DNA of 64,000 nt from Sarea resinae (taxonomy: Eukaryota), in NCBI GenBank assembly GCA_026026165.1, contig JAPEUD010000006.1, forward strand, positions 434,001-498,000, given 5' to 3'. Each line of letters opens with the position of its first letter. Position 1 is the first letter of the stretch. Made by a program: the position numbers and the translations under genes. Below, piece by piece: positions 1 to 64,000 of this stretch. The notes under the pieces were generated by a model that was given only the letters and a program-made list of their open reading frames with translations, ran no database searches and was not told where the DNA came from.

Positions 1-1176
1 CAAGATGGCTGCGAGAATCTTCTCAAATCGTGTAGAAATGCTATCGCCACTAGTGATCCGCAGAATATCGGAAATGCATCTTACGTTAACGAGCTCTGCG
101 CGAAAGCGGACTTGGAATGTACCGACAACGTACAAGACCCTTATTATCAGTCCGGAAGAGGGGCCTACGATATCAGACACTTCAGCCCTGATCCATTCCC
201 ACCAAGCAGCTATCTCGAATACTTGAACACTGCGGATGTACTGGAGGCTATCGGTGCTAGAATCAACTTTACCAGCCACAGCGATGTGGCTCAAGCTGGA
301 TTTACCGCAAGTAAGTTATCGTTCGTGGACGTTGTTGGTGTTGTAAACGTGTCTAATGTCATTCGGATAGCTGGTGATGGCGCGCGAGGCGGTCAAATCG
401 GCCAGCTTTCTTACCTTCTCTCTCAAGGAGTCAGAGTTGCCCTCATCTATGGTGATGCTGATTACATTTGTAATTGGCTCGGTGGTGAGGCTGCCTCGTT
501 TTCGGTCGCCTCACAGGCATCCTACATGCCATTCTACTCTGCTGGTTATGCAGATATTCAGGTCAATGATTCCTACGTTGGTGGAGCTGTACGCTCCTAT
601 GGAAATCTTTCGTTTTCAAGAATTTATGATTCAGGGCACCTTGTCCCAGCTTACCAACCAGAGACCGCATTTACCGTTTTTACACGTATAGTCGAAGGGG
701 CTAATATTGCTACCGGTGAGACGGTTGATCTATCTAGCTTTGGCACCCAAGGAGACGCCAATGCGACCCATACGAATAAAGATGTGTCAGCTCCAAGTCC
801 CACTTGTTGGATTCGAGATATCGCCTCTACTTGTACGGATGAGCAGAAGGCCATGATCATGGAGAACCAAGGTGTAGTGATGGGTGGAGTGCTCTATGAC
901 AAGGCGAGCGATTACAAACCACCATCTTCTTCAGTCGCCGGCAAAGCAGGGAAACCTGGTGCCCTTCCAACTGCCAAGTCGTCTAGCATCGCGGCAGCTT
1001 CACATACGAGCTCATCAAAAGCAGCAAAGTCCTCGAGTAGTGCTGCGACGGGTGTTTATGTAGCCACAGCCGCGCCAAAGGTCTCTCACTTAGGCGTAGC
1101 TGGGGCAGCGATGGAGGTCAATCTACTAGCTCTAGGGTTGAGTGCCATGACGGCGTTGATTGGGGTAAATCTGTGA
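1..1176 (+). CDS. Serine carboxypeptidase (peptidase S10), 5'-truncated by window edge, with Ser/Ala-rich linker and hydrophobic GPI-like C-terminus
   Basis: Frame open from base 1. S10 motifs GRGAYDIR, ALIYGDADYICNWLGGE and FSRIYDSGHLVPAYQP (catalytic Asp/His). In-frame 60-nt intron 311-370 (GTAAGT..CTAAT..TAG). Confidence 0.9.
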   Translation, partial: QDGCENLLKSCRNAIATSDPQNIGNASYVNELCAKADLECTDNVQDPYYQSGRGAYDIRHFSPDPFPPSSYLEYLNTADVLEAIGARINFTSHSDVAQAGFTASKLSFVDVVGVVNVSNVIRIAGDGARGGQIGQLSYLLSQGVRVALIYGDADYICNWLGGEAASFSVASQASYMPFYSAGYADIQVNDSYVGGAVRSYGNLSFSRIYDSGHLVPAYQPETAFTVFTRIVEGANIATGETVDLSSFGTQGDANATHTNKDVSAPSPTCWIRDIASTCTDEQKAMIMENQGVVMGGVLYDKASDYKPPSSSVAGKAGKPGALPTAKSSSIAAASHTSSSKAAKSSSSAATGVYVATAAPKVSHLGVAGAAMEVNLLALGLSAMTALIGVNL

Positions 1177-1578
1177 GTGTCAAGGGGCGTTTGGGACGAA
1201 TTCTGCGGCGTTCGAGACTCTTTACAGTCGTATCACGCATTTGCATGACTGTGGCCAGCGGAGGAGCGCAGTATTTCTGTGTACAATGATACCCCCCTTT
1301 CTGGTCTAGCATCGAAGCTTGGGCAGATGAATGGCCACATGGCTTGATGTGGACTCTTTCATTTCGTTCATGATATCTCACAGATAGGAACTAATAGATA
1401 GACTATGTTTTCAAGAAGAATAAGAAGGATTCACCAGACTGACAAGACCATACCAACAATTCAATTTCCGAGGCTCTTGGTAGTGAAGCCATCGCGAAAC
1501 CGCAAGACAGGTCGAATCAAAGTAGGTTGTCCCGAGCTTCGGGACCGAACGTTTCCAAGCGGCATTTGCCGAACGCAC

Positions 1579-1642
1579 TTCTAGAGCTTTCCAATCTTAG
1601 CGGTGTGGTGTCTAAACGATCAGCTTCTTGCGCAGTATAAAA
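1579..1642 (+). promoter_or_regulatory. AHA1 promoter: imperfect heat-shock element and TATA box
   Basis: TTCtaGAGctTTC at 1579-1591 (HSE-like alternating nGAAn units) and TATAAAA at 1636-1642, upstream of an Hsp90 co-chaperone gene. Confidence 0.5.
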
Positions 1643-1795
1643 TCGACTCGACCTCTGTTCATGTAGAATTCCATCATTTGTCCAGCACTTCTATCCCTCG
1701 CCTGTTCGACCCAGAAGCATCACACGTCACTGTAAGTAATGAGCCCGAGACCTTCCATCCACAATTATCCATTTTCATTCCCTATTCGACCCTAT

Positions 1796-1888
1796 ATGAT
1801 GAGAATTCCAGCTGGCACCAGTCCTAGAAAGACTTGTACTCTTTTTGCTGCGGATTAGCTTTGCAGGAGTCAATCTCCGCCTATCTGA
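1796..1888 (+). ncRNA. Box C/D snoRNA (snR40-like, predicted 18S Gm562 guide) in the AHA1 5'UTR intron
   Basis: C box ATGATGA 1796-1802 and D box CTGA 1885-1888. Perfect 9-bp flanking inverted repeat TATTCGACC 1783-1791 / GGTCGAATA 1896-1904. Guide GCTGGCACCAG 1811-1821 is complementary to 18S CUGGUGCCAGC. Lies in intron 1732-1969 (GTAAGT..GCTAAT..TAG). Confidence 0.85.
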
Positions 1889-1986
1889 CTTCGTCGGTCG
1901 AATATTTGCTTCATCTAATATCATTACCTTTGTCAATGCGAGATAGAGGCTAATGTGACCGTCTGCTAGTCTTTTTCACCCCCATC

Positions 1987-3151
1987 ATGGTTCTCCACAA
2001 CCCGAACAATTGGCACTGGGTCAATAAGGATGTCTCGGTCTGGGCACGAGAGTATTTAGAGAAGAACCTTGTAGGCCTGAAATCTGGAGAGGATGGCGTC
2101 TCGGCCGAGGTGTCGAAGATTCTGAGCATGGACGGAGACGTGGATGTGAGCCAGCGAAAGGGCAAAGTCATTACCTTGTTCGACCTAAAGTTATCATTAG
2201 AATATCAAGGTACATTTCCTGACTCGTAGAGCGAAAGTCTGGTCTGACTTTGTTTGCAGGCAAGACAAAAGATGAGGGCGACGTTAGTGGCACAATCAAC
2301 ATTCCCGAGGTAGCCCACGATACCGAGGTTGACGAGTATGTCGTATGTCTCTTGGGATCCGATTCCATGGCATGAGTACTGACGGCTTGGACGATTAGTT
2401 TGAGATCGATGTCTACTCCGACGCCAGCTCTAAACAGCCCGTAAAGGATCTGGTGCGATCCAAGCTCCTTCCACAACTTCGAGAAGAGCTTAGCAAGCTC
2501 GGACCATCTCTCGTCGCAGAACACGGCAAGGACATCCAGCATGCTCCTGGTACCGACCCTTCTGCCGGATGGCGACCGGCCAAGGTTTACTCGTCCTCCT
2601 CGGTCAAGGCTCATCCAGCTAGCGATGCCAAATCTTCATCGTCCACCAGCACGGCTCACGCGGATGGCAAGGGACCTCTCGTCAACGTCACCACTGTCAC
2701 TGATACGGAGGAATTCAGAACGACGGCAGCAGAGCTGTACACCACCTTTACGGATCCGCAGCGTATCGCAGCATTCACGCGGGCTCCTCCAAAGGTCTTT
2801 GAGGGGGCCAAGAAGGGAGGAAAGTTTGAGCTATTCGGTGGCAACGTGACAGGAGAGTATGTTGAGTTGGAGGAGCCAACTAAGATCGTTCAGAAGTGGA
2901 GACTGAACCAATGGCCTGCTGGGCATTTTTCCACGCTTGAGATAAAATTCGATCAGAACGATGTCGACTCGGTCACGGTGATGAGAGTGAACTGGGATGG
3001 CGTTCCTATCGGGCAAGAAGATGTCACCAAGAGGAATTGGGGTGAATACTATGTTGTAAGCCTGCCTGAAGCTAATTCGCATCATATATCATCGCTGACA
3101 GCCATGCAGAGAAGCATTAAAACAACCTTTGGATTCGGGACAATCCTGTAA
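1987..3151 (+). CDS. AHA1: Activator of Hsp90 ATPase Aha1
   Basis: N-terminus MVLHNPNNWHWVNKD (NxNNWHW motif), VSQRKGKVITLFD, C-terminal START-like AHSA1 domain ending RSIKTTFGFG. Introns approximately 2210-2259, 2343-2398, 3056-3109. Confidence 0.95.
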
Positions 3152-4051
3152 AAGGGAGGTTGGAAAGGTTCCCTTTTCGCTCCAACGATACAGAGTCCAG
3201 GGCGTTCGCTGCTCGCACGATCTAATGCGAAAAAGAAAATTGTCACGTAGCCAAAGAACGGTATCCCCATCATGGTCAGCAGGGCTGGAGAATAGCGGCG
3301 TTAATCGATCAATCAGAATCACGACCTCAGGAGAGCGATGGATGAGGAATCCGTTTCAGAGACGGAGAGAGAGCGAGCTGCATTTGTATCATCATTCCTC
3401 TTTCGTAGCATAGATTCCGAATAAAGATCCACATTCATCTCTCACTCAGCAATGGATTGATGGACTGTGGTGCTCTATTGTCCGCATGCAGCGATGAAGA
3501 TTATGAAGATTATGAAGATTATGGCGCCCTGCTCGTGGACAGCGAAGCTGCAGCACCTCTCATTGGTGATTGGCGGTGTGGGATGGAGCCCTTGCATTCG
3601 ACCGGCTACGTCGTTGCTGACTGGCTGCGTGACGGGCGGCGATCAGGACAAGCGAACGCCTCCGCTCCTCCGCTCCTCCGCTCCTCCCCTCCCCTGTCAC
3701 GCTCCGGGTTTATCGATTGGCCCAGCCACCTCATCTGCTTGTCGCAAAGCCAACTGGACAATGGGAGGGGTTCGAGAGGTTGGACCACGGGAATGAAGCC
3801 AGCACTCAGTCCCAAGGGGCCGAGAGCTGCTTCTTGTCCTTGACTCTCTTATTCACAGACAGTCCCGTCGCTCACTCACTCCTTTGGCATCAGCATCGCT
3901 GCATCAATAATGGTGGTGGCATAGAGCTGGTGTGTTACATACATACCTAATGTTTACATCCACTACCTACAATTACTCACCTGTTGAATTACCACGGTCG
4001 CAATTGCTTCACGAACTGCCTGTCAGTGCATCATCTCCAGCATACTCATGA

Positions 4052-5846
4052 ATGATGGCGACCGGCCCGATCGAAGATCTAGAAGGCGTCTTCGATGACC
4101 ATCCGTCTCTGTCCGCTTCATTGGAGGATTTCGAGCATGAAAATCGGTCGCCCATCTTCGAGATCCCCTCACACCATTCGGGATTCCAATCCGAGCACTC
4201 GGAACCAGACTCGGATTCCGCGGGACCTTGGTCTCCTCCAGGTTGGCGCAAACAGCATTCGGGAGGTGGATGGTACCGCCAGCAACAGCTCCAACAAGAT
4301 GCGCGAGCTTCAATCAGTCCTTTCAGATCCCGAGAATCGAGTCCGCAATATGAAAGCGCAGCAGAAGGAGATACGACGCTCGCTGCCAACATCCCGCTTC
4401 CCACAGAATCACCTCTCAAGAGATCTCCCAGTCCTGGGCCATATCCTCGCGAGGGACCAGACTTTGCGCCAGCATTTGGAAGTACGAATCACGACACATC
4501 ATCGAGGGACAATCCTAACAACTGTGCGGTCTCCTCTAGTCGATCTGGTTTTTCGTCATAAATGCTAACACCGAACCAGTCATTCGGTTTGCTGTTCGCG
4601 CGGAAGTGCAACATCGCACCGAGCCATTCGAAGCAGCATTCTCCTACGTTCGTCAAAAAATCGACCATGTAACAAAATCTCGCAGCTCCACCCTACTAGC
4701 TATTTCTGTTGCCTTCCTCTCCATCACAATCCTCCGCCTTCTCTTCTTGCCTCCTCCGCCAGCTCCAGTACCAGATCTTGTCAAGGTGGCTGGCCTAGCA
4801 AAATCTTTTGAGCCTCTCATCTTCTATTCCGAAAATGGTGTACAGCAGATTGGCGACCTTCAAGAGACAGGGGTAGCAGTATGGGACCTAGGGGAAAGCG
4901 TGCGGACCACCAACATGACCTCTGCTCCGCTGATAGTCCGGGGGCTCGACGACTTGAGTGAAAGCCTGAAAACGCTGTCAATTGAGTTGACTAAGTTTTT
5001 TGCCAATGTAGACGGAGACATTGACAGGTAAGGCCGGGAACATTTTTCTCTTTGTGGAAGCGACAAGTGTTGACCCTCTGCAGCATTCTCATAGTCATGG
5101 AGTGGGCCAAGCGGGAGCTGTCTCAAGTCTCTTCACTTCCTCTCACATCGATTTCCTCCGTTTTTGATAACGTACATTCGATCCTCTGCCGAGTCGGCGT
5201 CTTTGAGTCTTCAGCTGGCACGCCTACTACCCTTGGAAAGATATTCACGGATCTCTTTGGGCAGTCTCGTCCTCAACGCACCAAGCATACGCTGCAGCGC
5301 ACATTCAATGAATTCTTGGCTGTCTTAGAAGAGAGCATCAATACAGAATTGACTTATTCTATTACTCTTTTTGGTCTCTTTGAAGCCATAGATCGTCAGT
5401 TTCTCAACCTCCAGCGGACTGTTATCCGTGAGTCCGACCAACAGGAGCGGGAAGAGGGCGAGCTTCTCTCATCACTCTGGACCCGCGTGTTGGGACCTAA
5501 TGCGGCGCAGCTGAGGAAGTATGAGAAAAACCGACTCCTACTTGCTACCGTGCGTGAAAAGACTGTCAGGAACAAGCATCTTTTGGTCGACCATAATGGG
5601 AAATTGCTCAATCTCAAGAGCAATCTGGAAATATTGAGGAGGAAGCTGGTCAGTCCTTTGGTACGAAGCAACGACTCGAGCACGTTGTCGGTGGAGGAGC
5701 AGATCCTTGGATTGGACGGAACCTATGACCACTTGCGGGGTGTCAGGGAACGCCAAAAGGGGAAGCTGATGGAGATGCTCTATGGCGCCGGGAAGAAACG
5801 TGCCGGACTGACACGTGGAGATGAGGGTTATGCACTAGAAGGCTGA
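4052..5846 (+). CDS. Hypothetical protein with disordered N-terminus, one transmembrane helix and helical/coiled-coil C-terminus
   Basis: Three ORFs joined in frame by canonical introns 4524-4579 and 5028-5083. Hydrophobic segment LLAISVAFLSITILRLLFL. Confidence 0.8.
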
Positions 5847-6421
5847 TGACACAACGAGCAAAAAAGATCTTGGGACAAGCATGGCTTTCATCGAGCGTGA
5901 TCCAGGCGTCTTTTGAGTGGGCGCAGGAGTACGGGGCAACTTGAAGTGGTTCATAGAAGGCAGTTCCTCCGGCTTCGGCTTTTCAGTTTTGGTCCTCTGG
6001 ACACATGGTTCGGTGCCTTGTTTCTTGGAAGTGCATCTGTTTTTGGATACCTGAGGCGTTGGATGTATAGGTCTTGTGACGAATATTCATAAATTCCATT
6101 CTTACAGCATCGTCAATTTGCGCTTTTCTGCTGCTGGTTCTCGCATTGAAGTATTCGGGAATCTTAATTACCATATTGGTCTGTCATTCAGTGAATGCGG
6201 TCATGACATTCTCGTGATACCTGTCGCTCGCGTGGGGGTCGTACCTGTGGTGTACCTTGCCATACATTTCCGTGCGCGTTCATACCCCGGGGAGACTTCC
6301 TCGCTCTCAGGTACATTTTACGAAGAGCTAATCCTTCGCCAAGCCCTTCATTCGTTTCTCAAATCCCCTGCGGATTCGAGAACTCGACATTTCAACATCT
6401 CAACGTATATTAGCCGTCATC

Positions 6422-7628
6422 ATGCCGCCACGGTTGAATCTCCTGCGAGCTTCCAGGCCAATTGCTCTCCGGCCAAAGGTGGCCCCTCCATCATGGGCCG
6501 TGCAGCCTATGCGTCTCCGTATCGTACCGGTCAGAACCTTCGCCGACGAGAAGAGGCCGTCCAGCGAGATACAGCCAAAAGGCCCCAATATGGATCCACT
6601 CCCTCATGTCAGCGAGGAAGCTGCTGCACTCGGGGATATCACGGGTGAAGGTGGTCCGGAGCTTGAGCAAGGGACTCCGGTACAGGAGGTCAGTGTGCTG
6701 CGTTTGCCTAAAGCCAGATCCTTGCCGTCAAACACCTCAAGATCCTCAGACGCAAAGTGAAGTTTTGGTCGTGATCGCCAGCTTACAGTCTTATGCAGAT
6801 CCTAGAAAGAGACAAGGATGCTCAGGACAAGGCGCCTAAGGTCATCAAGGAAGATATCAAATCTTCGACGCCAAAGGGCACGAGGTCATTCTCCACATCG
6901 ACTCGGCGACTCCAGGAACTTTCCACAATTAGTGTTGAAGATACCGAGGTCATCCCATTCGGCGCGAAATTCGATATCCCACAATTACCCTTGCCAAGTA
7001 ATTCGAATCTCAAACACCGCTACGACCCTGTGGTCCAGCAGGTCACCAATTTGTTGATGCGCCATGGCAAGCAGAGTGTCGCTCAGAGGGTGAGTTTGCC
7101 ATTCCGCCGGCAGAGCTGCTGGTGCAGCATTGTCTGAGTGCATCCATTACGATTATTAGAATTGGCTGAGAAATCCCCCCAAAACAGAACATGTCGCTCA
7201 TCCTGAATCAACTTCGGACTACATCGCCGCCTACGATCAATCCCAATCGTCCTTTGCTTCCTTCCGCACCTCCGCCATCTCATCTACCTCTTAATCCCGT
7301 ACTTTACCTTACGCTGGCGATCGACTCCGTTGCCCCTCTTCTCCGAATCCGATCCCAGAAGGGTGCAGCAGGTGGTGGTGTAGCTTTGCAGATCCCCGTC
7401 CCGCTGGGACTACGGCAACGACGAAGGACAGCTATCGAGTGGATTCTAGATGCCGCGAGCAAGCGGAAATTCCGGGGCAGTGGTCGAGGCGGATTGGCTC
7501 AGAGGGTGGCGGAGGAGATCATCGCGGTGGTGGAGGGCAAGAGCGGAGTTTGGGACAGGAGGAACGGGGTTCATAAGCTGGCTGTCAGTGCTCGTGCTAA
7601 TCTTACATTTGGCCAGCGGAGGCGATGA
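6422..7628 (+). CDS. RSM7: Mitochondrial small-subunit ribosomal protein uS7m
   Basis: Arg-rich mitochondrial presequence. S7 motifs TNLLMRHGKQSVAQR, IPVPLGLRQRRRTAIEWILDAA and VHKLAVSARAN. Introns approximately 6689-6799 and 7090-7188. Confidence 0.93.
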
Positions 7629-9210
7629 TCAGCATTTCGGGGGGTTTGAAACTTATCAGCTATGTATCATTATCAATGGCCATATTCCACAAACTTGGCG
7701 TTCTCGACGAGGGGCCCATCCCCATACTATCAGTCGCCTTTTGACTTGCTACGTCGGCACATGTGATGAGCCGGCTCGGGATCATATCGAGGAGCTGCCC
7801 GGTGAAGCGGATCACATGCATGGCGTGTCAACGCCGTTGGGCATCATGTGGGCTGGCGTCGTCGTCGTCGTCTCACAGGGTGTGTAACACGTCGGGAATT
7901 GAAGGGCGGAGATATCTCCGCGTGGGCGGGTTGAGTGACGGAGCATTCGTATGATGTCGGTGCGACCTGCCTGACGGTGCATGTTTCACCGCCTTGCTGG
8001 TGGTGGCGGACGGTCCAAACCAAAAAGCGGATCTCATGCGGATTTAATCGCCGTCGTTCCCTATCAATAGCAATAGCAATAGCAATAGCATGCAATCTTG
8101 ATCAGTCCTTGGTGTGTTATCATATTGGTAAGCTCGACCATCCATCATCGCCACTTCTCGTGCCTGAGCGGCAACCGAACCTCGTCTGATCGGATTGATA
8201 CATCCAAGTCAGGACAGCCAGCCCATCCAAGAGACCGTCCGAGCCTCGAGAGCCTTGACGACCGTCAGCATCTTCACTACATCGGCCATCTACTATCATC
8301 ATTCAAATGCTTCAAGGCGTCTCCTAGGGTTCCAGCTTCCACTGTTTGCTCCATCTAGGGTTACCGTCGAGTTCCATTGCGCTTAGACTCTGGAGTAATC
8401 GGTGCCTCCCGCCCCTCGCCCGCCCGCTCGCTCGCTCGCTCTCTCCACCTCTCCACCTCCCGTCGTGCCAAGTCAACTAAAGGCAGTCGAAAGCCAAATC
8501 TCCGCCCGCTCGACATCAGCCGTCAGGTAATCGACCTGCACTCTTCGTCCATCACTTCACCCTCGTAACGAAGCAGATCCCCCAACTTGGGCTCTTCTTT
8601 GCCGTGCACTTGCAGCATTTCCATCCTCATGTCGACTGTCAAGCATCGTGCAGAGGCCGCTTCCTTCATCGAGCGTGGCTGACCTGACCGGTCCCGCCCG
8701 ATCGCTGTCCATGCTATAGCAGCTAGAGATCTGAACGGCTAAACCTCCATTACGAGTACTTTCCGCGATTACCAGAGAAGAATACCTTGCTCCATCATCA
8801 ATTGCCCTCTCCTACGCCTTTCACTCGACGTTCCGCCGTCACCGCAAAGACATCTGCACTAATTGCCGAAAGTCGTTTGGTGGGGTCCCCTGACGTCGCA
8901 TCGCCTCTTGCCGTGCCACTAGAGCATCGTGAGGCCGCCAGCGGTTTTCACAAGCGTCGCCGACATTTATTCGCACTCAACTCAGTGGAATCAACTCAGT
9001 GGAATCCTGCCTTTCAGCTTGCGTGAAATACAAATCGAATATAACGGATACGAGGCATTCGAATATTTGTTCTAGCTCAGACTCGAAGAATCCCCTTCTC
9101 TGGTCTCGACGACTGCAACCGAGAGTTTCCATCACACCACCCTCGAAGGGTCCGAGGGTTCCCCTCTTGGAAGCATCACCTAATCGGGTCCTGCACGAGA
9201 GGTTGGCAAG

Positions 9211-11556
9211 ATGGTGAACACAATGTCTCTTGAGTCCGCCCTGGACGAGGAGCGGCGGGAAATTCTCAAACTCTTGGAGGGCACACAGAATAGGCCTCGA
9301 GTCTCGCAGAGCCCGCAAGCGCCTGCTTCGTTCGGTCCGCAAGGGCGTACCGCCAGCCCGGCAGGAGCAAGGTCTCCCGTGCGGAGTATGCTGGATATTG
9401 GAAACAGTTCGCCGGTACGAAGCATGCTAGATGTCGGAGATGTCCCTCTTCGCACTGGTTCAGCTACGGGCGGCGCCCCGCCTACGGTTCGGAGTCTTCT
9501 CGATCCTATGGGCCCGCCAAGGAGACATCGTGCAGATGGAGCCGATGAGCCCGGTCTCTATCGCACGCGCTCCGAACCCTCTGTTGAGCCGTCACACCAT
9601 CACTTTCCAGCTCCGGACCGCGGTCCCAATGCCGAGTATCAGTTCGAGATGCTTCCGAGCGTCCCATCACATATACCCAAGAGAGTCACACAAGGAGGGA
9701 AGAAGCCGAAGAAGGATCGAGATACCATGCCGAGTTCTTTGAGTAGTGTTCTGGAGAGGGCTGGAGACCTGGGCTGGACTGGCGCTCAAGACCGCGGACG
9801 TGCCTTGTCGCCGGCGGGCATTGGTCGCGGCAGCAAGTCCAAGTCCAAGTCTCCTACACCGAGGTCAAAGTCCCCAAATCTGAATCCGAATTCCTTTACT
9901 CCGCTGCCAGTATCTGGAACATTCGTATCTGATGATGGGTTACAAACGTTCGATATGACTAGTGCATATCGGCGATTATCCGACGCGGCTCTGCTTCGTT
10001 CTGGCGGTAGTCTGTCCATGCTTCCACACCACGAACGAGCTGATAGTGGGGAGGCTTTGGGACCTTCGGGTGGTGTGCGATTGCAAAAGGATTACTACGA
10101 CGATAATGGAGAGAATGTTGTTGATAGTAGTGATGAGGAATCAGAATCCGGCGATGAAGGGAGAGGAAGGAGGAAGACCAGAAAAGCCAAGAGCTCTGGA
10201 GAAGATCAGGGCGAGTCCGAGGACAGTGATGGAGAGGATGAACCGGAGGGGCCAGTGGGCATGGGTAAGAAGAAGAAGCGAACCAAGGCTGCAAAGAGCT
10301 TGCTGGCCGCCGCAGAAGAAGAGCGTAAGGGTTCCGACTTCTTAAAGATATGATCGTACTGACTAGTCTATAGGGCAACGTCTTTCTAAGACTTATAAAG
10401 TCAAATCGCTCCTAGATCCCTTGGATGCTGAGGCGCCTACAGAGCGAATGGCGAACAAGAAGGCTGGTGTTCATCCGAATACCAGCTTTGATCAGAATGC
10501 TTCGGGCATATCGACGCCAGTCTCATCCGACACCGAAGCTGATCTGACCGACATACGGCGTGCCCAACGCTTGAATGTCAGCATGTCTCCGATCACATCA
10601 ACGCCAGAATCGCACCGAGTGATTCGGACAATTATCCGAGGCGAATTTTCGAAAATGCAACAAGAGGCTGAGGAGGGGCTTCGTCGGCAAAGAACTTATC
10701 TGGTGGCTACGGATCTGAGCGAAGAGGCCGCTCATGCTTTGGAATGGACCATCGGGACCGTCCTTAGAGATGGCGATACCCTTTTAGCCGTCTACGCCAT
10801 CGACGAGGCCGAGGTCGCCACCAAAGGCTCGGAGAATGACCCTCAGGGGGTGGGGATTGGCGAGGCCGTCTCGTCAATGGCAGACAGCGTTGCGGCCGTC
10901 AGGAACTTTACCACGCTGGCCGCTAGCGCCGTCGAACACGGCGGTCACGGTAGCTCCGCGTCCCCGCTGGCGACGATGACCTCGGCCGATCCAAGCATGT
11001 CTAGTCATTCCCCGGACACACGAGGCATGTCTCGAGCCGAGCAGGAGCGTCGACATGCGGCCGAGGATATCTCGCAGCGGTGTGTCAAGCTCCTGCGGAA
11101 GACGAGGTTGCAGGTGCGCGTCGTGATCGAGGTCATCCATTGCAAGAGTCCGAAGCATCTGATCACGGAAGTGGTAAGTTTCTCCGTCGTAGTGGATTTG
11201 GTCTCCTGCTGAAGAGAATGCGCAGATTGATTTCATCGAGCCCACGCTCGTCATCCTCGGCTCGCGGGGCCGAAGTGCTCTCAAGGGGTATGTATTTTTG
11301 TTTTTTTTTTCTTCTCCTTCTCCTTCTGCAAAGCCGAGAGAGAGCACCCATGAACTGATGCGTGTCTTGTGTCTTTTTTGTTTCTTCTAGCGTGCTCCTC
11401 GGCTCCTTTTCAAACTACCTCGTCACCAAGTCGTCGGTGCCCGTCATGGTGGCGCGCAAACGACTGCGCACGCACAGCAAATACAAGAAGACGAATATTC
11501 GTCTGTCGAACAATCTGACGAATCCAAAGGGCTTGGCGGCTGCTAAGATTGATTGA
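9211..11556 (+). CDS. Universal stress protein (USP) domain protein with long disordered N-terminus
   Basis: YLVATDLSEEAAHALEWTIGTVLRDGD and LGSRGRSALKGVLLGSFSNYLVTKSSVPVMV motifs. Introns approximately 10325-10373, 11174-11225, 11289-11390. Confidence 0.9.
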
Positions 11557-12953
11557 GTGAGTGAGTAAGTGAGTGGCTGGGTGGCTTGGTGATGGAAGGG
11601 TGATGGAAGGGTGATGGGCGAGTTGGGGTTTCGTGGTAGTTGCGTTGTAGTCGCGGCACGGGATTCAAGGGGAATAGCGATAGGGGACCTAGTAACGAGG
11701 AAAAGAGGGAGAGCGAGAGCGAGGGGGACAGCGAGAGCGAGAGCGAGATGGTATAGATTATTATTCGTTCATCTTTTTTTTTCCTTTTCCTCTCTTCTCT
11801 TCCTTTAGGTCTCAGGAGGCAGGCCTGCTGCTCTGACTCTGACTCTGACTCTGACTCTGCTCTAGACTGGACTGGACTGGACGTTTTATTTTCACTCTTG
11901 AAATTTTACTCTTACTCTTACTCTTACTCTTACTCTTACTCTTTCTCTCTCACACACTTGCCCTCCGACTAGTGATTATGGCTGTGATTGATTGTGGCTG
12001 TGACTGACGGTGGATTCTGAATACATCTATCTCATCACGGCCTACAGATCCAAAGCCAACATCCTCCGCGTCCAACGTAACAACTAGGTATTGCTTTCAA
12101 GTGGTCTACTCATTCAACGGACAGAATCGTGTCTGACTCTAGGAACCGGGAGGGACAGGGCAAGGCGGGGCAAGGCGGTGGGGGGGGGGTATAAAGAAAA
12201 GGAAGAAGAAGAGAAAGAGATATAGGAAAAGGAAGAGGTGTAAGAAGAGGAGGAGGAGGAGGGGGCGAGAGAGAGTGTGTGGAGAAAATATGTGGGAAGA
12301 TCAAGATAGGAAGGAAGGAAGGAGGCATAGGCAGGGATTGAGAGATTGCATGTCTAGATGGTGGATGGATCGAGGTCGGGCGGGGTTCGGGGTGGGGATA
12401 GGAAAGGAGATAGGTAGGGAGGCGTAGGGGAGGTGCAGATGTGGATGGAGATGTTAGGGTGGATGGAGATGTTAAGGTGGATTTAGATGTGGAGGGAGAT
12501 GTGGAGGGAGAGGTGAAGGGAGAGGTGAAGAGGAGGAGGGTAAAGAGGATATAAGAGAGAAGTAGGTGGATGTAGATTGTGGAGAGGAGGTAGATGTATA
12601 TATAGATGTCAAGGCAGAGAAGATGTGAGGGCAGGTAGAGGTAGGTAGAGGTAAAGGCAGAGAGGTAAAAAATTTAAGACGAGGGTACGGAGGACAGAGA
12701 AGAGAGGTAGAGACAAGGGTAGAGACAAGGGTATAGAAGTAGGCAGGTGTCTAAGAAGAAGAAGACGACGAAGAAGACGACGAAGAAAAAGAAAAAGAAA
12801 AAGAAAACGAGAAAGAGTAGACGCGTTGACAGGCCAAAACGCGACAGAAAAGAAGGAAGAAACCCAATTCAATGGTAAAAAGAGAAAACAAAAACGAAAC
12901 GAAAAAAAGCAGGGACAAAGAGATAGAGTCAACCAATCAAATCAACCCGTCAG
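11557..12953. repeat. Low-complexity microsatellite/polypurine island
   Basis: (CTGACT)n, (CTTACT)n, (GACTG)n, G runs, and long AG-rich degenerate repeats on the + strand. Confidence 0.85.
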
Positions 12954-15900
12954 TTAGTCGTCGAGCTCATACCAGTATTCGCCTTCTCCATCCCCATCCC
13001 CTTCGTCATCCTCGTCCTCAACATCGTCAAAGATTTCGTTAAAGATGTCGTTGTCATCGTCCCCATCGCAGCCACCACCTCCACGATCATCTACTTCGGC
13101 CGTGGCAGAAGCAGGCACAGACGCCGACGCCGACGCCGACGCGGATACCAGACTGCTCTTGATGCGCCTCTTGACGAATTTGGGATCGAGTTTCATGCCG
13201 CGATAAAAGGGCGTCAGAACCTCGTGGACTCGGACCCTTTGTGTCGCAGTGAGCCTTGCTGAAGTGCTTCCTGCTTCTGCTCTTCCTGTTCCTCCTCCTC
13301 CTTCTCCAGTTGCTGTTTGCTCGTATTCTTTACTCATCTTCCACGCCTTCAGATGCCCTAACTGCGTCCCCGCGACCCACCAGGCCAGCGTCGAGCGGTA
13401 GTACGCATAATACAAACGCGACGCCTTCATGAGCATCCACGTCGTGTGCGAGGCCGGCACGTGAGGGGCCGGCTGGAGCCAGGACTGGAGAAGGGCGTGC
13501 GCAGATGCTGACAGGGGCGGGCTTTGCACTGAAGAAAAGTCATCGAGTTCGTGGTCGGGTGGTGGCGTGGCGAGGGACGCGCTGCCGGTGGCAGGAACAG
13601 AGACTCGTGGCTGTAGGGCCATGAATCGCTCGTGCATATTCGTCACCACCGTGCGAAAGTCGAGCTGCGGCCGATAATGACCGTCGCCACTAGCACGCCC
13701 ACCTCCCGCTTCCGGCGGAATCGGCGACGGTACAGTACGCGAAGTCCACTCCTCCTTCATGTCCGAGAGGTCCACGATCAAGTTCCGAAGCACGTCTCTA
13801 ATCTCGGGGTGGGCGTCCGAGTTGTACTTCTCGTACGTCATCTCCCACAGCTCCTTCAGATCCGCATCTTTGCTCACCATCTCGGGCGTGTCGTCCAGCG
13901 CGCGCGCAACGGCCGTCTCGTCGACAATCTGCCGGCTGAGCACGAGGAGCTGGTCCATGATGTGCCCCGTGGGCTCGGCCGCGTTGTCTCCGCCCATGTA
14001 GGCGGGCTTGGGGGGCCAGTAAGGTGAAAGAGGGGGGTTGGTCTCCAGGAAGCGGCGCCAGTTGGTTTCGGTAAAGGTGTAGCCTTGCTTGGGCGCGTCA
14101 ACGAGGTGGTCAAGAAGCGTGGATAGATGCAGCGCTTCCGGGGTCGAGATCGAGTCTTTGAGGTGGCAGAGACGCTCGTGGTAGCTTGTGCATGTGCCGA
14201 GGAGGTTGGCCTGGAGGTTGAATCGGAAACCTTTGGCAAGAAAGGCGGACCAGGTGCCCAAGGACCTCAGGGTCTCCGATTCGCGGGAGATGCCAAAGGA
14301 GGAAGGATCAGTCGGTGTGTGCGGTTTAGGGACGTTTGTAAAGTTGTCCACGAGGCGGGGATCCCAACAAACCCAAGCCTGATCGTCCTCGTAAGCAATG
14401 CCCCGAAAAGTTCAATCTCAATACTCACCGCATCACCGTCGTAGTCTCCGCCACTGAGTATGTCTGCCAACGGTCTGTCGCCTTTGGACGAAAATAGTAT
14501 GACATCTTTATAGTATTTTAACTCGGATTTATACACCGCATGCACCTTCGAGAATTTAGCATGGATAAGACACCAGTAGAAGTGAGCTACCTTCTGCATG
14601 TCCCATGGACAGTGAGCCGGGTTACGGCCAACAAGTACATCCATATCACAAAGCATGCTATCCTCGACAGAAGAAGCTTCGTACTTGAAAGATGTGGAAA
14701 AGCACAGTGACACTTCGCCCTCTTCTAAGATGCCGGTTGGATCCGCCAACATGTAGCACCTGGTCGAGCGCGGTACTTCGACGTGGAGTCGACTTTTCAG
14801 TCGCTCCTCAAATTCTATGACGGCCTTGCGTACTTTGTCCCTGAGGAAAAGGTTCTCTTGCGGAGTGAAGCCGTGCTATTCGGCGTTAATTAAAACTCAT
14901 CAAAAGAGACCCCACTACTTGCCTCTAGAAACCAATTGATCGCATCACCAGTGTCATTAGGCAGGCTTCCTAGCATATCATTGTCTTCCAATGTTACTGT
15001 ATCGCCTCCTGGTTTATTATCTTGGATCCATTTCCTCAAGCAAATCGGATCTTGCATTGCCATTTGCAGGGTTTCCAGACGCGAGCTCAGGTCATCATGA
15101 AGCAGATCCTTCAGTGCATTCTCGATGTTTGCCTTTTGCTCTTCTCCCTGATTGACCAGGACGGAGATCAATTGGGGATTCAGAGTTGCGCATTTAAGAG
15201 GCTTTGACCACCCCACGGCCTCGAAAATCAAGCGGTCGTCGTGAGGTAGCAGGTTTCCTTCGGGGGAGGTTTTGAATTTAGTCTGCGCATCGGTCATCTC
15301 AATCCACACTTGATACTCATCAGTTGTGTTGGGATATCCGCTATAATCTACAAGCCACATCCCTTTACTTGGCCCGAGCCGGCCTTGAAAGGCACTTGGA
15401 ACGTGATCCAGACCAAGAGCTGAAGCTATCGTTCGAGCCGCGCCCGGCGAGATCTTGGCACATCCCTGGAGCTATTAGAGTGATGACAGAATTGAATGAA
15501 TGATCAAAGTCTTACGTCGTTCATTACTACCCCCCGGGAATTGGTAGTATCGGGGCACATGATGATTTCCGAAGGCTTGAAAGATATCGTCTCAGTGGTC
15601 ATAGACAGTGCTAGATGAACTCTTTGGAAGGCTTTCGTATAAAGCATGTCGTCGTTCAACCAGGATGGTAAATGCCAATCGAGAACTTCCTCTATACTGA
15701 TCTCGTGATGCTCAGTTGGCCCTTCACCCCTTGTTGAGAGGACGCTTGTACGTGGTCCGATATCATTCCCACGGATAGCAAAGAAGTAAATAAGGTAAGA
15801 AGCTTCAGCCGTGTTGCGTTTGTCTTTGGCCATTTTTGGCTTGCGAGCAAGCCTGAGACTAAAAGCTCTCCATACCCGTCCCAACAGTCGGAGTTCATGC

Positions 15901-17381
15901 GATGAAAGCCAGTCAATCACCTGCTCACGGATCGCAGCTTCTGCGTGTTTATTGGGTAGCTTGAGGCTGGAAAGATTTGGAAGAGAAAGGGTCAAGAATC
16001 TATCGTTTCCGAATTTTCGGGAGTAACGGAATGACTTTTCGATGATCAGTGGGTTGAGCTTCATCTTGAACATTGGTCTCTTCCCAAGTCCATTGAAGGA
16101 GAGTGCGCCACTCATTGTTACATTTCGGAAGCTAGCTCCTGCTTGCTCCCATGCTTTTCGCGAAGATTCTCTTGGCAGCAATTTCCCTTGAAGTTTCTCA
16201 TGTGTACGGAACCAGTTCCAAAGCACAGAAGGATCTTGGAAACAGTTTACGGTCTGTGGCGGAAGCAGGTCCTCGGGAGACAGGTCCGAGTCCATGGCAA
16301 CCCGACTGATCTCGTATCTAGTGCGAACGTCCAGCAGCTCATATTGAGGCGATATCCTCCACCGGTCCGCTACAGATCATATCAGCAAAGGAGCCTGAGT
16401 GATACGATAACACGTACTCTGGAGTAGACCTTCGGATGGAGGGGCGACATCAGCCACTTCTAGGGTTTCGCCATCCCTCGTGACAACAGGAGGTATCGTG
16501 GCTGTTTCATGAGACAATCTTGCCATGCGATGTTCCAGTAGCATATCAGCGGATGCTTGACTTCCAGAAATTTCTGGGATGGTACTGTTGAAGGAAGTAT
16601 TGGTCGAAGTGATGGCGTTGTCCGAATTTGGATCCGGGGGCCACTGATCCCATATCTCAGTGCCAATAGTGGACACTGACTCTGTAGCACTTTGAGCGTC
16701 AAAACTTGGCATCCGTCTCACGTTGAAGGGTGTTCTGAAGGGTGTCTCGGAGAAATCTGTCTCCTCCAGCGCTCCGGCTGAACTTGGCGAGGGCAGATAT
16801 TCATGAGCATCGTGAAATGCGTCAGGGGCTGTTTCGATAGTGGGTCGAATTTCCAGTGTCCTCCTCAGGCTACTCTGGTCCCTACCAAAGTTGCTTTCAC
16901 CTTCGACTGTAGGGGAGTATTCTGCGAGAGCTCCATCCAGAACCGGCCACTGAAGATCTGCAGATTCGACCGAGCTGAATTGCGGTTGCAAATTTCCATG
17001 GAGCCTATTCCTCGTCTCGCATAGTGAAAGCAGGTCCTCGAGCAAGCCATCTGCTGCTGTCTGGGCTATATTGCGAAGAGGGGTATTATCCTGAGGAATA
17101 CCTTCAGCGACTTGCGGCACGTAGAGAGCATCGCTATCTTGGTGCTCCCTCGAGGCCGAGTCAACTTGGCTTAAGACACGGTTCAAAGCGGGCCGATCTT
17201 TATAATACAGGAATTGAATACGGCTCCAGCAGCGCTCAGCCGGCTGCGGTTCCTCATGCCCACGAGCGGGAGAAGCCGATTCCCGAGGCTGGAAAGGAAG
17301 ACTTAGACGAGTAGACAGGGAAGCTGCGATCTCGTTGATCTCATCATTAGCTCCTCTCCGTGGTGTGGCGGTACGGTCCAT
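12954..17381 (-). CDS. RNA-dependent RNA polymerase of the RNAi pathway, QDE-1-like
   Basis: Spliced product has NDGCAKISP, PSAFQGRLGPSKGMW, GRNPAHCPWDMQKV and catalytic LSGGDYDGD..WVCWDP. Introns 16417-16370, 15515-15466, 14922-14876 (GC-AG), 14590-14546 and 14428-14379 give one continuous frame. Confidence 0.93.
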
Positions 17382-18121
17382 GTGTTTTGAGTTTTGATTC
17401 TTGTATTTTGATACCTGCGTCGCGCGTCTGCGCCGTGTCTCGCCTCGTATGGCTGGGAGGGGAATCGGAGCGCAGGGGCGGGGCGGGGAAGCTTGGTCGT
17501 CTGGGCTTCGCTATTTGGTCTAGCGGCGGGGAGCACAGCAACAAGCGGCGTGCGGGCCGAAGCGCGGCAAGGTCTTAGGTGATAGATCTCCGCTGCGGCT
17601 TTAGGCGGTCAACGAGTAGCCCAACGAGTAGCTCAACCTTTGCGTGACTGACGTGATTGAGCGATTGGAAGGCCGAGAGATCTCAGGTTTATATCAAAGC
17701 GTCTGCAGCGATCAGTCCATAGTCGCGATCAGGTCTGTTGGTGGCACTCGTGCCGCGGGGCACGATGGGGACTCGGCATGATTGGGGCACGACAGGGGCG
17801 TGACAGGGGCGCGACGAGGGATCGGCAACTGGCATGATGGCAGTGGTTGGCATGCTATATCTAGCATCCATCCAACATCAACCTACGGAGGACGAATACT
17901 GTCCTCGATTGCTCTGTGGGCGATCAGACATGTTGTTATAGATGGATATAGATATATCGCCAGTCATTAAGTACGACATTCTAGCGTGATAGCGACGCGC
18001 TTCAAGGATTACTAGTCTTGACATCGCACGATGTGGCGAAAACGATAGCAGTCATCTCCATGTTCATACTCGCTAAGACAAATCGAATTTCCACTGTACC
18101 ACACTCAGATCATGCAGCTCG

Positions 18122-21100
18122 TCAAGTTGGGCTGCCTCCCAGGCCTGTTGGGTGGTCAACTAACATCCCTTTCTGGAAGAAAAAAGCGAGGCATACCTGC
18201 TGCGTAAGCCAGATACCAAGTCCGGCTGGCACCACCGTCGAGCCAGCTCGGGTCAAAATTACTCTGCGCGAAGAAGTTGTACGAAGTGACCGGATCGATG
18301 ATGGCGAGATTGGCATAGAGAATGCCTCTCCAGCCGCCAGCGACCTGATCGGCACGACTATTGTTGAAATAGGTATTCCATTCTTCGGTCACGAACTTCT
18401 GAGTGCGAGTAAATGCCGAGAAGGGCTCCAGGGGGATCATGTGGATTCTTCTCATTTTAGCCATATTCAATTCCGTTAAAGTGGCACCAATCTTACCCTT
18501 CAATATATTCCGTGTTGGTGCCAAAGTAGGTGGTGTGATCAATTTTGTTCTCGAATAGCTGCCTATTTTTAGCGCACCATCAAAGGCTCAAATAGGTAAG
18601 AAGGCTTACAATTCCGGTGACTTTGTTACCAATGAAGTTAGACGGTTGATTTGTGTTGTCACTTTCCATCAGGAAATAGTTTTGGAGGCTTCGCGCCAAG
18701 ACGGACAGCTGTAGATTACCCCTAGCTTCCATATTGGCGTCGCCAATCGTCTTGCCCCACATCTTGATTGCGAAAGCGCACATGGCGTCTTCGGAAGAAG
18801 ATTCTTCATCTTTCCCGTCTCCGGATTCGAATAGACCCTTGGCCCAAGAGTGGCCATGATACCAATCGAAAGAGCGAGAGAAGGGGAAGTATCCGTCTTC
18901 TGTGCTCGGATTGGCAACCTGTCATGGCATTAGAGAGATATCTTTCAGGCGAGTGCAATGCCTACATCTCGGACAAGCATGTTGACCCAGTCACGGTTGG
19001 CTTTCAACCAGTTGGGGTCTAGGTAGCCTATAACGGCGGCTGCATGAATGAAATAGCCGTAGTGGAAGTGATGGTCATCTACCAGTATTAGCGTGATATC
19101 ATACCAAATCTGTACAACAGTCTTTGCCCTTACTATAGTAGGTGTTTCCAAAGTCTGCACCACTATCGCCGGTGACGTATGATGCGGAAGACACTACGCC
19201 CTTCCAAGCAGCTAGATGATGATTAGCTCCATCAGGAACATCTTTAGTGGCTCACCTACTCTCATATATCAGAGGAAATTGTTGTTGATTGCTTGCAAAT
19301 ACCGCGAATGCCTTTTCAAGCTGCATAAGTCCCGCATTTGCCATAGCTGAATCATTCGCCAACTCGTGGAGAGTATAGACGATAGAAGCAAATTTGCTCA
19401 AAGCCTATTCCAATTAGCGGGTATACTTCGCCTCAGTGACAGCTGTATCCCCATACCTTTCCACTGAAGTACATGCTGTCTAGATTCGTTTGAGCACTCA
19501 TGTTTTGCGAGACTTCGCTGGCGCCAACCGTCTGTATGAGGCTAATTGCGTCGGCAGAGAGCGAGGTAACATTTGTTTCAGAAGGGCTCCATGGAGCAAA
19601 GCCCATTTCAGTAGGCATGCCTTCTTCTACCAAAGTCCATGAGTCTGCTACCACAGCAGTAGCTATTCCTTTTGTCGTAGTTTGCAGTTGGATATCCGTC
19701 AGATTGTCATGAGTAGCTGAGTCAAATGATTCCACATGATGTGGTAGGGCAAACATGAGTAGTTTCGAGGTGGCAGAGCTAGCCCCTGTTTTGGCCCAAT
19801 TGAGTGTATAGGACCCTGTAGCGCCACTGACTGAGCCTGAAATTTGAGCATCCGTAGGGTAAACGCTGGCAGATGCATCATAGATTGCCTCGTTATTTGC
19901 ATTGCCTCCTGGATTTTTCGCAACTTGAATAGTTCCGTTGAAGGCCGTTGTGGCTCGAATCATCGAGTTCGATACCATTTGCAGATTAAGGGCATTGCCT
20001 GTTGGGGATGTTGCGTACACTAGCCACTATTGAGAATAAGCAAGATGAGGACTACTTTGCGGCAATAACTCTCACTGTTGTTCCATCCTCTAGCGTCAAT
20101 GTGTATTTCGATATCCCCGGTCCAGGTGATTTATTGGACGCGGTCATGTTTCGAAAGAATACGCTGCTCTGTATAACTGGGGTTGATCCCTGATATTCTC
20201 CTGTGACAAACCCCATTCCTTGCACAAGCGGGAAACTAATTGCCGGTGCCGCGCCGGCTCGAGGAAGAAGGCTTAGCCTGGCAGAGAAGCCTCTCAGAGA
20301 ACTCGTGGTTAGAGTAGTAGCGCTAGTATAATGCATTAACATCTGACAATAAGTGGGGACGATTCATGCTTACTTTCCAAGTTCTACAGCTGAGAGGATC
20401 ATTGACTGTATTCCGATGGGACTGCCCAGTGTTAGCGGTAATGTCGAGCAGCGTGGTAGTGATCTGCTCCTACTTGATGAAATACTGGACGGGATTGCCC
20501 GGTCCATAAGCCTAAGGGTCATTAGCTTCATTGCGCTCTGATCAAGGCCACAAGCAGTCTATGATACCCTTTGAGTCGGCTCAATATGAGATATACTAAG
20601 ACCCCAGCTGCCTGCATTGCCAGTCCCTTTTGCCCAGCTCAAAGAATAAGGATGAGTCCAGGCCCCTTGATTTTGGTTGCCAAGGAATAAGTTCGCGTAG
20701 AACTTGTTGGTCGAGATCGGCTTTCCATCTTGGATCTGCATCATGTATGAGCCTCAACTATTCTAAGATGAGCCGCGGGAGGCGATCAACGTACGATACC
20801 CTGTCTTGGCACCGGATGATCAGACCTAGATCCAATGACGGCCGGAAGTGGGCCAGTAGCCACAGGGACAAAAATGTTATTAGATAGCATGATGGAGCTC
20901 GAATTTGTTATCTGTGAAGATGGAGATGCCTGCGGGGATGAGGACTCCTGAGAGGACGAAAGAGCAGAGTATAATGAAGATGAAGACGCAATAGATATAG
21001 TAGTTTCGGAGCCTGAGGCCGTATAGTATGGATTAGAACTGTTAGTAGACGTGACCACCTGCGCAGTCGTAGCTGAAGCAACAAAAGTAGAAGGAATGGT

Positions 21101-21468
21101 CGATGCAGCCTGTAGTGTCGTCGTGGGTGAAGCAATGATACTTGTTGGGAAGGGCTGAGATGAAGGATGTCCAGTCGTTTCAAGCGAGCTAATTACAGTC
21201 TGATCTACGAATTAGTAGGATTCTTGAGCAATAGCGGTGCGTAACGCGAGACAAATAAACGTCTAAAAGCATGCACATGTCCGAAGACTGGCATATGATA
21301 TTTTGAACTCACCCCTGTGGTCCCTGGAGACGCTGTTTGTGAAGCGGGACTTTCGTCGCACCCGTCTACCGTCTCAAGGATTATGATTTCCACTTCTGGG
21401 AATAATGGTTGTGGAAGCGCTTGTATAAGGAATGCCTGTAGCATCGTTAGCAAAATGATCTTATGCAT
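18122..21468 (-). CDS. Secreted endo-1,3-beta-glucanase, GH81 (Eng1/Dse4/Acf2 family), with Ser/Thr-rich N-terminal region
   Basis: Signal peptide [17 protein letters not shown]. Motifs [36 protein letters not shown] and [16 protein letters not shown]. Many short introns. Confidence 0.92.
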
Positions 21469-22674
21469 AGTAGTAGAGTAGCCCTTCGCGGGTAAAGGCA
21501 ATATAGAAAGTTTTCAGTGATTAAAAAAAATCAGTGATTAGGGGTATAAAACTGATAGCGAGGCTAGAATCGTCTCTCGCACGATGAAGAATGCTTCAAG
21601 GTAGCCCTTATATTAGACTATAGTGCTTGGGCAGTCGAAGCTTGGCTGTGTCCCTTTGGAGGACAATATGAACGTTTGGGGCTTCTGTGATCCAAGTTGG
21701 GCCAACAGTGGTCGCTAGGTAGGAGGATGCTTCAGATGCGTGTGGGCTTTAGATAAAAAGAGGAACAAGTCTAGCTTCTCGTAAGAATACAATCATAAAT
21801 CGTGTAAAGTCGTAATATGCGTAATTCTTGTGCATGAGTTTGATGAGGACATTAAAGCAAGATAAGAAGTAAAAGTCTTTATAGAAATCGGGAAGTGGGG
21901 CAACAACACGCGTCCGACAAGGCCCGGTTGCTAGGCAGCGGATCGTGATAATGAAAATGCTAGGAAAAACCAGCATGACCGACCTTGGGGCTTCTGCGAG
22001 GAATGCGGCTAGCAGGATAGCACGTTTTTGCGGCTCTCGGCGAGATGCAGTTTGTTCTGTTTTAACGAGGAATGTGGAAATGCTCAGATAAAGAGGCAGC
22101 TTTTATAGTACTCTAAAACAGGCAGAAATGCTTCAAGACGACATCATCGAGTCTAGCCTCCAGTAAAACAGCAGATCAGCGGAGAGAGCTCCTGTGATCT
22201 ATTCTTTGCCTCTCAACTCTGCACAGCATTCATAACAAGATCGCGTTAAGACAAGGCCTCCCCTGTAGGCCGTAGTACGTTATCCCCAAGACAGCGGACA
22301 GAATGACTAAGAGGATCTGTACAGTATGGAAGGGATGTCTCGGAGGGAGAGATGAGGGGAAATGAGGGGGACGAGAGCCTGAGGAATGGATGATAGACGA
22401 TGGATGATGGGGATGAATGATGGCGATGGTGATGGTTCGTTGGTCTGCCACGAACTGGACACCTGAACATGTTCGTCATGTCCAAGGAACGGCCCAGGGT
22501 CTCAGACGCCTTTTGACGCCAATCTCGATTGGGTGATACCTGCGGTGTGCCGACGCGGGGATCGCTTGCACTTCCGGACCACAAGACTTTCCACGATGGT
22601 GGTCCCTCGGTCGTACCTGCCTACCTAGTAGACCTAGCCCAGAGCCTCCGAGACCGACGACGAAAAAAAGCATC

Positions 22675-23394
22675 ATGGCCGCCAATTCCAGCGAAAAGGG
22701 CCAGACAGGTTCGTAGGCATGACCCGATCTCGTAAAACGCAACAAGCTCATGCGTGTCCGGACAGTGGACCTTGGCGCTCTCTCCGTTCAGCAGCTGAGC
22801 CAGGTCAAGAAGCAACTGGACGACGAATTGGAGCACCTTACCAACTCCTTCACGAAGCTGCGAGCGGCGCAAGCCAAGTTCCGAGAATGCATCAACTCCC
22901 TCAACAAGGGCATCACGTCGAGCACGAAGGGTATGCGAGAAGACCATTAGTCACCCGGCGGATTCGAAGACGCTGGCTGACCTTCCTCGTGCAGGGGCAA
23001 ACATCCTCGTTCCTCTCACTACATCTCTTTACGTCCCCGGTAGGATAGCAGACACAGACAAGGTCATAGTGGATGTTGGGACCGGCTTCTACGTCGAGAA
23101 AGTAAGTCTTGTCCCAGGCCCGGCGAGGCGTATCGGCTGACGAAGACGGCAGAAAACGAAAGATGCTGTAGAGTTCTATACGAGTAAGGTGGACGAGTTG
23201 GGTACAAACCTGAAGGACCTCGAGGCAATTGTCCAGCAAAAATCGAATAATCTACGAGTGGTAGAGGAAGGTAAAGAGATCATATGGTATTGTCAATGGT
23301 CATTGCTGATTCGTCTCATCGCGCAGTTCTCCGCCAAAAGATGATCAGCAACACCGCTGGTCCCGGCTCAAGCGACACTGCGCCAATGTCTTGA
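22675..23394 (+). CDS. GIM5: Prefoldin subunit 5 (alpha type)
   Basis: Spliced exons give VDLGALSVQQLSQVKKQLDDELEHLTNSF and ILVPLTTSLYVPGRIADTDKVIVDVGTGFYVEK. Stop TGA at 23392-23394. Confidence 0.92.
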
Positions 23395-23585
23395 GATATG
23401 AAATTCAAAGCACGCCTCGCCTCGTGATTTCTTGGCCTGCATCAGCCATAGCTACACAAGGGGCGCAATGTCTGTGATATCATGTACAGCTATCTCCATA
23501 AAATTAGGATGTGGTCATCAATTCAACGTCATGAGTTTTATTTTGTGTCGTGAGGCATCTTATGATTGATTCTTAGTAGGCGATC

Positions 23586-26500
23586 TTAGATCGATGGCCT
23601 CTCCATCGGCGCGACCACTCCCCGTTTGACCATCACCCTTGGCTTGGTGGCATTCTGGAAGGTTTCCTTCGTGGTCCATTCGGGGCCTACGGGGAGTCGC
23701 AATGATCGTTCGTACTGCTGCCGCGTCTCGAATGGATGGGGAAGATTCGAAGCAAGATACTTAGAGTTCTAGATTTTCATCAGTGCATGTTCCGAGGCTA
23801 GTGAGGAAGGAGCATGAAATACCTTTTTGACCCGCTTCTCATTGATGATCACGCGATCAAGTTTTGAGTCTTTGCGCTGAGATTCTTTGATGCCCTCTAC
23901 TTTGGTCAAGAATCTGCCCTTGTTGCGCTTGCGATCTCCTTTGCTGACCCCATCTCCAGTCCAGCTTCCCCATCCCGGCAAGGTGTTATCAATGACCTTC
24001 TCGTCCTCATCTTGGATGGTCTGCTTTTTCTCCTCTTCAAAGTCTGCCACAACATCATCTCCGGCGAAAGCCTTCTTGACCAACTCCTGATTGCGCAATA
24101 CAAAGGGCATGAGATCATCTCCCTCGTCAGAGTCGTCACTATCATGTCCATTTCTGTCAGGTCCGGTGTATACGGACTGCCATTGGTCCACCCCTGAACT
24201 GAGCACATTTGATTTGGGCTTTGCAGATGGATGCAAAGAGACCATCGGGTCATTGTCGAAATCGTCTTGTTGATTCGTCTCTTTCAGCGCTACTGCACCG
24301 TTTCGTTTCGAGGACTTTTCTTTGTGGGATGAGTTTCCCGTATTGTTCAGCCAGGGATTCTCGAAAACGTCTTGATCCGTGTCTTTAGCAGCATCCTTTT
24401 TGCCGTTGGCATGCTTGCGATTTTTTCCAGATTTAGTGGTGGTATGAGATTGACCAGGTAATTCCTTGCTGTCCACAATGATGTCAATGTCATCCTCTCG
24501 ATCAACAATAGTCTCTTCATGGTGTTCATCGTCTGAACCTTGTCGCTCTTCGAACTCGTTGTGGATTTCCTTTTGACTTGGCCGAGACATAGTCTTTGTA
24601 GTTGGGCCAAACGTCTTGCGGCCTGTGAACTCAGCTTCTTCCGCTTCGCTTAGAGGATCCTCTCCGGCGAGCTCTCTTCGGAGGCGTTCAGCATCAGCGT
24701 CATTCTGAATTTTCCGGGAAGCCTCAGCCTTCTGCATGAATTTCATCGAGGCGAGCTTGGAACCGGGTTCTTTCTCAGACGGGTTAAGAGATCCACTCTC
24801 GGCTAGTTTCCGGAGGAGACGAGCTTCACGATCCTCTTGTTCGTCATCAGACGATGGGTCGCTATCACTCTCCTCACTCGCATTGAGATCAGAGCCAGTC
24901 TCATCATTCTGAACAGACTTGCCCTCCATTCGGCGTCTCAGCTCTTCCCCTCTCCTCGCCATTTCGGTGGCCCCTGAGCGAGAGTCTTCATCCCAAACAG
25001 CTCTACCGCTTTTCTTCATTTCTTTAGCCCATTTACTCTCCCTGTGTCGGGACCGCATTCTTTCTTCGGCCCGGCGACGATCATTTCGCTCCTTTTCATC
25101 CTCAGATAGTTCCACACCAGCAGCGGCAAAAGCATCCCGCTCTTCCTGCTCTTCACGCTCGCGCTGCTTCCTGTGAACCCGGCGATAGGCCTTGCTCTTG
25201 ATTTTCTTGATACGTTTTGCGCGAACCTCTTCTCTAAAAAGTAACTCCCTGGCTTTGCGGAGCTCCGCTCTTCTTCCTTGCACCTCCTCCAAAGGTAATT
25301 TATTCGTCTGAAGTTCTTCAAAAGCGCGAATCTTATCTTCCTCAGATTTGCCAGGAGCAGATTTCATGCCGCTTTCTTCGAGGATATTCTGTATGGCGCT
25401 CTCAAGCTCGTTTAAGGGCGTCGACCCGGAGTTGAGCATAACATTATTCCTTCCGTGTGCAGCTACTGCACCAGGATCCGCCAGCGGAAATGTGAGATGT
25501 TCGGCTCGCCTATTGTGCTTGACAGTCTCTATCCAACGCTCCAGGGTCTCCTTGCTCTTGTCATATGCCGCAGCTCGGTCAAGTTGATCTTGCTGACGCT
25601 TAGCTAGAGGCACGTCCAATTTCCCTGGGACACCTTGACGCTTAGCAGATGACTTCGGGTCCTTGTCCGAAGAGAGTATTTTCAAAGACTTCTTCAAGCG
25701 CGCATCGGTAACAGAGGGAAGTAGATCAGCAACAGTAAGCTTCTGGGAGACGTTGACGCCAAAATCTGATGGAGCGCTGGATTCATGTGGGTCGCTGGTA
25801 CGCTGCCGTTTCGATAGTGGGCCCTCAGAATTTGCCTGCATAGAACTTATAAGGCTTTGGAGGGCCGAGAGCTTTTCCGGATCATTATCATCGCCATCTT
25901 CAGAGAAAGAAAGGATAGATTCGTTCTCCTCTGATTCACTGCTGGAGTCGGAACCGTCTTCACCGTTGGAAGAATCTGCAGCATTTTCTTCATCCTGCCA
26001 TGAGGCTTTCCTCTTCTTTGGGTTCTTCTGCACGGGTTCTTCCTCTTCCGTAGCATCTAACATCGCTGCCAAGTCGATTGCGTCCTCCCCAAGGCTATCA
26101 TCGTCTGAGTCTGCAGAACCTTGCCCATCCTCATCTTCTGACTCGTCTAGGTCGAGCTCATGCGACGATGATTTCACGTTTTTCGTCTTGAGGGCTTTCG
26201 AGCGAGGATTGACCATCTTCGAGCCAGAGCTGCCGCGAAATCTGAAGTCCTCGAATTGCTCCTCGTCGCTTTCACCCATGGCCTCATCACTGTCGATGTC
26301 GCTGTCATCATCGTCATCGACCTGGCCCAGGCGCCACTCGTTGCCTTCGCTATCACTGCCTTCGTCGACATCAAGCTCATTCGCACGACCCCTGGCATTG
26401 GATTTTCGTCCGTCATTTCTGACTCGTGAGTCTTCCTCCTCATCGTCCTCGCCGTCGTTGTCATCCCGGCTTTTCTTCTTGCGTCTGCCAAGCTCTCCTT

Positions 26501-26651
26501 CGCTCTCACCGAGCCGATGCTGTCGAACTTTGACTCGGTCGGGATTTTGTTGCGATGCTATAGCAAATGCGTCCAATGACCGACTTTTGGAGCCTTTGCT
26601 GAGCTTAGCCCGCTTCGTAGACGGGCCAGCATTTGAGTATTTTCTGGGCAT
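23586..26651 (-). CDS. UTP14: U3 snoRNP / SSU processome protein Utp14
   Basis: RAKRIKKIKSKAYRRVHRK, TLPGWGSWTG, and last exon KYLASNLPHPFETRQQYERSLRLPVGPEW. Likely start MPRKYS at 26651. One intron near 23769-23822. Confidence 0.95.
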
Positions 26652-26874
26652 GTTGGGCGAGATTTCTTCAACACGCTGCCCCTCTGAAGCGGTGAGTTGA
26701 TATAATTTTGGCTTGGTTTCTACTCTTGGTTGCCAAAAGTCGCCGTAAACTTTTGTAGCGGTACTTACCGTGCACGGCATCTTCCGACCTTCAGATTTGC
26801 GCCCATACATCTTCATCTCATCAACATCTCAGACACATCCAAGTGCTTCTTCGTCTCCAAATTCGCCGCGTATC
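26652..26874. promoter_or_regulatory. Compact bidirectional promoter between UTP14 and MRPL27
   Basis: Only about 223 bp separate the divergent start codons. Confidence 0.6.
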
Positions 26875-27250
26875 ATGTTCAAACCTACCCAGCCACTGTT
26901 TCGACGGCTACGGCGTCTGGCTTTGACTACGAAGCAGGCCAATGGTGGATATTACAAGGGAACCGGGTCTGGGTCAATGGGCCGGCACACAAAGCATGGA
27001 GGATACATCGTTGAGTGGACCAAAGTGCGGACATATGTCTGCCCAGAGGGCCTCAATGAGTTCCCAGTAGGTTCATTAGCGTCTTGATATACAATGGTCA
27101 AGAGAGCTGATGCAGACTGTGATTTAGCTCAGCCCCTTTGTCACAAAACGAATGGAGCCTTTGAAAGGTCGATTCGAAGGCGATAAGAAGGGAGGCCTCA
27201 GCGGATTTCGATATCTAGCCCGATGGAAGGAAGAGAATGGGGAAGATTAG
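26875..27250 (+). CDS. MRPL27: Mitochondrial large-subunit ribosomal protein mL41 (YmL27)
   Basis: LTTKQANGGYYKGTGSGSMGRHTKHGGY..KVRTYVCP, one intron, then LSPFVTKR..WKEENGED-stop. Confidence 0.92.
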
Positions 27251-28157
27251 TGCTCGATCGAGCTCTTTAACGGGTAAGTTTCGCATGAGCTCGTATGGTA
27301 TCGGGGCCTTCAGAGTCAATGCTGACGCCTACCAGAATGTACCTTACTGTGGCATCTTACGGCGTCTATTGGATTAGGAGGAGTTGGCCGATGAAGCCGC
27401 CAAGCATCTTTTGGTCCTCAGCCCTACGCCCGCGATATCGTCCTGACTTCACTGCTCGTGGCATCACATCTTCGGTCGGTGAAGAAACTGTCCATCTGCG
27501 ACACAGAAAGGTTCACCTTCTGGGGGTCAGCCATGATAGAACTGGGGGAGCCGATCTAGTGTCGTATTGCAGGGCCATATCTTCATCTTTTCTGTGTATA
27601 GTAGGTAGATCTAGATCGATACGAGACAGGTTCAAGCCCTTCCTGTGGGTAGGGGCACTCTTGAGTGCCGTGTATAGAAACCATTGACCAGAAGATGGAA
27701 AGTCTGCGATGCAACCTTCCTAAGGTCGATCTGAACAACATATTTAAATCTCTATGCGACTTTTCTTCCTTTCACATCCCATCGTTATTACCTCGAGCAG
27801 CTCGTGCGGACGTAATCATCAATCCATATTGGATCCCTCCCGCATTACAATTATTGCATCTACCTAGAGATAATCAGATAAGCGAACGGCGAGATCTCCG
27901 CCTACGCCCGACCGAGGGACCTCATACGTAACGAAGCTAACGCTCACCAACTGAATCAACTGAATCAACGAAGTCCATGGAAGCAGACGGTAGAGTCTAC
28001 CGTCGCGCCCCAGCTCTTCCACCCGCGAAATCACATCTCTATTCAAAGTGAATAGCATCTCCTTCCTCAGAGTATACCCTCTGATCTTTGACAGTAATGC
28101 TTACACCTTAAGAAGCCCTCTCAGCGCCGCCGATGCTTATCAAACCAGGAGAGCGAT

Positions 28158-31100
28158 ATGTTCCAGTCATTCACCGGGAACTCTCGTCGGCCCCGGCAGG
28201 TGAACTTGTCGGGCCGTAATACCAATCCTTTTGCCGCTGCTCAAACTTCTCGACAATCTCCCGGCCCTCAGACGACATTGGCAAACGCACAACAGGAAAG
28301 GCTTTCCAGACAGCGAGAGAGGGACCGATTGAATTCCGCAAAGACCATCCAACGGACGTGGCGAGGTCACAGAAGCCGTACGGAGTCCAAGAATGCTTGG
28401 AGGCGAGATTGGGATTTACGAGAGAATATTCAGGAAGAACCGCTCGTCTTGTCGCCGCCACAGGAAGGCGGAGGGGCAACCTACCTTTCGGATGAAGAGT
28501 GTGAAATACAATTGCGCACCCTCCTCCAATTTGCCAACGTCCGACACGATAGCGACACCTATCGTCTCGATCACTTTATCAGCCGATTCCTCAACACTGT
28601 AAAGGGCCGACCCCCTATCGAGTGGGGCACACGGTGGCCACTTCTATTGCTGAAGCTCGAGGAACTTTGTTTTGAGGCGCTGGGCTCAAGCGCGAAACGG
28701 GCGGCTTCTATGCTCCACACAGAGAACATTCTCTCGACTCTTACCTTCCTCTCACAAGCTATTCCTAAAGAGACAGCTCGACATGCATCCGCGTACTATC
28801 GAGCCCTATCTGAAACTCTCACTCGAACTCCCTCGGAATTCGCGGGAGACATCAGCCACGAAGTCTTATTCCCGGCCATTTGTACCCCACTACAGATCAT
28901 AAGCTCCGAGACGCTCAGCGCGTACGAGGGTTTTGCAAGCAAGTTCCTGACGACTCCGAATCTCGCGGAGAAGCTTTTGAGCCTGCGTCCTATCGCAGAG
29001 GGGATAAATTACAAACTGCTAGCAAATGCGTTAGCGAACAAATTAAAGAGGTCGTCCCCGGAAGAGATACGAGACTTTGCGGACAACGAGGGGAGGCTAT
29101 GGCTTCTTGCCTATTTCATATATTTTCATGAACACGTACATGGTCCAGCACAGTCAGCAGCCCATTTTCCGGAACCAGACTATGTCGCCACGGTCTCAAT
29201 ACTTCTGAGCTCTCTGGCTCATGAGATAGCTAATCGCATCAGCGTGGATGACGTTGTCATGGCGGATGATGTAGAGAACGGGAGCGATAAACTACCTCCA
29301 GCGCCTCTACAACCATTCATCAAAAAGGAAATATACTCATTGGTCAATCAGCAGAGCATCAGCAGTCTACTGAGTGGAGCGAGTAGTTCCCAGGTCTCCG
29401 GCGATGGCAATTTGGGTGTAATTTACAACAACACAGACGATGCGAAGCTGTTGGCAAGCTATGCGCTCACTCTGCTCAGAGTGTTTCCACGGCGAGCTGA
29501 TGACATACGGATGTGGCTGTATCTGGGATCGACAACAAGCTCGGAGAATGGCTCAGAGAGAGGCCCCGGGCCGCGCGTACCAGCTATCAAGTATTTCTGG
29601 AGGGCCGTGCGCAGGACCTCCTCTTATGCATCCATTAGCAAAGACCCACGCTCTGCAGTGAGTCTTTTAAAGCCCCGGAATGACCCAGCAGCACATTATC
29701 AAGGTAGAAGTACAGGAACGGCCATAGCGGATGAACAAGATCAAGAGTGGAGGATTATTTTGCTGTTCTTTGAGCTTTATACCTTTGTTTTGAAAGTCAT
29801 GGATGACGAGGAGTTCTTTTCGGGAAGCAATACAGTGGGAATGGGGAGGCCTGATGTCGGATTCTCATGGACGCGTGAGAGCGCTTTACCTCTTTCTGAA
29901 GTCAAAGATATGACGGTGTTCCTGAAGAATCTCGCATTTACCATGTACTGGAACGCCTCGGAGATCACAGAGTCTGCTGATTCCGATAGCACGGGTGGAA
30001 TTGGCACATATTTTTCCACTTCAGCGGTCGTGCGGCCGTCCCTTGGGGATCGCAACAATGATTCAAGATCTGGCGACGTCGCTCTAGCTGGTGTCAAAGG
30101 GATTAGTATAGACTACTTGAAGGGTATTGTGACTGGGCTGTTGCGAATGATTTACGAACGAGAGTAAGTCCCAAGGCATTTCAGACCAATGTCGATCGGC
30201 CTGCTAATTCTCTTACCAGTTCGCGGCGCAACTTTCTGCCGAAGGATCATTGGCTCATGACTTCCCGTTTTGATATGGGAGGTTTCATCCCGGCCGTGGT
30301 CGTCGAAGAGGAAAATCGGCATCAAGTTCAAGAAGCCGACGACGACGAGGAAGACCGCGATGATGATCTGTATGATGAGGGGCTTGCACCGACAGATACA
30401 ATCATAGGGACGAGAAGAGTCCAGCAGACTCGAAACGTAGAGCTCCTACGAAAACAGCAGCGAAAAGCTTCGAGAAAGAAGTACCTTGAGGCTATTACTC
30501 CAAGACTTGAAATCCTCCAGAATATGCCGTTTTTCATCCCCTTTGCCACGAGAGTCCAAATTTTCCGCGAATTTGTCCATCTCGATCAGGTACGGCGGAG
30601 GGGTGGCCACGTCGACCCGGATAATTGGAGGATGTCCATAATGCAGAGCTCCGTCTTTCAACGCACCTCTGAAGGCGAGCTATCCGGTCACGACATCATT
30701 AGCAAACATCACGCAAAGATAAAGAGAGAAAGCGTCTTTGAAGACGCGTACGAACAATTCTACGAGCTCGGCGAGGGGTTGAAAGAGCCGATTCAAATCA
30801 CATTTGTCGATAGATTTGATACGGTCGAGGCAGGCATCGACGGTGGAGGCGTCACCAAAGAGTTTCTCACGAGCGTGACAAATGAGGCGTTTAGTCCCTC
30901 GGCTGGTCTGGATCTTTTCGTCGAGAATGACCACCACTTGCTATACCCGAACCCCGCTGCCGTCGACGAGCGCAAGGAACTCCTTCTGGATGCTGGGTTC
31001 AAGGAGGGATCACCAGACTGGAATGAGCAGATCAGAGAACTGCTTCGCCGCTACGAGTTCCTCGGTCGAATCATCGGAAAATGTCTGTATGAGGGGATTC

Positions 31101-32061
31101 TCGTGGATATTGCCTTTGCTCCTTTCTTCCTGTTGAAATGGGCCTTGACTGGCGGGTCGGGTTCGGCATCCAAGGAGTCTGGGTACAGAGCCAATCTTAA
31201 TGATCTCCGGGATCTGGATGAGGGGTTATACCAGGGGCTGGTGAGTTGCTCTTTTCCCTTTCATCTGATCCACATATCCATCCATCACCCAATCAACATG
31301 TACAAACCCTACGCTTGACATAACCCAGTTGCCCCATTTCATTGATCGGACTCAATTAACGGTCAATTTCGCAGCTCCAACTCAAAAACTACCCCGGCGA
31401 CGTCGAAGATTTCTCCCTCAACTTCACCGTCACCGACCCGATCTCCATCACCCCTTCCACCGGCACCGCCGCCACGACGAAAACCATAACGCGCGACCTC
31501 AAACCCAACGGCGCCAACACGCCCGTGACTAACTCCAACCGGCTCGTCTACATATCCTACATCGCGCGCCACCGGCTCTCGACGCGGCCGCAGCTGCAGA
31601 CCTCGGCCTTTTTGCGCGGCCTGTCCTCGATCATCCAGCCGGCCTGGCTCTCCATGTTCAACCAGTCGGAGCTGCAGACGCTGGTGGGCGGCACGGCGTC
31701 GCCGCTCGACGTGGCCGACCTGCGCCGGCACACGCTGTACGGCGGCGTGTACGCGCTGGGCCACGACGGCGTCGAGCACCCCTCGGTGCGCCTCTTCTGG
31801 GACGTCATGCGCGACCTGTCCGACGCCGACCGCCGCAAGGTCCTCAAGTTCGTCACCTCGACCCCGCGCGCCCCGCTGCTCGGCTTCGGCTCCCTCAACC
31901 CGCGCTTCAGCATCCGCGACGCCGGCGACGACGAGGATAGGCTGCCTAGTACCAGCACCTGTGTCAATCTCCTCAAGCTGCCTCGCTATGGCTCCAAGGA
32001 GGTGCTGAGGAGCAAGTTGCTGTATGCTGTCAATTCCGGCGCGGGCTTTGATCTGAGTTGA
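28158..32061 (+). CDS. HUL5: IQ-motif HECT E3 ubiquitin ligase (Hul5/UBE3C family)
   Basis: N-terminal FTGNSRRPRQVNLSGR, IQ motif TIQRTWRGHR, HECT EAGIDGGGVTKEF and RLPSTSTCVNLLKLP..GFDLS. Introns approximately 30165-30219 and 31241-31374. Confidence 0.93.
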
Positions 32062-32561
32062 GTCAATCTTTTGGATGGGGTCTGTGTGTGTAAGTGTGGG
32101 ACGGGAGAAGGAGGTGGGGAGGGGGGGTTATTTGATAGTGGTTAATGGACGAGGGACAAGGAATAGGGAGTAAGAGCGAAAAGCGAATGTAGACAGGGCT
32201 GTACAGAGGCATTTTCATCTACCATGGTTGGACTGAACTGAACTGGATCGCACATCGCCTTGCCACTTCCTTTGCACGTACACCATCGCATTGCATTTTG
32301 GACAGACTTGCACACTTAGTGATAAATCATATTTATATGCAGAGAATCTATTAATCTAAGAGATCTACTCAACAGCTAAACGATAGATTTGCTGTCCAGC
32401 TGACGCTCAGCGTACAGTACAGCAGCTTTCCTCGACCCAATAAAACAAGGCATGTACAACGGCTACTGCTCTTCGCGGAACACTGCAGCTAACAAGTCAG
32501 CGACATGAATGATGTCAATCAATCAGAAGCCTTGATTAGGCAGTGATAATGAGAAGGGATA

Positions 32562-32648
32562 TCAGATACAAAGGCCCGGTCAGGGGCCAATCTCATCAAT
32601 GCCAACGTGTGGCTATGCCGACCGTCGTGAAAATGATTTGATCATCAT
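32562..32648 (-). ncRNA. Box C/D snoRNA snR73-like (25S Cm2959)
   Basis: C box ATGATGA 32648-32642. Guide TCACGACGGTC pairs with 25S GACCGUCGUGA. Degenerate D'. D box CTGA 32565-32562. Confidence 0.85.
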
Positions 32649-32841
32649 GAAAGAGTAGTTGTAAAGGGAGCCAAGAGGCAAAAGTCTGCAATTGCTTACA
32701 TACCTCTTCATTCATTTCGACAGAAGTTTCTGCATCACGGTAGTAATAGTAATTGAAGAGTGAGCTCCTGAGACTAGACGAGATCTATATCAGTGAAGTT
32801 CGAGAAGCTTTGAGATAAGACTTCGGATGTCGACACGCGGA

Positions 32842-32918
32842 TCAGTCCGGACAGGTCTCGTCGTCGCCTTTAAAAGACTTGGACATATGCTTGTCTATTG
32901 TGTACGTCGATTCATCAT
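32842..32918 (-). ncRNA. Box C/D snoRNA snR74-like (18S Am28)
   Basis: C box ATGATGA. 13-nt guide AGACAAGCATATG pairs with 18S CAUAUGCUUGUCU, followed by a degenerate D' (CCAA). D box CTGA 32845-32842. Confidence 0.88.
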
Positions 32919-33057
32919 ATCGGCGGCGTCGGCAAGTCTCGTAAAGAAAAGGATGGGCTTACCCTTATAGCTGAATGGATAGATACCTATCTGATCGAAG
33001 AAGTTAGTGCCGATTCATCGCCAGCAAACGTGTACAAAATAAGGTGAATCACAACTG

Positions 33058-33139
33058 TCAGAAAATGCATGAATGGTATATAAAATATGGTGTCTACATC
33101 GGAAACCCGAATCAGACTCGTCATCTAAATGCTCATCAT
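33058..33139 (-). ncRNA. Box C/D snoRNA snR75-like (25S Gm2288)
   Basis: C box ATGATGA. Guide TTAGATGACGAG before D' CTGA pairs with 25S CUCGUCAUCUAA. A second element CCATTCATGC pairs with nearby GCAUGAAUGG. D box 33061-33058. Confidence 0.9.
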
Positions 33140-33293
33140 GAAGTGAACAACGCTATTGAAGAATGAGTAGAACCTTACCTAATTGCAATGACATCAAGTC
33201 GACTACAAGTCTCTGATCTGTGGCTTCTGGAAATGGCATTAGCACATTTCCGCCTGCATTGAATATATAGAATCGAAGGCATTGAATTGCTAT

Positions 33294-33394
33294 TCAGTGG
33301 GCGAGGTTTTCTAGGCCTGCCACAAAGGGCATATCCATTCATAAATCAGCACCGATCTTGTCGGATACTGTCGGAGCCCAGTGCCATTCATCCT
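33294..33394 (-). ncRNA. Box C/D snoRNA snR76-like (25S Cm2197)
   Basis: C box AGGATGA. Guide GCACTGGGC before D' CCGA pairs with 25S GCCCAGUGC, and +5 falls on the third C. D box CTGA 33297-33294. Confidence 0.8.
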
Positions 33395-33544
33395 TAGACA
33401 GAGTTGAAGGAATAGAGAATAAGATATATAACATACTGAGTTATGAAATCGTGCCAAAGACGTGGAGGGTGACCTATGATGACTTGATCGGTCAGCATGA
33501 CTCTCGTAGATAGATCACGAAACAGGTGTATAAGATAAAGAAGC

Positions 33545-33629
33545 TCAGTCTAAGCCATTAGATATCGTCGAGGACCCGAGGGTCTCAGTCGGTAATTTCC
33601 AGCGTATAAGTTGTCAAATTGATCATCTT
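33545..33629 (-). ncRNA. Box C/D snoRNA snR77-like (18S Um578)
   Basis: Degenerate C box AAGATGA. Guide GCTGGAAATTACCG before CTGA 33588-33585 pairs with 18S CGGUAAUUCCAGC with one bulged nt. Terminal D box 33548-33545. Confidence 0.8.
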
Positions 33630-34039
33630 CGCCTCCATTCGCATTCGCGGAAAAATAAAATAATTGTAAAGCTTACCTAAAGCAACGACTTCTATGAGCA
33701 GATCGAGTCACCGAAGAGATGATTCGAGACTCGGACAAGTTTGAGATGCTTGTTGTCAGTTCAATTACGATCGTCCATTAGCGGCACCAGCAAAGTTTGC
33801 AACAGCGAACGCTATAACGTTCATCGTAGCCTTTGCAGCTCCATCCAAGGACACATGTGGCAAGCTTATGATGCTCACGACATCATCGCGATGGGCCTTA
33901 GTATAGCTCCAGCCAAAATCGATCGGCCAGGTATAAGAGTACGTTGTTTTCCTAAAAACCTTAAAGCCATAGACGATTAGTGGCAGTTCAAACAACAGAT
34001 TGCTATGCAAGACATCAGAGACGACAGGAACAGCAGATA

Positions 34040-34119
34040 TCAGACTGACGTGCAAAGTGAGTTTCATTCCCCCGATGGAGGTCAAAGACTCTAGTTTTGC
34101 GGTTTATACAAATCATCAT
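34040..34119 (-). ncRNA. Box C/D snoRNA with two guides: snR78-like (25S Um2421) and snR72-like (25S Am876)
   Basis: C box ATGATGA 34119-34113. D' TTGA preceded by AAACTAGAGTC (pairs with GACUCUAGUUU). D CTGA 34043-34040 preceded by TTTGCACGTCAG (pairs with CUGACGUGCAAA). The +5 rule gives U and A respectively. Confidence 0.9.
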
Positions 34120-34346
34120 ATGAGAAAGACGTCAAGAGACAAAGACAGTGGGGTGGGCGCTGAAAGAAAATCGACGCAGCAAAAAAGCTTACCAGTATGT
34201 CATGCAGCCAGACACGGCCGCACCCAGTCCACACGCATTTGCAGCAAGATCATTGAAGCGTGGTGGAAGTGAAAGGTCACGGCCAAGGCTGGCTGAAGGT
34301 TGTGTGGAGAGAGATGGAGGTGAAGCAAAGACAAGAGAGCAGAAAT

Positions 34347-34462
34347 GTTTTATGGGTGAGCTAAGCTAGTCGCCTACACGCGAATGATCTCGCTTGTGCG
34401 CCAAGATTTCAGTGGATGGCAGAATCGGAATAAGAATACATCCGCAATGAGCAGTCACGTGA
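34347..34462 (-). promoter_or_regulatory. Putative promoter of the snoRNA host gene with Homol D-like box
   Basis: CAGTCAC at 34452-34458, then a CATAAAA TATA-like element near 34350 and a CT-rich tract on the minus strand. Confidence 0.5.
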
Positions 34463-34572
34463 AGGGCTCGCAGTTCGGAAATTACCTGGAAAATGATAAC
34501 TCTAACACGATATATCCCATGGAGAAGTAAACAGAGATATAGACCACCAACCCTACATAGTAGACACCGTCT

Positions 34573-36356
34573 TCAAGAGACCGGATGCGCCAGTCCTTTC
34601 CTTCGGACGTCCTCGACATACCCCCAATACCTCCTCCCAGTGCCTGCTCTTAACTTCCTCCCCCACTTGATCATCAGCCAAACCGTCATACACTGCGCCA
34701 GCCCCGCACCCGCAGCCGTCAGAAAGGCATTTTGCAGTCCCATATTCTTTACCCACGGCGTGATACCATATCCTACAGCAAAACTCATCGTATTTCGAAT
34801 CAGGATGACCGTGATCATGACTTCCCCGCTCAGGTCCTTGTAGCTATCCAATGCGTAACTGATGCTAAGTTGTAGACCAATCGTGTTGGTGGCCGCGATG
34901 ATGCCCATTCCTATCACGACGCCCGGCCAGGCGATACCGTGCGCGGCACCGACGCCCCAGAGGATCAGACCGCCTGGGATCAAGAGCAGGGACGGCGTGA
35001 ACAACCACAGACGATGTTCGGGTTCCATTATGCCTCCGTTGCGACGCGCAAGGTAGAGGATGAATCTGTTGCCAAAAGGCCCCGTGTATAGTACTGCAAC
35101 CGCGACACCAATGAGCGCGGAGACGTAGGAGAGGCCGACCATGGCCGAGGAAAAATTGTAAGGGGGCGAGCCGAGGATCAGGGAGGCGGTGCCATTGAGC
35201 ACGTTGAACCAGATTAGATTACTGCCGTAGGAGAAACCAGCATAAGAGATTACGGGGAGAGTGAGGAAGACGAGAGGATGGACCATCATCTGGAGAAGGA
35301 TGCGGGGACTCTTGTGGAGGGCTGAAGGCTTGATGAGGGCCATCTTCTGGAGAAACGTTTGGTGTGCGGGAGAGGACAGGGTGGTTGTCCCAAATTCAAC
35401 ATCTGAAGGATCCCTGGAGGAGGGAATGGGGGCCTTTTCGCCCTTTTCGGAGAGGGCCGGGGTGGCGTTCACTTCGTGATTTTGATCTTGATCCTTATCG
35501 GCGGTGCTATTGATGGTATCTGAGACTGAGTCCGGATCCGATTCTGGCTCCGGTTCGTCCGCGATGTTATGACGGTCGAAATTGGTTTCTTCGAGGAAGA
35601 AGAAGAGGAAGACGAAGCCTATCGCGCAAAAGATTGCACACCAGTACTGTTTAGAGCCAAGTATGTCAGCACAACCTCGAGCCGACTCTCTTTCCTTCGG
35701 CTTACCAGAACCCACTTCCAGCCTTGGCCGTCATTGATGAAGCCGGCAAGGATAGGCGCAAGATAATTGCTGCCCACCAAAAACAGCCCATAAAGCGCCA
35801 TATATCCGCCTCGCTCGTGGGTGAAGTATATATCCGTGACCGAGATCTCGCACAGTGATTCGATGGGCGCACCAAAGAAACCCTGGAGAATCTTGTTCGC
35901 GATCCACTGCCCGTTGCTCCGCGTATAAGGCGCCCAGATCATGATAGCCATGGTGGCCAAGATGGAAATCAGGTATACGGGTCTCTTCCCGTACTGTAGC
36001 GCCAAGGGCTGCCAGACCAGACAGCCCCAGCCAAAGAACAGAAACATATAGCCTGTACCATCATTGAGATCGCCCAGGGAGAGACCGGTGGCGAGGGAGA
36101 TGGGCTCTAGAATGGAATAGATGGCTGCGGATGCGATGCCGACCATGAGCGTGTAGACACACATGCAGACGGTCGAGAGAAGTTTGCGACGCGGCGACCA
36201 GTTGAGAGGGTCCTCTGGGGAGCTGGACGGGGACGGCACGAGCACGACGTCGTGTTGTTGGCCCGAGGCATGTTTGGCGTGCATGGTGCCTTCGAGATCG
36301 ACCAGGTGGACGGTGCCAGGAATTGTATCATGGCGAATTGCAGAAAGAGATGCCAT
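34573..36356 (-). CDS. MFS transporter (HOL1/DHA1-like)
   Basis: IPGTVHLVD, VLVPSPSSSPEDPLNWSPRRK, ALQYGKRPVY, DIYFTHERG, MEPEHRLW and about 12 hydrophobic segments. One intron near 35650-35705. Confidence 0.92.
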
Positions 36357-38188
36357 TGTCGTTGAGGAGGGTGGGGGTCGAGGAAATGGAACACAATAGC
36401 TCTCAACCGACCGACCAACGATGAAGCATGAAGAAGCAAGCACCTAGCTGAAACGTCGACAATGATGATGAACCCGATGACAGCGACAGAAGTAGAGAAG
36501 GACGGAAACGGAGATGGAAGTGCATTAGTTATTTGTATCTAGATGATCTGCCATGCCATGCCTTGCCATGCACCGCCATGCGATGCCATGATATGCCACG
36601 CGAACTCCTTCCGATGCTTACTCGTAGATACCGGAATTGTGCCTTACTGGAAGCAGTAAAAGCACCCTGCAGATGAACATCGCTGGGATGGTAGGAGTAG
36701 TGCCCTGATAGGGCCGCAGGCTGGGGAAAGAAGATGATAGCCTTCTCCTCCGCTCTACACTATCCGTACCTGTAGAGATGGTGGTCGATCCACAATTGAT
36801 AAAGACGGTGTTTATCGTGGACGATAGATATGGAGGGATGGATGATTAGAGTGACACACGAAGATGGTTAGCATCTGTTATGTAAGGCGGCGGACAGTGT
36901 GAGGTGGGCATTGATCGAGGAAGACGGGAGGTATCTAATCGATAGATGGCAGTAGTAGCAGCAGCAGCAGCAGCGGCAGCGGCAGCCCGAGCTTTAACAT
37001 GACGATAGCTATGCTGATAGCATTGATACTGATGCTACACTACTGACTGTACTACTAAGCAGTACTGCGTCGTGCCTCTATCGAGTGTCGGAATTGGACT
37101 GGATGCAGGGATCGAGATCTCCTCTTTTGGCGTCGCGGCTCCACTTAACTCAAGTGCCTTATCTCGAGGCGGAACAGGATACGAATCGAAGAATAGAGCC
37201 TACAGAGAGAGCGGAGTAAGGTAACTCCGCAGATGTGTCCGTCCCTGAATTAGCCCTAGAGCTCTAATGTTGTCCCTGAATGAGGTAGGAAGAGGACGGT
37301 GCTCTAGCCCTAACCAACTTCTCCAACACCATTTGATCTCACGACTTCTATCGCCCTGACAGCCTTCACCTCTCCATGGATGGCGTACGATTGGGCTCAA
37401 TCCGATGCACAGGCAGCGGGCGAGTGTGCGAGCCAAGCAGCTCCATCACCTTAAGCGCCCAGCAGGTCTTGCCGAGACGGCACTTGCAGGGACGGCCACT
37501 CCAAGTTCATGCATGCTCTCGCCGTCACGGCTGGGATCCGCGTCCTCTCAGGTGCCCTCATTCGTCTCATTCGTCTCACTCGCCCGTCGCCCGTCACACG
37601 GCGGCTTGATGCGCCCACTCTCTTCGACTGAGCAGCAGCTCCTTCGGTCCCAGCTGCAAAGAATAGCAACCGGTCTCCTCTCTTCTGCCTTCCCCGCAAC
37701 GAATCAGACTCATATGCTATGCCCTGGCCGTCATAGCGCCCGTTGATCCCTCCTCCAGTGCATCCCATCTGCTTCCTGCCAGCCATGCACTCGAATCGAC
37801 GAGTACCTGCTCTCGAACTAATGTCTGGGCTTGCTAATCTGGTACCATCTATCTTGGGACGAAACGGTCTGTGGGTGGTGGTGGGCGGCGTGCTTTTCTT
37901 AGGTACGATGTGTGTGTGATGTGCGCCATGTTTGCCGTGTTGCCATGTACTTTACATGCGATGCGGCTTCGAAGCGCCGCCTTATGAAAGCTGTCTCTTC
38001 TCCTTCGAGCTTCCCTCTCTCAACGCGTCCGTTTCAAACTTACCCGCGCGCGGCGAAGACGGACAGACCGACAGACACATCGCGTGAGAGAGATGAACAG
38101 CACTTGCGCTGCCATCTTCTCGTTCTGCCTTGCATGAGGCCCTGGCTCTGAATTGCACGGCAAGCGCCGATTCCATCGAGACGGCATC

Positions 38189-41100
38189 ATGAGCTCTAGC
38201 CATGCTTTTGCTCCTCCTCCTGAGTCTGCCCCAGTATCGCGTCGTCTCCAGAACATTCAACCTCCGCTGTTGACCACATCGTTGGGCGGAGTCCAACATG
38301 CGAATGCACAGATGGCATCGCAAACTCCCGCCTCCGCTACCTCTCTGAGCACTCCTTTCAACAGCCATTACAATGCGACGCCTTATACGGCTTCTCCAAA
38401 TGTCTCGAGACGTTCCGCCGCGCATTCTTCTCGCAATTCGATGGTCTTCAGCGGGCCATACAATCCGCAGGAATGGGGTGCAGGATCGATGTCCGCAAGC
38501 TCCCCTGGTGGGGCGCAACTGTATCGTGCAACTCCAAGAAGAGCACCTGTCAGTTCAAGAAATGCAACCGGAATGGAGGGTAAATGATTCCCCCCTGACT
38601 CTTTTCGCTCTCAATTTCCAGCTACGTGGGAGATGGCCCGGCTTCGGCATACACGATGATTGTCTCTCTTCAAGTCACACCTGTTCTACTAATACTACGA
38701 GAGTCCTTGCCTCTGTAGACCTTTGAAGGACAAAGACGGAGCTAAGCATTGCTATAGAAGTATTGGCATCACCGCCCCCACCGTATTCGCCGAGACGGCC
38801 TGATCAACATCAGCCTTCGCCCTCTGCTTCCAATCCGGCAGACTCTCCGGGCATGACGGTCTCTCCGGCTTCCAATCCGTCTGAATACAATACGCCCATA
38901 AGTGCGGCAACGACCATCTCGCCCGGTACGTCGACAGGATATTCGACAGGGTATCCGACGAGATCTCCGCGCCCGCCCTCGACCATTTACCCTGGATCTT
39001 CCCCCAATGTTGGCTCGGCTGCCACTTTTCCCCCACCACCTCCGCCATCGGGTCGCGGATCGAGGTCGAACTCAAGCACGCGACCAGACCGATCTCAACC
39101 CACATTTAGTCTAGCTTCCTTGACGTCAAGGACTCGAAATCATCAGAGCAATCCCTCTCAGAGTGCAATTGATATCCTACAGCGTCAGACTGCGGAAAGC
39201 CTTGCGCAAGCACCTAGGAGTCGTCCAGTCAGTACAGTGATGGTACCAAAGTAGGTCGAATATCACGCTATAGACCCAAATCGATAGTAATGATTTCTCT
39301 TAGTCCTGGGCAGAATCCCGTCTCTTCGAGTCCGGAATACGTGAACGCAAGTCTCGACGTGCGCCCTCCTGGTTCCAGGCGTGCTGCCTCCACGGGGCAT
39401 ATCGGTCTGCCCGGCACACCTTCACGGTCAAGAGCAGATAGCCTTTCTCCTACTCGCGCAGCTTGGGCGCCTGGAATGCCACTTCCACCGCCCCCTCCCG
39501 GACCGCCGCCAGGCTCTCGATCCCAAAGCATGACACGTGCGCCTTATGGAGAGCGTTCATCCAGTGATTTCCCTGCTCCCGTTGCTGCACCTGCACCACG
39601 TCGACCTTTAGCGCATGGTACAACGCTAGGACCAGTTCCCCCTACTCCCTCGGACTGGGTCGAAGAGGATGATTCAACTCGAGCCGCACCACCGGAAAGA
39701 CGGGAAAGAGATCTGCAGATCGACACACAACGCGATGCCTCGAACAGACGAGACGAACACAACACACCTGCGGAGAGTTTCTATGCTGCAGGCTCTTTCG
39801 CGGCACCACCTCAAGATACACGTGCAGAGCGCGAAGACGGCAGTCCTGGTCTCAGTCGGGCTTCTGCTAGGCGAGACCGAACGTCCAAGGGCATCCGGGA
39901 GAGGCGAAGTGAAAGTAGGTCAGGGCGAGCGAGAAATCTAGACGGTCAAACTCCTGTCGAGTCGCGTGACAATCCTTTCAGCTTTGAGTTGGAGGAGGTA
40001 AAACCATCGGATCTGGTCTTGCCCCTAACTATCGCTGGTCGTAATCGCAGGCGATCGCCGGTAAGATCCAGACCTGGCAGTGCTAAAACCCCTCATACGG
40101 GCGAGGGAATGAGGAGCTCGGATTCCAGGCGGCCTTCTGATCCATTAGAGTCTGCTGGTTCTAATCGCTCGACTCCGCGACCCGAATATAATCAACAAAA
40201 TGCAGGTCCGGATTCATTGGCGTATACCCCTCCTTTCTCACCCGAAGCGGCGAAATATCACCGTGTTGCATCAATCTCCAAGACCAAGTCCCCTGCTCTG
40301 CCTCCTAAAGCGCTCCCAACACCGCCTCCACAGCACTACGGTGTTTCAAGCACAAATGGGAAAAGCTATGGTCGTTCCCCCCAAGATTTCCATACGTCTG
40401 TTGAAGCGGCAGTCCCGGCTCCCTCTCCAGCGTCGCGACTAACACCCTCGCGCCTAACGCCTTCCCAATTAACACCTTCCCGGAGGGTGCAAAGTGATCA
40501 TAGTGCTGAAGAATGTGAATCCTTCATGCACTCTGCAATAGGCCGTCACCGCGCCTTTGCGGAACGAGAGGCCGCTGCTAGCTCAGACCGGGAGAGGGTA
40601 GAGATGTTTACAGAATTCATCGTGGCCGAGTCAAGGATCCGGCGGAAGAGATATAGTCGGGCCATGGAACAGATGAGTCCAGGAATTGAAGACCTTTTAC
40701 GTGGATTATTCAGACCTCCTTCGCCCGATCAAAAGCTGGCTACGACAGACTCCCCTGGAAGAGCTATGGGGTCTCTGACCTCTTCTCATAATCAAGAGCA
40801 AGAGGGTCATGAGCCAAATCCTAATTTAGATGGCAAGGACAGCCAGCCCCAAGGCAGGCCGGAATCTTCGTGGTGGAACTCATACCTTCCGTCTTTATCG
40901 CCCATCGCCAGCATGGACAATAGCACCTCTCACGATGAGCTGAGCTCCAGGGGACGTCCAGCGAGTCGATGGTGGGAATCGGAGGGATCTTCCGAGAATG
41001 GTGCTCGAAGAACACTGGAGAGGACGCAGCGAGAGGCGAAATACATGAGTCTAGTACGAGATGGTAAATCTTTGCAGTGGGATGAGCCGAGATCGTCACC

Positions 41101-42655
41101 CTCGGGAAGGAATGGGAGTGGCAGTTTTGCAGGACCCAGTGGCAATTCGGTGTATGGTCCGAATGAGTACCCTCCCGAGAAGGCTGGACTTCCCGACTCG
41201 GAGATGCTTCCTCCACCTCCACCACCAAAACATCCTTCACCAAGGTCGCCGCCAGGGCCAAAGCTGGACGTCTCCAGACTCGTCACCCTACCGCCTCCGT
41301 ATCCTCGCCATTATCCTGCCGTCAACAATAACCATCCCGACCTCGCCGCGATCAGGACGACGATACGCTCTCTCTGCCCCCTCGCAAGCGTCAAAGCGCT
41401 GAAGGAAAATTACGTAGCAAGCGTTGCAGCGTTACGCGAAGACGCGCAACGAGCTGCCAATAGGCGCCGAAGCCAGACCCGTAGCGACATCCAACGCATG
41501 ATCCAAGCAGAAGAGATCTCGTTTGCTGAAGCGGCCCAAATCGAAGCCGACTGCGAAGCGGCCGAGATCCGGGCCACCAAAGAACGCGCCCAGGCCGAAT
41601 TCGATCTTTTTCAGAAATCCGTCTTCAATCCCTCGCATGCCTCTCTCTCGGAGCGCATCGACAAGGCCACGACAACGATCGGCGAGATCCGCGACATGCT
41701 TACGTCGATTGCACAGAAACGCGGCCCGGACCTTATTCAGGAGGAGGGCGACGAGCACCCGGAGCTGCTCGAGAAGCTGACACAGTGGAAATGGTGTTTC
41801 GAGACGCGCGAGCTGCTCTATCGCGAATTGAACGATCTCCAGGGCGAGCGAGATGACAAATTCAAAGCCATCGTCACGGCGCCTTATCTGCTGCCGAAAC
41901 ATGCGGCCAAGCTGGCGGAGACCGAGGCGTTCTTCGCACGCGATGCCCAGGACCGGAAACTCGCATTCGAAAAAGACGTGCTTGGCCGGTACGAGGCGTT
42001 TTTGAATGCGATGGAGGACAACGTCAGTCGCGGGGTGGAGGTGCAATTGGACGCCTTCTACGACATTGCGCCGGCGCTGCTCGTCCTCGTTCAATCGATC
42101 CCCCCTCCTCACCCGGCTGGTCCACGGAGCAACAACGATCTAGCAAGCCTCGACATTGTGATCCCGGCGTGCGAGTACGACGAGAACCCAGCCTATCACG
42201 CCTATCCCTTGCAATACCTGCACTCGCTCCTAACGCACGCCGGCCGGTCCATGTACACGTACATTGAGGCGCAGACGGATCTCCTGTGTCTGTTGCATGA
42301 GATCAAGACGGCGATGATGAGCGCGAGCGTGCGGGTGGTGGAGACGGAGCGAATTATCGAGACGCAGCGAGCTTTGGGGGCCAGCGCCAGCAACAGCAGC
42401 GACGCCAGCGCCGGCAGCCGATTCGACTCGAACCAAACAGTCCAGACACAGATTGCGGCCATCAGCAAGGAAATGGAGGATATCCGGCGTGAGGAAGAAC
42501 GGCGGGTGACCGATGACTTGAAGGATAAAGTGCGCGTGGTCGAGGGACTCTGGGAGGACGGCTTGGGCCGCGCCATCTCGGATCTCAAAATTCGCGTTCG
42601 CGACGTGCTTGTTGGTATGGGTGGGTGGGAACCGGGGCTCGATGAGGCGATCTAG
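38189..42655 (+). CDS. Large hypothetical protein, Pro/Ser-rich N-terminal two-thirds with helical C-terminal domain
   Basis: Three ORFs joined in frame by introns 38580-38757 and 39251-39303. 1121-aa terminal ORF. PPxY motifs. Confidence 0.85.
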
Positions 42656-42799
42656 AGGGATGCGTGTCGGGAAGGGGAGAAGGGATGTGTGACGATATGC
42701 GATGGCGGCCATGACGTGGCCGTGCTACAGGAAGAGATGCCGGGATGCTGTGCGGTGTCGACGGTCTGGATGCTTGCTTGTGAGCTCTGTCCGGTCCTA

Positions 42800-43305
42800 C
42801 GAGCTCGACAATCCCCCGCACATTTGTATAGCAACAGGAAAGGATAGCGCTCTCTCTCTCTCTCTCTCCCTCTCACACACATACACACACACACGAACGG
42901 GAAGCCGAGCCAGCTAAGCAAAAGAGGTCCTTTGTGTAAAGAGTCAAGGGTCCTGTCTGGCTAAGGGGGGTAAGAAAACCCTTTGCGATGCTGTCCTTTC
43001 CTCTTTTGTGTTTGTTTTCTAATCTTTTCTTTTTCTTTTCTTATTTCTTCTATACCATCTTTTTTTCCCCTTCCTCTATCCCTCTGTCTTTTCTCTTTAA
43101 GAACTCTCTCTCTCTCTCTCTCTCTTCCTTGCTAGTGATTAGAATAGCTTCCTTTCTAGCCCCTTAGGGATATCTAAGCCATTATTAAGTGAGTATTCTG
43201 AAAGAAGGAAAAGGATATTAAAATCCTTGGACCTCCTAAGAAGTAGGACCTATAGCCCTAAAAACTAAAAGAGAGAAGAGGTGAAAAGGAGAAACTAACC
43301 TCTAC

Positions 43306-43367
<62 letters not shown>

Positions 43368-44140
43368 AGCATACCCCTTAACCCTCTTTACCTTCTATTT
43401 CCTCTTTCCTCTTTCTAGTTATTCTATTCCCTATTTTCTATTTTCTATCCTCCTTTTCGATTCTCCTTTTCTGTTCCCCTTTTCGATTTTCCATTTCCCG
43501 ATATTTTCTTTAATCAAGACACAACAGCACAATAGCATAGCAGCACAACAGTATAGCAGCACAGAGGAACACAAGGCTAGGCCAGGCCAGGCCTGGCCTG
43601 GATTTACTCCGGAGTGGTCAAAAGTAAGCTAACTTGAGTGAAGCTAAGCTAAGCTAAGCTAAGCTAGGCCAGGATAGGATAGGCCAGGCTAGGCTAGGTA
43701 AAATACGAGGGGTAGAGGGGGGTTTCGAGAGGGGGGCGAGAGGCGGGTGTCATGTGTGTGTGTGTGTGTGTGTGTGTGTAGGGGTCTCTATATGTGTAGT
43801 GCCTCGTGTGGATAGAGAAAAAGAACAAGGAGTTCCGCTTCACTTCCCGGGATCGGAGAGAATCTGGAGCGTTTCGGGACTTTAAGAGTTGACGAGTTGA
43901 AGAGTGTGAGGGACATGGACGAGCTATGGACTGAAGAATGGATAGAGAAAGAGGGAGTAAGGGCGGGATAGAAAGTAGAGGGCGAAGTATAATGTAGCAC
44001 CGTTCAGTACGACCCCCCAATAGACGTCTAAAGAAGAGAAAGAAAAGAAAAAGAAGCGCCAGCGGTGTGGTTTTTTTTTCGGCCTACCACCACCACATAT
44101 CAAGCAGACAGACCAGACAAGATTCGCAACAAAAGAAAAA
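42800..44140. repeat. Low-complexity microsatellite island
   Basis: (CT)n, (CA)n, (AG)n at about 43309-43360, (AGCTA)n, (TG)n, and TpA-rich patches. Confidence 0.85.
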
Positions 44141-44144
44141 GACA

Positions 44145-46669
44145 CTAAGCCTTTTGCTCCGTGGCGGCGGCCTCATCTTCCTTTGCCTCAGTCGGCTTGG
44201 CACCCTCGGCCGCGGGCGCTCCCGATGCATCTCCATCTCCCTTGGTCTTGACATACTCGTCGTACACAGCTAGAGCTTCGTCGACCTTGGCGCGTAGTGC
44301 ACTCTCGTCATCGATACTAGAGATGTCAGTATCATCCTAATTCAAGGAAGCAAGATCCCTTACAGGTTCAGAAGCTCGACATTGTCCATCTCCAAGAGCA
44401 TGCCAGTGACCTTTCCAGCCAGCTCCGGTTGTTGGGCCTGGATCTTGGGATACAGAGCCTCACCCAGCATCTGCTTCTGCTGTGGCGGCGGTGCAGCCGT
44501 CAAAGCCTGCAGCGTCAAGCCGGTCCCGGCCGGAACATCCTCGCGACCGGGAGTCACACCCTGCTGGGCCAGTTGAGGCGGAACCTGACCACGGCCGCCC
44601 TGAGGGAAACCACCGGCCATCTGTCCTGGGCGCATCGGCAAACCTCCGCGACCAGCGCCTTGAGGGAAGCCAGGACCACCTGGACCTCCACGAACGCCCT
44701 GAAGACCAGCCATGTTCGGAGGCAAGCCTTGAACGTTACGTCCACCGGCTCGGCCGGCGAGAGCGGCTTGTTGTGCGGGTGTCATGCCATAGCCGGCAGG
44801 ACCAGGGTATCCACCCGGACCAGCTTGTGGAATAGCACCCGGAGGCATGTTCTGACCAGGCATAGCGTAGGCAGGCGCCGCGCCGTTTGGTCCTCCACGG
44901 CCACCTTGCTGTTGAGGGAAGCTGCCGGGGAAATTACCTGGACGGCCAGCTTGGGCGCCAGGCATGACCATGCCAGCACCTGGGAAGGGCATACCACCAC
45001 GTCCAGCAGCGGCCGGAGGCATGAAACCAGGCTGTTGGCCGGGGCCATAGAACATCGGCGGCTGCATAAACTACGTTTTGTTGTCAGCCGCAGACCCTAT
45101 AATTGTCGATGCATATCTCTTACCTGCTGGGGCATGCCAGCTGCTGCGGCAGCCTGTTGCATTCTGATTTGGTTGCGGGCTTGGATGCTAGCTTCGAGCT
45201 GTAGGGAATGTGTAAGCAAAGTATACCGGACCAGAGACGTGAAATCGTCGTACCTGACTCTTGCGGACATCCTTGCGTTGAGCCAATGCAACGTAAAGTG
45301 GCTTTCCACCAGCCATTCTCTGGTTCATCTCGGTCACAGCCTTGGTAGCCTCATCGGGATTGCTGAAGCAGACGAAACCGAAGCCCTTGCTCTTTCCGAG
45401 AACTTTCTTGTCTCCCTTGACAGACTTCTTCTCCTTCTCGCCCTCGCTGGACTCAGGCTCATCGCTCTCGACCTGGTTCTCCTTGTCGTCCTTCTCCTTC
45501 TCTGGAGAGTCGCTCCTCTCGACAGTCTCGCGCATGACCTTTGCCGACGTGATGGTGCCGAAGGGGGTGAACATGTCACGCAATTTCTCGTCATCGACCT
45601 CATCCTCGAGATTTTTGACGTAGAGGTTGACGCCTTGGTACTTGGAAGCCTTCTCGACGCGAGCAGCCTCGTACTGTTTGCGGAGCTCCTCCTCACGCTC
45701 GTGCTTCTTCTGCGCGCGGCCCACGTAAAGGTTCTGACCCTTGAAGTCGGTGTCATTGAGAGCTCTGACAGCTTCCGAAGCGTTTTCGTGGTTGATAAAG
45801 TTGACAAAGCCAAAACCACGGCTCTTGCCATCATCGCCGCGAGCAATGGATGCAGATGTGATGTCTCCATATCGCTCGAACAACTCACGGAACTCCTCGT
45901 CGGTGACCTCAGAATCAATGTTCTTGACGTAGATGTTGGTGAAGTTGGCCTTCATCTCCTCGAATTTGCTCTGGCGATCCTTCTTGGGAATGTGGTGTCC
46001 CACAAACACTTTCTTTTCGTTCAACAACATGCCATTCACATGCTTGATGGCGTTCGTAGCGGACTCGGCGGTCTCGTAGTGAACGAATCCGTAGCCCTTG
46101 GAGTTGCCAAACTCATCCTGAGCGACCTTGCAGCTGAGAATGTTTCCAAATGCCGCAAAGGTGTCGTGAAGAGCCTTGTTGTCGATGGCAACATCCAAGT
46201 TCTTGATGAAGACATTGCCTTGCCCAGTCTTGCGCAGCGCGGGATCACGTTGAGACCACATGATACGGCAGGGCTTGCCCTTGATAAGGGTGTAATTCAA
46301 ATCTTCCAAGGCACGTTCACCATCTTCGGTGTTGTTATAATTGACGTAGGCATATCCAAGGGAGCGGCGGGTGACGGCGTCACGGCAGACACGAATCGAA
46401 GCAACTTGGCCGATGGAAGAGAAGAGCTCGAAGAGCATGGCCTCAGTGACCGAGGGGTCGAGCTCACCGACGTACAGTGAAGCAGAGTGAGGCTGAGAGT
46501 TGGCGCCAGCATTAGGACCGGCGGAAGAGGGAGTCTGCGAGGCGTCGTTCTCGGATGAGGCGACATTGGTGTTCACAGTGGTGCCGTTGGTGCCGGCCTC
46601 AGCGGGTTTGGCATCGGCAGAGGTCTGCTCCGGAGAGGTAGCGCTGGCAGCAGCTGCGTCGGAAGACAT
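44145..46669 (-). CDS. PAB1: Cytoplasmic poly(A)-binding protein
   Basis: Four RRMs ([39 protein letters not shown]), Gly/Pro/Gln linker and MLLE domain ([11 protein letters not shown]). Three coding introns. Confidence 0.97.
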
Positions 46670-47994
46670 GATGCTGGCTACTCGGAAGCGTCAGTTTCTC
46701 TGCTCTGGTTGACAGACGAAGGCGCGCTTGCTAGCGATGCCTGTCGAAGAGATGGTAGACGAACCTTTGCGTGGTCAAAAATTCGAGATCTTCAAAGTGA
46801 CAGTGCCTTTGCGAGAATGAGCGAGATGGTCGAGTTCTCACTACTGTCGATCGGGGGCAACCGAGCGGCAAAAGCTAGGTGAATGGAGGATGGAGCGGTC
46901 TGACGTGGACGAATCTGACTTTCGAGCGGCCGGCAAGAGGATGAGGTGAAAGAGGGAGAGCTCGAGGTGCGAGAACAGCGAGCGCTCAGAAAGGGTGATG
47001 GTGGCAGAAATGTGTTTTTTATCCTTTTCAACTTTTTTTGGGGGTGAGATTTTCTAGAACGAGGACATGAGAAGTCCGAAAGGAAGATCAGATTCGGACG
47101 GGAAGGATGTCGAGTAGGAGAATTCGATGGTGGTGGTGCCGGAGAGGAAGAGGGTTCGAAAGGAACTGAAAGAAGAATAAGAAGATCTTCGACGGGTACC
47201 GCTGACAGTTTTCGCTTTGCCGCGAACACAGCAGGAGGAGCGTCGGGACAGCAGGTACTGCGCAGTACAAGGTCCGTCAGTCACTGGCAGTCGCTTGCTC
47301 GTTCGTGAGTTCCTCCTTCACTAGCCACGGACGGGCCTTCCAGATTTTTTGGGTTTTAGTTGGAGCATCGGTGCACGACGAAAGAGGTACTGTGCCTCGT
47401 GTACCTTGCCGCGAGATCTCGCCGACAAGGTACGAAGCGAGCCGGTACCTGCCCGTGGCCCGGTGCCTTTCTGATTCCCTCTTTCTCAGTCTCTGTGCTC
47501 GTCGCGAGCCGACAAACTCGCTTATCGGGAAGGAGCGAGGATGCCCTTCCGTTCCGGGCACTACACGGTCGCTGCGTACTTGTCGTCTCTAGGGATTGTG
47601 GCATCTACTCATAGTACGCATTCACTGAGATACTATGAGTTGACTGAGGCTAGGGCGGATTCCCTTTTACCATGATTGCACTCCTCCCATCGAAGATCGT
47701 ATGTACAAGGATGCAGAAAGACAAAGGAAAGGCGCACCAGATCGGTAAGAGGCACAGCATCACCAGATACGAGAACAGACAAGCAGATTTTCCTATCACA
47801 CCCGGCACCTTACACACTGAAAGAGGAGATCAGAGCCATGTATGGCGAGGAGACAGATCATTCTTGATCTTTGTTCTGATGAGAGAAGGAAATGGGCAAG
47901 TAGAAGGCTCTCGAAGCCAGGCGAGGCTAGCTCGAGAGCAAAACATGTCGTGTGGCTCGGCGGATGATGGATGGGTGGGGGACATGAGGCCATA

Positions 47995-49797
47995 CTATTT
48001 GGCGGCTTGGGAGAGAAGATCACCAATCTCGGCCGGGCTGTCGGGGTAGACATAGAAGGCGATGGCGATGATGATGTACCTATGCAGATAAGTGGTCAGC
48101 TTCGATGAAACACGCAATCGAGGCCCAATTCCATGCCCACACGGGAGGGAGGACAGGGAGCGAGTAGACGTACGTTCCCAGCAACATAGCCCCCTCGAGA
48201 TAATTACTCTTTCCATCCTGAATGAGATAATTGACTACCAGAACACTTAAGAAGAATACGACCGTCTCAAACGTCTGGAAATGCAACGTCATCGGCTGAC
48301 CTATGATCCAGCCGAGGATGACCAGGAACGGCGTCAAGAACAGCGCAATCTGCATACTGCTTCCGATGGCGACGCCAATGGCCAGGTCCATTTTGTCTTT
48401 CATCGCTACCACGACGGCGGTGACGTGCTCGGCGGCGTTGCCAACGATAGGTATGAGAATTAGTCCGATGAAGGTTTTGGAGATGTGGGCGGTCTGTACG
48501 ATAGTGTCGATGCTATCGACGAGGTATTCGGCGCAGACGGCGACTAGGACAGTGACGACGACGAGAGCAACGCCGGCGGCCCAGGGAGTGAGAATGTGCT
48601 CTTCTTCTTCTTTATCCGGGTCATTGGCATTCTCATCGGCTCCTGGCGTGGGTGGAGCGTTGGCGACGCCTTCTTCCGCCCTCTGGGCATCCTCTTCTTC
48701 TTTGACGACGTCGTCGAAGAGGTCGCTATGAGTTCGGAGCTGGAAGACCAGATACAGCACGTAGAGGATAAGCAAGATGATAGCTGTACCATGCGACACT
48801 ATGAGGATATTCTGGAGTACGGCGTCGTCCGAGCCCCTGAGAACGGCGTAGAGCGTCGCGGGTATGATCAGGGACACTGAAGCGACGGCCATCAACGAAG
48901 ACATTGTCGACGCAACTGTGGTATTGAATTTTTGCTCGTGGTAGACTCTTCCACCGAAGAAGAAGCAGCAGCCAAGAACCTATACATACATGTGAGCCGT
49001 GCTCTCCCAGCATTTTGATTGCTTTCATCTTACCAATAGCATGTTTGAGAGAATGCTACCAAGCATGCTGGACTGCACAATACGGATTTCGCCATTCTTC
49101 AAAGCTACAACGCTTACCTACACACAACAATAATCAGCCATTGTCATCATCGAGATAGAGGGGAGCTCACAATCAATTCGACCGCGTTACCAAAGGTAGC
49201 ATTCAGTAATCCTCCGAGTGTCTCTCCTAATTTCACCGACAGCTCCTCCGTCGCAAAACTCAACAAAGCTGCCAGAGGGATAATTGCCAGGAAATTGAGG
49301 ACGAAGACCGCAGTGGCATTCCAGCCAACGGCGCCCGCGATGATGCCCAACGGCACAAAGACCAGCAAGACATTGACATAATTGCTCATCAACGTCTGCA
49401 TCGTCACATGCATTGTCTGCATCGGCCATCGCACCCATCGTCTCTCATCCTCGTATAGCGGAGGACCATCGGATCGAGGATTCAATCTTCCTAGTAGGCT
49501 TGTTCGCTCCGATGGCTCATCATTGCTTGCAGGCCCACCATTACGATTAGCTGTCATGTTGCTGGTAGAGTATGACGAAGGTGCTCTGCCATGGACGGCA
49601 CGCTTGATGTTGCGTTTGAGGTCTATAGCAATAATAGAAGCCCGAGGTCAGTTTTGATGTAGAGTGGTTGCGATCTCAGCCAGACAGGAGTGATAAGGGC
49701 GACGTAAGGGTCGGCGAGCGAAGCCAGCCAAGCAATAGGCATTCCACGGGTAATAGCAGAAGCGCACTTAAAAGAGAACAAGAAGCTTACTATCCAT
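47995..49797 (-). CDS. VCX1: Vacuolar Ca2+/H+ antiporter (CAX/Vcx1 family)
   Basis: [22 protein letters not shown] and DGKSNYLEG motifs. Probable first coding micro-exon ATGGATA 49797-49791 spliced in frame to 49622; alternative start at 49557. Confidence 0.92.
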
Positions 49798-50885
49798 AGT
49801 AGTGCCAAGAGTGGTTGCGATAATACTAGGTGAAGGTCGGGAACCACGAAGGTGGGGGAGCAAAAAGAGCTTAGGAAGACAGTCCCAGAGCAAATTACTA
49901 GAATGGTCGTAGGACTGATTAGGGTCGTCTCTTCACTCCACGGGCTCCCTTCTATCGGTCCAGAATAGGTCAAAGTTGCTCTCGCCAACCACGGATGAGC
50001 TCTAAAGCCTTGGGGCCCAGCGCCAACACCAGCGACAATCGCGGCACAATTTACTTACCAAGAAGCGATCGAAGAATCGACTGACGCGACCCGCGTAGGT
50101 ACAAGTAGGAGAGGAAGCCCCGGTGAGGATATCGTGGCTGTGTTGGAGATCAAAGCTTCCTTGATCAAATGATTGAAGAGAGGTACGGAGTAGTACTCGT
50201 TGTGATGGCCACCAAGAATTGGTATCTCCTTGTTCGCACCGAAAGGAATTGAAAGGCCTCGGACGTCGATCAGCAGCAGCAGGATGTGGTGATCTCTTCA
50301 GGTCTTGAGCTGGTCACAACATCCATGGATGGAACAAGGAAGCGAAACCGACCTAGGGCTTTCGATCTACATGACGTACTGGGGACGGCAAAGCGAACAA
50401 GGGTACTTTTATTTGCACCCACCGTTGCCTATCGATGGAGGTAGACTCTACTACGGTACATTGAATTTGCCGGCCAAGCTTCAAGCTTGCAGCTTCATCC
50501 ATGTGCGAGAGTGCTCCGCCACGCTTGGCAAGACGTGGGCAATACTCAGTATTGAGAGGCAACGTTCAATGCAATCCGCCAGCTCCGCGATAGGACAACA
50601 ACTACTCCGGAGTAGGTAGCTTAGGTACCTTAACCTAGTACAGTGGCCACATCATCTTCCAATTTCTCGCTGATCCTTTCAAGATCTCGACCGTCGTACG
50701 TCGTACGTCGTACTATGTACTCATAGTCCACCCCTGTTCTGGGCACGTGTGCGCGAGACTTGGACCTCTACATAGTACTCGTAAAATATCTGTATATGAT
50801 CTAGTGGGTTGTATATATATTCTCTAAACGATCATTCGAAGTGGCGTTCGTCGCTCATGAAAATGCAAACAGTTCGTAATCTCAT

Positions 50886-52304
50886 CTAAACCGCTTTTGC
50901 TGCGGCCCCGTAAGGCAGCGAAGGAACATCCTTCAAGTCGGGGGGTCCATATTTGGCGTGGGCCGCATCGTTTTGCCTCTCCTGTATAAACTTGGCGAGG
51001 TCTTCATTGAATGCCTTGAAATTCTTCTCATCGGACAAGTCGATCGGCTCTTGATCTTTTCCAATTTGCCTCATCTGCGCACCGGCAGCAAGGTTGGTAT
51101 CCATGAAAGCGTCCTGGTTGACGAGCTGCTTGATGGCGCCCGTGACGCGACCGGCAAGGAGATCGGCACAGAACCTAGGTTCCTGAGCAAGAGGGCGGCC
51201 AAGGCCAATGCCATCACAGCTCTTGAGGGCGTCGACCATAGCGCTAACGGTACGGAAGCCACCGGTGATATACGATTTAGTCTTCGACAGCACCGGGGTG
51301 ATTTGCTCGGCGAATTCCATGAAGAAAGCCTCACGCTTCTTGGTAGACTCTCGCTTGCCTGTGCTGTGGTCAAAAGCAAGCTTCTCATATGTGCCGCCAG
51401 AGAGCTCGACGAAATCGAATTTGTTGGCTTCAAGGATGGTGCACAGCTGCTTGGCCTCTTGAGGTGTGAAGCCCTTCTCTTGGAATTCGACGCTGTTGAT
51501 CTTGATACCGAGGACGAACTCTTTTGGCAAACGGCTGCGTATCGCTTGTGCGATTTCCGTGATCAGGCGGGCTCTGTTTTCAAGTGATCCACCATATTTA
51601 TCCGTTCGTTTGTTGGTAGTCGGCGAGAGGAATTGGGCAGGCAGATAGCCATGAGCGCCGTGGATCTCAATCCCGTCCCAGCCAGCCTTCCACAGGTATT
51701 CGGCAGCGTGGAAGAAACCCTCGACGACACCGTTGATCTCTTCTTGGCTTGCGGCGTGGGGTTTCGCAAAGGTCAATCCCATGACTACTTTCTGCACAGC
51801 GCGTTAGAGTTGCGGAGGAAGATATTTGAAAATTTGTTTGCTTATTCTTACCTCCAATTGAACATCGCTGGCAGAGATGGGATGGCTGTTGACCTTGTCC
51901 GCAACCTGGCGGCCCGGATGACTGACCTGACCCAAGATCAAGCTGCCGTGCTTCTTGGCTTCTGTCCCGATCGCCGTGAAGCGCTCGAATCGCTCTCCGG
52001 AGAACGGAGCTCCAGGCGGAATGATGGCATTACCGGGTCCCTCGAGTTGATCATAATCAATCATGATGTTGCCCGACAGAATGACACCCTGCTCGCCCTC
52101 ACCCCATCGCTTGTACAGGTTCACCAGTTCCTTGGAAGGAATACCTCGGGCCTTGAGATTGACAGGGTCCCATGACGAGAGCCCCTCGGACATGGCACCA
52201 TTGAGAAAGCGGTTGATGGTACTACGACCAGAGAACTCGAATTTCAAGGGCTGCCCCAGTGGCGCGGGGTCGACGGCCTCGGATTCGTAGCGTGGAGAAG
52301 GCAT
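50886..52304 (-). CDS. NADH:flavin oxidoreductase (Old Yellow Enzyme superfamily)
   Basis: NRFLNGAMSE, QVSHPGRQ, GIEIHGAHGYLPAQFLSPTTNKRTDKYGGSLENRAR and ELSGGTYE. One intron near 51794-51850. Confidence 0.93.
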
Positions 52305-54422
52305 GATTTGCAAGTTCGGAGCTGTCGTCTGGAATTGATCTCGATTGAGTGCAAAGACAAGACGCTGATTGCCTTTGTTGGTGGTAGTCTATCATCTTCA
52401 TGGAACGGGAAAGCAGCCTCTATATATCGAAGCATTCTGCATAGCATCCATGGATTTCGATAGTGGATCCATCTTCATACGATTGCTGACATATCAGATC
52501 TATTAGCAAGCAAACACGGAGAAAGTACTTCGTACTGGTAGATCAAAGTAACGATTAGGGGATTGAGGGGAGGATCGTCTACTCCGTAGTAAGGCAGTGA
52601 TCAGTAATACATAAGGTACAGGCAGGTAACAGGGCTTCTGCGGGGCCGGAGAATGGTGGTGGGGGCACTGGAGGGAATCAATCAATTGACTGACGGGCGG
52701 CCGACGGGCGGCCGAGAGCCCCTCGTATGGCCCGCAACGTCATGCGATGGGAGGTGACGTCGCTTCGGGGAAGAAACTGCTTCGTGGACAGTGACTGTGG
52801 CAGCCTCTTGACCGCCGCGGGGCTGTCGCAAAAGGACGCGGTCGTCCACATTTTACTGTCGGTCGATCGAGACTGTCGAGACTGTCGAGACAGACTTACT
52901 CATAGTAAAGTAGGTTCTCACCGCCGGAAAAAGCGGTTCGCTAATCGTTTGACGCTTTCTACGTACCTCAGGTACCGCGGGAGCTGGAGGTCTTGACCTA
53001 AGGTACCTGGTAGGTGGTCGAGCCCACCAGTGAGCCAGCGGATGGGAGATACCATCCGGCGTATTCTGGAGGACGGAGTCGTCCTTCGTACCTCGTACCA
53101 AGCCTGGAGGTCAATCAAGGGGAAGAAAGTCTAAAGGAGCGACGAGTGTTCTGGATGGTTCCTCGGTCTGTGCTCCAGCTTTCACGGGGCATCGAACCTA
53201 CTGCGGTAAGCAACCTAGGGAAGGTCGATTCTCGGAGAATAGTTTCGGAGAATCGTTCCGTCGCGATGAGCACAGCAGCACAGGCATTGAATGGGGGCTA
53301 TCATCTCGAACGTCGACGCTGGGCGGTATCCGTACCTATCCGTGCTCCGTGGTTGTACGAAGTACGCTGTATAGATACCGGATTATGATATATCACGCCA
53401 GAATGCCGTCCACCTAGTTTGAGCTCAAGTGGAGCTTCGCAGGTACCGAGGCCCGACCTTACTTGCCCCTCCAGTGATACCTTAGCCTGTCGTACGGAGG
53501 GCGTACGGAGTAGTAGGGAGGCCAATGCGATAGCTCAGGGAATGATGATGGATGAGCCTCCGGTCTGTGATATGAAGAATCCTCAGGAAGCGTCTGGAGC
53601 AAGAACGGTCTGGTTCCAGTGGCATGTCTTGGACTCTTCTGAAGTACTCCGGAGTATGCCATCCCTACTATGTAGTAGGAGGATGCTACCATTTCAAGTC
53701 CCCACCGCGCAGAGTCATGTATGAACATCCCACAGCTGTCACTCAGCGTATGCAGATGGCCGGCACAGCTTTCACGGGACGGTGACTGGCCATGCGTGCA
53801 AGCATTCTGGCATCCTGACACGCATTCACCCGGAGCTTCAGGGGCCCCCTGCGACTCCTATGTATGCCATACGGAATAGTGCAACGGGTCTTGTCTCTTC
53901 TCTGCTCGAACAGTTGCCCATCTACTCATCTACTCCGGAGGATGAAGTAGTAGCCTTGGCCCCCCTACCTCTTTGGGCCATCTGTTTGACTTAGACAGGA
54001 ACCCGCTTGGCAGGGCCCCACGAGGCAGGGACAGGACGGCCACACGCAGCAGCGCAACCGTGGGGTCCAGGCCTGTTAGCGTCCGCATGTCTTGGTGGAT
54101 GATCGACAATTCTTTTGTTTACATTTCTCCACGCACACGTAAAAGAGCATTGTGGCCGGGCTGTTCTGATGTTGCGATTTGCCTCGTCGTGCGCGGTCAC
54201 GGTGCGATGCGCTGTACTATGTAGAGACTTGGAGAGCGTACTCCTACTATGGTAGGGTCGGCGAGCTCTCTTGGCGACTCAAGGTATCAGGATTATGACT
54301 CGTGAATGACTCGCCTTTCCCAACGGATGCATCTACATGACATCCGCCCTTGATTCGCCCCTCATGCACATGCCCTGCTGCCTCCTTGGTTCCTCAATCC
54401 AGCAGTTGACCCCCGCCGACTA

Positions 54423-56202
54423 ATGAGCATGCCGATCGATGCCCCGAATGACCCGGGAACTAGGTCTTCCTTGACCCCCGAGGACAAGGCCGACTCTTCA
54501 TCGCAGCGGAGCAATAATGGCCCACGAGCCAAGAAACCGCGGGTGACCGGTTCGGGATCGCGGGGGGTCGCCAATCTGACCCCAGAGCAGCTGGAGAAGA
54601 AGCGTGCCAACGACCGTGAGGCGCAACGGGCCATCCGCGAACGAACGAAGAATCAGATCGAGGGATTGGAGCGTCGCATCCAGGAACTGACGTCGCAGCA
54701 GCCCTATCAGGAATTACAGCTGGTCCTGCGCCAGAAAGAGGCCATTCAGGCCGAGAACGACGAGATCCGAAAGAAACTGTCGTCGATCCTGGCCATCATC
54801 CAACCCATCATCGGGCCACAGGCTACGCAATCGCTGAATGGTGAGTATCAGGGCATCGTCTAACGCGGCACGCGCGTGTCCCGTTTCAATTGTCGAAGAT
54901 GCACAAGGCTGACACGTATCTACCCAGAGTTTGGCGGAGGTCATCAGCAAAACCTGCCTCTTCAGGGTGGGCCGCCGTTCGAACAAGATACGCCACGCTC
55001 TTTCCCCACCTCGACGTCGACGGTGTCAAGCCTTCACTCAACGCTCGGCACGAACTCGTCAGCGAGTGGCGCTCCTGCATGGCAGCCTTCGACGTCTGCA
55101 ACGACTCCGGGTGGACAGAGGGTGTGGTCACCATCTGAAGTGTTCGAACAGCAGAGGAGTAACATGACACAAGGGCTGAATTTAGATGCGTCAAAAGAAA
55201 GATTGGGTCTTGGCTTCTTGTTAGAAAGCGGCCAAAATGTGTCCAAATTGGGGGACGGGATTCCCATGCAAGAAGCGTCACATATGCCGTTCGGTATGAT
55301 TGAATTCATGTTCCATATTTTTGTAATCCTGCTTAACCACTGAGAATTCCTAGGTTCTTCCCTGACTACTAGCAGTACTGGTTCCGGCTTTCGACGGCCC
55401 CCAGACTACTCACAGGCCGGTCAACAAGGAGAGCAACTCTTGGCTTCTAACACGCTTCCCGTCAACTGTCCGCCGACGTGTCCACTCGACAGCATCCTCT
55501 TGGACTTTTTGGCCGAACGAAGGCAACGTGCCGCTGAAGGGGTCCCTCCCAAGAAGCTGGTTGGCCCAACATACCCAAGTGTTTCATCACTCTTGAATCC
55601 CGAGCGCAGCATCTACTCGCATCCGCTGTCGAAAGTCTTCACCGATATCTTGGCCACATTTCCCGAACTATCCACTCTTCCCGAACGGATTGGCATTCTG
55701 TATACAATGTTTCTCGTGATGCGCGTACGTCATGCTGATCCCGGTACTCGTTGCGCCTCATGCTAATGATCGCAGTGGCAAGTGTCACCAACACAAGAGA
55801 ATTACGATCGATTGCCAGAATGGATGACTCCGAGGCCTTCGCAACTCTTCACACCACATCCTGCATGGATCGACCATCTGCCATGGTAAGTGCTCTTTCA
55901 TAGCGTTTCCTACGCCGATCCATATCTGACTGTCTTATAGGCCACGCATGCGGGACAAGATGGTTCAGACGCAAGACTACTCGATCGAGGATTTCTTCAT
56001 TCCCTTCACGTCAACACTCTCCGTCAACTGGCCCTACGAACCTACCGACGCACTCCTCTCCGCTTCCGAGTCAGACGAGCTCATGATCAACCCGGTCTTC
56101 GAACGCCATTTACGGAATTTTAGCAACTGGAGCTTGGGCCCGGAATTTGCGAAGGCTTTCCCGCATCTAGCGAATACCGTCAAGATCAAGGCAAATGAGT
56201 AA
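54423..56202 (+). CDS. bZIP transcription factor with C-terminal DUF3425-like domain
   Basis: LEKKRANDREAQRAIRERTKNQIEGLERRIQEL basic region and zipper. C-terminal PHPAWIDHLPWPRMRD and FERHLRNFSNWSLGPEF. Four introns. Confidence 0.9.
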
Positions 56203-57555
56203 TCTACCGGAAAGTATCCTACTGGGAAAAGGAGTTTGGCGCGGCACGGCCCCAGGTGGGAATGAAAGGGTACAAATGGGACGGAATGAGTGACGTGTTT
56301 AGGCTTGGGTCGCTCTTGGTGTGCGGACGTGGTCTTTTGGACGGTATAAAGGATATGATTGTTTTTCTCTCTGCGGATACTGCTCTTTCAGTCTTTTGAT
56401 ATGCCGTTTTGAGCGCGGAACGGAGCGACGGCTGGGGAGCGAGAGAAGAGGTGTCTCTCTCTCTGGGGAGGGGGGGTTTCAAGGGCCACGGTCACGGTCA
56501 CGGTTACGGTTACGGTTCTGGTGTTCTTGGTGTGAGGAGGCAGTGCTTTGAAGATGGTGGAGTTGTGTCTCTTCGGGATGAATGTGTGATGTAACGACCA
56601 ACGCAATGAATTTCGGTCTTTGGTACTCCAGGTGCACATTACTTACACTACGAATACCAGACGGTCTGTATTGTTGCTTGGACCATGGGCGCCGAAGATG
56701 GTCGTACGACATGGATACGCAGGATCTCCAACTGTACGGCGGATGGTCGCAGAGGACCGACGGACTGCGCGGTCCGGACTCCGTAGATGTCGGATCAAAT
56801 GGGGTAGCTGGAGGCTGGAGAGCGGGGTAGAGTGCAAAGCATGGTACTTGTACGGCCGACTCCACTGCAGTACGATCGAAGGTACCGAATACACACCGCC
56901 ACACAGTACGATGGATATCGAGTGCGGTAGTCCGTAGTAGATGACAAGCCACCGTCTACGTAATGGAACTCGTAACACCCGCCGGCACGCCCTTGAACGG
57001 GCGCTCCACGATATCTCGCACTTGCAAACGCCATCGTCAGGCCCGGTCATGATCTTCTTCACGGCCATCCAGCTTTCCTATTGCCATCTTCGCTATGCCG
57101 GCCCGAGTCATGCTGACCTGCTTGACCTGCTGAGCGCGCGTGCGCGTACCTGAATCCTGAATCCGGACGCAATAAGACATCTTCTCCTTGCATTATTGCC
57201 TTTCCATCTCATCCCATCCCATCCCATATCATCAGCATTATCATCATTAGCATCTCCATTATTACACCAATGCGGATGCGAGGAATCTATCGCAACTTTG
57301 GATATACAACATTTTTACAATATTTGCCTCTGCTTGCTCTTGTTTTCCATCTCAGGATCATGTACATGGAGGTCGCCTTTCATACGGCTTGTTAAATTCC
57401 GCATATTATCCAAATTTTGGTTCGAGAACGGAAGGTTGACGGAGCTCGCTTTTTTGGAGCTGTCCAAGGACGGAGACAATAGAAGATCGGCCTCGTGCGG
57501 ATGGGACCAGATCAAGCAAAGCTCGCATACTTACATTAAAATCTATCGACCCACC

Positions 57556-58986
57556 ATGTCCTCCCCCAAACCCAAACTTCCGCTCCGCGAGAAAATCGCC
57601 CTCGTTCCCGTCATCGCCAAATTCAGTACGTCTCCCTGCCAGCAGGACTATCGATTGCTTCTTGATATAGTTCAGCCTGACAGTTTCCGCGGTCTAGTGT
57701 CGTCCTTTGCGACAAATCTCGTCACAGCGCCGTTCCGGGGCCCCGGCGGTGCAAGGACATATTGGCGGCATGTCCTCTATAGCTCGACAAAGACGTTTCA
57801 GGAGGATGCGACTGTCGAGCAAGCGCAGTGCGTTTGATCTTTTCTTACCTTTGCCACGGCTCTGCCGCTGCGATCTATCTATTTATCTTATAGTCTAACA
57901 TCTCACCTCGTCGCAACATAGATACCTCTTGACTTCGACAGACAAAGCTTACCGCTCGTTTGCCAAATCACAACGCCTTCCGCCCGTGACGGTCGACTTA
58001 CCAGACGGCGCCAAAGGACACTGGCTTGGCGATCCGACGGCGGAGAAGGTAATGGTGTGGTTCCACGGTACCGCGCCCTCTTTTTCTGTTGCAACAATTC
58101 CACGCTTCCCCCCCCCCCTTTTCTCAACTTCTGTCGAGGTGCAAAGAGTCAAGAGGCACTTACTCATACCTCCCAGGTGGCGGTTACAACTACCCGGCGA
58201 CGCCTGGCCATATATCTTTTATATACTCGCTCGCGTCGTACGCGGCGCAAGAAACCAAACACTCCGTCTCCGTCTTCATGCTCGCGTACACGCTGGCACC
58301 ACACGCACAGTACCCGACGCAACTCCGACAAGCAGTAGGCATGCTCAAGTACCTGCTCGAAGACTGCGAAAGGAGGCCCGAAGACGTGCGTCCCCTTTTC
58401 ATCTCTGATCGGACCGTGCAGGCTGACAGCAACAACCAATACACAGATCTCCCTTGTGGGCGACTCAGCAGGCTGCAACCTCGTCCTCGCCCTTCTCTCC
58501 CATCTCCTCCACCCACACCCATCCATATCCGCCCTCTCGCTCCCGGCAAACTCACCGCCCTTTGCCACCGTGATCCTAATCTCGCCCTGGGTGACATTCA
58601 GCATGACATCGGCCTCGTACACGGCCAACAAAGGCAAAGACGTCATCTCCGCCGTCGCGCTCTCGCACTGGATCCCGAATTTCCTGCCGCCGTCCACGAC
58701 GTCAGAAGACGCATACACGTCACCGCTGGCACTGGCGCCGGCGGGCTGGTGGTACGGCCTCGACGGTCTCGCTAGCGCCATGCTCATCATCGGCGGCGGC
58801 GACGAGGTCTTCGTCGACGACATCCGCGCCTTTGGTCACGTGCTCGAGAAGTCGCATCCGCGCGTCACCAGCCTGGTCACCCAGGCCGAGATCCACGAAC
58901 AGCCTGTTCTGGACCGGGCGTTTGGGTTTCGGAAACTGACGCAGATGGAGGGCGTGGTTCGGAGCTGGTTTGCGGGTGGTCTGTAA
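57556..58986 (+). CDS. Alpha/beta hydrolase, HSL-like (Say1/steryl deacetylase-like)
   Basis: Spliced HGGGY oxyanion motif, YTLAP..YPTQL, GDSAG nucleophile, ILISPWV and C-terminal EIH. Four introns. Confidence 0.9.
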
Positions 58987-58994
58987 TTCTTTGC

Positions 58995-59383
58995 GTGAGT
59001 ACGGACGTATGGGTAGATGGGATGACTTCATGTATGGGTGAGATGGGTTTATGTACGGATGAAATGAGTTTATGTACGGATGGGATGAATGGATAGATGA
59101 CATACGGTTTCTTTGGGTTCCGGAAATCTCGGCGAATAATACCTTTAGGAAGTCCGGCGTTGGATCTTCTACTTTGTCTTGTCTAGCTAGCTTGACAAGA
59201 GGCCGGAATTATTGGGAATCGGACCCGGACAGAATCTCTGTCTCCCTCTGTCTCTGTCTCTGTTGACTCTTATCATTCGCTCCCCCACCAAATATGCCAA
59301 GGCATGACATGACATGACACAATTCGATACGATACCACACAATACCACAAGCAAGACACGGGCGAGACGCACATGACACGACA

Positions 59384-59454
<71 letters not shown>

Positions 59455-60790
59455 CCCCTTCCCCTTCTTCCCCTGCCTCTTTCCCCCCTTCCCCCTTTCT
59501 CAGCCTCAGCAATATCCTTCCCTGCCATACCTCCCAAGACGGCACGCACCGTATGTAACAAGAGCCCGACAATCTAACACGCCAACGACCCACGACCCAA
59601 CACTAAAGCAGCAAGAAAAAAGAAGGAAGGAAGAGAAGGAACAAGGAAGAGGGGATGACTAGAACCCCACTCTCTCTCTAGCGTCTGGGAGACTAAGAGA
59701 GAATATATATATATATATACATATATATACAGATACCTACGTCTTCCAGATAGAGAGACACGAGAGAAATCTTTCGAAGAAGTAAGAAGTAAGAAGAGAC
59801 GGAGGGGAAAGAGGGGGGGGAAGGGGGGGGGGAAGAGGATGTATCAAGTATGTTTGAAGAAAGAGAGATAGGAAAAAGAAGGACGTGGAAAAGAGAGACG
59901 GGAAAAAGAGAAGGGGGTAAGAAAGAGAGGGGGTAAAGAAAGAGAGAGAGGGGTCAAGAAAGAGAGAGAGAGGTTAAGAAAGAGAGAGAGGGGTAGGAAA
60001 GAGAGGGGGGTAAGAATGTGTGATAATTGGTGTTATAGGGGTAGAGGGTAGGGGCAAGAGGAGGAAGAAATCTTTCTAAGAAGTAAGAGAGGGGGGGAAG
60101 AAGTTAAGGTAGAGGAGACGAAAGAAGAGGGTAAGGTAAGGTCAAGGAGTAAGAGTAAGAGGAAGAGGAAGAAGAGGAAGTAAGAGGTCAAGGTGAAGAG
60201 AAAGAGAAAGGAAAGAGAAAGGAAAGAGAGAGAGAAAGAAGAGGAGAAAGAAAATGACTTATAAGAGCAAGAGAGCAAGAGAGCAAGAGAGAAGCGAGAG
60301 AGAAGAGGACCTAGAGGGTAAAGAGGTAAAGTAAATAGAACAGGCAGATTAGAGTCCATTAAATTCTCTAAAGTACTAGTTCATAGTCCTAGTCAAGAGA
60401 GGTTATAGTTATATATATGTTTATGGATAAATATGATATCTATACATGACAAGTACAGATATATTATCGACAGATAGAGGTATAGATGGAGGTATAGACA
60501 AAACTAGAGAACCATCTACATACCTACACACACATATAGAGAGAGAGATAGGGAGGGAGAGAGAGAGAAAGCCACCGTGTGACCAAAAAAAAAGACAGAG
60601 AGCGCTATAGAGACGCAGGCGTTAAGACAAAAGCAGCTGTAGAAACAGACGTAGACGCTGAGACGCTGAGAGAGATGGAAAAAGAAATAAAGAGGGAGTG
60701 GCGCATAGGGGAAAGCCATCTCATTCGATATAGACCGACCAACCGACCAACCGACCGACCGACCGCCAAATTATAATACTAGGCTCTTCC
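58995..60790. repeat. Low-complexity island with ~21-bp minisatellite, poly-C run and AG-rich repeats
   Basis: ATGAGTTTATGTACGGATG-like repeats at about 59000-59100, 68 consecutive C at 59386-59453, (AT)n, and AAGAAAGAGAGAGAGGGGT-like repeats at about 59900-60015. Confidence 0.88.
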
Positions 60791-60879
60791 GTTCATCGCT
60801 CGTCGTCCTCTTCATGAACAAGCCCATTCGTCCCTCCCAGTCTTCTTACTAGTCGAACATATCGCTCGTGGATCAGCCT

Positions 60880-62492
60880 TTACGTGACGACTTTCTGGCC
60901 CCAGACGACATTATACCGATGCAAGGTATGCACGCCCTTCTGCCTGGCGTCCTTGCGCACCTGCGCCAGGAAAACCTGCACCTCCTCAATCGACCAGCCG
61001 AGCACGTGCGTGAACGTCGCGCTCGAGAATGCCTCCAGGCCGTCGAGGAACTGCAGCATGTTGAGGGAACCGATTTGTTTCTGTAGAGTCATCCCGAGTC
61101 AGCTTAAGAAGAAGAAAAAAAAAAAGAGACACGCACCAACTCAGGGTCCTTTGGCCATGGCCCCAGGGGCACTTTGTATACGCGCTCCTGCACGTTCTGG
61201 AAGCCGGCGTCCTCGACCCATTTCTTGATGTGCCGCCCCGGAGAGGCGGTGCGGTTGATCTTGTCGCACGCTTCCAGGAGTAGCCGGTAGAACTCGACAA
61301 CCTTGTTGTCAGCAGGGATCGAGCCGTCCTCGGAAAAGACCTCGAGGTCAAAGTCCTGGAACTCGACCCAGCCGTCGGGGTTGAGGTTTCTATAAGGAAG
61401 TTTAGTAGGCTGGTGACTGTGAATGACGAGGGACGACTGTGTTACGAGAACACATATGATGACGAGTAGGTCGGTAGCAACGGGTATGGAAGACAAGAAA
61501 ACAAACTTACTCGTAACACTGCCTCGCTAATCTAGGCCAGTCGAGGATCGAGCCCGCCATGTATCGAGAATGAATGAAGTCGTAGGGTTGGCCTAGCCAT
61601 TCGCTCTCCACATCGTCGACCACGAAGCGGACATTCGGTGGGACCCTATATGAGGATGAGGTGAGCCACGACGAGGGTGGGGGCGCTGAGAGAAGGAAGA
61701 GGGAAAAAAAAAGTAGACGCCTACCAGCTTGTTTGGATAGGACTGAGATCGTTGCCCAAAATCTATGAACCAGATTAACGACCGGATCAGTCGACCGACA
61801 CTATCGAGAGAACATACCACCGAGGCTTCAGGATGCAGATCCCCTGTGACACCACAAAAAATCCAACTTGTAAGCCAACCATTCAGAATCAGCGATGTTG
61901 TGTTCCTCACCCATCTCCACAGCCCACGTCCCGGTGCCCGTGCCAATATCTAAAACCCTTATCGGTCCCTCCTTGATGGGCGCAAGATATAATCTGTCCT
62001 TCAGCAAGAGCTTCACGATATGGTGCATGAGCTCGTATCGATCTTGTTCCTTTTCATCGTTGGGAAATTGATAGCCTGGCAACAGTGATCATTCAGTGAG
62101 AAACTTTGTCATAATATAATAGTCGTAATCTCCCGAGGCGATAAGAGTTTGTTCCTCACGAAAACGACGAGGGTCTTTCGCAAAAGCATGAATACGCACT
62201 TCCCGCTCGATAGCTGTGATATCTTCGGCCATTCTCCCACTGATATTTGTTTACGCTAGAGCTCAACGACGTGGTGTAGCTCGATCTAACAGCAGACTCA
62301 TCAGCTTCCAATTGGTGTTTTGGAGAGTGCAGGGCGCGCGCACAGTTCGCTCCCATATGCCGAGTCGGAATCGCTTGCCGTATCCTGTTCGATGACGCTT
62401 CTTCAGCATTGGGGAGAGAATCAATGGACGAAGGCCATCGACGCCTCACTCACCTCGGGCACCACAATAGCCGTGGCTTCGGGGTTAGACAT
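60880..62492 (-). CDS. LaeA-like SAM-dependent methyltransferase
   Basis: DSAYGS..SYTTSLSSSVNKYQWENGRRYHSY, FPNDEKEQDR, VLDIGTGTGTWA, NLNPDGWVEFQD and KVPLGPWPKDP. Many introns; the start at 62492 is inferred. Confidence 0.9.
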
Positions 62493-64000
62493 TCTGATCG
62501 AGGTGGTGCACTATGCGCTGCTGCTGATGACGATCAACGTATCGGAGACAGCAGCGAGGGATAGGTGGTGAGGTGGTGCTCTGCGTCAACAAGAGCGCGC
62601 GATCCGGTTCAGAGCAAGCAGTGGAGGCAGGCAGTGGAGGCAATGCGAAGCAAAAAAGAAGACTGGTACGGGCAGAAGCACGAGAAAAAGGCCAGAAATG
62701 AGATGGTAGGGTGACGAGGGCACGATGCAGTAGATGTATGGCCAATGCCAATCAATGGCGATGAGTGCCCGATCGAGATCCGTTAGTTCTGTTTTATGTA
62801 TGGCCGGAGCAGTCGTCGAGTGCGGATGTAGGGCAGAGCGATAACTGTGCAGGCTGACGAGCAGACGAGCAGACGAGCAGACGAGCTGAGAGCAGGCGAG
62901 CCGTCGTGCAATGGCGCGATGTGCGAACAAGCAGGACTGCGCACGGTGCATCGATATCAACAGATGAGGCTAATTGCGAGGCTGCGAGCTCGACTGCTTC
63001 CAAGACGACGATTACCTTACGAGTCTACAGCGTACGACTACCGAGATGCTGCACTGACGCTCCAGCAATCCTATTCCGCTCTCCCACTTGCCGTGTCTCA
63101 GCTCGTCCACTGCTCTGGGAGAGGGGGAGAGAAGAGGCAGAGGGAAGGATGGCGTGGGGAGGAACAAATGCGGGGCGGAGACGTCGAGTATTCGTCCTGT
63201 GGGATTTCTTCGCACAGCGTATGTAGTACTGCGCATCTCCGCCCAAGAGATGCTGCGAGTCGATCAGTAGAGGACTGCATCCAGAACCGCGTTCCGAACT
63301 ACCTACGGCCTACAGTAGCTGATTTGGGCTTTGGCCACGGACGGAGAGTCAGGGAGCAGCCACGTGCTGTCGTCAAGCGTCAGGGCAAAACGTCGGACAA
63401 TTTGGATGCTCAGGGATGTTCAGCGACAAATCCACGAGTTCTTGGCGCCGGAGAGAGGTCCGAGAAGTGGAGAAGTCGAAGAATGCGAGGAGATACGGAG
63501 TATCACTATGGAGTTCTCCGAGTACAGTCGAGGACTACGTACGATAGGGGAGCGTGGGAGACACATCCATAAAAGGGAGGCAACATCCACCGCCCAACAT
63601 CCATTCCCAACGGTAGTCGCGACTCGTAGCACTACGGAGTACGGAGTATGTAGCAGTATTGCCTCTGGACGCGCGGAATTGGTCCCTGAATCAGATAGAT
63701 GCCCGAGCTCGCTGCGCGTACTAGAGTAGCTGCGTACCCAAGGCCGTCTGGTAGGGCGACGGCATCTTCCACCCGCTCACCCGCTCACCCGCTCGCCTCG
63801 AACCAAGTGCCCGCATTTAGTAACGGGACTCAGTAACTTCCATTGGAAGGTAGTGGGCGCATCATGGAACGGAGACGACTACTCAGAGCTACAGTACAGT
63901 CGAGTACGCCGAGTAACTTCGTACGCCCAGGCGTTGTACCCCCAAAGAGCAGACATACTCGTACCGTGTACATGGCCTGCATCGAGTGACACATTGCAAC

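Follow-up and report, generated by a model that had tools for sequence, protein, structure and literature searches.

A probable snoRNA gene cluster I of Sarea resinae: six box C/D snoRNAs in predicted introns of a minus-strand non-coding host gene

A seemingly empty gap between two open reading frames (ORFs) in a 64-kb stretch of the Sarea resinae genome (hereafter the window) very probably represents the ascomycete 'snoRNA gene cluster I', in which a single non-coding host gene on the minus strand carries six introns with one C/D snoRNA each. The six box C/D snoRNAs are located on the minus strand at 32.48-34.19 kb (Table 1), in the order snR78/snR72 double guide, snR77, snR76, snR75, snR74, and snR73. 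The gap is bordered on the left by a plus-strand ORF with a HECT domain, which ends at 32061, and on the right by a minus-strand ORF ending at 34573, which is situated immediately downstream of an ORF with an MFS match. None of the four local ORFs (73-106 aa) has a Pfam match at E≤0.1. Rfam scores, guide/rRNA matches, and conservation in other fungi together place the cluster beyond chance.

Table 1. Positions of the gap, the predicted host gene, the snoRNAs, and the candidate promoter elements, numbered along the window; exons and introns are a model built from donor, branch, and AG motifs.
Feature	Positions	Strand	Details
Gap	32061 to 34573		~2.5 kb between the two flanking ORFs
Candidate promoter elements	CACGTG 34456-34461; TAGGGTT 34549-34555		upstream of exon 1; function predicted
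Exon 1	34193..34350	-	3' end set by donor at 34192; 34350 is a placeholder
Intron 1	33952..34192	-	241 nt; GTAAGC, branch ACTAAT (A 33977), AG ending 33952
snoRNA 1	34037..34127	-	double guide snR78 + snR72; C box ATGATGA 34119, D box CTGA 34043
Exon 2	33677..33951	-	275 nt, unusually long
Intron 2	33474..33676	-	203 nt; GTAAGC, branch GCTGAC (A 33492), AG ending 33474
snoRNA 2	33543..33633	-	snR77 orthologue; Afu_300, 75.0 bits (gathering 40)
Exon 3	33437..33473	-	37 nt
Intron 3	33227..33436	-	210 nt; GTATGT, branch GCTAAT (A 33239), AG ending 33227
snoRNA 3	33292..33398	-	snR76 orthologue; Afu_513, 88.4 bits (gathering 48)
Exon 4	33179..33226	-	48 nt
Intron 4	32991..33178	-	188 nt; GTAAGG, branch ACTAAC (A 33004), AG ending 32991
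snoRNA 4	33056..33141	-	snR75; 82.5 bits (gathering 40)
Exon 5	32963..32990	-	28 nt; 24 nt with alternative AG
Intron 5	32768..32962	-	195 nt; GTAAGC, branch ACTGAT (A 32790), AG ending 32768
snoRNA 5	32838..32922	-	snR74 orthologue; C box ATGATGA 32918, D box CTGA 32845
Exon 6	32704..32767	-	64 nt
Intron 6	32483..32703	-	221 nt; GTATGT, branch GCTGAC (A 32497), AG ending 32483
snoRNA 6	32560..32652	-	snR73 orthologue; 31.4 bits (gathering 37), E 0.02
Last exon	32300..32482	-	32300 is a placeholder; TATAAA motif at 32337

The earlier note on this DNA, which had recognized the cluster, proposed a search against Rfam as a check. The gathering score is exceeded by three of the six (Afu_300, Afu_513, and snR75), while snR73 falls just below it and snoRNAs 1 and 5 have no usable match: snoRNA 1 gives a weak snoZ122 match alone (23.2 bits, E 5.1), and snoRNA 5 gives none at E≤10. 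At snoRNA 3, the snR76 model overlaps the Afu_513 match (37.1 bits, E 1.4e-5). All six snoRNAs end in a CTGA D box, and the C-to-D length ranges from 77 to 101 nt. The C box is ATGATGA in four of them, with one mismatch each in snoRNA 2 (AAGATGA) and snoRNA 3 (AGGATGA); several D' boxes, including those of snoRNAs 1 and 5, are non-consensus. Contiguous pairing of the flanks, which would form a terminal stem, extends over 6 bp in snoRNA 2 and merely 1-3 bp in the other five.

The guides were compared with a fungal-type rDNA unit (L017) that is complete and comes from a contaminant contig of a prokaryote assembly; it serves as a surrogate for the organism's own rRNA. Seven guide elements of 9-13 nt pair with it, six of them perfectly (13, 12, 12, 11, 11, and 9 nt) and one as 8+7 nt with one bulge, and each pairing stops one nucleotide ahead of a D or D' box. 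In snoRNA 1, the D' guide (snR78), which precedes a non-consensus D' box, pairs over 11 nt with LSU 2844-2854, and the D guide (snR72) over 12 nt with LSU 875-886. The D' guide of snoRNA 2 matches SSU 573-585 apart from a single bulged A, and its predicted target is the equivalent of yeast U578. The D' guides of snoRNAs 3, 4, and 6 pair over 9, 12, and 11 nt with LSU 2173-2181, 2711-2722, and 3381-3391, respectively, and a 13-nt guide in snoRNA 5 pairs with SSU 25-37 (the A28 site, E 0.006). In snoRNA 4, moreover, an accessory element of 10 nt is complementary to LSU 2733-2742; accessory pairing has been published for snR75 (PMC3116282).

When the target is taken as the rRNA nucleotide paired to the fifth nucleotide upstream of the D or D' box, the surrogate yields A878, U2847, C2176, G2714, and C3383 or C3384 in the LSU and U576 and A28 in the SSU. 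These positions fall at sites published for the snR78, 72, 77, 76, 75, 74, and 73 orthologues, and the spacing of 133 between U2847 and G2714 equals that of yeast (2421-2288) and of N. crassa (2383-2250), the site numbers being taken from PMC5824354, PMC3116282, and PMC2780460. The seven predicted methylation sites are the equivalents of yeast 25S A876, U2421, C2197, G2288, and C2959 and 18S U578 and A28. Perfect matches of at least 10 nt number seven, whereas shuffles average 2.2 and never exceed 6; this excess is modest, and the weight of the guide matches lies in their adjacency to D/D' boxes and their agreement with published sites, not in the raw count. One of these seven, a 10-nt match of snoRNA 2 to LSU 2415-2424, is put down to chance, because it lies within the surrogate's group I intron. 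The conserved element on the D side of snoRNA 3 was considered as a guide to a further methylation site and rejected in that role: its best LSU duplex reaches -29.6 kcal/mol, while shuffles average -26.8 and reach -29.8. The element is probably a short extra-pairing region, of a type described for snR76 (PMC3116282). By eye, AGAAA in snoRNA 3 stands opposite TTTCT just 5' of the target. A scan of viral contigs for the rRNA target pattern gave 0 matches.

The guides of snR78, 77, 76, 75, 74, and 73, which the earlier note had listed in that order, are all present as listed; what it overlooked is the snR72 guide in snoRNA 1. Since snoRNA 1 is a double guide, seven yeast guide functions are contained in six RNAs. 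Downstream of snoRNA 6, Rfam returned no further C/D match, and no separate 3' snR72 was found. The S. cerevisiae snR72-snR78 cluster has orthologous guides in the same order and shares the snR75 accessory pairing element, but there each of seven snoRNAs carries one guide, and snR72 comes last, at the 3' end, whereas here there are six, the first of them double. The snR78+snR72 double guide has been published for Pezizomycotina (PMC2780460, PMC3596301, PMC5033589).

Conservation was assessed in 112 metagenome loci picked by the snoRNA-3 motif, a set that includes yeasts without introns. All six guide motifs occur in 47 of the 112 loci, with the same order in 46 of the 47. The snoRNA blocks alone align to the window (74-100% identity); exons and spacers gave no alignment to any of the 112 loci. 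The two snoRNAs with poor Rfam support (1 and 5) are kept at the same relative positions in ~50 distinct fungal loci: the boxes and both guides of snoRNA 1 are retained in 55 distinct sequences and the boxes and guide of snoRNA 5 in 54, while snoRNA 6 is kept in 49. Measured between the 78 and 73 motifs, the cluster covers 1467 nt here, and 1046-2092 nt (median 1325) in the 46 ordered loci; a span of ~1.5 kb is given in PMC5824354. Unlike in most cluster I loci, the spacer between snoRNA 1 and snoRNA 2 is long: the guide motifs are 496 nt apart, compared with ~220-370 nt in most loci and ~900 nt in two.

The arrangement around the snoRNAs points to splicing. As the earlier note had claimed, donors are present on the minus strand at 34192, 33676, 33436, 33178, 32962, and 32703, and the succession of donor, C box, D box, branch point, and AG is found for all six snoRNAs. 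Hexamers of the GT[AG][ACT]G type occur just 12 times in 2.2 kb of the minus strand, and six of these are the host-gene donors. The distances are regular in all six predicted introns (188-241 nt): the donor lies 39-73 nt from the C box, the A of the CTRAY branch site 52-65 nt from the end of the D box, and the AG 12-25 nt from the branch A. Acceptor choice in the motif scan is ambiguous in introns 1, 4, 5, and 6. Alternative AGs end at 33960 in intron 1, at 32987 in intron 4, at 32774 and 32785 in intron 5, and at 32489 in intron 6. The earlier description of most internal exons as 15-70 nt long fits four of the five (exons 3 to 6) and fails for exon 2, while the absence of a coding frame is borne out: the longest ATG ORF of the spliced model has 65 aa, and there are no Pfam matches.

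It could be argued that these splice-like motifs are unused and that an unspliced polycistronic precursor is cut between the snoRNAs by RNase III (Rnt1) and trimmed by exonucleases, a route documented for the orthologous snR72-78 cluster of S. cerevisiae, which has no introns and is cleaved by Rnt1 at stem-loops (PMC5033589). However, not only are donor, branch, and acceptor regularly placed around every snoRNA, but such motifs are also enriched ~5-6-fold around the orthologues. A strong donor hexamer precedes the C box at a distance of 8-110 nt in 210 of 370 distinct cases, compared with 37/370 for the reverse complement and 32.7/370 for shuffles. For RCTRAY..YAG downstream of the D box, the count is 131 of 174 (median distance 53-56 nt), compared with 30 and 25.9 in these controls. 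The snR77 and snR76 regions of the set have a strong upstream donor in merely 27 of 57 and 31 of 83 cases, respectively, which is partly explained by the intronless yeasts that it includes. Moreover, the window's spacers between snoRNAs contain no AGNN-capped hairpin with at least 5 contiguous bp, whereas a budding-yeast-type locus (L034), in which the snR72 motif follows snR73, has three such hairpins of 8-10 bp and one donor-like hexamer. The cluster is also described as intronic in filamentous fungi (PMC3596301, PMC5033589). Processing by Rnt1 is, on this evidence, very unlikely.

Even less credence can be given to the idea that some or all of the snoRNAs are independent genes with their own promoters, the cluster being merely a tandem array. 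The A. fumigatus orthologues were entered simply as an 'intergenic' cluster (PMC2377427), and putative separate promoters have been reported for another cluster, cluster V (PMC2780460). Here, however, four of the five snoRNA-to-snoRNA spacers are only 128-182 nt long and are occupied by a branch site and AG, a short exon, and a donor; the order and compact span are fixed across Ascomycota (the 46 ordered loci; PMC5824354); and in S. pombe the cluster is reported to be transcribed from one start site and polyadenylated (PMC4138321). Two candidate promoter elements stand upstream of exon 1 (Table 1), and their motif types, CACGTG and TAGGGTT, occur 9 and 7 times, respectively, in the whole window. 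They may be Cbf1-like and Tbf1-like sites.

A departure from six simple introns is harder to dismiss and, if somewhat doubtful, has to be reckoned with: exon skipping could leave two snoRNAs in one lariat, and/or exon 2 could contain a seventh, snoRNA-free intron. In N. crassa, transcripts of the cluster that lack exon 2, or exons 2 and 3, have been described (PMC2780460), and exon skipping has also been reported for this cluster in Candida (PMC5033589). In the window, several acceptors have alternatives, and exon 2 holds GTGAGC (33878) and ACTGAC..AG (33756/33749), but the co-occurrence of these motifs within 275 nt could be due to chance, and the exon 2 stretch is not conserved. A more specific proposal is that exon 2 holds a lineage-specific seventh intron (33878 to 33749), as the relic of a lost snoRNA intron or with a young, still unrecognized C/D-like RNA; this is unlikely. 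If true, such an intron would offer a snapshot of snoRNA-intron gain or loss, which has been proposed for this cluster (PMC3596301). C/D-like boxes that such a young RNA could use are CGATGA near 33826 and CTGA at 33760. A seventh snoRNA at 33750-33895 was rejected, as the candidate has a C-like box ATGATGT and aligns to none of the 112 loci. Exon 2 gave no Rfam match at E≤10, and the sole 10-nt rRNA match of the candidate (SSU 409-418, E 0.6), likewise discarded, lies away from any box.

In the host gene with six snoRNA-bearing introns, which remains the preferred reading, RNA polymerase II would produce one minus-strand transcript without coding capacity, from which each intron would be excised by the spliceosome. 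The lariat would then be debranched and trimmed by exonucleases from both ends, and trimming would halt at Snu13/Nop1/Nop56/Nop58 bound to the C/D boxes, thereby releasing the mature snoRNA. The spliced exons would be left over as a by-product, a situation known from host genes of the UHG/GAS5 type, and the snoRNPs may guide 2'-O-methylation of seven rRNA sites. The locus resembles the animal UHG/GAS5 hosts in having one C/D snoRNA per intron, ~50-70 nt ahead of the branch site, and dispensable, unconserved exons; it differs from them in that there is no sequence relationship and the snoRNA set is another one.

The closest counterpart is cluster I of Euascomycetes/Pezizomycotina, with the same six snoRNAs, order, and targets, one snoRNA per intron, a double guide in first place, and short, unconserved, non-coding exons. 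In N. crassa, cluster I reads CD5-CD24-CD12-CD7-CD21-CD31, and its spliced host RNAs, called UHG-like, were confirmed by RT-PCR and sequencing (PMC2780460). For Euascomycetes, all members of the cluster are described as intronic and the exons as non-coding, without long ORFs (PMC3596301). From the orthologous cluster of A. fumigatus, five snoRNAs were cloned in 2008 (PMC2377427); cluster I of that species lies between Afu4g11310 and Afu4g11320 and comprises Afu-40, -188, -300, -513, and -515. The window differs from A. fumigatus in that its matches to the A. fumigatus-derived Rfam families are good but not identical and in that the Rfam match to Afu_190 is 31 kb from the cluster, whereas in A. 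fumigatus Afu_190 is in the next intergenic region (PMC2377427).

The earlier note's claim of novelty for the local architecture cannot be upheld, as the intronic layout with non-coding exons is already described in PMC3596301 and PMC2780460. Indeed, the cluster, its order, the fused snR78/72 guide, the one-per-intron layout, and the non-coding host have all been published for filamentous ascomycetes; the locus is thus real but ordinary, one more orthologue with nothing new biologically. Its meaning is chiefly one of annotation, since a multi-exon non-coding gene and six RNAs fill a gap where ORF-based pipelines miss them. The locus may find modest use as a clean training example for finders of snoRNAs and host genes, and it could add one observation on how the spacer between the first two snoRNAs of this cluster varies.

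The minus strand between 32200 and 34700 was read directly and its motifs were listed by script, and every element named in the earlier note was confirmed, namely the donors, boxes, branch sites and AGs of a predicted six-snoRNA intronic cluster. The snoRNAs, numbered 1-6 from 5' to 3' on the minus strand, are orthologues of snR78/72, snR77, snR76, snR75, snR74 and snR73. Hexamers of the GT[AG][ACT]G type occur just 12 times on this strand from 34500 to 32300, and six of the 12 are the donors (see the table). At all six snoRNAs, the C box (ATGATGA in four, AAGATGA in snoRNA 2 and AGGATGA in snoRNA 3) lies 39-73 nt after the donor and is followed after 77-101 nt by a terminal CTGA box D, after another 52-65 nt by a CTRAY motif and after a further 12-25 nt by an AG. 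Predicted introns 1-6 measure 241, 203, 210, 188, 195 and 221 nt, with the acceptor AG ambiguous by a few nucleotides in introns 1, 4, 5 and 6, and predicted internal exons 2-6 measure 275, 37, 48, 28 and 64 nt. We infer transcription as one unit, the splice junctions, the mature ends and the rRNA methylations.

Features of the cluster, with guide pairings to the rDNA unit of contig L017
Feature	Position	Strand	Detail
Donor, intron 1	34192	-	GTAAGC
Donor, intron 2	33676	-	GTAAGC
Donor, intron 3	33436	-	GTATGT
Donor, intron 4	33178	-	GTAAGG
Donor, intron 5	32962	-	GTAAGC
Donor, intron 6	32703	-	GTATGT
snoRNA 1	34037-34127	-	snoZ122, 23.2 bits, E 5.1 (permissive scan)
snoRNA 2	33543-33633	-	Afu_300, 75.0 bits (gathering 40)
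snoRNA 3	33292-33398	-	Afu_513, 88.4 bits (gathering 48)
snoRNA 4	33056-33141	-	snR75, 82.5 bits (gathering 40)
snoRNA 5	32838-32922	-	
snoRNA 6	32560-32652	-	snR73, 31.4 bits (gathering 37), E 0.02 (permissive scan)
L017 SSU	5002-6801		
L017 5.8S	7008-7161		
L017 LSU	7291-11087		contains group I intron
snoRNA 1 D guide	LSU 875-886		12 nt perfect
snoRNA 1 D' guide	LSU 2844-2854		11 nt perfect
snoRNA 2 D' guide	SSU 573-585		8 + 7 nt, one bulged A
snoRNA 3 D' guide	LSU 2173-2181		9 nt perfect
snoRNA 4 D' guide	LSU 2711-2722		12 nt perfect
snoRNA 4 accessory element	LSU 2733-2742		10 nt perfect
snoRNA 5 D' guide	SSU 25-37		13 nt perfect
snoRNA 6 D' guide	LSU 3381-3391		11 nt perfect

At the Rfam gathering thresholds, four RNAs were found in the whole window, three of them inside the cluster region on the minus strand. 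In a second, permissive scan over 31500-35500, an snR76 match (37.1 bits, E 1.4e-5) overlapped Afu_513 and a snoR77Y match (21 bits) overlapped Afu_300; the weak snoZ122 match to snoRNA 1 is due to an identical D-side guide, and snoRNA 5 had no match at all. Checked against Rfam, the six snoRNAs of the earlier note therefore divide into three that pass, one that nearly does (snoRNA 6) and two that depend on other evidence. In alignments including the window (55, 54 and 49 distinct sequences for snoRNAs 1, 5 and 6), the C box, guides, D'/C' regions and D box are near-invariant and the rest is variable, which speaks for snoRNAs 1 and 5, missed by Rfam.

The order of the cluster is likewise conserved. 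A metagenome scan with a snoRNA 3 motif, the D-side element GGCCTAGAAAACC...ACTGA, retrieved 112 loci, 47 of which contain all six guide motifs; the order 78-77-76-75-74-73 is kept in 46 of these, the single exception reflecting a spurious extra 9-mer. When 2.3 kb of the window was compared with the 112 loci by BLAST, just six blocks aligned, namely the six snoRNAs (74-100% identity), and neither spacers nor exons, including exon 2, aligned to any of them.

The guides were paired with surrogate rDNA, that is, eukaryotic rDNA contaminating prokaryote assemblies and not this species' own rRNA. A search pattern composed of the snR75 guide and accessory element led to 18 fetched loci and had no matches in viral contigs. 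Contigs filed as prokaryotic (L017, L003) contain eukaryotic rDNA units that are complete and have group I introns, and the assemblies carrying eukaryotic rDNA include a Bryobacteraceae MAG and a Nostoc isolate; these units are evidently eukaryotic contamination and probably fungal. In pairing with L017, every guide stops one nucleotide short of a D or D' box, and the fifth-nucleotide rule predicts as targets A878, U2847, C2176, G2714 and C3383 or C3384 in the LSU, and U576 and A28 in the SSU. The predicted bases and their spacing agree with the published sites of the orthologues. In particular, U2847 and G2714 are 133 nt apart, as are yeast 2421 and 2288 (numbers from PMC5824354 and PMC3116282) and N. 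crassa 2383 and 2250; PMC2780460 gives, for the N. crassa orthologues CD21, CD24, CD5, CD12, CD7 and CD31, Am28 and Um575 in 18S and Am856, Cm2159, Gm2250, Um2383 and Cm2917 in 26S rRNA. Seven perfect matches to L017 reach at least 10 nt; shuffled sequences give 2.2 on average and at most 6, so the raw count is only modestly above chance. One of the seven, falling in the group I intron, is a chance match; the weight of the guide matches lies in the positions of the other six, not in their raw count.

The D and D' pairings of snoRNA 1 reveal a double guide: the D' element corresponds to snR78 and the D element to snR72, both pairing with the LSU. The interpretation in the earlier note is supported with one correction, as it had identified the first snoRNA with snR78 only; the same double guide is described for N. 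crassa CD5 in PMC2780460, and for Pezizomycotina generally. The snoRNA 2 guide (33589-33602, minus strand) reads GGAAATTACCG and exceeds its 18S target by one A, which produces a bulged duplex; 56 of the fetched loci have the three-A form of this guide and 31 have two A, the exact form, and the Rfam Afu_300 consensus likewise has three A. The D-side element of snoRNA 3 (33298-33322, minus strand) is conserved from yeasts to the window. It forms no rRNA duplex better than shuffles; AGAAA alone lies opposite a TTTCT that adjoins the methylation target on its 5' side. The element fits the short 'extra base-pairing' region of yeast snR76, for which PMC3116282 reports experimental evidence.

Splice signals were also counted around the orthologues, in distinct 102-nt regions upstream of C boxes (identical duplicates, sequences with <110 nt upstream and those lacking GATGA within 50 nt of the guide were dropped). 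A strong donor hexamer (GTAAGY, GTATGT, GTGAGT or GTACGT) was present in 210/370, compared with 37/370 reverse complements and 32.7/370 shuffles (78, 40/52; 77, 27/57; 76, 31/83; 75, 41/73; 74, 33/54; 73, 38/51), the fraction being lowered by intron-poor yeasts in the comparison set; the median donor-to-C box distance is 38-44 nt. At the three D boxes that a motif serves to locate, to which the branch and acceptor test was limited, RCTRAY then YAG followed in 131 of 174 cases (reverse complement, 30; shuffles, 25.9), with a median D box-to-branch distance of 53-56 nt that agrees with the 52-65 nt of the window. In S. cerevisiae, the snoRNAs are released not by splicing but by Rnt1 cleavage at AGNN-capped hairpins. 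That this route operates here is very improbable. The inter-snoRNA spacers of the window contain no AGNN tetraloop with at least five contiguous closing pairs, whereas L034, a locus of the budding-yeast type (with an snR72 motif after snR73), has three such hairpins of 8-10 pairs and one donor-like hexamer, although the hairpin test is crude and L034 is its one positive control. No ATG ORF in the spliced model, 843 nt long if its placeholder ends are counted, exceeds 65 aa, and four ORFs of 73-106 aa inside the gap matched nothing in Pfam at E<=0.1. The gap is flanked by a HECT-domain gene on the plus strand, which ends at 32061, and by a minus-strand ORF that ends at 34573 and follows directly after an ORF matching MFS_1. 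CACGTG (34456-34461) and TAGGGTT (34549-34555), which occur nine and seven times in the whole window, are located upstream of exon 1; they may be Cbf1- and Tbf1-type sites, and perhaps promoter elements that the host gene has in common with ribosomal-protein genes.

The fourth Rfam match of the window, Afu_190 (1794-1889, plus strand, 81.3 bits), lies between a GTAAGT donor (1731) and GCTAAT..TAG (~1950-1968) in the region 1731-1990. About 20 nt after the TAG, an ORF for an Aha1-type Hsp90 co-chaperone (Aha1_N, E 4.6e-21; AHSA1, E 2.2e-21) opens with its ATG at 1987, so Afu_190 looks like a snoRNA in the 5'-UTR intron of a protein-coding gene. The A. fumigatus orthologue is listed as intergenic (Afu4g11320/Afu4g11330), with 18S Gm557 as predicted target, in PMC2377427.

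The sole loose end of the locus is exon 2. Between 33750 and 33895 on the minus strand, it includes an imperfect C/D-like stretch (ATGATGT at ~33887, CGATGA at ~33826, CTGA at 33760), as well as donor-like GTGAGC (33878) and ACTGAC..AG (33756/33749). The stretch showed no conservation in the 112 loci and no Rfam match, and may be a relic, an extra intron or chance; long, unconserved and with internal splice-like motifs, exon 2 may hide an additional intron.

Mitrovich et al. (Science, 2010) are cited in the papers on this cluster. Five C/D snoRNAs, including Afu-300 and Afu-513, were cloned in 2008 from the orthologous A. fumigatus cluster (Afu4g11310-Afu4g11320) and termed intergenic (PMC2377427). 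In 2009, N. crassa clusters were assigned to non-coding host genes of the UHG type, whose splice sites are canonical and whose spliced transcripts were confirmed by RT-PCR and sequencing, with exon skipping in cluster I (PMC2780460). A 2013 comparison of fungi, among them five Aspergillus/Neosartorya species and Coccidioides, describes all cluster I snoRNAs of Euascomycetes as intronic, with exons lacking long ORFs, and derives the snR78/72 intron from recombination (PMC3596301). Moreover, the S. pombe cluster is transcribed from one start site and polyadenylated (2014; PMC4138321), and cluster order and a length of ~1.5 kb are conserved throughout Ascomycota (2018; PMC5824354). The local architecture, in which the earlier note had seen the novelty, is therefore not new, as the same layout is described in PMC2780460 and PMC3596301. 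The locus is orthologous to a cluster that has been published and is widely conserved.
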